Source of the DNA: Geosiphon pyriformis uo1
Lineage: Eukaryota > Fungi > Glomeromycota
DNA length: 64,000 nt
Reading direction: 5' to 3'
Assembly: GCA_016748015.1 (NCBI GenBank)
Contig: JAAOMT010000040.1
Location: 750,754-814,753 of the forward strand
Shown one piece after another: positions 1-64,000 of this stretch. Below the pieces are notes generated by a model that was not told the origin of the DNA, did no database searches, and saw only the letters and a program-made list of their open reading frames with translations. A program made the position numbers and the translations under genes. Position 1 is the first letter of the stretch, and every line of letters begins with the position of its first letter.

Positions 1-194
1 TTAATCAAAAATTTTATATTTGAAGGTTACTTTAAAATTAAAATTTTCAATTAACACAAATAATAATTGGGTTACCCATATTTAATAATATGTTAAAAAG
101 GTTAATAAAAATTACAATAATAAGATGTTAAAATAAAATAATAGTAGTGAAATATATTTTTATAAGATTATTAAACAAAAATTATCATTTTGTC

Positions 195-1030
195 AATAAT
201 AATAATAATAATAATAATAATGTTTATTGTAATCCCGATATTCCTGTCTCTGCCGGTTACACATGATTCATAAATAGGTTGTTATTATCTGCTCCCAAAA
301 ACCAAGCTTCAAAAGTATACGGGAATATCTTAAATTGTAATACTTTATGTGATCTGTAAAGTTTCGTGCGAGCCCGTGAAATTTAATTTTTTGACAGGCG
401 GCACAAGAAGATCCCGGGGCTAATCATCTTTGCAAATCTGAGATGGTTCAGTTGATTTGTTGGTGGTACACTTGGTCAAAATCATTTACCCCTGATTCCT
501 GCATGTGATAATAAAAATAAAAATGGCAAGGTATATGTGGGCTTGCCCTACACTCGGTAAGGGTGTTTTTTGACAGCTTCATATGCTTTCCACATTTGAT
601 CCTTTTGACCATTTTTATAAAGTTTATCGGATACGTGTTGCCTTTGGTTCAATGCATCACTATATAAATAATTATACTCCATTTTTCATTTTGAGTAAAC
701 TTGTGCTCAGGCCTAATTACCACTTGTAAATCATCCCTTTTGCCAAAAAACGCCTATTCTGCATTTTCATAAAATTATTTCGTCCATAAACCTTCCTTTT
801 CTTTTTATGATGATCTTCTTTAAATGTTTCCGATGCCTGCTAGGGTGTAAACATCTGATTCTAGCCAACTCGTACCTATTGAATTCCCATATCAAAACAC
901 GTTAAATTGAGAATCATCTTCCCTATTGTAATCAATAACGTCTGTGCTGCTGCTGCTTCCTTAGGCTACCTTCGTATCAAAAATTTATAATTTCCCAAAA
1001 ATTGTCTGATTCTTGAATGGTCACAATCTA
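195..1030 (-). mobile_element. possible decayed non-LTR retrotransposon 3' end
   Basis: Minus strand ends in AATAAA followed by an (ATT)n tail (plus-strand (AAT)n at 195-221); a CAAC...ETL.H-like remnant near 350-410 needs a frameshift; no intact ORF. Confidence 0.25.
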
Positions 1031-1757
1031 CTAGTTTTTATACAGGTTGCTTGTAAAGTTTATTATTTTTTTCGATGGTTTTACATTAATTGCTTATATT
1101 CAAAAAGGAGGTTTCATATTTCGCGAAATATGTGACAACATAATAATAATAATAATAATAATAGAGTAACATTAGTATATACTAAGAAACAATTTAAAGA
1201 AAAATTTGGGAGATTCAAAAGTGCATTTTTTAAGGAAATATTTTATATTAGTTCTGAGAAAAAGAATTAGAGTTGGGCTAATTTTAATGTTCGGGACTAT
1301 TTTTAGGTAAGATGGTCGCAGATCAGACCGATTTTAACGTTAATGCTTTTCACGAAAAAAAAACGAACCAAACAGGTCAAAACACCTAACATTTTTGTAA
1401 TCTTTTTAGAAGAATAATATCTCGCATTGAAATTTTATTTTTTAGAAAAGAATAAACGAGAAAAAAAACGAAAAATTTAAAATCAAAAACGCGTATTTAC
1501 AAAAATATCTAGCGAAAAAAAATCTACAAGAAAAAAAATCAAGGGTCTTAAAAGAGAAAAAACATTTGTAGCAAATTAAATTTTAAATCAAAAATTAAAA
1601 GTTCTGAGGATTTTCGTCTTTTTTTAATTTGGAAAGGGATGAAATTATATTATATCAAACTGAATGCATATGAATCATCATCATTACAAACTAAACGAAA
1701 TAAAATAAAATATTTTGGCCAAAGGGATGAACAGAGAAAATAAAGCAATCTTTTCAT

Positions 1758-2717
1758 TCACCACAACCCAGGATTAATGCGAGATACATCTTCTTGTCGA
1801 TATGAACAATCAAATGGAGAAATTGGAGGTGGTAATGTACGATCGCATGAGTCAAGCACGTCACGTAGGCTTTGATGGGAGTGTAATGCTTTTTTGGATA
1901 GTGAATTTACCCATGAATGAGATTCAGAGTGAAGGCGAGGAGCGTATGGTTTCTTACATTCAATAGGTTCAAGACGTTCGCGAATTTGTTGATCTTGGGG
2001 TTTGGGGATTATTTCATCATGATTGATTTTTTGAGCAGGGCTCGCAGAATCAGGAATAGTGGCTAACATTGGTATCTGTTCATCTGACGAATATCCGCGC
2101 AAGGTCGGTGAACCATGCTCAGATTCATCAGAATTGACTCCACTATTACCAGGATGAGAAGATTCTGAGGCTGGACTTTTCGGAGCTATTTCTGGATTAT
2201 TGTTGTTAATGTTTCCAGCAGCATCTCTTCTTAGTTTCTTTAATGTGCATGCGGCAATGTGTCTGGCTAAAAAACCAGAGCGCGTAAAAGATTTCGTGCA
2301 ACCACTGACAGGACAGTGTTGTGATATATTTGGTGATTCTTGTAAGATATATGTTATTGCGTGATATGCTGGTTGATTTTTAATGTAGATTGTGGTATTG
2401 CGAAACATCACCATAGGATTTTTACCCCTGCGTTGAGGATCTTTTCTTTTGAATTGTTTTTCGTGAATCTTTTTGTGACGCGTCAATTCATCAGAGCGCG
2501 AGAAGCATTTTTCGCATGCTGGACATTTATGAGGTTTTTCACCTGTATGTATTTTCAAATGACGTGTTAGATGCTCTAGTCGAACAAAATTTTTTTGGCA
2601 CATTCGACATTTGTAAGGTCTTTTGCCTTCGTCATTAAGTGAATCAACATAAAGATCGGAAAACAAGGTTGGTTGAGGCTCCGATTCTTGAGGAATCTTG
2701 TGAAGAGTTTTTGCCAT
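1758..2717 (-). CDS. creA: CreA/Mig1-family C2H2 zinc-finger transcription factor (carbon catabolite repressor-like), single exon, 319 aa
   Basis: RPYKC..C...[32 protein letters not shown] matches the CreA/Mig1 two-finger signature; C-terminal RTLPPPIS resembles the Leu-Pro effector motif. Confidence 0.85.
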
Positions 2718-3060
2718 GAATTTTTATTTTAAGGTATTAGCTCGTTGCTTTAGAAATGTTGTGCTTTTCAGTTTTTACTTTCAACTTTGATAAAGTTAAG
2801 AGAAGAGAGAGAAATAAAAGGATTGAGCTATACGTCGCAGTCGTAGGAACTTTGTATTTTTAGTCGTGTCCCGTTTTCCCAAGGAAAGTGAATTGATGAG
2901 GTGTTTTGAAAGGGAAAGGGAAGATTAAGAAACGTAAAATTATGTATTGGCTTTAGAGCGCGGATAGAAAGTTATTGGAAATCTTATATTTATACTAGAG
3001 CCTCGTGAATTATGATTTCAGCGGTATTGTCCTAAATTTGGCACAAGATTTTCTGACGAT

Positions 3061-4556
3061 GTGGCAGGTGAGACACATTATCTTGCCTCTGTTTCGCCAT
3101 CGCATTTAGAGGAAATAAACGGGAACTGTGGGAATAGAAAACTAAATTTTCGAAATATCAATTATTATCATGCGTGGTAGTAAAGGGGTAAAAAAGTAAA
3201 CTCAATTTTTTTTCATTCTTCAATTATCCTGATTATGCTAATCAACTTATTAATAAAAATCATCAGCCTCTTATGAAACTTGTGTGCATTGACTTACATT
3301 AAAAAATAGTAAGTCAGGCGTCGAATGATCAAACGAGACTGTTCCCAATGCTCACAAGAAAAGGATAAAATTGGTAAGGAAATATGTAAATCTTGGGTGG
3401 GGAGAATATGTGCAACGGAAAAAACTGACCTGGTCCTGTCAAAAAATTTGCCTTTTCATTTTTGTCTCTTACGCTGCAGTAACACGCAGCCAAATTGCAT
3501 GTTTTCCATGTGATGATTCATGCGGTGTCAGCAAAATACGAGGCAACACGAAACTCAATTGCTCTCTTTGACATTTTTTTTATTGTCCTTAAACTAATAT
3601 TTTTCTTATTTTCAACCTTGTATTGTCATTCAACTGCCCAAGCGCATTCTCACCATTGTTGTTGGTATTCTTGTCTTTAATTCGAAAGCTTCTATCCGTT
3701 GTACGAATAAACAGCGATTTAACCAGCTTTTTAGCACATGTAAAATAAATAATGACATGTAGATAAAACGCGTCAGTATATGTCGAATTGTTCAATTCAT
3801 ACTAGAACCGGTTTCTTTTCTATACCTGTGTATCATTAAAACGCCGATGCGAAGGAATACTGAAAACAATGGTCATGGGAGATAGTTGATCTGAGCGATA
3901 TAGCGATAACAAATACATGGTCAACAAATTTATTTTATATTATATATATATATATTGTATTAGGTAGGTATAGATTGTTCGTTTTAAAAAAAAAATCATT
4001 TAAAATTTCAACTCTAATCTTTCATCATTAAACATATTATCCCGCTTAACCAGCCTCTTTCTTGTTTTTTACAGATATTTCTGCCACGTTTTCTTCTTAT
4101 CGTGATACCGTCTTTTTTCACCATTATTAACTCATAAAACCTGCCTTTTTTAATCATCGAAATCAATCAAAGGTGATACAGGAAAAAAAACGACAGACTT
4201 CCATCCAACAACAAATAATTATCTAGAAGAAAGAAAAACCAAGAAGGGACAGAAAAGACTCGAAGGTTTGCCTTTTAAATATCTAAGGGAGAAAATCGGC
4301 AAATGCGGAAAGGCACCTGGTTTCCAATTAAATATTGTATCATCTTGCCTGCATCAATTTTATGCAATTTCACCTGAATTTTATAAAAACGACTATGTAC
4401 ATTGGGTTCTACCTTATTATTGATCACATGCTGATTCAGTGCTAACGCCGGTAAAAATCCTTTCAACAGCTGATATCAGGTGATTTTATGAAACCATGCG
4501 CAAAATGCGAGCAAATTTGATCGCGAGAATTATTCCGTCCACGCTACCTGCCACGC
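3061..4556. promoter_or_regulatory. long upstream regulatory region of creA-like gene with clustered E-box (CAGGTG/CACCTG) and CTGCCAC motifs
   Basis: CAGGTG/CACCTG at 3065, 4314, 4371, 4477; CAGCTG at 4467; CTGCCAC at 3061(-), 4081, 4548; region keeps CpGs and has no credible ORF. Confidence 0.35.
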
Positions 4557-5753
4557 TTCCAAAAGAATTACCAATTTAATATTTCAATTTTAGCGAATTA
4601 TTTAACTGCAACTTAACGATATTAGGTTTATAATTTGAACATGACATTTTAAATTTTCAAAGCATCCATTGTCAGAATTAATAATACAGAATCAAGTTTT
4701 CTGTATTGATGATCCAACAACATATTTTAGGTTAGAAATAATTGGTAAATTTACGAGCTTTTCCAATCTCAAAAGAAATGAAATCTTTTTTTTTATACGT
4801 GAATTTTGGAATTGCATAAAAATTTATTATAAAATTTCTAATAAATTTGTATCAAACTTTTTAATTATGTAATTTACTTTGATTGTATTTCACTTGATAC
4901 TTATATTTTGACAAATTATTATTACTTTTTATCAATGTGTGATGTTTAGGGCAAAATGGTATTTGATTTAATTAATTCTAAATTTGCGCTTTATTAAAAA
5001 TTAAAAGTTGATAAGATAAATAAATTTTTTAGAACTTGCTTAAATGGCTTAATTTAATTCAAAAAGAACAAATAATGTTTTTAAAACAAAGTTTGAACTA
5101 AATAAAACAAGCTCACTTATTTGGTAGAAAATTGTATTAAAAAAACTATTGTGAGTTAAATATTTCAAAAAAACTCATGTGTATTTTTGAACTTATTTAC
5201 TTTATATTCTTGTAAACTTATAAATCAATAAAATAAATCACAGATTTAATTTATAAAAAAGCCATAATCAAAGATAAAATGAAAAAAAAAGAGTTTAATA
5301 ATTGAAAACCACAAATTTTATTTAAACTTATATTAAAATAATTAAAAAATGTGTAAAACAAAAACTTTTATTTATGGGATTAATTTCAATAAAAAATTAT
5401 TATAAATATTTTAATATTAATATGAGTATTGAAAGATATCTGTATTATAAGTTTAATTTACTAAAAATTTTATTTTTACATGAAACAATCTGGCTGTGTT
5501 TACAATCAAATATATTATTCTTATTTATGCTTCAATAGTTATAATGACTCTTAAAAAAAATCACAAACTATAGCATTTATTTTAATTATATGATTATACA
5601 AGTCCTAACAAAAACAGTTACTTTCAAATTGATTGCTTTTTAAGTTAATATTATGTAAACTAAATGTAAAACTTTTTCAAAGAACATAAATATTCAATGG
5701 AGGGAAATTAATTTTTCTTATAATGAACTTCAAATTATAAATTTAAAAGTATC

Positions 5754-7084
5754 TTATCCCAAAATTCTTGAAAATTTGTTATATTCTGGACAAATTCCCA
5801 TTTCTTGACCAAAATATGGTCCGAAATGTGAAAGATTGCTTGAAAATTGACCCTTCTTTTGAGTTTGTGCATTGCAATGCTTTTCGTAAATTTTGTTTAT
5901 AAAAAAATTTCAATAGAATCCAAATAAAAGCAAAAAATAACTTAATCAAGTGGCATTATTATAAAAATAAGGTATGTTTTTGAAAATATTTTACCTCATT
6001 TTCCACAAACACATACTGAAATCTACCACGACTTGAAACACGATCTCCACTGCACTCAAAGATTTCAGTCTGTCTAAAACCTAGTTTATGAAAACAATCA
6101 CAGTTTACGGAAGGTCGAATCCAAAATTCCTTTTCATAATGCCACCATCCTTTATTCGAAGGAGGAAATTGAGGTAGAAAATCATTGTCATATGTGAATC
6201 GAAAAACTTTATGCATCAGAATTTCGTTGACATGTTCAGAAAATTGGCGGTTTCCTATTCGGGGCTGACCAAATGTGTATACTGTAACATCTTTAGATTG
6301 GTGAAATTTTTTGATTAAAAGTGCCGCCAGTATTGCGTAACCTGTATTTATATAAAAATTGGTAAATACCTATAAGTAATTTATGAAAACCTTTTTTGAA
6401 GAATAATATCCTGTTGCTCATATTAATAATTGACTTGCCTCCTCCTAGACCATGCCCAGCTAAATGGAATTTGTTAAATTTATTCAGAAAATAAGCAATC
6501 TTTTCCAATAAATTAACTTCAATTTTTTGAAATGTTTCAAAAATCTCAAGGTGAATTTTTGACTTCTTGAGAGGATCATAATAAAGCAATGAATTTTCTT
6601 GGCTTTTCCATCTCTCAAAGCTGAGTTTTGTTCCTCTAAAATATAAAATTACTGCGTATTCATTGTTAATCTCCAATCCTTTTGAAATATTAAAAGTAGA
6701 TTTAAAGAATACTATTAGACTTAAATTCATTTTTTGAAAAGGTTTGTAAATTTGTTAAGTTTAATTCCTTTTTACCGTAGATCCCATCCGAATCATTTTC
6801 TTCAAGGCAGTAAGCTTTGTTAGCGTAATATGCAAAACTTTGAAAGCTAAAAAGTAGTCTCTCGTCAGTCACCAATTTTTTCAACAAATAACCATCTTCA
6901 TTTATATTTCTTTTAATTTTTCTCTTGGTTTCCCTGTTCGCTAATATTTCCATTTTGACTTCTATGAATGAATTTTTTATTATTCGAATGATTATTGTTG
7001 TTGTTGGTAAAATATTTATCACAATGAAAGAAAAGATTGTCAGAAGAGTTATTAAAAAATTTTTGCTCTTTTGTACTTGATCAT
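5754..7084 (-). CDS. class-3 lipase-like protein A (4 exons, N-terminal signal anchor); nucleophile Ser replaced by Gly; apparent 1-bp frameshift near start
   Basis: YANKAYC, YFRGT, LAGHGLGG, YTFGQPRIGN, RFTYDNDFLP, WWHYEKEFW, terminal HFGPYFG; exons ~7084-6776, ~6679-6439, 6341-5995, ~5879-5754; ATG 7084 hits TAA after a T6 run unless one T is added. Confidence 0.8.
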
Positions 7085-8033
7085 TGCTCAGGTCAAAAAT
7101 GTGGAATATTTTAGTTTTTTTTCATGTAATTAAAAGAAATAAAAATTAGAAAGTTTATGCATCATTTGTATTTAAGTGACTAATATTAAGATAGTTTTAG
7201 AAGTCATTGGAAATTTTATAGGCAAAGATGGGTTAGTGAAAAACTCTTAAATATTATATATATTAATCTGTTTTTAAAAGAAAGTAAAAATAAATTTGTT
7301 TTTATCGATAAAATAAATCTTGGGCTTATCTTGAATGTAAAGCGTTGTTGTTTCCATATCTCATTCAAAAACAAGCAATCTTAAGGTCTTATCTAATGAA
7401 GATCTTTTTAAAGTTTATATTGAACACATTCATAAGGTCACCAAGGCTCCTCACTTAGTCAAAACTGACTTTTCCAATTCCACTACTATTCTTGCAAATT
7501 CTTAAAACTTCAATTAAGTTTGGAATACTCAAAGAAAATCTTAAAATAACGTGCAGACTTGTTTGTTACTTGTATGATCTCGGTTAAACTGAATGTCTAT
7601 AACATAATAAAAAAAATCCTATACGTGCCTTGCAACTATATTGAGGCTTCAAACCTTTAAAGCTTTGTCTGATATTGTGTGCTGACATAAGCTAGGCTGA
7701 CTGAGAAAATTTTGTACTTACTCCTTTGTAATCACAAATTAAGCATCCCGAACCCTCGGTAAAAGGATTTACGAAATTCGAATAGGGAATGATTAGAGAA
7801 CAATGGTTTCTTGCATACGGAAAAAGCCTAACTTTTTAAATTCTCAATGTAAAATTATACCTCCCGCGTTATATCACAATTTATAGGGGAATTACTCATA
7901 AAAGTTGTTTCTCAATTCTTAAATATCTCGATATAGTTTATTTGAAAAAGTTTTGAATTCTTTAATTATATATAGGTCTAAGAGTAAATAAATAATAAAT
8001 AATTCATATAAATTAAAATAATAATAATAGGAT

Positions 8034-8158
8034 TCAAAGTAATTCCGGACATTGTCCCATTAATTGTCCAAAATAAGGGCCATAATGAATGAATTCTACT
8101 TCAGTCTTGGTTCTTTTGTTACATTCCTACAAAAAATTTGCTTGAAGTTAATTACTGT

Positions 8159-8200
<42 letters not shown>

Positions 8201-9616
8201 AACATAATTTTTTGAGATCAGATAAAATTAATTACTATATTTTCAACAAAAACATCTCGAAATCGTTCTGTTGGCCCAATTTCTTCACCTCTGCATCTGT
8301 AAACCTGAGTGATATTATTAGATTTCCTGCCAAAGCAATCACAATTATTTTCATTGGTGATCCAATATTCAGTTTCATAATGCCACCAACCATAACTGGA
8401 TCGTGGAAAACGAGACACAAAATCATCCTTGTATGTGATTCGAAATATTCGGTTCGGTAAAATTTTATTGACATGTCTGGCGAAATGACCGTTTCCGATG
8501 CGTGGTTGGCCAAAAGAATAAATTTTAATCTTTGATCGTGGCATGAACTTTTTGATCAGAAGTGCTGTGAACAATGCAAAGCCTAAATAAAAAATCAATT
8601 TTAAAATCAGGATCTTTTGTCTCTATTACGTCTTTTAAATTTTCATTTGAAATAAAAATTACCTCCTCCCACCCCATGTCCAACTAATTGAAATTTACGA
8701 GAGGGTGTTAAATATTTTTGAATCATTTCATAAATATCGATTTCTGATTTCTCAAAATCTTCCAAAATTTTCCTAGCAACTTTGGAATTTTCTATTCCGT
8801 TATAGGCAATCCAATTATCATTTTGTGCGTTCCATTCTCTCAGAGAAAGCTCTTTGCCTCGAAAATAAAAAATAATTGCATCTGATTCATTTGTAATATC
8901 GACTTTCCCTATACATGTGTTAATTTTGTGTTTGAAAGGAGAATCGATTGGCGAAAAATTATTTTTGAGGAGTTTAGTTTTTTCAAAAAAAAAAACTAGC
9001 AAATACCAAAAACTACTTTTCCGTTGTCAGGATAACAATAAGCCTTGTTTGCATAATAGGCCATTTGGGCAAATTCTGCCAAAAGGTCCTTGTTTAATAC
9101 AAGTCTTTTATTTGGACCTTTTTCTAAAGGAAAAGAATTTTCTGAAAGGTCATCATTATCAAAAAAATGATTACGCTTTCTCAGGAAAAGCTTTTTTGAT
9201 ACCGATTGAGCCACTCTCTCACTTTGTTGTTTTCGTGAAATCCTTGAATTTTTTTCCGCGGTCTTAAATACTGTTTTGTCTTTTTTCTTCCCTAAAGACA
9301 AACGCACCATCTGAGATGTTATGTTTATGTGATCAATTCCTTTCCTCAATAATGAAAAAGAATTAAAGTCTTTTAAAAATGTCTTTGAGAAATCTTCTTT
9401 GTTCACACTTTGCTTTATGTGAGTTTTTTGATAGTCTGAGCCAAGTTCATATAATTTTCTTAATCGATCTATCATTTTTCCATTAATTATTAGAGTTATT
9501 AACCATCCTTCCCCTCCTTCTCTCGCTACAATGAAGAGCAAACCAATTGATACCACGAGTAAGAACAACCTTGACCCAATTTTTCTCGATTTCTTCCACG
9601 TCACATTATGTACCAT
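8034..9616 (-). CDS. class-3 lipase-like protein B (4 exons, type II membrane anchor); nucleophile Ser replaced by Gly
   Basis: YYANKAYC, FYFRG, LVGHGVGG, YSFGQPRIGN, RITYKDDFV, WWHYETEYW, HYGPYFG; same intron positions as paralogue A. Confidence 0.85.
8160..8197. repeat. (TAA)n microsatellite in last intron of lipase-like B
   Basis: about 12 TAA units read directly; similar tracts at 195-221 and 1140-1163. Confidence 0.95.
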
Positions 9617-11269
9617 TTTGTCGTCGGGCAGAAATCATGTTCTGGTTTTAACAGTGAAAAAGTACTCTCTTCAAGGATCTCTATATTTGTATATATTTTC
9701 TTTTTGAAAGATATACTGTACATCGTGGGATTTCAATGAGTATTGATAAGATCAGTTTATTTTGACTATATTTAGTATGTTTTTATGAAATATTTTGAAA
9801 ATCATGTAAAGCCTTCACATGTTTGCAATATTTTACTAATTTATTTTTTGAGATTTTAGTCCTTACAAATTAAAAACTAGCCGAAATTTTTTTTAGGAAA
9901 TTAGAATTAAAAAGGATATATTTATTGTATGAACAACACACATTTTAATTTTTGTTGCCAATTATCAGTTCAAGTTATCTATTTCAAGTTTGATTGTTAA
10001 AATTTTTTTAATTCATCATAATCAGTAATATCCTTTCAGTTAATCACTCTTGTAATTAATCACCTTTCTGGTTTATAACTCTTTTAATTAATCAACATTA
10101 TCTTCCAATTAATTGTCCTTACATTTTATTATCCTTCTAGTTAACCATTGATTATTTTTAAATTAATCAATTTCATTCTTTAATTATTTATTTTTCAATT
10201 AATCACTTTTTTAGTTCCTTATTTTAGACATTATCTCTTATATTGCATCATAATTTATTATACAATTCTTTTAAAATTAGCAAAGATTTTAACCTGATCA
10301 AAACTAATTATTGTATATTCAACATATGTAAAGTTTATTTAGAAATACAATATATCTATTTATTTCAATAAACTGCTCAATAGTACATAATATATTTATA
10401 TAAACACAAGTAAAATCAAAAAGATATACATAATATTTTATGTTGAAATAGAGTAATAAATCACTTTAGATGATATAGTCTTTATTAAAATTTTGGTGGC
10501 AAGCAGTTCCATTTTTTTTTACAAACGTTTATAATATGTTTGAAACATAATAACCAAAAATAGCAATTATATAAAGACCAAAATTATTTATATTTGAATT
10601 AGTTTAAAAGACTTTTTAATAATCAAATTTTTTATTTACAACAATATTTTTCAAAACATGAAATTATTAACTTAAGATTTAATTGGAAATACAGAGACTT
10701 TATAGTTTTCTGAAGGCATATAAAAAAACTAATTATGTTATTTTAGGTAGGAATTTGTAAAATATCCATATTTTCGCATTTAATAAATGGTTAAATGTGG
10801 ACAACCTGCATTTAGTGAAAAGACGTTTGAGCATTCATGATCTTGAATAGTTATTGACACAGAAGAATATACAAATAAAATTCGTGGATTCTACAGCGAT
10901 ATTCACCATAATCTGAGTGAATAAAAATGTTTTGCTGCTCCCAATGCAAAACAGAGCTTGATAGAATATCAATTTTGCTGTCTTACTAAAAACAAGTCAG
11001 ATTAGACTAAAATGACTTACAGAACTTGTATATCACCTGATTTAGGATTTAATTAATATAAAGTTTTATTAGGAATAATAAGTTCTAATTTACCTTATAC
11101 AACCAAAGTGCTTTTTTGAAATCTCGTTTTATATCCCAAATTACTTTCCAATACCCCAAAAGATAATATCATCTGAACTTTATGCCATAAAAAACCTAGC
11201 ACGCCGCCAATCCTTTTTGCTCCCAGTCAAGGCATCGTAATTATTACCTTAAGTAGTACTTTGAAAAGA

Positions 11270-11545
11270 TAACATAATTTTATGTTCAAAAAAGGGGCCT
11301 AAACATGAAAGACCCAATTTTTTGATCCTTTTAGAAATTGTATAAAAACTTGAATAATGTTTTAAATATTTTTAAAAATATCCTAGAATCCAAGATACTA
11401 ATTCATCGGCTTTTGACATGTGAGCTAATCTATGGAAAGAAAATTTTGAAATCTTGTTTCAGTCTTGAGGGCATATCGAAAGGCTAAAAGGTTCAATGAA
11501 AAACTGATTTTGCAAATATGACCCAAATTCTATGTCAAAATTAAA
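11270..11545 (-). pseudogene. possible 3' remnant of a third lipase-like paralogue
   Basis: Minus-strand fragments EF(W)V, TETRFQNF and LSCLGPFF loosely resemble the last two exons of lipases A/B in the same order and orientation. Confidence 0.2.
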
Positions 11546-12280
11546 AATCTGGAAATAAAAAAATATTATTAATAGTAAACAAATATAAGAAATTAAAAAA
11601 ATTAATATTGGTTTATAGATTTTAAATTCAATTTAAGTATGCACACTTTATAATTTTAATTACTTATTAATAAAAAAAATTATGTAAAAAGTTATACATG
11701 TAAATAAATTACTTTTTTAGTTATCAATATATATTCAAAATTTAAATCAGTTCTAAATTTAGATTAAATTAAATGATTGATCCTATGTTATTTACAATAA
11801 TAAGAAAATTTTATTCTTAATTTGTATTATATTGCTGGTATAAAATTGTGTATATTGCATGTATATAAATTTTAGATAGTTTTTTATTAAATTGAGTAAT
11901 CAGCGGTAAATTTAATTTTTTTTTAGAATGGTATATAAAATATTTATATTACAATCATATGATATTGATATTTTTAATAGGCCCTAATCAAAAATAAAGA
12001 TTTCCTTTTAATTTATAACAAATTTTACAAGTATAACATATTAATTCATTGATTTTAATTTTTGTATTTGAATAAAAAATTATACATTTAAAGGTTAGCG
12101 TTATCTGTGCTCAAAGTAGAATATCATAAATTATAATAAGATCGATCTCCAAATTTGATTATCTCTGTACCGATAAATTTTCCGGGTTAGTTTACATAAA
12201 CAAACTGTGTTAAACGCGTCTTCGTCATATTAAACCCGTCTTCGTTATCTAGGTAAGAACTATACCAGTAAAGCACAACC

Positions 12281-12475
12281 CTACTGGCGTATTGGCCATT
12301 TGCTCCTGCGTCAGATGGTTGGAAGCAACATCTGAATCCCCTTTGGTGCGTACGTGCGTGCTCAAAGGCTGATTTCGCCATGTTTTCCTACTGGCGTATT
12401 GGCCATTTGCTCCTGCGTCAGATGGTTGGAAGCAATCTGCTGAACACCCTTTGGTGCATGCATGTCCAAAGGCTG
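12281..12475 (+). repeat. GC-rich 107-bp tandem repeat (about 2 units), mirrored at ~14010-14200
   Basis: ctactggcgtattggccatttgctcctgcgtcagatggttggaagcaa at 12281 and 12388. Confidence 0.9.
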
Positions 12476-12549
12476 TTTCTCTTCATTAAGTTGGTCTTGT
12501 CTATTATTATACACACAGGAACTTAACGACTGACTTATCTCTTTTCAGA

Positions 12550-13816
12550 ATGTATGCTTCTATTATTGAAGAATATCTCAATACTACCAAATACACTCTT
12601 TGGTCAATTCTATCTATTTTACAATACATAGAATCCAACCATGGTTTATCCATTGATAATGTGAGCATCCTCGAAGATGAGATCTATGCTAGACTTCATC
12701 ACCACCAGCAGCGACCAAATATGCAACAAAGGGCCATTAATAAATTAAAAACCCTATTAAATGATCAGCATCAGTGGTTTAATACAATAGAAGTTGAAAG
12801 TTTTATGGATGAACTTCAAAAGAAAGAAGAAAAAGAAAGTGATGATGAAAATGCAAGTGATATCGCTTCAGAAAGTGATATCATTCACTCTGACGTGGAA
12901 GAAAAAATGCACGAGCTGGTAAGTTAAATAGGTTTTTATGTTGTTACTCTTTATTTGTGTAGAAAATCATTTAAATAACTAACGTCTTTACTGTTTTTTA
13001 AAATAGAATTATCCAGAAGAACTTGAAGAATCTACAAATAAGAGAGAGGATGAGTCAGATGAAAAATGGATTCTTTCAACAGGAAAAGATGTTTATGAAG
13101 TTTTAAACGAGTTTAAATCAAAAATTCCACCGACAAATGCTTATCTCTAGTAATTATTAAATGATTATTCTGTTTCATAAAGGATATAATTGCTAATATT
13201 CTAATTTTTATTTATCAGTCCAGCATACTTTGGGATTCTTGATTTGTCTGGAGAAGAACCAGAAGTCATGGAATTGTTTACTGCTGAAGAATGGGCTGAA
13301 ATGAAGACAGACTTTGACAAAACAGTAGTCCTCAAAGAAATGGACACAACGGAAGAAGCATTACTCTATGATTTGTTTGATAAAATTGAGCAGGTAAATA
13401 TGTTTCTTTTGGATTTTTTTTGCGAAATCGTGGTTAATATTAATTCTATCTAGGTATTGGAAAAAAAAAATCAAAGGACATCGTCACGGATATCGAGGAG
13501 TGTATTATTAAGGTTTTAATTTTGAAAATTGATTCATTTGGATTTATTTATTTTCAAATCGAAATTTATCTATTTAATTTCGAAATTTATTTATTTCATT
13601 TCGAACTTCTTTTAATTTCAAAACTATTTTAATTTTAGGGACATCTGAAGATAAATGTAATCCGACGAGTGATTCAAACATAGTACGTATCTTTATTTAA
13701 TTTTTTTTTTGCATTACGATTTAATATAAGCGTTCACACAAAATGCTATGTAGTGTCTACAATTTGGATCGATTAAAGCCACCTATGTCAGAAAGTTCTT
13801 TCTCAATAACTTTACC
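12550..13816 (+). pseudogene. truncated multi-exon gene of an expanded early-diverging-fungal family (Crinkler/REase-associated-like)
   Basis: Spliced reading gives KWILSTGKDV, PAYFGILDLS, LFTAEEW and ends at MSESSF where the inverted arm begins; family assignment is from memory of such motifs. Confidence 0.5.
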
Positions 13817-16800
13817 AGGATGCTCACATTATCAATAGATAAACCATGCTTGGATTCTATGTATTGTAAAATAGATAGAATTGACCATCGATTGTATTTG
13901 GTAGTATTGAGATATTCTTCAATAATAGAATCATACATTCTGAAAAGAAATAAGTCATTCATTAAGTTGCTGTGTGTATAATAATAGACAAGACCAACTT
14001 GATTGAGAATCAGCCTTTGGACATGCATGTACCAAAGGGATTCAGCAGATTGCTTCCAACCATCTGACGCAGGAGCAAATGGCCAGTACGCCAGTAGGAA
14101 AACATGGCAAAATCAGCCTTTGGGCACGCACGTATGCACCAAAAGGGATCCAGATTTTGCTTCCAACCACCTGACGCAGGAGCAAAGGCCAATACGCCAA
14201 TATGAAAAAATACCTAGATAATGAAGATGGGTTTAACAGTCAGTTGAAAATCATTTTTTTTTGATTGATTAAGCTTTTTATATAGCATACCGTCAGAAAT
14301 TCGATATCTTTGGGCTAACTAATAAATAAAGTCCAACGTGAAAAACTCTAAATAAAACACCGATACCACCTATTAACACTTTAATATTTAATGAGCATCA
14401 TTTATTCATTTTACAATGTTGATGTTAAATAATTTTGAAATTTTCCCGTTTGTGTCCATATAGCCTAAACACCACAATCCGTTGTAGCTGAACATAACTA
14501 ATTAAATCATTCAATTTTACATCGAATTGATTAGCATCCCATTTACAAATGCCATATACTTCACATTCAGTGAGAAAAGAACAAGGATAAGGCAAAACAA
14601 TTTCTTGGTTTTGATTTTCGAGGATAACCTTTTGAAGGCGAAATAGGGATTGTAAGACTGGTTGCAAAGGATTAACTGTGCTTTGGAGGCTGCTATTCTT
14701 TTTCAGCTGCAGTTTGAGGCTTTTTATGGAGTTTGGAATCTCTGTTATTAACAGTGTTTGAATTCATTGATTTCATTTTTACTGAATCAAAAGAAAGTGT
14801 AGAACAATTTTATATTTTGCAAATTTCAGTGAGAAGTTGTATACGGTAAATATCCTTTTGAAAGAAGCTTATTTATTACTTTTATGTTATAACCGATCGA
14901 TTTTCGATCAGCGCCACTGTGGCTTCTTCAATGGCCACATTGGATGATCGGTCTCTGTTATAATTTTCCAAAAACTATTGAGGAAAATATTTACAAAATT
15001 TAGAAACCAAATAAATTTTATCGATTAACAAACTCTGATTATAAATATTACCCATATTTAAGTCTCTATAATTAATTTATTTGATATTTAGTAATTATAT
15101 AATTTCTAAATATTTTATTTATACATGGATCAAATTGCTTTTGAAAAAAGATTTTTTTTTCTATTTTTTAAGAGACTTGATCAGTTTTTATAAATCTATG
15201 GTATATATAAAAGAGTTTTAAGTCTTGATTTTCTTGGTAATAATATCTTTAAATATAATATGTCATATTTGAACAAACTAAAATCTTTTAAATTATATTG
15301 ATATTAATATTCATAATTTTTTTATAACTTTTTTGTTGAAAAACTTCTTTTTCTATTTTTTAAAAAAACTACAAAAAACAATAGTTGCAGAAAGTCTTGA
15401 GCCAAATCATACTTATTTTCATCAAATGATGGGTGATCGTAAAAGTAAAATTAAATAAATTAAGCAATTATATTTCGGACAGTGAATAAAGAGAGTTTGA
15501 TAGTGAGATAATTAATTTTCCCGATCCATTTTTATGCCTATACTGGTTATTCTATAAATAAGTAATGAGTATAATTTAGGTCGTCAGATAAATAAAAAAT
15601 TCAACTCCGTTGAAGTAATATTCACCATCTGAATGTTTGGATAATTATGAGAAGAATTTTTATGAAGTTTATTATTTGAACAACTCGAATTAGAAAGTGA
15701 TCTAGTAGATTTTTTTAAAATTGCAATTGTTTCTTGTGTAAATATTAAATTTCTTGAAAATTTTTTTTTTTTTATATAGTTTTGCAGCAACTATGAGACA
15801 CGTCAATTCAAGCTTCTCATTTCATTATGATCCTTATTTTGGTAAAATCATAGGATATTGTTGTCCAGAATCATATCTCTGCTTTTCATTCATTTGTAAA
15901 TTGCTTAACTCAATTACATAGAGTAAAGTTAGAAAAATTTTTAGTATATTGTATGATTAAGCAGTTAATTTCGCAAAGATGTTTCCAAATACCATAAATA
16001 AATTTGAAAATATTTATAATTCCAGTGTTCAATTAGCCAGTTAATCAAGCATTTAAATTTTGTTTAAGATGAACAAACTCTTTTAAAATAATTTTGCTTC
16101 TTCCTAATTTAACGATTATTTTTTATCCACTAGCTTTTTAATCACAAAAAGAAAGTAGAGATCAAATTAAAATTGTAAGAATAATTTAATATTTTTGTTA
16201 AAGTTCTTAAATTTACAGGAAATTGCACAAAAATTATTATGAAATAATAAAATAAAATAAAACTTGAAACAGAATAATTTTGAAAAATTTAAATATAATT
16301 GTAGATCCAAAATTGAATATTCGCAAGCCTTTACAAAAAATTAGAAATTGTCTTGATACACTTTATGCTTTAAATCCCAGATTTTGAAATTTGAAAAAAA
16401 TTTCATTTCCAACTTAATGAAAAAGAAATTAAGAAGTATAGAAATTTCATTTGTGGTCTTAAACATAAGCTAAATAATCTTTAATGCATTGATCCCATAG
16501 AGGCTGATTTTTTTAATTATGACCATAGTTGCAACTAGAACTTCAATTCTTTTTGAAATAATGGTAATAACTTGACATACTAATATTGTATTTTTTTTCC
16601 AATGGTAAAATATTTTGTAATTTAAATACACTAAATTTTCTTTTTAATGTTTCAAATCATACTGAGAATATTGAGCGAAGTTTAGCTATTAAAATGTCAC
16701 TCAAAGCTTTATTTAATATCAAGAACCAATTAAAAAGTTCAATTTCCCTTATCACTTTTCTTTTGGGACTAAACTATATCTTGTTGAAAAAGCGCTGGAG

Positions 16801-17429
16801 GCTCCTAAAGAAGTTGAAATAAGAAAAAAGCAAAATTCTAATGTTCTTTCAATTCGCACCGATCATATAATTAATTGGACAATCGCTGTTATACAAGAAA
16901 AAATATTTTACCCATCCCAAATTTTAAAAGCCAGATAATTTTTTTCCCAAACCAGATATTTCACAGCCTGTTAATTTATCTAGTCTCAATAAGAGTTTTG
17001 ACACTAAAAGAAAATTTATATCAAAAAGAATTTCCCAAGAGAGAAAAACTCTCATAGGTCAATCCCAGTACGATATTCTGAAATTTTATATGGTGCAAAC
17101 CATTTATAGTCATCAAACAATTTATATAATTTTAAATTGTATCTAGTCTTCCAATTTTAATAATATTAAAAAACTAAACTGTAAATATGATAGATTAAGT
17201 TCTTCTCTTTCACATTTACAGTTTAATTTTTTGAATTATATTATATTTTATAAAGTTATTAAAGTTTAAAATTAGCCACTTCTATTATTAATCTTTAATT
17301 TTCGGATGCCGATCAATCAGATTTTAGCCAATAAGCAATCATTAAAGTCACGTTACCACGTAATAAATCATCAAAGTATTATCATTTTCAGAAAGGTTTT
17401 CAATAAATATTATTCTAATCATTAGATGA

Positions 17430-20300
17430 TCACTTTTTTATAAAAATATAATATCTCTCGGCCTGCATGTCTTCTGCTGGTGACATGGCACCATTAATCA
17501 TAAATATTCCATTTACACCACTATTATATTCGGTTATCATTATCAAGACAAAAACCCAAATATCAATATTGTTTATATCAGGTGCCAAAACAATCATAAA
17601 AGTACTATAAATAATTGTCAAAGAATTTGGGAATGTCATTTGCACTTTATTTGTAATCTTGTGTTTTTCTTGATAAACATTGGAAACAACCAGCTATGGT
17701 GCTGGAAGCAGCAGATTTGAAGCAAGAATTAGAATAATTGTAATATAATTGGCTGTTAACTTAAGAGTAATACTGTGAACAAAATATTTACTATTAAGAA
17801 ACATTGTAAAAGATCAATTACTCATCTTAACTATTATATCTTGAAACAAGAGTGCAGCTCAAAATTTATGAAAAAAATTAATACAATTAATTTTTTAATA
17901 AATAAACTCTGCAGTAAATTATAGATGACTTAACATTATATATTATAATGTTTAAAGCATGCATCTTAGAGTGAGCAATACTATTTGATGACTTGGTAGA
18001 TGTCTCTAATTTCTTTTTATTCATGGTTAAAAAAGTCTGCCAAATGCTTTTGTAAACACTATAATTGTTGACTTTCATGTAATTCTTAGGTTTTTTTGTA
18101 TAGTAAGTTCAATATCTGTCTTGTTATCTAATATTTAATCAATAATTTGCATTCTATCAAAGTTGGTTTCTTTTTCTATGTATTTGTTTTCATTATGTAA
18201 ATACATTAGTTCAGACAGATATGAAGTTTTTTCTGAAAATCTTAAAACAAAGCTTTCAAAATAAATTAAGGAAACTGAATAGAATAATGTTGTAGTTGAA
18301 AACAATTGATCATATAACTTGACTATTAAATTAGACAAAATATATGGCTGGCTAATATTTGTATCATCCGAAACTTTGATTTTCAACTTTATTTTTCTAA
18401 ATGTTTATTTTATATATGCTAATTTTCAAAGACATTTGTTAGTTTTTGTTGTTGTATAGTGGCATATAATAATAGAAATATAAATAGAAAAAAAATTTGT
18501 TTATTTTGAGTTTTTAATGTATTATCAATTGATTTTTGATTAAGAATATACTGCATAAAAGAAATCAAAACAGATTCTGTTAAAAAACTTTCTATAATTT
18601 ATGGTGTTAAATAGTATATTATGTGTACTAATATAACTTCAGATACAAAGAGAAGTATTTTTCTAATTGTTAATAGTAGTAAAAAATTTCAATACCACTA
18701 CATATGAAGATTTATATACATGAATATTATTGTTATTAAATTCTTCAAGATATCCTATAAATAGATTCTATGGAATTAAACTTACAGTAATTACATAATA
18801 ATTTTAAAACAAATGTTATATCTTAAACATAATATAACATTTTTCTACAATATCTTGCATCATATATTTTTCAATAACTGATGTTTTGAACACTTTTTTT
18901 TTGTAAAATTTTAGGAATAGATTGTGTTTTATCTGGTAAAAGAAATAATTAAAAGCTTAAAAATGTAAAACATAAGAGTAGCATTTATGATTAAAAATTA
19001 ATTTAATTAGATCTGAAAAAAAAAGAATCTGCAAACCATTTTTGCAATCTATAAAAGATAAAAAACAGTAAGCAACTTTGAAAATTTTGACCAGCATCAT
19101 TTTTATTATAATGTAAATACTTATTTTGAATTTACAAATAACTTTTCAATGATTATAATATTGTATTTCAAAGAATTACTTGGATCTAAAAGATATATGA
19201 AATTCTCTGTAATAAAAGTTTCTGGTTAAATTTAATATTTGAATGATGAATTATACCAAAAAAAATATAATAACTAAAATACTTATTATATATTCGACCA
19301 AATTATGATCTAATTTTAGAATTGGTTTCTAAGCTGTAAAAAAAATTTCAATTGTTGAATATTTTAACAACTTATTAAAATATTATATATAATAGCTTAT
19401 AATAGTATTCAAGAAACTTATATTAGTTAGTGTTAATTTAGGGGAATTAGGTTGGAATTGAATAATCTTTGGCTTTACCTTGATTAAAAAAACTGAAATT
19501 GTCTTAAAGCTTATAACTTTGAATAACTCTTTTTTATTAATGTTATATATTTTCTAATAAGTTTGTTTTAATGCAAAAAATGTATGAAATGTATTAGTTT
19601 AAATAGATAAAACCCAGATTTTTTTGTAAAGGTCTAATAAACTTCTCACTTGTAAGAATTTGGCATCTTTGAAAATACATAAATTATCATTAAAATACAT
19701 GGCATTTTTAAAATCAATTGTAAATTCTGATTAAATTCATAAATAAATAATATTCTTTTCGAATTTTTTATTAATATAATATAGAAAACATATGTCAAGT
19801 GTTAAGTGACTGATAAGAAAGAAATGCATAGTACCAATTTCGATCATGTTTAAGGATTTTGGTTCTTTGATTACATTATAATATTTTGGATATTTTTCTT
19901 TGGATAATAAATTCATAAATAATTTGGCATATTATCAACTACTGAATATGAAAATAAGAGATCACAACTAGACTGTAATACTAAAAATTGAAATCTATCT
20001 CAAATATTCTTATTTACTATCTTTTTGATCAATATTATTTGCAATAAATCTTTCATTAGCTCTGAGAAATTGGCTTCAATTTGAAAATTAGATTTCTTTT
20101 GAGTTAGTTATTTAATTGTCAATGTTAGATTTTTTTGCCCAAATTTTTTGTCATAAGTCAAAGAGGTTTTTGTGATAACTATTTTTATTAATGTTACCTG
20201 AATTTTCAGTTCAGATGATCTTCTCAATCCCAATAAAAAATTTCTTTTGATTATTGCTGAAGGTGCTTTCTTTGATTGCTTTTTATCCAAAACTACAAAA
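17430..20300 (-). pseudogene. decayed cargo ORF(s) inside the Tc1/mariner element, unknown function
   Basis: C-terminus NNIDIW.FV....TEY..GVN.IF..NGA....QAERYYIFIKK* is conserved in frame in the second copy at ~51835-52010; upstream extent uncertain. Confidence 0.5.
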
Positions 20301-20477
20301 CAGAAATTAAAGTTTAAATTAAAACCAAAGAGATTTAAAAAATAGATATATATCTAAGTTAAAAACGCCATTTTTATTGTAATACAATTTTGTTGTATAA
20401 CATTACATGGTTTAAATTCTTTAATTCTGTTCAAGCACCAATTACACACTAGATTAATATCACATTACATAAAAAAA

Positions 20478-22619
20478 TGCCACTTCATTTTAAAGAAAAA
20501 AGAAAAGCTAAAAATCAAGTTAGAAATATAAAAAAATCATATAAAAAAACACATTATACCACTTTAATAAATAATTATAATATTAAAGTAAACAAATTTA
20601 ACAGATTAAATGTTAGTAATAAAAAGTGAAGTGACAATAATAACAGTAGATGGGATAATACAGAAAATATAGAAGCTGTAATTAGAATAAATATAAAATT
20701 AAAAAAACTTAGTTTAGTATGAAAAAACAACAATCATTTAGAAAAAAAGAAGCAAGACTTTTACATAACAAAAAAATACCAAAGTTAATCTATTATAATA
20801 AATATGGACCAAATGATTTATTCACCAAAGTAGCAGTTGAAACTAAAAAAATTATTACTTTTTTTAATATTAGTAATACTCAAACTACAGGCTTACAATG
20901 GCCCAAATTTAATAAATCTTCAAGTAATTCAGAAAGTAAGGTTGATCTATATGCTAGTTAAATAAAAAAAGGGCAAAAGTTAAAAGAATATTTAAAAAAA
21001 CAACATGTTCAGTTAATTGTTATCAAATATAATCAAAAAAGAGCTATTTTTGAATATTTTACTTTGTTAAATAATAATAATGAACATGAAAAAATTAATG
21101 CCAATTTGAAAATTACCCAGAAGATTTTTATTGATGGTAATATATGAAAAGCATGAAAAATTCGATATTTAGCAAAGTATTAGTTGCTTAATAATAAGCT
21201 TTCAACATTAAAATATAGAAAACATCAAAAAACAATTAAAATAATTGATGATAAAAACATTGTAAAAAGATGTTATATTTGGATTAAAAACCAAACTTTA
21301 ATGTTACTCCAGTCATATTTAAAAAATTTATTGAGCATGAATTGTTTTTTAATATTGGAATAATGAAGAAAAAAAATATTAGTCTTATAACTGTAGTAAG
21401 ATGGCTTAAAATTCTTGGTTATTTATTTCAACAATATCATCAAGGCTTATATTATGATAAACATAAAAAAAATGATATCTTATAATCTCGAAAAGAATTT
21501 TAAAAAAAAATATATGAGCATAAAAAGTATATGTCAAAGTATGAAGATAAATTTATGAATTGAATACATCCTAACTTACTTAATAGAAAAAAAAAGTTTT
21601 TATAGTTCATAATAAATGCATTTTTTATTCAAATAATATTAAATATGGCATATAAGCTAAGCATAAAAATTTGCCACTAAGAAAAAAAGAAAATAAAAGA
21701 TCAATTATAATCAATGAATTTTTAATTGAAATTAATAGATATTTACATTTACAACAAAATAATATAAAAAACTATTTTAATATACCAAAAAAGACACAAT
21801 GCTATTTATAACCTAGTGTAAATTAAGATAATTATTGGACAGCAGACCATCTTTTTAAACAAATTAAATATAAAACAATTCCAATTTTTGAGAAATTATA
21901 TCTAGATTATATAACCATATTTGCTTTTGATAATAGTTCTAATCATGTAGTATTTAGTAAAGATGCTTTAATTGTAAGCAAAATAAATTTAAGTCTAGGT
22001 AAAAAGCAATTATTAATGCAAAATACTTTTTTTGGATTAGATAATCAATTACAATTAATGATCTTTCTGGAAACATATTCAGATGAAAAACTTTAAAGAT
22101 TGCCTAAAAGAATTAAACAAGTATTAATAGAATAAAAAAAATGGTCATTAAAAAGATTAATATTAGAATGCAAAAAATGCAAAAAAAAAATCAAAAATTC
22201 TTTGAAAGTTTTTTGTTGTGCATATTAAGTAATATCTTTGGAATCCAATTTTTTGTTCAAAAAAATACAATTGAAGAATTAATCAAAAGTATAGGACATA
22301 AGTGCATTTTTTTCCAAAATGTCATTGCAAATTAAATTTTATTGAAAGATATTGGGGAGCTGTTAAAAGAATTGCATGTAACAAATACAATTATTCATGG
22401 AAAAAATTACAAAGAACAGTGTCTGAAAGTCTTGAATCAGTATTTTTAATGACTATCAGACGATTTTCAAGAAAATTTTGGTGTTATATAGAGCTTTATA
22501 GAAAAAATCTTAGTGGAAAATTCGTAGAATATGTTATAAAAAAGTATAAATCTCATAGAAGAATTCCAGATAATATTCTTGAAGAATTAGACAAATTAAA
22601 TAATATTCAAACTTTGTAA
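20478..22619 (+). pseudogene. Tc1/mariner DDE transposase, many stops and frameshifts
   Basis: YYDKHK (cf. YxDGHE), VHNKCIFYSNN (cf. THDE..F..ND), FAFDNSSNH, FPKCHCKLNFIERYWGAVKR, KKYKSHRRIP. Confidence 0.85.
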
Positions 22620-23299
22620 TATTGTATTTGGTTTTATATTATATAAAATTTAATAAAATTTTATTTTTTATTATAAATAATATATTAAAAACACATGTAT
22701 ATTAACCAATAAAATTTAATTATATAAATAAAAACACGTGAAGATCATCATTTAAAATTTCGGACTGATCTACATTTTTGATGATTATAAATGGTTTGCA
22801 CCATATACATTTCATTGCTACTTTCTTTAAAAATTTTATAAAATGATATTAGTTTACACTTTTTATATTTTTAACTTTCGAACCTCACTAAAACCAGCAG
22901 CATTTAAATTTTTAAGTTTGATTTTGAATATATGTCTAATCAAGCAATATTAATAACATTTTGGTTTTTTAATTTTCAAATAAATATGTGCAATATCCAA
23001 TTAAAATGAACTAAATCCTTCTGAAAGGTGAACATTTAAAATACTGTTGCATTAAAACATTAATGCAGAACGTTTATGCGGTAAAATATTAAAAAGATCG
23101 ACAGCCATTTTTTAGGTTTGTAAATTAATAATTTCGGACTTTGAAGATTTCAAATGTCAAAGTGAATTGCTGCTAAAGAATTGAAAATGTTTACATTTCC
23201 AATTAAAACTACTTGCAATCTCCTTGGTTCTATATTAATTGGCTTCAATATGAAACTTTACATCAATAAAGCTCTTTGATATGGACGTTAAAATCAAAA

Positions 23300-24000
23300 G
23301 GTTTTTTTTTTTGCTTCGAAGCTGACTATTATTATGCTGTTTCAGCATGTCTTCATTATAAATTCAAAACATGATCGATTTAGCAAGTTTTAATTAGTCC
23401 AATTGCTTTAAGGTTGAGTTTTAATTTATTTTGGATAATAAAGATTTGGAAAATACACTTTTCTCAGTTATTATAAACCACTTTAAATATTCTTTTTTCC
23501 CATCTAATTATTAAATAGTATAACTAGAAATTAAATTAAAATATTTTTTCCAAATAAATAAACAGTTTAGCGATTATTTGAAAAATAAAAACTTTTTAAG
23601 GTTTTTGACTATTTACAATAGACATTACAAGGATCTTTATTGGGAGAAAATCCTTAATTTGAGGCTTTCCTGTTGCAAATTCTCATAATAATATGAATAT
23701 ACCCAGCAATTTTATACATTTCTCTCTTAAAAATTCTATTGAATTAATTCATATATTCCCTTTTTTCCTTGCTGCTATCGTTTTATTGTTTACAAATTGA
23801 CATAATCTAAGGTCATCAACTCTTATTTTATGTTTAGTATATTCTACGTGATTGTCAGCTAAATTTTTGAATGAATAGTTTCTTCTTAAACAAATATTAT
23901 CCATAGAACAAAGATTTATCTGCATGGTATATCTGCATTTAGCATAACCTATTTGTATTGCTTTCTGAAACAACATATCAATTATCCAAAACCTCAAGCT
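23300..24000 (-). pseudogene. relic of a tyrosine-kinase-like protein kinase gene
   Basis: Minus-strand fragments in correct order: DLRLCQ (cf. DLGLCQ), KKGNI, ILL*EFATGKP (cf. ILLWEFATGKP), FIMKTC*N (cf. LMKxCWN). Confidence 0.5.
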
Positions 24001-24888
24001 ATTGATTTTGTGAACAACTATATATTTAGTCTTTTTTCAATCGAAATATATTTTGACCTTACTCGAATTCTTAAAATGAGGAGTATCCCAATTTTATACT
24101 ATCAAACAGATTTCTATTTGCAAAAGAAATCGGAAAAAATAAAATAAATTCTAATCATAAAACGTGTGTTACTGCTTCCAAAATTTTATTTTTATTCACT
24201 AAAAGAAACAAAAACTGAAATGGGTTATTTAATTTTATCTTTGAAAAGTCTATTTTCAAAAAAAGGAGATTATAATTGCCTCTATAGCAAACCTATTCGT
24301 GAAATCTAGCTTCACTTTATAATTTTAATTTTGAGATAACATAAAAAAAAAAAAAAAAAAGAAAATTCTAAAAGATCTTTTTTTTATTTCTCTAAAGCGA
24401 GAAATTGAATAACTGGACTTTGAACTTCATATACGCTTTTTGCTCGTAACTAATCAAACAATATAATATAAAAATATGACTATCACTTATTTATCGAAGG
24501 TTGATACCAACCTTCTCAATTTTCAAAATTTTTAACATTGAAGAGATAGTTAAAAAATTTCATACTTCTTCATAATTGATTAGTGGTTAAATATATAACT
24601 AATTATTCTTACAATCGAAATTTTGACCCATTGATTTTTCGTTTGGATGAGTGAATTCCAACTTGACAATTTTTTGAAAAATCAAAAAGTTTAAAAAATT
24701 TCAAAATCATAATATCATATTAGGGTTTGCGAGAAAAACAGATTGCCAGTTAGGAAACTAAAAAGTCTCACTAAGTTTCATAGCCTATACTAAATTAACT
24801 TATGATAATTTACATATCTGCTCTAGTAAAACATATTAGCTCTAGGAGCTTTAATTTTAATAAACACTATATATTCTAAAAAATAATA

Positions 24889-27023
24889 TCAAGGGATATA
24901 AGGTATATTAAAAAGGGTTGGTCCGGGTCTGCTTTGATCTAAAGGCCCAAGAATTTTGACCGATGGCAGTTCAGAAAGCTGTAAATTAGTTAAGGGAGGA
25001 TTTAGATTAGATGGCGCCTTTTTCATTTCAGATATTGGTGCTGGCGTTGGCGGGAGAGGTCGAGGAAGTAATCCAGAATTTGAGGGAATATCCCGTTTTA
25101 AAATTTCATGAGGCTGAGGTTGCTTTTTACGTTTGTAAAATAAGATGATCCCGGAGATTACGATGATACCAACCAAACTACCACAAACTCCTCCAACAAT
25201 TTTTAAAACATTGGGATGACTCGAGTCGTCTATTATAAGAGAATCCACCCACGTCATATCAGCAGTGTTGAATATCCTTATAAGTTTTTTATCTTCTTGA
25301 GTAATTAGTTGTCGGGTACCATTTTTATATGTTGCGCCTATAAAATTTTTATTTAATCAAAATCCATTTCGGATAATAGAATTCAAATGTTAAAGTTATT
25401 TTTTCATCTTACCGAAAGCCACAATCATATAATGCCTTATCAGTGTTGCGGTGTGGCCGAAGGGAATTAGAGTTTCCACTCCAACTTGATTCGGAAGGCT
25501 TATTGTTTCCCAACGCCACTCTTTTTCTTCCATATGCAAAACAACAAGTGCTTTTTCTATTTTTTCATTTTTTTGTTCATCTTCCCCACCATATATAATA
25601 ATTTTTTTATCAACTAAAAATATATTTTAAATAAAGATTAGAAAGTCAATTGTTTGTGAAAAATACTTTGACGAGAAANNNNNNNNNNNNNNNNNNNNNN
25701 NNNNNNNNNNNNNNNNNNNNNNNNNNNNNNNNNNNNNNNNNNNNNNNNNNNNNNNNNNNNNNNNNNNNNNNNNNNNNNNNNNNNNNNNNNNNNNNNNNNN
25801 NNNNNNNNNNNNNNNNNNNNNNNNNNNNNAAATTCCTTGAATTAGAAGTAATCCTTAATAAAAAAGAATAACAAACTTTAACTTACTATATTTATATTAG
25901 CGAGTCCATTTTGATTTTTTCCCCCAATTATTATAATTTTATCCTCCACAAAAGTAGCAGTATGTTCAGATCGAGCAAATAGTTCATTACCATTAGAGCA
26001 TTGCGTCATTTCACTTCCCTTTTTCCAGTCTTGAAACTCATTGTCAGAGAGGGTGTTTTTATAGATCAATCCATCAATTGGAGGAGACTCTTTTTGGGAA
26101 ACTCCACCAAAAAGAAAAATTTCCTTAGATGATAACGACTTTACTACAGTTAAACCAACACGAGCATTGGGAGCATTGGAATTTAATGTAGCATTGGAAG
26201 CATTGGAACTTTGTGGACTTGGTTGAGCAGTGGAACTTTGTGAACTTGTTTGAGCAATGGAACCTGGTCGAGCATTGGGTTCATTGGGAGTACTGGAACT
26301 TGATTGAGCAGTGGAACTTTGTGAACTTGTTTGAGCAACGGAACCTGGTTGAGCATTGGGTTCATTGGGAGTACTGGAACTTGATTGAGCAGTGGAATTT
26401 ATTGAAGAAGTGGAACTTGATGAACTTAATTGAGGAGTGGGATTTTGTGGATCAGTGGAATTTTGTGGATCAGTGGAATTTTGTGAAAGATTGTAAACTA
26501 GCAGAGCACTTCTTTTGTCTAATTTTAAAGAACTTGGATTAAACTTGAAAATTCCGTCATTTACATTCTATTTTTTGAAAAAAATTGAAAATTGATTTAA
26601 AAGTAGAAGGATTCAAAATTAATGTGTTTTAAAGACCTGTTGTTGCGTTAACCCTCCAAAAAAATAGATATCCTTTTCATCCGTAACCGTTGCTGCAGAA
26701 AAAAGGCCAATATTCAGAACGGTTTTAATTGAAACGTCCGAGATTGAGTAAAATTCAGGTGAAGTCGAATTCACAATTTTTGAAAAATCAAGACAGAAAA
26801 CATCGGAAGAAATAGTTATATTATATAGCTCTATAGTTAATTTCCTTGTATCATTAGATCCTCCAAAGAAACAGATTTTGTTGCCTATATCAGTCGCTGT
26901 ATGTCCATATCTTGGCAGGTTTAATTGTTTACTTACTATGAAATTTGATGAAACCAAAAATGAACATATCAAAGTATAATATATTATAAAAGATAAGAGC
27001 AAATTTTTGAAAATAAAAAACAT
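24889..27023 (-). CDS. kelch-repeat (beta-propeller) type-I membrane protein 1 with Ser/Thr/Pro/Gln/Asn-rich insert
   Basis: Signal peptide; PRYGHTA, ICFFGG, IFLFGG, RSEHTAT, IIIYGG, PFGHTAT..MIVAFG; TM IVGGVCGSLVGIIVISGIILFY then KRKK; exon ~26567-25887 is fully open; spans N gap. Confidence 0.85.
25679..25828. other. assembly gap (N run) inside kelch gene 1
   Basis: run of n characters. Confidence 1.
26190..26485 (-). repeat. coding tandem repeats: 81-bp (27-aa) unit about 2.3 copies plus 18-bp (QNSTDP) unit about 3 copies
   Basis: gagcagtggaactttgtgaacttgtttgagcaa at 26225 and 26306; ttttgtggatcagtggaa repeated at ~26443-26485. Confidence 0.9.
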
Positions 27024-27349
27024 TTCCAATTATTTTTGAATTCAAAAATTATTAAGATGAAAAATCTTCAATAAAATATATATAATTTTTATTGAGCCGA
27101 AGATTGGGCAAATTAACTCTTCAGAGCAAGCTTTAGTTTTAAGATGAATTAATGAATGGCACAATTCAAGTAGTGGGCCTGTGTCACTTCTAAATTAGGA
27201 ATAAAACTCTTTGTAATTTCAAATGCAACTACTTGCCATTGTTGACGTTGTATGCGTCTCACTTTTTTTTTAAATGTACAAACATTAAAAATTGCATCAT
27301 GAATGCATGACCAATGAGACATTGATTATTTTACAAAATAAAAATTTAT

Positions 27350-28750
27350 TCAAAACATTGGTCAGTTTCTTAAAATATCATTTAAAAGTACAGGTCCAGG
27401 CAATCAGAATATGTTTCGATTGATATAGAATTTGTTACCGTTCTATGAAACAGTTCTTGATCTTCATTTCGCCTTCTTCTTTTATAGAGAAAATTGTCAC
27501 CAAAATTCTCAAAATAGCTCCAATATTTAAATTTTTAGGCTTTGAAGTATTAGGACTTGTTTTCGGATTTTCTTTTTCTTCTTTTAGTTTTTCTTGCTTT
27601 CTTTTTTCGACTCATTTCAGATTTTCTATCATTTTTAATTTGATTTATCTTTAGCATCTAAAATTTTCAATAAAGCAAAATATCTATTCCGAAAATATCT
27701 TGTTTGAAAAAATAGTTAAAATTTTGCCTTATTAAATAGAAACTAAACAAATTAAATGTAATAATCATAAAATCATAGTATAAAATGGTCGAGTGTCGAT
27801 AATAAAAAATGGGTCTGAACGAATATTGGTTCAAAAACAATAATTTCTTTTGTATTACTTACTTTTTAAAGAGAATTATTCATCTGATGATCAAAAAAAA
27901 TCTATTCTCAGAGTAAAATTACAAATTGCGGTGTGATCTTTTCGTCCTGGTACATGTATATCATTAATATGGAAAGCAACAATTAGTCATTGGTTTAAAT
28001 TTATTCAAAATATTTTTAACTCGAAAATTAAGAACTTATTATAAATGACTTCAAGTTCCAAACTTATTCATTTGATTAACCTTATTCATAGGAATATATT
28101 GGGCCTGATGAACCTACAATAAAGACGAGAAGCCCATTTTTATGTATGACCAAATATAGGTTAAGTAAATCAGGCAGTGGAGTTACTTGTCATTTGCTGG
28201 ATTCGTAGTCTCAACTTTCCCATCTTTTGAACCCTCAAAATAATAAATGTCGCCAGATTTATATTCAATGGGTAATTTTTGACCAGAAAATTTGAGGTGA
28301 TTTAGGATCCCGAGTTTTTATCAAGATTATAGATCTATACTTTATCTGATAGCTTCGGCTTGAATGAATCAACAGAATGATAATCAATTAAGAGATATCT
28401 TTTTGAAGAAACTGCAATTGACACAATTGATTCGTTGGCTTCATATATCGTTGCCGTTATTATCTACTTCACCAAAGACATATAATTCATATTTTATCCC
28501 AGCCCATATAAGTGGTGCCTTACTGCTTAGCTTCATAAAGCTTGGATTATAAGTTGCATTATTGGAAAGCTTTAATGACCATAATTCTTAATAAAATTTT
28601 TGGCCCTAAGAAATATATCGAGGAATCATTTAGGACGACACATTTTACATAACGACTTTTTGGCTTAACTTGTGCAATTAATAAATTAAAATTTAGAAGA
28701 AGTAAATACAGAAAGAATTGGATTTTTTTTAAAGATATTATATTTTGCAT
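27350..28750 (-). pseudogene. decayed third kelch-repeat membrane protein paralogue
   Basis: Signal peptide MQNIISL..FFLYLLLLNFNLLIAQ, SIYFLG, ELYVFG, HVPGRKDHTAI followed by GT donor, YYRHSTILYYDFMIITF, degenerate TM LNIGAIL; multiple stops/frameshifts. Confidence 0.65.
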
Positions 28751-29033
28751 TGCGACAGCAAAAATACTCAGTGTCTCAAAAGTTTTGTGGCATCAAAGAT
28801 CCCCTTTTTCGTGAAGTAATACAAACAAACAGCTATATTTACAGAGCTACAGATCCAAATCTGGATATGTTAACGAACCTCGAACCATTTTTATCGATAA
28901 AGCCAAAAAATTAGAAATCTTTCGACATTTGAGCTACTTCAGATAAGGATTAGGTGGTGAAATTTCGCTCCCGGAAATCTTATTGATAAACACAAAAAAA
29001 CTTTTACTTTTCCCGTGCATCGATAGTATCACC

Positions 29034-31120
29034 ATGAAATACTCGGTCGTTAAATATATATTTAGAGTTTTTTTTCTTTGTAGTTTTTTTTTATTAGCAT
29101 TTTTTTCAACCATTATTTCAGCATTATGGCCAATTCCTCAAAAATGGGCCAAAGGCGAAACTACATTAAAAATCTATCCTAGCCTGAAAATATCCACCAA
29201 CCGAATCTCTAATAAATTCATCCAACAAACGATTCACTCAGCTACGCAGCGCTTTCAGTCATTTCTCGCCAATGAAAAATTTATACCTCCAAATCAACAA
29301 TTTCCTGCTCCCAATTCATCAACGAAAATAATTCAATCTCTCATCATAGAACTCGTTACAGAAAATATAGATCTTTCTTTAGATGTTGATGAATCTTATG
29401 ATTTATGGATTCCAAATACTGCTCCTTTATTTCTTTCAATTAGGGCTCATCTCAAAGCGAAAACAGTTTATGGGGTTCTTCATGGATTGACCACATTTTC
29501 TCAGTTGGTATATCAAAATAAATTGCAAACTGATGACTCGTTGGTGGTCCCGTTTACTCCGCATCGTATCATCGACTATCCTATATACCGACATCGTGGT
29601 CTACTTTTGGATACTTCGAGAAATTTTTATCCCGTAGAAGATTTGTTACGAACACTTGATGCGATGAGTTGGACGAAATTTAATGTATTTCATTGGCACA
29701 TTGTTGATCAACATAGCTGGCCAGTTGCTAGTGAAGTCTTTCCTGAATTAAGTGGAAAAGGTGCATATGATCCGAAAACTATGATTTACACAAAACAAGA
29801 TATTGAAACTATTGTCCATTATGCGGCTCAGGTAGGCGAAGGCTTCAAGGGAAGATTCCATTATGAGATCATTACTCGCTTTTTAAACGATTGTACCTGT
29901 AGAGAGGCATTCGCATCATTCCCGAGTTTGATATGCCTGGCCATACCGCATCGATAGCACCGAGTCACCCAGAAATGTAAAAATCTCCCGAAATTTGATA
30001 CTTGTATTTATTGAAAAATCTTCATTTTTGTGATACCAATCATTTCGACTTAGAATATCATGTCACAATGCTCAACCTAATTGGAATGATGTAAAGTATT
30101 TTTGACGATTATTAGTATTTTCTTGGGCGTTCAATCTTATACTTTTTATCTGTCCATTTTTTAATAATAGTTTGCATATGAGCCTCCAAGTGGCCAACTT
30201 GATCCAACGCTACCCGAAACCTACCAATTCATTGACTCTCTAATCACAGAAATGACAAGTTGGTTCCCTGACAAAGTTTTCCATGGCGGTGGTGACGAGA
30301 TTAATTTGCGCTGTTGGAATGCATCTGCACATATTCGAGAATATGTCGCCAAAGATTCTTCGTTTAATCTCGATAGCCTAATTCAACAATTTGTTCAGAA
30401 GCAACATGATATAATAATACGACAGGATAAAATTCCAATGGCATGGCAAGAGCTTGTGATTGATCAAAGTTTGCAGCTTGAAAAGCAAGTAATAATTCAA
30501 GTTTGGAATGGGGAAGATAATGTGAAACGAGTTGTTGAGGCTGGACATAAGGTGGTGACTGGTCCTGCTCGGTATTGGTATCTGGATTGTGGACATGGAA
30601 GTTGGTTGGGTAATAATATAGAGGGTCAGAGTTGGTATGTTTCTTCGACTAGTATTCATTTCTGTTTTGCACGAATTTTTCACTCATTCAGACTTATTTC
30701 AAAAGGTGTGGAAATTTTAAAACGTGGCAATGGATGTACACCTACAACCCTAGGAACGGGCTAAACGAAGAACAAAAAGAACTAGTAATTGGAGGTAATT
30801 GTGTTATACTGCATTATTATATGATAGAAATTGGCTCAAAAATTGATTAAGCTCTATTTGAAATTCTATCAGGTGAAGTTCTCCTATGGAGTGAACAAGT
30901 CGATCCAACGAATTTCGAGCCGACTTTGTGGCCACGTGCAGCAACTGTTGCAGAGGTTTTATGGTCAGGAAACTACGATCTTAGCGGAAGTCCTCGCAAG
31001 GTAACTGAAGCTTTGCCACGAATAACCGAGCTGAGATTCAGGATGGTCAGTAGAGGGATCCGTGCCGAACCATTGCAACCTTTGTGGTGCGCTCGTACTG
31101 GAACTTGCGATCGCCTCTGA
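29034..31120 (+). CDS. GH20 beta-N-acetylhexosaminidase (secreted, about 6 exons)
   Basis: ALWPIP, DESYDL, HRGLLLDTSRNF, KFNVFHWHIVD, RGIRIIPEFDMPGH, catalytic FHGGGDE, WYLDCG, GGEVLLWSEQ, LWPRAA. Confidence 0.95.
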
Positions 31121-33992
31121 CCGTTGAAATAAATAATTTTTGCCATTTATAATAAGAATTTAAAAGCATCCTTTTGTTACAGCAATTAAACAAAAATGCA
31201 TTACGAAATGAATTCAAAATCTTTTTATTTATGCATAAAAAATTTACAGTGAAAATACATCAAAATAGAAATCAATATTCAGAATAATTTATTTTAATGA
31301 AATTAAACGGCTTCGTTTCAAAAATTGTTGCTTGAAATTTTTAATAATTGTTCGTGTATAAGAATCATTTGGATCAAAAAACATTTGACAATATCTTTTT
31401 ATTTTATCACAAATTAGAAGTACAAGTATTTTGAAAATAATGCATATGTATCAAAAAGTATTCTTAATTAAAGTTATTTATGAAAAAAATCTGTTTTCAT
31501 TATAGCATTCAAAATTAAGCCTATTATTTTTTTTTAAATCTTACGTTAGTCTATGAAGAAAAATTTTTCATTGAATTTTTTAAATAACTAATTTGACTCT
31601 CATAATTCTTAATTGGATAAAATATCTTAAAGTAATACTAAAAGCTACTTTATTGAAGACTTACAATAGATTTAGATAACTCAATAATAAATTTTTTGAC
31701 TGAGAAACATATAAATCAAAATTTTATCCAAAAGAAATCTTTTTAGCATCTGAATTAAATTATATATTTTTGCCAAAAAAAATTTAATTATTCATAATAA
31801 ATGCCAAGATATTTAGAGATATATGAATAGTGAAAAGCTAACAAGAAATTTAAGCTCTCGTTACTTATTTAATTCTTTGAAATAAAAATTTAGTTATTTT
31901 GTTGACATTGTGATTTTTTTTAAGCAGATTAAAGAAATAGGCTTAACCCAATTTTGCTAGTGTTTTTTTCTTAAAACCTCTCGCATGTATCGAAAAGCCG
32001 CTTCATGTAATGAATCAAATTCAGAAAGTTTTAAAAAAAACCATTTGAAATTGTTATCGAACTTGTTGATGAGTAAAACGCTTTGAGATAAAAGATGATT
32101 CTAAAATTTTTCGAAAAAATTTTCATTTAGAAATATTTATTTGGCTTAATTGAGTGAATATTTTCAATAGTTGAAGTCAAAATCTTGAATTTAAATTGTT
32201 AAACCTGTTTAAACGTGTAAACACAAGAAAATTAATTACATGCGGATGAATTTCTGTATGACCCTGGGAAAAATCCATTAAACTCATTTTCATTAAACCC
32301 CTGCAATTTCGGCAGTTGTACGCTTCAAATCTCTTTATGTTCCACACCAGCTACAAGTCTTAAATGTGTAAGTCTCATTTTGGATGGCAACCCGGACTCA
32401 TAACTCTTCGACTTTGGCGATCAGACGTTGACAGAAACATTAATGTGCCCAGGAGAGCATTTCACAATTCATCATGTTTGTTACTTCAAACTGCAAGACG
32501 ATAATTGGATCAAACTTTCAAATGGAAAATACGATCGCCTTTCTGCAAATTTTACTTTGTAAATGCACAATTTTGTCTTTCACCCATACCATGGAATACT
32601 ACTAAGCGAATGTTATAGAACGCCGAGATCACTAAAAATTGCTTGGATACAGTTGTTTGCTTGGGTTTAATGGATTTGTCTTTCGGTTTGATAGACCAAG
32701 GAAAACATTCGTTTTTTAGTCTTTCGAGAAGATGCAAGCTTAGGTTCAAATGCTATTTTATAGGATTATGACCACTCATTTTTTTGTAGTTACTGTCAAA
32801 GCATAAAATCCACAGCATGAATTTATCTTTATTATTAAAAATAAGGTTTATATTAAAAAGTTACATTTAAAAATTGTTTCTTTTAAGAGACTAAAATCTT
32901 TACCTTGTGCTAATGTGCATAGGCGTGCATTGACAAATGTGAAGATACGAAACATTAAAAAATTCCACAATAATAATTGAAAATTCTGGGTACAAATCAT
33001 AATAGTTTATGTGACTGTAAAGAAAAATGATATGTTAATATCTTTTGTTATCACTGTATATCGCGCACTACTTTTTATGATGGTTGTGTCTTGCATTAGC
33101 TGCTTACCGTCATTCGCATTCTGCAAATGAAGACAGTGTTGTTGGCGAGAATATTTTGTGTTTGTCCAAGGTTTAATTGTCGAAAAGAACCCCGAGTTTT
33201 GAAATATAGAGGAGGTGGAAGGCAAAGTGGCAGATACGATCATAATGATAACCATAATACCTGAGATCTGAAATTGACACATAAGCCGATATCGCTGAGC
33301 CCTTTTGTCACTTGAGATTCTTTTTTTTGCTTTGCACTATAACTGCGGGGTAAAAGTAGCCCCTCTTGTTAACTAAAGTAATGGTTGTAGTGACGGCTGC
33401 ATTTTGGAAAGTTGTTCAGAAAAATGAGAAGGAAAAAGTTGAGATGACAAAAAGAGTGGGGCACTTATTGTCAAGATTTCAAAGTATTTTATACAGAAGC
33501 AAACAATTTTCAGCAGCCTCAATTCAGGAATGACACATAAGATGACTGACCATAATCAATAAGGCCATTATTTTAGGAGTCATTCCCAAAGATATTGATT
33601 GTGTTCAAAATCATTAAAAATACTTGAGATTTGAATTTGCAAAAAAATATAATAGAACAATTAGAAATTTGTACATGTACATCATTTGATAATATTTTAA
33701 TTTTAGAATTTATTTTCATAGAATGTGTTTCTAATTAAAAAGTGATAATCTATTTTCGTTACACTTGAACAAAATGTAGTGTTCATGTATTGTGAGGGGT
33801 TAACACAAACACCTAAAAATTTAAATTCGATTCCTCACCCCGGAAAATTATCGGCAAATACATGCTGTAGTGTACTAAAAAGTAATAATCCACCGGTGGC
33901 AGTTTCTAGTTCTCCGACAAAGAACACTCAAAAGCCCTTTTCATTGCTTCTTTTTTTTCGGTATTTTTAACGAAATTTAAAAATATTATATT

Positions 33993-35248
33993 ATGTCATC
34001 CGCTCCTGGAGTTTATCAGCCATATAGTCCTCTGAATAAAAATTCGCTTGAGTCAGAATCACAAAATTTACGTCATGTTTCCTTGCCCGCTCCTCCACAA
34101 AATAACAATAATGATCATTCACAAAGAAGCAGTTATCAGAATCTTAAAGAAGAAATTCAAAAATTGCAACAAGAAAATGAACGTCTCAAACAAGAAAACG
34201 AACGGTTGACCATGCAAATAATCACTCAACAACATTTCGGTAATGCCCTCAATACTGGCTGGAGTGATGATGACATATATAACTCCGTTAATTTGCGTGC
34301 TGATATTGCGAAACTTGGCGACTCCCTTAACTATATTACAAGTCTCAAATTCAAAAATGAAATTGTAATCAATAAACCAAATGCGTTACAATTGATGACA
34401 AAATATAAATGTCGAAGTGCTGAATCCATGAAACATGCGCATGAAGATGTTGATATTTTCAATACCAATTTACCTACTGGTATTGACTTAAAGCAAGTAT
34501 TGAAAGCAGCTCTTCAACGCCATCTCGTAGAATCCATTTTAGATCTAATTAAGGTTTATCTCGAGGCTGCTTTGAAGCGCACTGAAAATATCACTGATGA
34601 ACATGCCTTGGAAGCACACATTATCAAACTTACGAATGATTTAATAATTCGTATGACTGATCTTAGCATATTTCGTATTGGAAATGACGACCTTACGAAG
34701 AAATTGCCTGTGAAATTGCGTCAACAAATTGCAGCCTCTTTGGGAGCTAGAGCCTTTATTCAAAATGATAATAAAAATCCCTTTTTAGAAAAATCCACCG
34801 CTAAAGTTATAAATCTCCTGAATGAATGTCGAACGATTAATAATGTTCAAAAGAACCAAGATATTGCTACCAAAGCTCGAGCAGTTGTTGTTGAGGTTAT
34901 TCGTGTGTTTTATTTTGCCTTGTATACTCAAGATCCCGTACCAGATATGATTTTTTACGAAGCTGGAGATCCAGTTAATTTTGAATTGATGGAGGGTGCA
35001 TTTGATCCTAACGAGATTGAGAATCTGGAGGTAATTGATCTCTTATTTTTCATTTTCGTGAAATCAGCGATCAGCTCTAACACAGCATCATTCTTTATTA
35101 GGTGGAAGTTTGTTATTTTCCAGTGATTGGGACGGATCTCAACAATTCTGAACGGAAGTTATTCAGGAAAGCTCAAGTGCTCACTGTTCAGAAAGCGTCT
35201 CGTCAAAATCTTGCCACTGTTTCATCTAGAAAAAAATCGAATGTTTAA
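33993..35248 (+). CDS. uncharacterised coiled-coil protein with conserved C-terminal MEG...VEVCYFPVIG...KAQV domain (2 exons)
   Basis: Long ORF 33993-35030, GT..AG intron to 35101, exon 2 VEVCYFPVIGTDLNNSERKLFRKAQVL; heptad LQQENERLKQENERL. Confidence 0.8.
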
Positions 35249-36348
35249 AGATCAAAATTTCAGAGGTTTAATGAAAAATAAATTATTTAAATATTGCTAG
35301 CTTTACATATATACTATATAAAAATAATTAAACTTGTCAAGGATCTCAATTTTTAAGAATTTGAACGCTCAAAGTATGAAAAATTTGATCTCTAAATCTG
35401 TTTTCCAAATTCCCTTTTCACCAAGTAAGATACAGGATCCAAAATAAAAGGAATAGGCATGATTTAAGGTCATAAAGAATTCCAAGATTTAGATTAATAA
35501 TTGAGATAAGTAAAAGGAATTTTCGAATGCAAACTTTTTTTATAAAAAGTTTTTATTATTATTGACAAAATAAAGGGAAAGAAGTAATGTAACTTTAAAT
35601 GCCAAGCTAAAAAGTCTCAGGTAATGAACTCTAGCTCGTAATAATTTGACTCAATTCAATTTTCGTAATAAAAATTAATGTTGAAATTTCTGTCACGAAT
35701 AAGAAATTAATATTCAAAAAAATTTGGTAACATGAACATACTTAAGATTTTAATACCGCAAGCTAAATATTTCAAGTTTTATGATTAATGCTTTTAACAG
35801 TTTCTTGTTTTAATTCGAAATCTCAAGGTTTTCATTTCACTGACGAGAGAATTAGATTCCAAAAGTAAAATTTCCTATGCACATCTTTGAAACAGAGAAT
35901 TTAGTTAGGTCACAACAATTATCTCAAATCGTTTAGTTTGCCAAAAATTTTTAATCGTATAGGCCAAACAACAAACTGAGAAGCTCAAGAATATAAAGAC
36001 CATCAATTTTTTAGAAAAAGTTTGAATAATTTTCTAAATCAAAAAATATTTTCACTCTTATAGAGTAAAAAATTGTTCGAAAATACAGTTGAACTTAATT
36101 AAATATCTAAACTTTCCTTCCTCATTTTAAATGATTTGATTAAAATATTTAAATTGAGGAAGAAAGGTTTAGTTTAAACTTGTTATCTTAAGATCATATA
36201 TTGGACGAACTTTGAAAACTTGGGAAATCAAATTTCTTAAAAAGGGAGTTAAATATAAATCCTGTTATTTTGTTTAATATCGAATTAAAACAAATTCATT
36301 TTGTAAAAGAATAAAAGATCAATAGTCATGTAATTGATTAATTCAATT

Positions 36349-38293
36349 TTATGTTAATGGAAAGCTGGACTTTGATCCAAATAAGGGGATTTGAAAAAGG
36401 ATAGGAGCAGAACTGGAATCCAAAGGTGGACGGGATTGTACGGATGGAAAATCTGATATATGCAAATTTGTCAAAGAGGGATTTAAAGAATTCAAACCTT
36501 CTGGTTTGTCAGGGATAAATGCAGATACTCTTGGCAATGGAGGTAAATATGGTGGCGATGATAGAGTTCGTGGTTTTACAAGTGTATCTTGATGAATTTG
36601 TGAGATTTTTGTACCTTGAGAACGTTTATTTCTATATAGAAACAGCCCTATTCCAGCTATGAGACCGAGGAAAACGAGTCCACTAATTGTTCCACCAACG
36701 ATTGCCTTTGACTTTTTATTGCTACCTAATTTGGCTTGCTGATCGTTTTTTTGGCTACCTAATTTAGGATCGCCTGGACTCTCTGCGAATCCCTCAGAGT
36801 TATTATCCGACCTCATGAGCCATTCAAAGTTGCCATCATTTGTATTAAGAATGGTAATTTTTTGTGAAACATTTGTTCGGCCGGATTCTTTTTCGATACC
36901 TAAATATTTTCGAAGGATAATTAAATTTATTAATGGCCTAAACCTAGATAAAAAATAAAAACAATAAGATATTATACCAAAAGCTATAATCATATAATTT
37001 TTAAACATTGTGGCAGTATGGTAAAAAGGTACAGGTATAGGTTGAGATTTCACTGAAATTTTAGTCCACGTCCAATTTTTTGTATCGAGGATAACCAAGG
37101 GGTCCGATAGTTCCTGATCTGAATTACCACCATATACAATTATTCTCTCATCCGACGCTGGGATAGAAAATTTGTTAAAAGAAAAAATTGAAATTAAAAT
37201 AAGAAAGAGATTCATAGTACGCAACTAAAAAATTTTTTGAGTTGAATTGATGAAACTCCACCTAAGACTGCTGTATGGCCACCACGATTTTTCGGTTTAT
37301 AATTCCCCCGAATCTCCTTAAATAAGAGAGCAAAGTATAAAACATTGCTTCCTATGAAAAACTGATCCTATAATAAAAATTAGCAACCTACTTGCTTTTT
37401 CCAAGTCGAATTATTTATGTTAAATATATGGATCTATTTTTAAAATTGAAAATTGAATATGAGATCGGGAAACGATGAAAAAAAACTTAAAATTTTCGTT
37501 TTACTTACCTCATTCATTGAATATTTCCCTCCAATGAAAACAATTCTATTATTATCTTTTAAAAAGGTAGCCGTATGATCATAAAATGATTGCAAATTAA
37601 ATAATTGCCCATAAGGTGGTTGCACATAAAACCAATTTTGCTTCTCATTATAAAAAATGATATTTTTTGAATTCCGAAATTGTTCGTCCAGGGTGTCAGG
37701 TTCCTTTTGAGGAGTCCGGAAACAATAGATATATTCTCCAGCGTCTATGACAAGTGGAAATCGTCGACGAATATACGGTGAACACGGTTTTATATCTGAA
37801 ACGCCCCACTGTGGATTTTCACTTTGTAATTGAAATTCAAAGATATTTTCGTTGTGGGTATATGACTGTGAATTCGTTGATGATTTTTTATTCTAAATCA
37901 AAAAAATTTGAGAATTTTATGACAATAAAAATTCAAGGTTGAACCTTTTATGCATATACTTACCGTTAAACCACTAAGAATTATAATCCTTTTATCAGAA
38001 GTAACAACGGTAGTAGCCCATATAATTCCACTAGCTGACGAACCAGTAACATCTAAATTTGGAAGCGTCTCATATTTCGGTGAGCTTATACTGAAATTAT
38101 TTGTAGAATTGAAACCGTTTGCGGGAAGATCAAGGGAAAAAAAATCACTAAAGATTTTTTTTCCATCAACTCCACCAATAAAATATAATTTCTCGCCGAC
38201 GAGGACAGCAGAATGGCCGTATCGTGGCAGAGAATAGGCATTGATAATTTCAAAAGATATTATAATTGTATAAATTAAAAAAGGAAAAAACAT
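36349..38293 (-). CDS. kelch-repeat type-I membrane protein 2 (about 6 exons)
   Basis: Signal peptide; PRYGHSAVLVGEKLYFIGG, YDHTAT..IVFIGG, NRGGHTAVL, IIVYGG, PFYHTAT..MIIAFG; TM IVGGTISGLVFLGLIAGIGLFLY; Pro-rich tail. Confidence 0.9.
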
Positions 38294-41200
38294 TTTTTAG
38301 GATCGAAGGCAAAGGACAAAGAATAATATTAAAAATAATTTTAATTATAATCTAAATAAATCTTTTACTCTAAAGATTATTGAGTTTTTTAATAAATATT
38401 TTTCTAAAAAAAACTCATAATGTTTTCAATTTCTAGTATTCGATATTAAAATAGGTATAAAAATGAGTGCTTTAAGGCGAATTCTTAAAAGTCCCATTCG
38501 AAAAATCTTTACAAAATCAGTTGAGGCGAGAGTAGGTTGTACAATTTGACAAAAAAGTGAATCAAGGTAACTCAATTTTCATTGTTCTATTGCGCCTTTA
38601 TTCTATAACAAACAAGGCATCAAAATCTTCTGTGGTTTACTATTTTTATTATTACCCGGAACGGGAGTTTCATTCGTTTACCATTTTGATTGCCGGTCTC
38701 TAAGAAAGCCAAAATTTCAAAACTTGATATGCGTTTCTTCTTTCGCCATAAATTTTCATCCCCTTCATAGATAGAAGAAATAATGCTTGTTTCATTGAAG
38801 ATTTTCCATTGCTCGAATTGACTAAAAGAAAATATTAAATGCTAGAAACTGGTTCAAAATTAATTGATTGATGCAGAGTGTTTTAATATTTATGCATATT
38901 TTCTTTGAAAACAATTCGGAAAAACTCAACGTTTCAATTTTTTTGAGGTTTGGTAATACAAATTGAATTTTCTGTCCCCTTTAAATTGGCTAGGTTTAGT
39001 GAATTGTTCTTCCTAATTAATGATTACAAAACTCTTTTTATTGGAAAATCACATCTTTTGTTTTTAATATTAATTAAGGCTAACTTAAAAACTTCACAAG
39101 TTTCAAAAATTAAATATCTCTCTAAATAGACTTTGAATTTATACAATATTTTACATTGTATTTTTCAGTAAATATTTACAGATTTAGAAAACTAGGTAGA
39201 GTTTCTAAAAATAGAATGACACTTTTGTTCAATAGGTCAACACAGAGTTAGATCATTTATGTGATTGGTATTACAATTTTAATATTCTTAAAAAAGGAGA
39301 GATTTAAGCTGCAAAATTTATATACAATTCAATGAATTCATTTTTGCAGCTGAACAGATATGGAATTAGAATGCTTCCGAAGTCCTTTTAAACATAATAA
39401 AATGTTTGATGAAATTATCGAAATTCAATTTTTAAAATTTGTAATTATATATGGTACCTAAATCTGGGAATTGAGGTAATCCGTTTGTTTAGATTGATAT
39501 TGAGGCCAAACCTGGTTTGAATATGTATATCGGCATGAAATTTTAAAAGATTAAGTTTAAAAGACTGCCTTATTTTTCTTTAGTATTTAACTAATACCCT
39601 TTTAAAAATCACACTATACAGATTTCAAAGAAATTCTCCATTTTACAATTATTGATTTTTCCCAATTGTATAATATTTTTAAAGTAAACTTTTCATGATT
39701 ACAATGCATTCTTAATTTAAATGGATTTTATTTGAAGGCTTAAGTTTCTTCAATAATCAAGCTGTTAAAAGAAAAGGCAAGTGCATGTGTTAAGTTAAAA
39801 AACTCTTGATTTAATACAAATATTTTTATATCAGATTCCAAATTATTTGAAAAATTATCTTTGGTATTTACAATTTAATCTTTTAAAAGCTTCTGTTTAA
39901 GATTTTGAATTAAATGTGAAAATTTTGACAATTTTTTTTTAAAATCGTATTTGAAAAATCTTTTTTCAATTTCCATTTTTCTAAAAAACTTTTTGAAATT
40001 CAAAAATTCAAAAATCTGCAGAATAAATATAACCTTTTTATTCATGAATTTTTGTTAAATACTCAAATTTTTAATAGTCTTCAAGTCACAAATATATTTC
40101 TTTTTTTAACCTATCAAATCAAAAAACTAAAAATATCTATCAAAATAAATATTTTTATAGTTTATGAATTATAAACTGTTTATCTTTCATAAAAGGAATC
40201 AACAAACTACAATGAAAGTGCTTTTTTAGGAAATAATGATGGTCAACTTTTAGTATTACAAGATTTTACATGATATTCCTCATACAGTATTAAATGTATT
40301 AGCTATAGTTGAATCCTTTGGATAATCAGTGAAAACTCTAAAGGCTTTCAAAACTTCTTTTGACTATACATGTATTACTGTTCTAGGATCTAATGTCATT
40401 TTCTATGAGCCAAAGCTTGAAACTAAATCAAAATGGTAAAATAAAGAGGATCCTGAAAGATTTTGGGGTGCATTACCAATTATTTCTTGGAATTCGAATT
40501 CGACCATGGATTTTGTTTGTACTGGAACACTATGAAATAAAAATAAAAATTTTTCATTAAAAAATTCGGAATTTTCAACAACTCATTTGAAGTGGGTGGT
40601 TACAGAAAAAGCTATATAAGAATTGCATAAAACTTCAACCTGCATTAAGAATATGTATTGTAAAATCTAATTAATCAATACAGCCTTTTGTTTTCCAGAA
40701 CCAGGTCAAATTAATGTAAAGGTGCTCAAAGCGGTTGTTAAGTTGACATTTAAGAGATATTATTCAAATTTTTACTTATGAAGGAGTATTTCGCTCGAGA
40801 CTTTTCTTACCAAATTTGGTTGAAGCTGAATGGTTATATTTTTCTATTTGTCTTGTGCCAAGAGCTAAACTAAGTTTATTGTCTATCCATAGAAAAAGAA
40901 ATGGCTCAAAATTTTTTCGCAGAGAAACGCATTTTTTTAAATAAAAAAATTCTTTTAGTGACCTAACTTTACATGAAAAGTTCATGCTTGTTATGGTGCC
41001 TTAAATCTATAATTGATAATGACTTACAGCGAATCAAAGATTGGGCACTTGTATCCCGATAAAACCACTAAAACAACTATCATTTACTCGTTAACTAAGC
41101 TAAATTATAATAAATATTTCCGAGATTTAGATTCTTTGTTTTAATTAATTTTTTTGTTTTATATTTTAAGGAATGCAGTCTGTAGTCTATTAAGAGATAA

Positions 41201-42554
41201 TCGAACGCGAAAGCTCATTTTCACCCTCATTTTTGGAACTAAATTTGAAGCTTTAATTTCTTTCATGCAAAATCAGTGTTATAAATAATGTCTGACTCTC
41301 CCTTTTTTTTGTATCTCGTTAAATCTAAAATTTATTGCATGAGATCTTTGAAAGTATAAAAAGCGAATAGAAAACTGATTTTAAAAATACAAAATTTTAG
41401 GTTTTGTGCATATAGGTAAATGGGAAATTTTGAAATTATGCTTAAAAGAAATGCATTCTAATTGGGATTTCATAAGTAGTTAAAATAAGAACTTTAGAAT
41501 AATTTTCAATTTTATTTAAGAATAAATATATCTTTTCTCATGTTTGAAATATAAGAAAAGTTTTAATTATTATCAGTATATCAATTCTTTATTTATTCAA
41601 CTTTAAATTTGAAAAAATTATTTTTAAATATATATTATTCTTTAGTTACAAGATTGTGAAATAAATAAAAAGAGTTGAACATAAACCATTTGAATTATCT
41701 TTTTTTTTGTACCTTTCAGCATCAATACATAAAGAGTTCTTCACAATGAATTCGAATGGAAACACAAAATGATTTAATCCGAGCATTTGCGTTTGGATTA
41801 AAAAATCGTTGAAAAATAATTTTAACTAAGATACACCTTCTTTGGATATGTCTAAGAGTAAAAACAAAATATGTAAAATAAAAATTAAACATGTCGCTTG
41901 GACTATCACAATGCACAGTCGGATGGTTCATCATCAATAGTTAGATTTACATCTTAATAGTTAGAAATAATTGAATTAAAATCATGCAAAATCATTTAAA
42001 ATGCACCTTATAAAATACTGAAAGTATACCCTTTAAAGTAAAACATCAATGATTAGGTTAAAGCAAAGTATATCGTTTTTTTTTTGGGATCTTGAAAATC
42101 TTTTTTTAATATTATTTAAAATGTTATTTTTGTCATTGAAACTCAATATTCAGATTCATTTTTAAAGCTTTTAAAGAAGTTTAAATTAATTTTGTATTAA
42201 AAAATATACATGTTAATATAAAAAAATAAATTTATTAAAATTGACATTATTTTAAAAAAAATTATGTTGATTTAATTAATAAATAAATAAAATTTGTTTA
42301 ATACAATTGAAAAAACATATTTCAATTCATAATTTTTAATTAACATAATTTTTCATGTTTATTATGGTTATAAGCGATTTATCTAATATTTTGGAATTAT
42401 TGTTATTAATATTCAATATTTTTTACATAAACTAAATTGTAAGTATTTATCAATTTCAAAGATTAATTGAGTATTCATATATAAATTTTCTATAAATGTG
42501 TAATAAAAATATCAAAGTATAACTAATGGTGACTAATCACAAACCCAATAATCG

Positions 42555-44663
42555 TCAGGGTAATTGAGAAATTACCTTCAATACTTCCCGCATCTTATCT
42601 TTATTCACCATCTTTTTAAGCTCAAACTGTTGAATTAATTTATTTTTGTGTAATTGGTTTTTCACCTGCACCTGATTCATCGCCTTTCCGGCTTCATATT
42701 TTGCTTTATTAATTTCGACCTGATCTATTTGCTGTTTTTGCATCCCAGTTTGAATATTTTGAAATTTACTTGACAATAATTCTTCGCTTTTCTGCATTTC
42801 AAGAGTGGCAAAGTGCGTGCGAATATCGAGATCTTGTTCGAGACCTTTGGCACGAAGAATTTCGAGTTCGTAAGAAGTGACCGTGAGAAGGTGTTCAGCA
42901 ACAGACCAAGGGATAGAACCTTGGTTTAATAGTTGAAGAATAATGTCTTGGTAGTTTACAGCTTTGTATTTTTCAAGAACTCTTACGGCTTCTGGCCCTG
43001 GGATGGTTTTACAGACAAAGTCAAATTCGAAGTCATCCAAGTTTTTGCCAAAAAGGGTTTCGTTCTTAATCATGTGGAAAATATGAGCTATTAGCACTAG
43101 ATATTTTCCTATAATATAGAAGTTGTTATGTCACGTATTTATTAAAATCTTAACTTACCATGTTCGGAGACTTCTTTAATAAATATTTTGCCCAAGCAGA
43201 TTGTGCTATGTTCTCATTATATTGCAACAAAGCATTCGAGTTTTTTTGATAAAATTGATCTTTTGCTATAACAATCTTAACGCAAAATTCGTCCTCTAAT
43301 TCTCTAATATAACTTGCCGTCCCGAGAACTTTTCCCAAAAATTTTTTTTGTGCCAACGAAAAAGATTCTAGATGAACGTCACTAAAAATTTCCCACTTTA
43401 AAGGTTGAAGATATTTCTCCATTTCCTCGTTATAAATTCGGATTCCTTCTTCGATTGCTTTTTGTCCAACAAACCGTGCTACAGATTCGTATTCACTCGG
43501 AATAGACAAAGAGGCATTGTTACCAGGCTCATTCATGCGATTCACGCATTCTTCAAGAAATCTTGTCCATGCTTGGCCAGTCATATCGGAGCCACCAATA
43601 TATTTTGGACATAGGCTATTTAGAATCCCAGAAACAGCGTTACATATATCGTTTATAAAAGGTTCATCGAATTGATTAGAGTTGACATATTGGAGATTTT
43701 GAAGCTGTTGGCCATGTACACCTGGGTGCTATATTGGGTGGCATTAAAAATGTATTTATGTCAGTGAATTTCAGTTTATTCATTTGCACATTTAAATATT
43801 ATTTTAAATTTATCTACCGCTATTGGGTAAACCAAGAATTCCCCAAAATACTTCTGGATTCCATGAGCAGCTGTAAAACCACAGAAATAAACATTCTAAG
43901 AAATTGGTAAGAGAATCTCTTCATATACAGAACTATTCGTTAAATTATTACCTTCAAAGTTAACTTTGGATAATTGACTGAGAAAATATTCCCGAAAATT
44001 AGAAGGTCGTTGCAACTCAAAATCTCGTAAAAGCAACACCAATTTTGGCAAGAATTGACAATCATTTGGTGTTTGAATATATTTTGTCAAATCTTTCATG
44101 AGAAACAATTTTTCAATATCATTCCGTTCAATAACTCCATTGATGTTATAAATAAATGCCGAGGATATTGCCAGACAAAAAACGAATAATTTAATAGCCC
44201 ATTCGTGGTCTTGCTCTGGATCATTAATGCCCTCACAGTCAAGAATAATTACTCGTTTTCCGTCAACAAGAAAGGGAGTATCCCACATATCAATTCCCCG
44301 TGTGCAGCCATGTACTTGGGATCCGAGATCGAAGCCGTCATGACGTCCCAATAAGAGGTTTGCGAAAAAGGATTTCCCACGGCGAAATGCTCCGGCTTCG
44401 CAGATATTAAGTAAAAATATTAATGGGTTTCATTTTGTCTCAAATCAATTATAACTTTTAAAGAAATATCAAAAAAATACATGCGACTTACCTACAGTGA
44501 TAATAGCAACAGGCTCTTGTATATTTTCAATAATATTTAGAGTATGGCGATTCAATTGCATAGTTCCCAATTCTCCATTGTATCCTTTGAGAAAAGTCAT
44601 CAACTTTATCGGTGCTCCTTCTCGGAAAATCACTCCATTCCCAAATTTGTTTCTTGAATTCAT
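42555..44663 (-). CDS. guanylate-binding protein (GBP/atlastin-like, dynamin superfamily) GTPase with helical C-terminal region
   Basis: Spliced G1 VAGAFRRGKS, G2 CTRGIDMW, G3 LDCEG, G4 LLRDF, SSAFIYN; about 5 exons; coiled-coil tail. Confidence 0.9.
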
Positions 44664-45142
44664 TTTAACTTCAATTTCTGCTCGTTTCAACGTTTGGCTA
44701 GTCTATTTAATATCTAACAATTTTTTATGTCGTCATAGAAGATAACCGCAGTTCAACGTATTTATTAAGAGGATGAAAAAGAAAGGAATAGGTTGTAACG
44801 ACAAAACCCTTGCACTAAGCATCCGTTTAATGTTTCGTAAATGAGTTTGCCAGTTTTAGATTTCGTGCTTTCCGGACTTAAGAGCCTCAGAAGCTGGCCG
44901 TTAAATACTCATATATGAGCAACGCCACGGGAAAAAAGGAGGCTGAAGAATCATTTAACATATCAAATAATCATGATGCAAGGAGCGTGTCACAATTATA
45001 CTGGTTCAAACAAGTTGTCAAATTGGTTAAATTGAGCTCCACACACTGAAAATCACTGTCAAACCTTTTTTACTTTTAAAATTTAAATTTTGGGATTGCA
45101 AAACCTCTATAACATCAGATCCAAAAAAAGAAGCTTGATGTG
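44664..45142. promoter_or_regulatory. short divergent (bidirectional) promoter region between GBP-like and rhomboid genes
   Basis: start codons about 480 bp apart, head-to-head. Confidence 0.5.
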
Positions 45143-46505
45143 ATGTCTTCAAATTCACCAGTCAGGCGCAACATTCCTTCCTTTTCGGTGGTCACCTCCA
45201 GTTTTAAGTCGTATATTGCTTCGTTACCGCTGTTGACAAGCATTGTTTCCGTAGTCTGCATATTGATTTACATCGTGGATGCGATACAAATTACTAAGCT
45301 CAATTTCTTCGATACACTGTCACTTTCACATGTAGCATTTTTCAATGGAGGAGGTATGATTTTTAAAATAATCATAATTGAAGATCTTTGATACTAAGAA
45401 CAAATATTTTACAAAATCTACTTGTTCATTACTTTATAAATTCTCAAGTATACAGAATCTTTACTTTCCCATATCCTCACAATTCTCTCGGGCATATTCT
45501 ATTCTGCTTACTTGCTTTCGTACCATTGAGTGCCACAATTGAACATAGACTTGGCACACTCGAATATTTATATGCTCTAATTACGGTGTTTACCTTATTA
45601 TCTGGATCTCTTTATCTAATTAGTAACTTCCTTTTCGGTTATAAAAATGTGGTGCTTGGTGGATTAAGCACGTGGATGTTTGGGGTTGTGGTCTGGGAGA
45701 GTCGAGAACTAGCTGGAAGAGAACGAGAGTATGTGCAAAAACAATTTCAGGAGCCTTCTCATCCAATTTTTCATTAACGATGCTCGAAAACTAAATGATT
45801 TTTTTTGCATCTCTACAAGCATTTTTGACCTTATTCGAGTACCGGCACATTTTTATCCACTCGTGCTATTGCTTTTGATGGAAATATTCTTTCCTCGGCA
45901 ATGGTTTGCTGGACACGTGTGTGGATTAATAGCAGGATCTCTTTGTAAGCATATGAATGATTGCGTCACCATGAAGTGATTTCTCTTACCTGTTGGGGAC
46001 TGTTTTAGATTCTTTTGGCTATTTGTCCCGATTGCTTCCATCATCGGAATTTTTCGCGCGCTTGGAGACAAAGTCGACAATACACTCGATATCAAAGATT
46101 CGAGGGTTTGTAAAGGCTGAAGAAGGTAGCAGGGGAGGATGGTGGTTACCGCTTTGGAATGATGATGTTCTCGAGGATGCAATTAATCCTCCTAATTTGG
46201 GTGGTAGCGTTGATGAAAGCCCTCGTGAGCCTGCTGCTGGGATGTATGTATAACTTTGGAGATTAATCACAAACCATTGGAATTATATTAATTTTCACTA
46301 TTAATATAGAAACCAAATTCCAGCTGCTTCCTCACCTCCAAGAGCTGGTACCTCGAATATATTTACAGTTGAACCTTCTTCAAACTCATCAAGTCCATCG
46401 ATTGGTTCACCAATTATTGAACCAGCTATAAGCAGAGAGCCTTCACTTATAAATTTATCGTCCACTACCCATCCCCTGACCACAAAAGAACTGCTTGATG
46501 AATGA
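45143..46505 (+). CDS. rhomboid-family intramembrane serine protease (Rbd2/RHBDD1-like), 5 exons
   Basis: QVYRIFT.PYPHNSLGHILFC, IEHRLGT, catalytic GGLST and FAGHVCGL, Ser/Pro-rich cytosolic tail. Confidence 0.85.
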
Positions 46506-47713
46506 TGGGTAAGATATTTATTTTTGAACTAAATTAAAAATACAACATCTTGTAAATGTTGCTGAAACCGGTGAAATGAAAATTTCTTCAGTTTAAGGTA
46601 ACTGAATCGAGCGCAAGTAATTTGAATCTACTTTGTCCCTTTTTAAATATTCTTTAAAAATAGCTGCCCAGGTTTCCTAATTGTTTAAAACTGTTTAATA
46701 CTCTCGTGTATAATAGATGCAATCACTTATTAACGTCATTCAGGAGAAAATATTTTACAACGTAACTTAACCTATACTCGATTTTACCTGGATCTGCGTT
46801 AAGATTTTTATTTTGTGTCATTACACGAGATAATGCATAGGCACACCTCAAGAATGGAATTTCAGAATATGACGCATGAGCAGAAAGATTTTGGTTTTTC
46901 ACTCGAGACTACATTATCGAAATCAGATGTATTCACAGAAAAATGGAATTTTCTATAATAGCTGCTGAGCTGACTGGTAGTTTGGGGCTGGCAAAGAACG
47001 AATTCGAAAGGCGGTATGGTATAAAATAGCCTGAATTAGAAACTGATGATTGTTTGATTTCAATACCATGATCCTAGAAGAAACACGATAGCCTTTTGAG
47101 TCCTTTTTTCTGTGAAAATTATATGTGAGAATATTCTATATACCTGACCTTGTCGTTAAGTGAAATAACAAGACCGAGAACTACACACGGTCTTTTCAAA
47201 GTGCAACTTTTTACGTGGCTTTTTCGGCTAAGGTTTCTCATTTATTTTATCACTTTCAATAAACACTGAGGAGTTTAAATCAAAACTCAAGCGTTAGTAG
47301 CTTTGGTTAAAAGGGAATTGAATATGAAATTTTAAAAGTAGATTCTTCAATGCTAAATTAACTTATTAATATAATATTGGTTTTTTTGTGAGTTTGTGAT
47401 ATATGCAAAATATATAAAATATGTACAACTGGTGAAGTTTTTCTTTTCATATTAAGTTTTCTGTCATTGGAAAGTAATGGTTTTTTTATGTATATTTAGC
47501 TAAGTATTCAAAATAATCCTTCAGATTAGCGAAAAAAATTTATTACTATAATAAAAATTGGCCTTCATACTTGAAAATGGAGTAGTGAATTAAAATAAAC
47601 ACGTTTTAAATCTCCTTAACTAAAAAAAATATCATAATTTTTATAGCTAAAAATTTTTTATAAACAACCAATTCTTCCTTCAAATTATTCTCTGTTTCAA
47701 ACCGTTTTATAGG

Positions 47714-50194
47714 TCAAATATCAGCATAATCTAGATCTGGAAAAACACGTTTAAATCAAAAATATTCTTCACCATTAAACATGATAAATGAAAATCTTAC
47801 CATTCATTGAGAATGTAGAGATTGAGATTGAGATTAATTGACTTTTATATCTTGTTGCATCATGTTGAGCATCTTTTATCCCTTCGGAATCAAGTCTTTT
47901 CTCACGGACGGGTTCATTTAAGTTACTGTTATAGCGAGCAGCAATAACTCTTTGTTGAAGTTCTTCTGCATTATCACGACAAGACGGATTATATTGCCAA
48001 TTTTTTTCAATTATTTCCTGAATACATTGAGGTGTATGTTTCTTGATTGTAGGACGCTTTCCCTTAATCACATCAAGTAGCACGTGAATAGGATCTATAT
48101 TATTCAAAGGTCTTTCTCCCGATATAATTTCACATGAAATGATAGCAAAGCTGTATATATCGCTATACTTAGTATGAGAACCCCCTTTGCAAATTTCGGG
48201 TGCAAGATACTCAAGAACACCATAAGTGTTTCCAGACTGTGTAGCGTCATCTGCAGGACGACAGAGTCCAAGATCAGAAATAGCAACTTTTAAGGGGTTT
48301 GTTTTCATAACAAGGATATATCCAGGATGCAAGTCCCCATGCACCAGTTTTGATTCATGTATAAATCTTAGGCCACCAGCGATTTGAAAAAGAATACGAA
48401 GAAACATGTCCCAAGTAAGAATATCTTCGTTTAACTTGAGAAAAGCTCTGAGGTCCCCGTGTTCCGCAAATGGTAAAACCATAACAAACCCATTGGTTGT
48501 AATATCTTTGGTTATTCCATAGCATTCAAGGATATATTTGCAAGATGCACTTGTAAGATGCGCAATAAACTATTTCAATGAATTTTTTGGTTTTAGAGGA
48601 TAAATAGAGACAATAAATATCACATAGATTACTTAAAAAGCAATACCTCATCTGAATTGATATATTCTATATTTTGGCTGTCTTTAATATATTTCAAAGC
48701 AACCTTTGTAACCCCAGTTCGTTCATACTTTTTAATTTTCTTGTCCCAAAATAGAATTCTGCCTCTCTTCCATATACCTTCTTTAACAATACCAAATCTT
48801 CCCGCTCCTACCTGATCTAAACATATAATCTCGTCGGGAGAAATCCATTCCAGGCAGCCTCTGCAGTTTTTCAGAATTACGCTGTGTATATAATATATAC
48901 TGATCAATATTATCATTTCCACTATTCCATGTTTGCCAAATCTTTGAAAACCGTGATGATTCACAAGATTCACACCAAAGTGGATCCTTTAATGCTTCAT
49001 AGCATTCTAGACATTTCGGCAATCCGACTTTAAGGATATCCTCACTTTTATCTGTATCACAAAAATGTACACATTGGAGATCCATTAATGATTATGCCCA
49101 AGTTGCCACATTTAAAGCACTTGAATTCATCTGAAAGCTGGTCAAAGAAAGCTTCAAAATCTAAAAATTCCCCTTTCAAATTATCTGGGTATTTAAAGCC
49201 TCGATTTTGAAATCGTAAAATGGTATATTCCAGATTTTCTTGATCCTCTAATGTAAGGTTATGAACATTTAAATCAGGAAAAGCATTTCGATAATAGAAG
49301 TTATTTGCTCCCACTGCTTTTAAATAGATTTCAAATGCTTTTTCTAGTTTTTTTGTGGTTCCCCATTCATTTTGATAACTGCCTCTTCTGTTTTCAAATA
49401 GAATTGAAATGTTTCTTCTAGATTTCTCACTATTTCCCATCCATTTCGATAATACGTTCCAATACTGGTTTGTGGGCTCGGATTCCCCACTTTTTCCTTG
49501 TCTTTAGTTGTTTCCAATCGATTTCGATTATATGCTCTAAGACCAATTTGTCCAAGTAAACTTCCTGCCTCTGCAGCTTTTGAATAAAGTTCAAATGCTT
49601 TTTCTGAATTTTACATCGTTCCTTCTCCATTATCATAACAAATTCCAAGATTATATTGTGCATTTAAATGTCCCGCGTCTGCTGCTTTTGAATAGAGTTT
49701 AAATGTTTTTTCTAAATTTTTTGTCGTTCCTTCGCCATTAGCATAAAAAAGGGCAAGATTGTATTGTGCATCTAAATGTCCCGCCTCTGCAGCTTTTGAA
49801 TAGAGTTCAAATGCTTGTTCTGAATCTTGAGAAGCACCGATTCCATTATCATAACAATAAGCTAAGAAAAATTGTCCAAAAGAATCTTCTGCATTCGCTG
49901 CTTTCTGAAATTCTAAAAAGCTTTTGTTAAATTAGGAATAGTTCCAATCCCATGTTCTAAAGAAAAGCCGAGCAAAATATAGTCTATCGAACGTTTCGAA
50001 CTTTTATTATTCAAGCAATTGAATAAGTCTTCAGGTGTTTTCTGATTGCGCACAAGATATTTTTTCATCAAGCTAGCAACTTTTGAATATTCATTAGCTG
50101 GGAAAATGGACAAATTTTCTTTGATAACAATCAATCCTCCTTCAAGCCAGTCGAGGGATGAAGTTGCGTCTTCAATTGATGAAGCTGAGGACAT
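47714..50194 (-). pseudogene. Sel1-repeat + Cys-rich linker + tyrosine-kinase-like kinase gene, disabled
   Basis: Sel1 units (AQYNLA.FY.NGEGT.KNLEK.F.LYSKAA), CxxC pairs, WNSGN..ID, GAGRFG, VALK, HGDLHPGY, DLG, YLAPE, DIYSF; frameshifts near 49915, ~49380, ~49060, ~48870 and an in-frame TAA near 49612. Confidence 0.85.
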
Positions 50195-51496
50195 AATTTG
50201 AATATTTTGTATCGTAAAGAAGGATTTCTAAGGAGTTCGTCTTGCTAATAAATAAGGTTTCAATTTATAATCAGATTCTCGAAGAAGCTAGATCTGAAAC
50301 GTTATTTAAAAAAGGTAGATATGAAAACAGAAGCTTAAAATCAATTAATTGCCGCATTTTCATGTTAATTTATTGAAGAGCAATTTCTAATTAATGCTTT
50401 AATTAAGTTGGTTTGTTCGACTCGTTGAAATGTAAGATAAAATTTACTCAAGGGGTAACCTATAATTCCTGTAAAAGTGATACACTTTTTTTTTGACCTC
50501 ATATTAAAAATAATTTTTAGAGGCGGCTGGATTATGCATTTTGAAATTAATTGAAACCAAGCAATCACCAATCAAAAGTTTTAAGTTTGATCTCTATTTG
50601 TTTAAGCAAGCGATTAGTTAAGACTAGGCTTTTTCTTTAATTAAGAAATCTATTCACAACATCAAAAATTGGTTCCTGCTGTATTATAAATTCTAATCTT
50701 ATATAATTTTCAAATATGTTTCACACTCATAAAAATTAGATTCTTCGGATTGCAATTTTAAGATCCTTGTGGTTAACATTTGATTTTTCCGTTGATAAAA
50801 TCTAGAATCAGACATAATTTTGAAAATATGGGTAAGACGAATTAGCAAGTTTTTCAGAAAATAATTAAATTGAATTATGTATTAGTTTTTACGAACAAAC
50901 ACTTTTCTTTTTTTCTTTTTTTTTTATTAAATCAAATATCCTGCAATCTTTGTAATCGAATAAAAAACCGATAAAAATGGCTATTATAGTCTTTTGTAGT
51001 TTGAGTTAGGAATATATTTAATTTCTTCCGAGACAATTTCTATTTGTTTAAGCAATCTCAATAAGTTTTCATAATCCCAAAGAAGTTTTCTTGCATCAAA
51101 TGGATTTTGTTTATTCTAAAATTTTTATGAATTGTTAAGCAGAAAATTTTGTAATGTAAAAGTAATTTATCAATGAATTCTTAAAAGCAGTTTCTACAGT
51201 AAACATCAATTAGTGTGTATTTTTCAACGCTCCTCGAAAATGGGCAATTGATTTTCATTTAAATTGGAAATGATAATAAGATAATGAGAAGCTTATTTAT
51301 TGTAATCTTTTACAGCTCGTCCTAGAAGTATTTTCAATTACTTTACAGACAATCTCAATTCGTTCAAGCAATCTTAATAGGGAATTTAACCTCATGAATT
51401 AAACGTTGATTTACAAGACTTTCTTTCACATTCTCGCTTTTAAGAATTACTCTTTTTGGAATTTTATTTAAAAAGATTATAGATTTAAATACACTA

Positions 51497-52012
51497 TGGT
51501 GCAAACCATTTATAGTCATCAAACAATTTATATAATTTTAAATTGTATCTAGTCTTCCAATTTTAATAATATTAAAAAACTAAACTGTAAATATGATAGA
51601 TTAAGTTCTTCTCTTTCACATTTACAGTTTAATTTTTTGAATTATATTATATTTTATAAAGCTATTAAAGTTTAAAATTAGCCACTTCTATTATTAATCT
51701 TTAATTTTCGGATGCCGATCAATCAGATTTTAGCCAATCAGCAATCATCAAGGTCACGTTACCACGTGATAATCATCAAAGTATTATCATTTTCAGAAAG
51801 ACTTTTAATTAATATTAATCTAATCTTTAAATGATTACTTTTTTATAAAGATATAATATCTCTCGGCCTGCGTATCTGGTAACACGGCACCATTAACAAT
51901 GAATATTTTATTTACACCACCACTATATTCAGTTGTTATTATTGGGACAAAAATCCAAATATCAATATTATTTATATTAAGTGTTAAAAGAATTGTAAAA
52001 GTACTATGAGTA
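51497..52012 (+). mobile_element. second, truncated copy of the Tc1/mariner left end
   Basis: TA|TGGTGCAAACCATTTATAGTCATC..., aligns to 17091-~17610, then interrupted by gypsy-like sequence. Confidence 0.9.
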
Positions 52013-54990
52013 ATAAGATCAAGATATGAGATCTGGTTTGAATATCCTGTTAGTGTTGTTTGGAATTGTATATTGTTATAATTTACTGATCTGAATGGTA
52101 TATTAATAAGTTGTGCTTAATTTTCATTAATGTTTTGCCATTTTTAATTATATTCAATATCTCAAAATCTGAAATTATTATATACTAGAGCTTAATATTG
52201 AGGTGTTGTCTATGCTATTGCTTGTAAAAACTAATAATAAGTTGAAAATAGTTAAGATAAATACTATAATTATAAATATTATGACAAAAAATATTAGAAT
52301 TTCATGGTTTAAAAATATTTTGGTTGTAATTAATATTGATTTTTTCAGTTTTAATTGGCTAGTTTTTTTTTGCAATCTCTTATAATATGTCTGAATTTTT
52401 GACAATAATAATAATTGTGAAAATTTAATTTTTAAGATTGTTTTTGTTGTTGTCAATTCTGCTGTTATTAATAATTGCTAAAGTTATTTTTATATTGTGA
52501 TGATTAATAAATTTTAGAGTTTTCTGTTAAAAATATTTTAATTGAGTAAGCTTGGCATTAATATTTGATGTTTTATTTATGGTTAAGTTAACAGTTTGAA
52601 TATAATTAACTTCTTGTTTTATTGATTTAAAGTTATAAGTAAGTATTATAGTCTCTTATAAGCTATTAGGATAACAGAGTTTAATAAATTAAAGAATACT
52701 GTTTTTTAGTCTTTTGATAAATTGTTTAAGAGTTTGTTTTAGTATATAATAGTCTTTTTTGATTGCCTAAATTTGGTAAAAGATTTGATTAAATTGTTTA
52801 AGATAAGTGGTTATCATTTTATAATTCTTTTGTTTTATTATACTAAACTGATTTTGTATTTTAATAAGCATATTAAGATTACAGAAATATTATAAAAAAG
52901 CAAGTTTAAAAGCAGCAAAGTTGGCTGGTTTTTCTTTAAAAGTTTGGTATCATGAATTTGTGATTCTTGTTAAGAAGAATAGTAGGACTTAGATTGTTTT
53001 GGCTTTATCTTAATTATTGGTTCTAATTGCTTTTTTAGCTTTTACAATTTAAATATATGTATTTTTTTCTTTATTAAAGAATTTTTTCAGTTTAACAATA
53101 TCTTTGTAAGTTATAATCTGAATAATAAGAATTGATTTAATTATTAACAAAAAAATATTGACAAATATATGTCTGGTTGTTTTGCTGAGTTTACAGTATT
53201 ATAAGTGATTATTTAAAATATTAAAACAAATAACAAACTTATAATTTGGTGCTTAATAGCTAAAAATATTGGTAACTTCTGAAGATTTTGAAGTCTAAAA
53301 GTTTTGGTTAGGTCTTTTGTATAATAAATAAAGATTTAATTGATGATTTTTTTTATGAATTTTTTTCTTCAGTATAGTAACTGGTTTATTTTAGCAGTTA
53401 TGCCTTTTTAATAAATTATTTTTAATATTTCTACTCTTGTTTTCAGGTTTTTTATCAAATTATTTTTAATATTAAATACTCAGTGCTTAATTTTTTTAAT
53501 TAATTAGTAAACAACAAAAAATCAAAACAAAAAAAAATCAAAAAAATCAAAAAAAAAATCAGAAATTAGTATTCTGTTAATAGTTATAATTAAGAGCTAT
53601 TGGTTCAATATAATTAAGTATTGGATTTTATTAACATAGAGTGTTGATAATATAGATAGATTAATATTTTTTTAATCGAATAATAATAACATAAATTGAA
53701 TAATAATTATATATTTTATTGATATTAATATGATTTTACTTTAATTTATAAAAAACTATCTTTTAAAAAGAGAAGTATTTTTTTTTGACTTTTTTTTTTT
53801 TGCTTCTAATATTTTTGCTATATATACATAATTTATGTTAGACAAAATTTTTTAAAATTTTTTAATTCTTTTAAAAAAAATTCTGGAATTTTAGAATTCC
53901 TTTTTTTACTATATCTATTTCTAATTTTTATAAGTAAAATTTTTTTTTAATATTAAATTCTGTCAAAATCTTCTAAATTTTCTAAATCTTCTAAATTTTC
54001 TAAATCTTTTTTTTAAATTAGCTCTATAACTTTTTTTTTAAAAATTATTTGGACAATATTGGTTTGCAATTTTTTAAATTAGGCATTAGTAATTTTTTCT
54101 AATTGGTTGATGATTATTATGTTTATTGTTAAGTATAGCAATATTTTTGAGCAGTCTTGAAATTTTGCTTGTAATTAGTATATTGTTTGTATCTATATAA
54201 ATAAATTGTTTTTTCCTATAAATTGTTTAAGTTATTATAATATTATTATATTAAATATTTATTTTGTTTTATCTATATATAAGTTTTAAATATGAAGTTT
54301 TTATTCCAAGTGGTAATAGCAAAAGTTTTTTGAAAATTGTTGTGTTTACTATTTTTAATTTTTTTTTATTAACTTCTTATATAGTACTGTTGTCTTTAAT
54401 GTTTTTATGAATATTTTTACTTTTGCTATTATATTTTCTATTAAATTTTTATGTTTTATATATATCTTATATTGTATTTCATATTAAAGTTTTAGTTTTT
54501 TTTAGTATTTTTATATTGATTAATTTATTGATTAATTGTAATTTCTATGTTTAATTATTGATATTTGATTAATTAGAATAGTTGTTAAATTAATAAATAA
54601 ATATTGTTAGTAATTTCTATTTTTTATTTGCATTTGTTATATGTATTGGTTTTTTATATACTGTTCTTGTAAATTAATTTGATGTTTTTGTGTAAATAAT
54701 TATAATTGGTTTTAGATTTTATGGAATTTTATCTAATTAGACTAATATTTGTTATATTTCTAATTGTGAAATATTACTAATAGATGATAATATTATATTG
54801 TAATATGGTTTTAGTTAATTTTTATATGCTGTTTTAACTAAAATTTTGTTGTTCTATCTTAATTTATAAGCTTTATTTTCTAGAATTTTTTAATGTAAAA
54901 TAGTTTGTTTTATTTAAGATCAAATTTTTTACTCCATTGTTTTTTCATTCTATTGTTTTTTTACTTCATTGTTTTTTCACTTTGATATAA
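52013..54990 (-). mobile_element. Ty3/gypsy gag-region relic
   Basis: Minus-strand KKAIRTNN*DKAKTI*VLLFFLTRITNS*YQTFKEKPANFAAFKLAF near 52900-53040 resembles retrotransposon gag capsid; decayed PBS-like TTATATCAAAGT at 54979-54990. Confidence 0.65.
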
Positions 54991-55401
54991 TGTAAAAGTA
55001 CTTTGTTTTTAATCTTAAATTCGACTGGTTTATCTAATAGCTGGTTATCATTGTTACTTATAAAAAAGAACATATAAGAAAATAGTAGAAAAAACAGATA
55101 GACCAATAGAAAAATAGTAGTTAAAACATAAGCATATTGTTTAAGAAATTATAACACATTGTTCAAGAATGTGAATGATCTTATAGAACCCAAATTATGT
55201 ATATATAGCAAGAGTGTTAAAAGCAAAAAAAACAGAATTAATACCAAGATCTCCTTATTTAGGCATCTTAGTTAAAATTATTAATATTAATAAATAATTA
55301 TTTATCATCTAAATTATTCTTTTCACTATTAATATTTCATGTTAATAGTATTCAATATTTGATTACACTAAAACAATAGCTTTTGATTATGGCTATTGAC
55401 A
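54991..55401 (-). repeat. putative LTR (TG...CA, about 410 bp)
   Basis: Starts TGTCAATAGCC after a purine-rich tract, ends ...TTACA before the PBS-like motif; homologous inverted fragment at ~53565-53740. Confidence 0.45.
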
Positions 55402-55799
55402 GAATACTAACTTTTTTTGTCTTGGCTTATTTCTTATTTTATTTATTTATTTTTTATTCTCTCTTCTTTTGTTGTTGATTTACTAATTGATTTAAAAGAA
55501 TTAATGTACAGAGTACTGACATTAGAATATAACACTTGTAAAAAACCCAAAAATGAGGATAGACACTTGAAATTAAAGATAACTTACCAAAAGATTGCCA
55601 GCCACTATGCCAAGAAAAAAATTGACAGAATTACAATTCTGAGAGGTAACTGAAAACAACTATTAAATTTTTGTCTATTATACAAAAGACTCAACCAAAA
55701 TTTTCAAATTGACCAAAATTTTCAGATACCAAAATTTTCAGATAATACCAATTATATCAGTTATTAAATACTAAATTATGAGTTTGTTATTTGATTTAA

Positions 55800-57340
55800 G
55801 ACCCAAATAATCACTTGTAATATTATGTCATTTTTTTTGTTTTGTTTATAACTTTTGTATATTATCAGCTGCTTTTTATCTTGTATTTTTTAAAGTTTTT
55901 ATTAAGTCATATATTTTTTTCAGCAATGTTTTTTGAAAGTTGGCTTCTGTTATTGGTTTAGTTAGATATGTATTGATATTTATTTCAATTGATATTGTAG
56001 CTGTTCTATTATAAATTAATTCAAATAGTGTTGTTTGTATAATATTTTGCTTTATTATCTAATAAGCAAATAATACTGATAGTATGAACAAATTTCATTT
56101 ATCTTGATTTTTTTGGCTGATTTTGGCTATTGTTTTACATAATATTCTGTTGAACTTTTTAATTAAGCCAATTGTTTATAGATAATATAATGATAATAAT
56201 AGTCTCTTAATTTTAAATCTTTGATTTAATTTTGTTAATATTCTGTTTACAAAGTAAGTTTTTTGGTCTGATAACAATTTTTTTGGACATCTATGTTAAC
56301 AAATTAAATTTTGGTATACAAATTTGGTTACAAATTTTGTATCTGCTTTTTGAATTGTTTTAGCTTCTGGCTATTTTGTAAGATAGTTTATAGCTACTGC
56401 TATATATCAGTTGTCTTTACTGATTAATATTAAGGATCTAATTAAGTCAATTCTAATTTGATTAAATAGTTGTTATACTTTGATTGGTTTTAATAGTTTA
56501 CTGGATTTTATTTTTTCTTTTCTTTGACAAACATTACAACTTTAAATATATTAGATAATATTTGAATATATTGATAGCTAATAGTATTTTTTTTTGGTTT
56601 TTTTTATAATTGCTTCTTTATGAAAATGTTCTGTAATTGGATCTAAGTACAAGTTGAACAATATTGTTTTTTTCTCTGGTTCTGTAATTACTCTGAATAA
56701 CTGGTCTAGATTTTTTTTGTTTTTTTAATATAATATATTTTGATAAATAATAAAATATTTTAATTGTTGTTTTATGTTGTTTTGTTCTTTTTGAAATAAT
56801 TTTTTCTTAAACTGTTGAGTATCAATATAATATTAAAGTTGTTAATATTTTTGTGTGTTTATTTTTTGTTATATTTTTGGGTTGAAATATTTAGATTTGT
56901 TTTATTTATAACAAACTATTAGCATTTCCGTTTTTTTTTCTTTTTATAATATATAATATAATTAAATAGTAATAGTTCTATTTTCTATCTTACATAATAA
57001 TTATCTTCAAATTTTTGTTTTTGGATTAATGTTAATCCTTTGTAATTATTATATATATCAAATTTTTGACTTAAATATTTTTTCTATTTAATAACAGCTC
57101 AATAAATAGCTATGTATTCTAATACTGAAGTTTTATAGTTCTTTTTGGCTGGACTTAAACTTTAGTTAATATATGCTCTAAATATTCTTATTCATCAATT
57201 TTTTTTTGTGACAATACAGCTCTCAATGTTTGATTGAATATATTGGTAGTAATTATGAATGACTTGTTATAATCTGGATAAATTAATACAAAAGCTTATT
57301 ATGCTATCTAATAATATTTTTTTGTTTGGCTGTACTGTTT
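55800..57340 (-). mobile_element. Ty3/gypsy pol relic (RNase H + integrase)
   Basis: Minus-strand KNYKTSVL..IAIY (RNase H-like), IAVAINYLTK*PEAKTI, LLSDQKTYF, QTIGLIKKFNR (cf. QTNGLVERFNR). Confidence 0.8.
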
Positions 57341-57344
57341 AATT

Positions 57345-59250
57345 TCTTAATATTGCATATGGCAATTTTCTAGTTAAATCTGTCATTAAAAAAAATTTTG
57401 TTGAAAAATCTAAAACAGTATTTATTTAATCTAATCTAACTAATACTAAGCTAATTATATTTTTAAGTACAGCCAATTTTAATTCCAAATCACCAATTTT
57501 GATTATTAAATTTTAGAACTGTTTAGACTTAAATCTAAAATATCAGATACTATCAGAAAAGAAAATATAGATAAAATTTGTGATTTATCCATAATTATAC
57601 TCAAATTTAAACTGGAATTCAAAGCTAAAAATAAAGCTAAAGCAAAAAGTAGAGAGACAAAAGTCAGAAAAACCAATTTTATGCCATTTATTCTGTACAA
57701 AACACCAAAAATTTGGTTAGTTAACAATTTTAATAAGTGTCCAAAAAAAGTTAAATAAGTTCCAATAGACAAAACATTTTATTAAGAAAAAAAATCTTAA
57801 CAATATGCAAAATGCTAAAGAAAGATAAACCAGAATCAGAATTAAATAAGACATTATTAGAAACCAAAGATAATGTCCATAACTTGCCATTAAAAGCAGT
57901 AAAATGAAAGATAAAAATATTTTTCTTGGTATACAATTTAACCAGCTGCAAATAATTCTCATTTGAAACAAACTTTTAAATACTTTTAAAAACAAAAAAA
58001 TAAAGACATCAAAAGCATTACACTTTAAAGCAAAATGTCCAAAGTGCTTATATTTTTTATATTTAATTAAATCCAATTTGGTCCAAGAGAATTTTACATT
58101 ATTTAAAATTGGCTCTGTGCAAAATACAGAATTTAAATCATCATCTGTCTTAAATTTAACTACAGTACAATAAACCCTATTGCCAGTTTTAAATAACTGA
58201 TTAATAATATAAATTTTTTTATCAGTTTTTTTCAAAAAAATGCTAAAATCATGTACAATTATACTTATAAACAAAGTAAATAAAAGTGTTTTAAAACAAT
58301 TTTTTAATATTCAAACATCTTAATTTTCTATAGTTTTTGTTATATATACAAAGTTTTTATTAATTAAGAATAACTAATTAAATATTAATTGATCAGCTTA
58401 ATTTGATTTAGCAAATTCTATTATAGTTTTTTATTAAAGTTTAATAAGTTGCAATTTAATAAACACAATTTGATTATACTCAGATATTACAATAATAATT
58501 ATTTTTTTAAGTGTATTTATGAGAATTTTTTTAATTACTACAGTCTAATCTAACTTAATTCTTTGTTTTTTGACATTGTTATTTATAATAATTCCTTTTT
58601 TTTTGGTAAATAATACAGCTTTTTTCATGTTTTTTTTGAAATAAACATAGATTTAATAATTTTTTTAAATTTTGAGAGGATAATAATTTTTCCAAAACCA
58701 TTAATTAATAAAATTTTTTTCTAATTGTTTAAGTTTTTGCTGTTGCCAATTTATTTTTTACAGCCAAAAAATTAATGTTCAATATAAAATATTTCTTGAC
58801 AGATACTTCTACTTGAGTTTTAATATTTTAAAATTAATTCATTTTTTATTTAAAAGCACTGAAAAACAAAAGAAAAGCACAACTTTATTATTATTTAAAC
58901 TGTATTCTAATATTCTAATAGAGAAGCCAATTATTCTACTAGTATTAATTTTTTTAGTTTTAAAAGTATTTATGTTTAAGTTAAAATAACTCTTATTTTT
59001 ACTGTCAGTTTTATATTTAGCACTATTATTAACAAAAAAAACTATTAGCATCTTTTTATTAGTATTCATTTTATTAAACTGTTTAATCATTTGCTTAACT
59101 TCTCCAAATTTTAAATCTGTCTTATCTTTTAAATGTTTAATATTTTCCAAAGACATTTTTTATTACTAAGCAAAACACTTACTAATTAAATCTAAAGCCA
59201 GAACTTTTATTGACTTTTTTTTAATTTAACTTTTTATCTTAATTTTAATA
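57345..59250 (-). mobile_element. LINE-like ORF1 (gag-like, zinc knuckle) relic 1
   Basis: YKKYKHFGHFALKC read as a decayed CxxCxxxxHxxxxC knuckle, preceded by FSWTKLDL; many stops. Confidence 0.55.
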
Positions 59251-59624
59251 ATAATAAAAATAAAACTATTTATAATTTTATATTATTTTACTATATTTTT
59301 TTGTTTAATAAAATTGTTTATATTATATATATTATACATAATCACTTTTCTAATTAAGTTAATTATTAAAATAATAAGTTATAAAATTTAAAAATAAAAT
59401 AAATTGTTTATTTTTAATATTAAATTTATATTTAAACTTTTAATATCTAATTTTATTTTTTTTAAATTAAGTAATTTTTTATTATAATTAAATTTTTAAT
59501 ATTTAATTTAATTTTTTTTATATCAAATAATTTCTTATTATTAACAGTTTTTATTAATAAATATATTTAAATTTTTATTTATTATTATATTATTTAATTT
59601 TTTTTTATTATAAATTTAATGAAT

Positions 59625-61680
59625 ATGGTCCAACCACTATCTAGAAATTAGAACCAAACTAAGTAATCCAAGGCTAAATATGGTTTACATATTTACTACA
59701 TATAACCAGCTATTTAAGCCAGTTCAGGCTATACTATGTTAATACACCAGAAGAAAACTTACCCAAAGAAGACATCTTTTGAATAATCTTAAATAATATA
59801 ACACTATTATTAACCAAACCAATCAACCACTCAGCTGTTTTAAAAGCATCAGCTTTTACAGCAGCAGATTCATGTTTCCAAAGAGATATCAAATTAGAAA
59901 ACATATTATTATTAAAAGATAACAAACTTACATGAAAGCCAGACATATCAACATTTTCAAACCCATACTCAGCTTTCAAAACAACCACTTTCCACTCTAA
60001 CTTACTAACAACTCTGTTAAAAGTACTCATGTAAACCAAAACTTTATTAATTCTAAGACCAAAAGCAAAACTTAAAACCAGATCACAATTAATAAATTGT
60101 TCAAAAACTTTGATCATAAAGCCAACAGACTTAACAATAGATTCAACCAAAACAGAAAGCTTGGCCAAATCAGATTTCAGAGATGTCAATTAAGAAAATA
60201 CCAAAAAATTTTCAACAGCCACAGAAAAAGCAGAAGCCACCAAAAGAGAAAACTCAGAAAGAACAGGGGGAACAAATGCTTTTACATAAGACAAAGAACT
60301 AATAAAATGTGATTTAAACATCTTGAGAGCTTTAGAAGAGAGAGGTAGAGCAATTTTACAGTCCATAGCCAAGTGGCCTATCTCTTAATACTGAAAACAA
60401 TGTTAACAACCAGAGGTTTTCTATTAGATATGGTATTTTTTTAGTGTATTAGTTTTTAGTATTGTAGCATTCAAATCAATCTGAGAATCAAATGTAACCA
60501 AAGCAAACCAAAAACAATAACTAAACTCAGGAGAATAGAAAATAAAACATGTCTGACCACCAACTTAAGAAATCATATCACTAATTTTAAAAACTGTATA
60601 GCCAAAGGGAAAATTGACCAACTTGGCCTTAAATCTATTATAAGACAGAATAGTTTCATTTTGATTTACCAAAAAAAAAATTCTAATACTATCCTTGCTT
60701 ACTAAAACTGACCAGTAATTGAGAGCAGATATAACAGCATTCAAATTTTTAAAGTAAACAACAACATATTACCAAATACCAGCAGATTTTGACTAAATAT
60801 AATAAATTTCACCAAAGACATCAAGAGTCATCTTAATGTTAGCAGCAGATATACCCAAAGACACATCACACAATGTAATAGCAGCAAAAGAAGAGTCAAA
60901 CTCAGAAATCACTAAAAACTTGACAATTTTAAAAATAGTACTAAGTACCAAAGAGGAGACCACTTACCCAGTAAATCTTTGATAACTAGTAATAATTTCT
61001 CAAGCACTATTAGTGACAGCACCAGAAACCAAAAAAGAAGATAAATCAGTTTCTATCTGATTAGTCCAGTTTTCAAGAACAAAGTAACCCAATAGAAGAT
61101 GGTTGTTTTGCTTCCAGAACTGGTGAAAATTTGCCAGAAGACATCATATTAGGCAACACAATTAGTAATTGATTTTGGTCTATCTTGAAAGATGTACTGG
61201 ATAATACAGTAAAAATTTCACCTAAAATATCAATTGGAACCACAAAGAGATTCGATGTAACAATAATAGAAACAAGTAACTGCTCTTATTTTTCTGAACT
61301 TTTGGTTTTTTTGATCATTTTTTTTGAAAATAAAGATACTAGCAATACCAAATATTGAAGCTATAAAAAAGAATACCAGCTTGTTAACTGATTATTTATT
61401 AAACACTTTTGAGCTCTTAGTAAAAATAAAGGCAATACTGAGACTAACTTAAATATATCTCTTTGAAGAAACTTTGACTGATAAAAAACCAGTTAAAGAT
61501 AAAGAAATTGCTTTAATAGTTATCAAAGACAGCTTTTTATGATTAATTAGGTAAAGAAAAAACTTCTAAAACGTTTTGTTTAGTTGTTTTTATTACAGAA
61601 AGAGCTCTTTTGGTTGAAATTTTATTAGATATCTCAGAAAAAATATCAATTGCAGCTTTTTTACTTTTTGCTTTGGTCAT
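59625..61680 (-). mobile_element. LINE-like ORF1 relic 2
   Basis: HCFQY*EIGHLAMDCK knuckle remnant near 60355-60405 followed by coiled-coil LTSLKSDLAKLSVLVESIVK. Confidence 0.55.
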
Positions 61681-61689
61681 GGTCATAAA

Positions 61690-63060
61690 ATTAAGAAAAC
61701 AAAAAATATTTATTTAATTAATTTTATTAAAAAAATTTATTAATAATTTATATTTAAAATAAAATTAGAAAACTATTAGTTAAAAGTATTTAATTTTTTT
61801 ATTAACTTATTTATTTGTTTTATAAAATTAATAAACTGTATTTTAAATTAATAAACAATAATTTTATACTTATTAAAATTGATAAAAAACATAAACAAAA
61901 ATCATGTTAAATATAAATTTGCATAATTTTTTAGTTTAAATTATATATTTTAATATTATAAAACAAAATTTAATTAATTATACAAATTTTTTTATTATAT
62001 AATATTAAAAAACTAAAAAAATCATAAATAATTATATTTATTAACAAAAAATAATATAGATTTCTTAATAATATTATTATAATTAGCAAAATTTTTTGTT
62101 ATAAACCAATAGATTTTAATTTAATTTACAATTTATATATGTATTTATGTATTTTAAATTAGTATTTATTATAATATTTATATTTATTAACAAATTTTTT
62201 TGTTTTACTTAAACTTAATTTTAAATATAAATATAGATTAAATAATTTTTTTAAATTTTAAAAAAATAAAAACTTTACAAATTTATCTATTTAATAACAA
62301 ATTTTTTTTATTGTTAATAAATTAATATTTAATACATAAAACTTTAGAAATTAAACATAATTTTTTTTTATAAAAACTAAAATAAAATCTTTTATTTTTT
62401 TAAACATAAAAAAAGATATTAAAAATATTATTATTATTTAAAATACCAAAATTAGATTATTTAATAGGCTTTTTAACAAAAAAACTAATTTAAGTGTTTT
62501 AAAAAATTATATTATTTATTGTTTATTAACATAATTAATTTTTTAATATAATATTTTTTTATGTTTTTAATATTTGATTCTTTATTAATACTATTATAAA
62601 AACTGTTAACTTTATTTTTTCAAAACACATATTTAAGATTTTTGTTATATTTATGTTTAATATACCAATAGAAAAATTCAATATTTAATATTTTAATATT
62701 AAGTTTTCTAGTTTTTTTGTTTATTTTATTAAAAACATACTTAGAAATATTTTTTTACACTTTAGCAAATTTTTTTTATTATATTAATAACAAAAATATT
62801 TATTATATTCAGCTTAATGAACAAAAATATATTAAAAAAAATAGCAAAAAAAAACCAAAAAAAAACTTTTTTTTGCTCTTTTTATGGTCAAAAGATTAAT
62901 AAAAAAAAGACTTTTATTAACTTATTATTAATTCAAAAGCTTTTTATCAAATTTTATTATTGTTATTAATTTTAATATTAAATTATTTTAAATTGGACAA
63001 GTTAAAAATAATAAATTTTTTTATTCATATTTTTTAAACAAATATATATTGAAAATTAAT
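61690..63060. repeat. extremely AT-rich, fully decayed repeat-derived tract (also 59250-59620)
   Basis: almost devoid of G/C, flanked by TE relics. Confidence 0.6.
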
Positions 63061-63365
63061 GTTTTTCTAACTGGATCTTTCGTTGTTGTCAATCAAAAAT
63101 ACTTGGGTAATTTTTCTTTGCTTATTTTTTTACAGATTATCTAAATTCTGCTGAAAATCTTATCCTTACGTCATTAATTTTGGACCAAATTTTTGGATAT
63201 ATTTAAGATTAACTAAACTGAAATAAACAAATCAAACGCATTCTTTTGTTACAAACAAAATGAAGTTGAAAAAGAGCTTTCGGAACACCTTAGTAGAAGC
63301 AGGTAATCCAGAGCGGAGGTTTATTTCTGCTTAAAGTGTCAGCTTACTTCACCTTGTTCACTCAA

Positions 63366-63575
63366 ATGGCAGAGTATTGGACGAAAGTTGAAAAACCATC
63401 ACTACTCACGTACCTCACGTACCTGAAAGAGCATCAAGTATCAACTAAAACCCTACGGAAGAGAAGATCTTACAATCAATATGTTACCGAGATAAACACA
63501 ATATTGCAGTTTGAAAAAAACAAGAGTCGTCTGAAAATAGCAACAAGAGCGCTAAAAAAATTTATGGAAAGTCTG
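63366..63575 (+). pseudogene. N-terminal exon-like fragment of an uncharacterised gene
   Basis: MAEYWTKVEKPSLLTYLTYLKEH...YNQYVTEINTIL; coding-like composition, no clear downstream exon in window. Confidence 0.35.
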
Positions 63576-64000
63576 GTTTTTTAGAAGGCGGCATTTCTCG
63601 TCCGACCACTTAAGAGCTATGGCAAATGTTACGTCTGCTTGTAATGGTGCACCATCAGCTAGTATGCTGGTTTACACTGACATACGAAAGTCCTCGTTTG
63701 ACTCCTGATGGCCATCAAACAAGAGATCCATTACATAGGCTCTTCCCAAGAATCCTAGGAATATAAAATGAAATAATTAATGTAGAAAGAAAACAATATC
63801 ATTTTTTTATTTCCAAAAAGGATGCTACTTACCAATTATTTGAAACCCACAAATAATCATATCATTCACGCCATCCTCAATGGATTTATCCAAAGCATTC
63901 TTCATTGTTTTTCCAAGAGAGATCAAATCTTTATCGATTAATACATCCCTGGTGTTAGGTGGTTTTACCTCTCCAATAAGCAATTCAATATATTTTCTAG

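Follow-up and report, generated by a model that had tools for sequence, protein, structure and literature searches.

The stretch of Geosiphon pyriformis DNA analyzed here (the window, 64,000 nucleotides in length) contains two minus-strand genes for surface-type kelch membrane proteins, gene A at 24889-27023 and gene B at 36349-38293. An earlier note on this DNA had given these coordinates and this strand, which proved right for both genes, and every string it quoted was found. The plan that it had read from the letters, with a signal, a kelch ectodomain, a single transmembrane segment, a basic stop-transfer and a proline-rich tail, is likewise correct for A and B. The splice sites listed below follow from the consensus and from the NCBI model.

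38293-36349, minus strand: gene B, complete, six exons, 513 aa, 1542 nt, all introns GT-AG
38293-37964, 37892-37509, 37433-37392, 37316-37262, 37157-36978 and 36899-36349 (including the stop), minus strand: exons of gene B
36634-36705, minus strand: membrane helix of gene B, 24 residues from A-I-V-G-G, with two GxxxG (GTISG, GLIAG), then RNKRSQGTKI
36529-36546, minus strand: proline-rich stretch LPPLPR of gene B, not a strict class II SH3 ligand
36385-36486, minus strand: conserved C-terminal motif of gene B, L-N-P-S-L-T-N-L ... I-L-F-Q-I-P, 34 residues, with 11 more before the stop
27023-24889, minus strand: gene A, interrupted by an assembly gap, same plan as gene B
27023-26637, 26567-25887, 25613-25413 and 25337-24889 (including the stop), minus strand: assured exons of gene A
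25990-25989, minus strand: internal GT donor in exon 2 of gene A; with the acceptor before 25613 it yields an in-frame product of 537 aa that lacks one kelch blade
25679-25829: assembly gap (run of N) in gene A
25135-25200, minus strand: membrane helix of gene A, 22 residues from I-V-G-G, with GGVCG and GSLVG as a GxxxGxxxG run, then KRKKQPQPHE
25042-25062, minus strand: RPLPPTP of gene A, fitting the class I SH3-ligand pattern [RK]xxPxxP
24901-25005, minus strand: conserved C-terminal motif of gene A, L-N-P-P-L-T-N-L ... T-L-F-N-I-P, 35 residues, with three more before the stop

Gene B is an intact gene, with a reading frame that is divisible by three and holds one stop. Its product starts with a signal-type N-terminus and a kelch propeller of six blades; a single membrane helix rich in GxxxG and a basic stop-transfer then lead to a disordered tail rich in proline and serine. 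The NCBI counterpart, G9A89_018300 (P0001), is in the wrong frame in its first 42 residues, while its residues 43-480 are identical to the last 438 amino acids of our model; two public gene models are amended by this work.

The two paralogues had both been described as intact, which stands for gene B but not for gene A, which is cut by a run of N and has a canonical join that is out of frame. Phase 0 at the donor after 25887 meets phase 1 at the acceptor before 25613, and the join of the two hits a stop. The only in-frame join across the gap starts from the internal donor at 25990-25989 at the cost of one blade, and the NCBI model of a copy on contig C376 (P0004) has the same junction. Because the canonical splice is out of frame and the sole in-frame splice drops a blade, gene A is not demonstrably intact. 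The gap interval matches the two mini-exons of gene B (42 and 55 nt) and the single fused 102-nt exon of a third Geosiphon member, both of which code for part of a kelch blade. The missing sequence does not occur elsewhere in the assembly: its flanks were found at two places only, gene A and the C376 copy, both gapped at the same spot, and a genome search with the exon that encodes the third member's blade piece gave no further match. Gene A and the C376 copy share a block of about 900 bp at 100% identity, which spans the gap region, and in the tail they are 73-80% identical; from the identical block it follows that gene conversion or assembly collapse does occur at this locus. Exon 2 of gene A also contains an 81-nt tandem repeat, which encodes a Ser/Thr/Pro/Gln-rich insert at about 26180-26490.

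It could be that gene A is a defective copy, either a pseudogene or the source of a five-bladed or truncated product, in which case the working Geosiphon members would be only gene B and the gene at 167-171 kb of C376. This would account for the splicing problem just described, and it agrees with the frameshifted tails of two further, gene-A-like copies elsewhere in Geosiphon, from which the family may even be decaying in this fungus. However, every assured exon of gene A is open and its tail motif is intact, the blade piece ahead of the gap retains a kelch signature and terminates at a GTAAGT donor, and the exon structure of the relatives predicts coding sequence precisely at the gap. A defective gene A is, in our view, unlikely.

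Kelch repeats were found above the Pfam cut-offs in exon 1 of gene A (Kelch_4, 28.4 against 21.6; Kelch_3, 26.5 against 22), in its exon 2 (Kelch_4, 25.9 against 21.6) and in exon 1 of gene B (Kelch_1, 29.0 against 20.1; Kelch_2, 26.9 against 21.3). Whole family members score 104-181 bits with PF24681, for which the cut-off is 50. An AlphaFold model of the third Geosiphon member (P0002, not A or B) has six four-stranded blades in a closed propeller (pTM 0.72). Its pLDDT is mostly 85-95 in the propeller and less than 50 in the tail, and residues 366-403 form a helix. The best solved matches to this model in Foldseek are KLHDC10, KLHDC3, KLHDC2 and LZTR1 (E about 1e-17 to 1e-15), which are peptide- or protein-binding propellers. 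Galactose oxidase, a seven-bladed catalytic propeller with further domains, fits this architecture poorly, as only six blades and no additional folded domain are seen in the model and the enzyme is not among the PDB matches listed.

In every member with a complete start, a hydrophobic N-terminus lies immediately ahead of the first kelch motif. Genes A and B encode one membrane helix each, with two GxxxG and four lysines or arginines within the next 10 residues. Among the members, 7-9 N-x-S/T sequons lie upstream of the helix and 4-5 Lys/Arg just downstream, and the ectodomains contain 1-4 cysteines. Since several members have basic residues before the helix too, topology is not fixed by the positive-inside rule alone. 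When the helix and basic stop-transfer segment were used in a library search, well over 100 single-pass proteins of fungi with no relation to the family were matched; this arrangement is generic in fungi and not special to the proteins with the tail motif. The Pfam model TM_ErbB1 (PF21314) has the same small-x3-small face on its helix and a basic stretch after it. However, family members score 26.4, 25.6 and 19.6 bits, below the cut-off of 27.1, and unrelated fungal membrane proteins score the same. Judged by these scores, the ErbB-type resemblance is compositional and not a sign of homology.

The last ~35 residues of the tail form a motif with the core P-P-L-T-N-L-x-x-S-x-L-P-S-V-x-S-R-x-P-L-D, followed by P-x-L-[LF]-x-I-P. 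The core, in the form P-P-[LM]-T-[NS]-L-x-x-S-x-[LF]-[PS]-[SP]-V-x-S-R-x-P-L-[DQ], is present and alignable in all nine members counted intact; the second half occurs in seven of the nine and is absent from the third intact Geosiphon member. The earlier note had let its case depend on whether the tail ends were better conserved than the ectodomains, and between A and B they are, with 20 of 34 positions identical in the motif (59%) against 79 of 282 in the ectodomain (28%); the linker has 9 of 31 (29%). The last exons of the two genes match in BLASTP with an E of 3e-12. Among the Geosiphon paralogues and between Geosiphon and Ambispora, identity is 48-65% in the motif, 25-31% in the propeller and 16-32% in the linker. 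Synonymous sites are saturated among A, B and the third member. Inside the motif, too, most of these sites differ, and the identical residues there are encoded by different codons at 8 of 13, 8 of 13 and 9 of 12 positions. That the tail end is a conserved and undescribed element also holds: a Pfam scan of three tail pieces gave nothing, a PDB profile search with the tail gave a chance hit only (E 0.81), the ESM Atlas returned no usable match, and none of the described linear motifs available for comparison agrees with it. A plant LRR protein from Camellia (P0028) gives a score with the first half of the motif, which we read as a common L-x-x-L-x-L-S-x-L pattern and not as homology.

The motif is not restricted to A and B but recurs in further family members, namely the third intact Geosiphon gene and six Ambispora proteins, in addition to two decayed copies and one fragment. 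Searching the genome with a motif profile gave 79.9 bits for gene A and 82.8 bits for gene B, and a motif-only HMM scores 47-97 bits in the nine members. Over the 178 proteins compared, this HMM gave no hit in kelch membrane proteins of other genera, and the motif is absent from the scanned kelch membrane proteins of Rhizophagus, Gigaspora, Cetraspora, Diversispora, Mucor and Linnemannia. A profile search of 1.84 billion representatives found matches covering the tail only in Geosiphon and Ambispora, and a word search with one Ambispora tail found Ambispora only; the restriction to the Archaeosporales is one of protein databases searched with a profile of three sequences. In a tree of the ectodomains, built without the fragment P0006 and the partial near-duplicate P0155, the motif bearers were not recovered as one clade and three changes are needed; the tree is weakly resolved, and one origin of the tail may be compatible with it. 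On sequence criteria, a kelch propeller, one helix and a C-terminal P-P-[LM]-T-[NS]-L-x-x-S-x-[LF]-[PS]-x-V-x-S-R-x-P-L define a new subfamily in Geosiphon and Ambispora.

Single-pass proteins with a kelch ectodomain are found in other Mucoromycota (Rhizophagus, Gigaspora, Cetraspora, Diversispora, Backusella, Mucor, Rhizopus, Linnemannia and Fennellomyces) and share the signal-type N-terminus, the propeller of ~350 residues, the Gly-rich helix, the basic stop-transfer and a low-complexity tail. They are uncharacterized, and automatic annotation calls them, for instance, 'galactose oxidase' or 'Attractin/MKLN-like beta-propeller domain-containing protein'. In contrast to the subfamily, none of those scanned has the C-terminal motif, and their tails are mutually unrelated.

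Starting from this architecture, fold, conservation pattern and taxonomic range, the best explanation overall is probably one of type I single-pass kelch proteins whose motif docks a conserved cytosolic partner, which would extend the data to topology, partner binding and any sensing role. A and B belong to an uncharacterized family of single-pass membrane proteins spread over the Mucoromycota. In the type I topology predicted for it, a cleavable N-terminal signal precedes a six-bladed kelch propeller outside the cell, a module that binds proteins or glycans, and then come a GxxxG helix faced with small residues and a disordered cytoplasmic tail. The hallmark of the subfamily is the composite short linear motif of ~35 residues that ends this tail, presumably kept by purifying selection on the protein as the propeller and the remaining tail drift. 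Most likely, the motif is a docking site that folds upon binding one conserved cytosolic partner, with a signalling adaptor, a ubiquitin ligase or a sorting factor as candidates, and the divergent propellers would feed into a single intracellular step. The role of receptor and adaptor is what we infer from the sequences.

Alternatively, these proteins may not be receptors but membrane-anchored extracellular enzymes, lectins or wall or adhesion proteins, with a tail motif that only places or recycles them (ER export, polar delivery or endocytosis). Such a role would suit the 'galactose oxidase' names of the relatives, the mucin-like inserts that lie within the propeller in gene A and in one Ambispora member, and the lack of a kinase or other catalytic signalling domain in any member scanned. 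A kelch receptor kinase was considered as well, but no kinase was seen in any of the loci and proteins compared. However, the automatic names derive from Pfam repeat names, the six-bladed model has binding propellers as its nearest solved structures, with no galactose oxidase among the matches listed, and 35 conserved residues are unusually long for a sorting signal. We consider this alternative rather improbable and favor the docking of a cytosolic partner.

The common link could also be of another kind, with proline-rich sites of the tail binding SH3 proteins (Sho1-, Bem1- or Sla1-like), as had been proposed from gene A and gene B. RPLPPTP in gene A is indeed a class I ligand by the pattern [RK]xxPxxP, R-x-L-P-S-[IV]-P at the aligned position in four Ambispora gerdemannii proteins fits it too, and SH3 proteins are encoded in the genome, one single-pass protein among them. 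LPPLPR in gene B had been likened to a class II ligand and is not canonical PxxPx[RK]. Strict class I sites are confined to gene A and these four of the six Ambispora members, no class II site occurs in any member checked, and gene B, the third Geosiphon member and two A. leptoticha members (P0003 and P0007) have neither. Moreover, the proline-rich linker is the least conserved part (16-32%), and chance readily yields such patterns in proline-rich sequence. With sites this patchy, SH3 ligands do not hold up as the shared wiring of the family, and we give this reading little chance. Hardly credible at all is the idea that the tails resemble each other only through recent duplication, gene conversion or a constraint at the DNA level: although gene A and its C376 copy share the identical block of about 900 bp, that block covers the gap region and not the tail, and the identity pattern, the codon usage among A, B and the third member, and retention of the motif across two fungal families contradict it.

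For how such docking may work, the closest analogue is the animal Attractin/MEGF8 family, which recruits the E3 ligase MGRN1 via a cytoplasmic MASRPF motif (PMC8254101). These proteins too are single-pass, with an extracellular kelch propeller and a variable tail holding one short conserved peptide, which in their case docks a cytosolic enzyme, and the Pfam Attractin/LZTR1 propeller model is among our best matches. However, MASRPF is absent from all tails read, the nearest stretch being S-R-x-P-L-D, and the CUB, EGF, PSI and C-type lectin modules of Attractin/MEGF8 are missing here, where Pfam gave kelch families only.

More speculatively, and as a long shot, the motif might serve for docking in a pathway of signalling or receptor turnover confined to the Archaeosporales, with divergent kelch ectodomains that report surface partners (Nostoc for Geosiphon, plant roots for Ambispora). 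If true, these would be the first candidate symbiont-perception receptors of the early-branching Archaeosporales, operating like animal Attractin/MEGF8-MGRN1. To our knowledge, no Glomeromycotina surface receptor has been tied to partner recognition, and our literature search found none with a kelch ectodomain. The lineage with the motif includes the sole fungus known to take up cyanobacteria (PMC8786786). Variable outer propellers with one invariant cytoplasmic peptide offer a concrete handle, a 35-residue bait peptide. Were the motif only a sorting signal or the genes silent, the result would be an annotation note on a lineage-specific family of hypothetical proteins.

The fungal cell-surface sensors Wsc1-3, Mid2 and Msb2 are type I proteins. 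Going by the yeast sensors of cell-wall integrity, they combine a helix rich in glycine with basic juxtamembrane residues and a short, disordered tail through which a cytosolic factor is recruited, and the proteins described here would resemble them in topology, helix, basic stretch and tail. They differ in that no WSC domain or Mid2 match was found by Pfam in the exons of A and B, P0002 or P0005. Moreover, the outer part of a Wsc-type sensor is a mannosylated Ser/Thr rod, whereas here it is a folded propeller.

The proteins encoded by genes A (27023-24889) and B (38293-36349), both on the minus strand, carry cytoplasmic tails that close with the same conserved end of about 35 residues (the motif). 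Their last exons match at E 3e-12. In a nine-protein alignment, pairwise identity is 48-65% over the last ~35 residues, as against 25-31% in the propellers and 16-32% in the linkers between helix and motif; core T, L, S, V, P and L are invariant. The tail is clearly more conserved than the ectodomain, as the earlier note had expected. Identical motif residues of the Geosiphon paralogues are written with different codons at 8/13, 8/13 and 9/12 positions, which places the constraint on the peptide rather than on the DNA.

Profile searches of the Geosiphon genome recovered three intact motifs, in gene A, gene B and a third member, G9A89_001441 (P0002, contig C376), the last lacking the second half. 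The same searches turned up one fragment, besides two frameshifted, decayed copies that resemble gene A, at C376:12.3 kb and C574:20.1 kb. When the last-exon profile was run on 1.84 billion representative proteins, 11 matches fell below 1e-10. Among them, the tail is covered in two proteins from Geosiphon and six from Ambispora leptoticha and A. gerdemannii; a word search with an Ambispora tail returned Ambispora matches only. The motif thus recurs beyond the window, in G9A89_001441 and the six Ambispora proteins. Ambispora belongs to the same order as Geosiphon, which is placed in Archaeosporales, Glomeromycotina. Propeller relatives of the same plan occur in Rhizophagus, Gigaspora, Cetraspora, Diversispora, Backusella, Mucor, Rhizopus, Linnemannia and Fennellomyces, and among these a motif-only HMM scored none. 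The motif therefore marks a subfamily, so far seen only in Archaeosporales. This motif-tailed subfamily is new, while the wider kind of kelch membrane protein is known but uncharacterised; on the poorly resolved ectodomain tree, the tail may have arisen once or more than once. An isolated motif remnant, N-P-A-L-K-N-L-R-L-S-E-F-P-P-V (G000:C376:14497-14559, locus L028), has stops on both sides and sits just upstream of the gene A copy on C376. Two motif-bearing A. gerdemannii proteins, P0005 and P0006 (5362_t and 5360_t), are encoded on a single contig of 19,557 bp, suggesting tandem duplication. Ahead of the motif, P0005 carries three copies of a ~27-residue module ending in Q-P-L-Q-A-E-Q-S, two of which start S-R-x-L-P.

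No counterpart of the motif was found in Pfam, PDB or Atlas. Its first half resembles one leucine-rich repeat in its L-x-x-L-x-L-S-x-L pattern and cross-matches a plant LRR protein; we take this as pattern similarity alone. The earlier note had proposed SH3 ligands as the shared wiring of the tails. At one aligned position, gene A and four A. gerdemannii proteins have strict class I sites; gene B, the third Geosiphon member and the two A. leptoticha proteins have none, and no member scanned has a class II site. With class I sites so patchy and class II sites nowhere, SH3 binding cannot be the common feature. That interpretation is thus supported in part: for the conserved tail end, but not for the SH3 wiring. 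A short, disordered peptide, apparently under selection, that ends an otherwise drifting tail and is borne by proteins with divergent extracellular propellers carries the signature of a docking site for one cytosolic partner, and the motif is most likely such a site; the partner might be an adaptor, ligase or sorting factor. The nearest working analogue is animal Attractin/MEGF8, whose tail holds a conserved peptide, MASRPF, that brings in the E3 ligase MGRN1 (PMC8254101). The likeness lies in a single-pass plan with an extracellular kelch propeller and a conserved tail peptide (PMC8254101), but the sequences are different, and we do not assign the present proteins to that family.

Pfam places kelch motifs in exons 1, 2 and 5 of both genes, and whole relatives exceed the cut-offs of long kelch models. 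For P0002, AlphaFold with a family alignment of 18 sequences predicts six four-stranded blades (pLDDT mostly 85-95) and a helix (366-403); the tail stays under pLDDT 50, and within the motif only a three-residue helical turn forms. Foldseek groups this model with the binding propellers KLHDC10, KLHDC3, KLHDC2 and LZTR1, and galactose oxidase is absent among the matches listed. The ectodomain might nevertheless serve a purely structural or enzymatic purpose. Wherever the start is complete, a hydrophobic N-terminus stands immediately ahead of the first R-Y-G-H. Ectodomains hold 7-9 N-x-S/T sequons, and helices hold two or three GxxxG each, with Lys/Arg at 4-5 of the following ten residues. From these sequences we infer a type I topology, although several members have basic residues ahead of the helix as well. 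Such Lys/Arg clusters on the presumed outer side (R-G-R-K-R-K in P0002, K-K-R in the A. leptoticha protein P0003) are not conserved in gene B; they could be dibasic processing sites for propeller shedding. The helix type is generic: the library search brought up well over a hundred unrelated proteins with a single membrane pass, fungal-looking where inspected, that match the helix segment alone; they and the family members fall just below the Pfam TM_ErbB1 cut-off.

The gene models, in AT-rich, eukaryotic DNA, are as follows.

27023-26637 and 26567-25887, minus strand, gene A exons 1 and 2, both open
25679-25829, N-run in gene A, where gene B and the third member have blade-coding exons
25613-25413, minus strand, next assured exon of gene A after the gap, beginning in phase 1
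38293-37964, 37892-37509, 37433-37392, 37316-37262, 37157-36978 and 36899-36349, minus strand, the six exons of gene B, from three-frame translations

Database searches and folding used single exons or P0001/P0002 as queries; spliced A and B models were compared in local scripts only. The earlier description of two intact paralogues holds for gene B, in which every intron is GT-AG and 1542 nt encode 513 aa. Its product is identical across 438 residues to 'hypothetical protein G9A89_018300 [Geosiphon pyriformis]' (P0001), agreeing from exon 2 on. The 5' end of that public model is in the wrong frame with a spurious intron: its first 42 residues differ from the open frame (37964-38293), and it lacks the hydrophobic N-terminus and first kelch motif (Kelch_1, 29.0 bits in rebuilt exon 1). 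The start of G9A89_001441 is likewise mis-set, its hydrophobic N-terminus being provided by the open frame L003:57-428.

In gene A a direct join across the gap breaks the frame: exon 2 ends in phase 0 with a GTAAGT donor and the next exon begins in phase 1, so that a stop is read after ~20 codons. The stretch between the homologous exons holds two mini-exons of 42 and 55 nt in gene B and one fused 102-nt exon in the third member; both sets encode the kelch-blade part I-x-I-F-[DN]...W...R-x-G-H-[ST]-A-V, kept in every relative. Since the N-run lies exactly at this position, the canonical reading needs coding sequence within the gap. An alternative reading stays in frame by splicing from an internal exon 2 GT (25990-25989) to the acceptor of the next assured exon and yields 537 aa; P0004, the NCBI model of the gene A copy on C376, uses this junction. 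The reading deletes conserved sequence worth one blade and would leave five. Gene A is probably complete. The gap flanks were found in the assembly only here and at C376:12.9-13.3 kb, where the copy has its own N-run at the same base. Around the gap, gene A (about 25300-26200) and this copy (12.3-14.2 kb, locus L021) match at 100% over ~900 bp; elsewhere their identity is 73-97%. The pattern points to gene conversion or collapsed assembly; the tail of the copy is frameshifted and truncated. At 26180-26490, gene A holds a tandem repeat of 81 nt in 2.2 copies (97% matches), accompanied by shorter repeats; it encodes a Ser/Thr/Pro/Gln-rich insert within a propeller loop. In the alignment, a long insert rich in Ser, Gln and Pro occupies the corresponding position of A. 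gerdemannii P0010.

Two features lie nearby; the glycoside hydrolase gene stands between the kelch genes.

28983-31120, plus strand, glycoside hydrolase family 20 (beta-hexosaminidase) gene (PF00728, 107 and 97 bits in two exons)
33993-35126, open frame of 377 aa without clear family

Elsewhere in the assembly, L017:1297-2598 (G000:C733:about 743.1-744.4 kb) encodes a single-pass membrane protein with a Gly-rich helix of the same type; its cytoplasmic part carries an SH3 domain (SH3_1, 37.4 bits; cut-off 22.9), and the plan recalls yeast Fus1.
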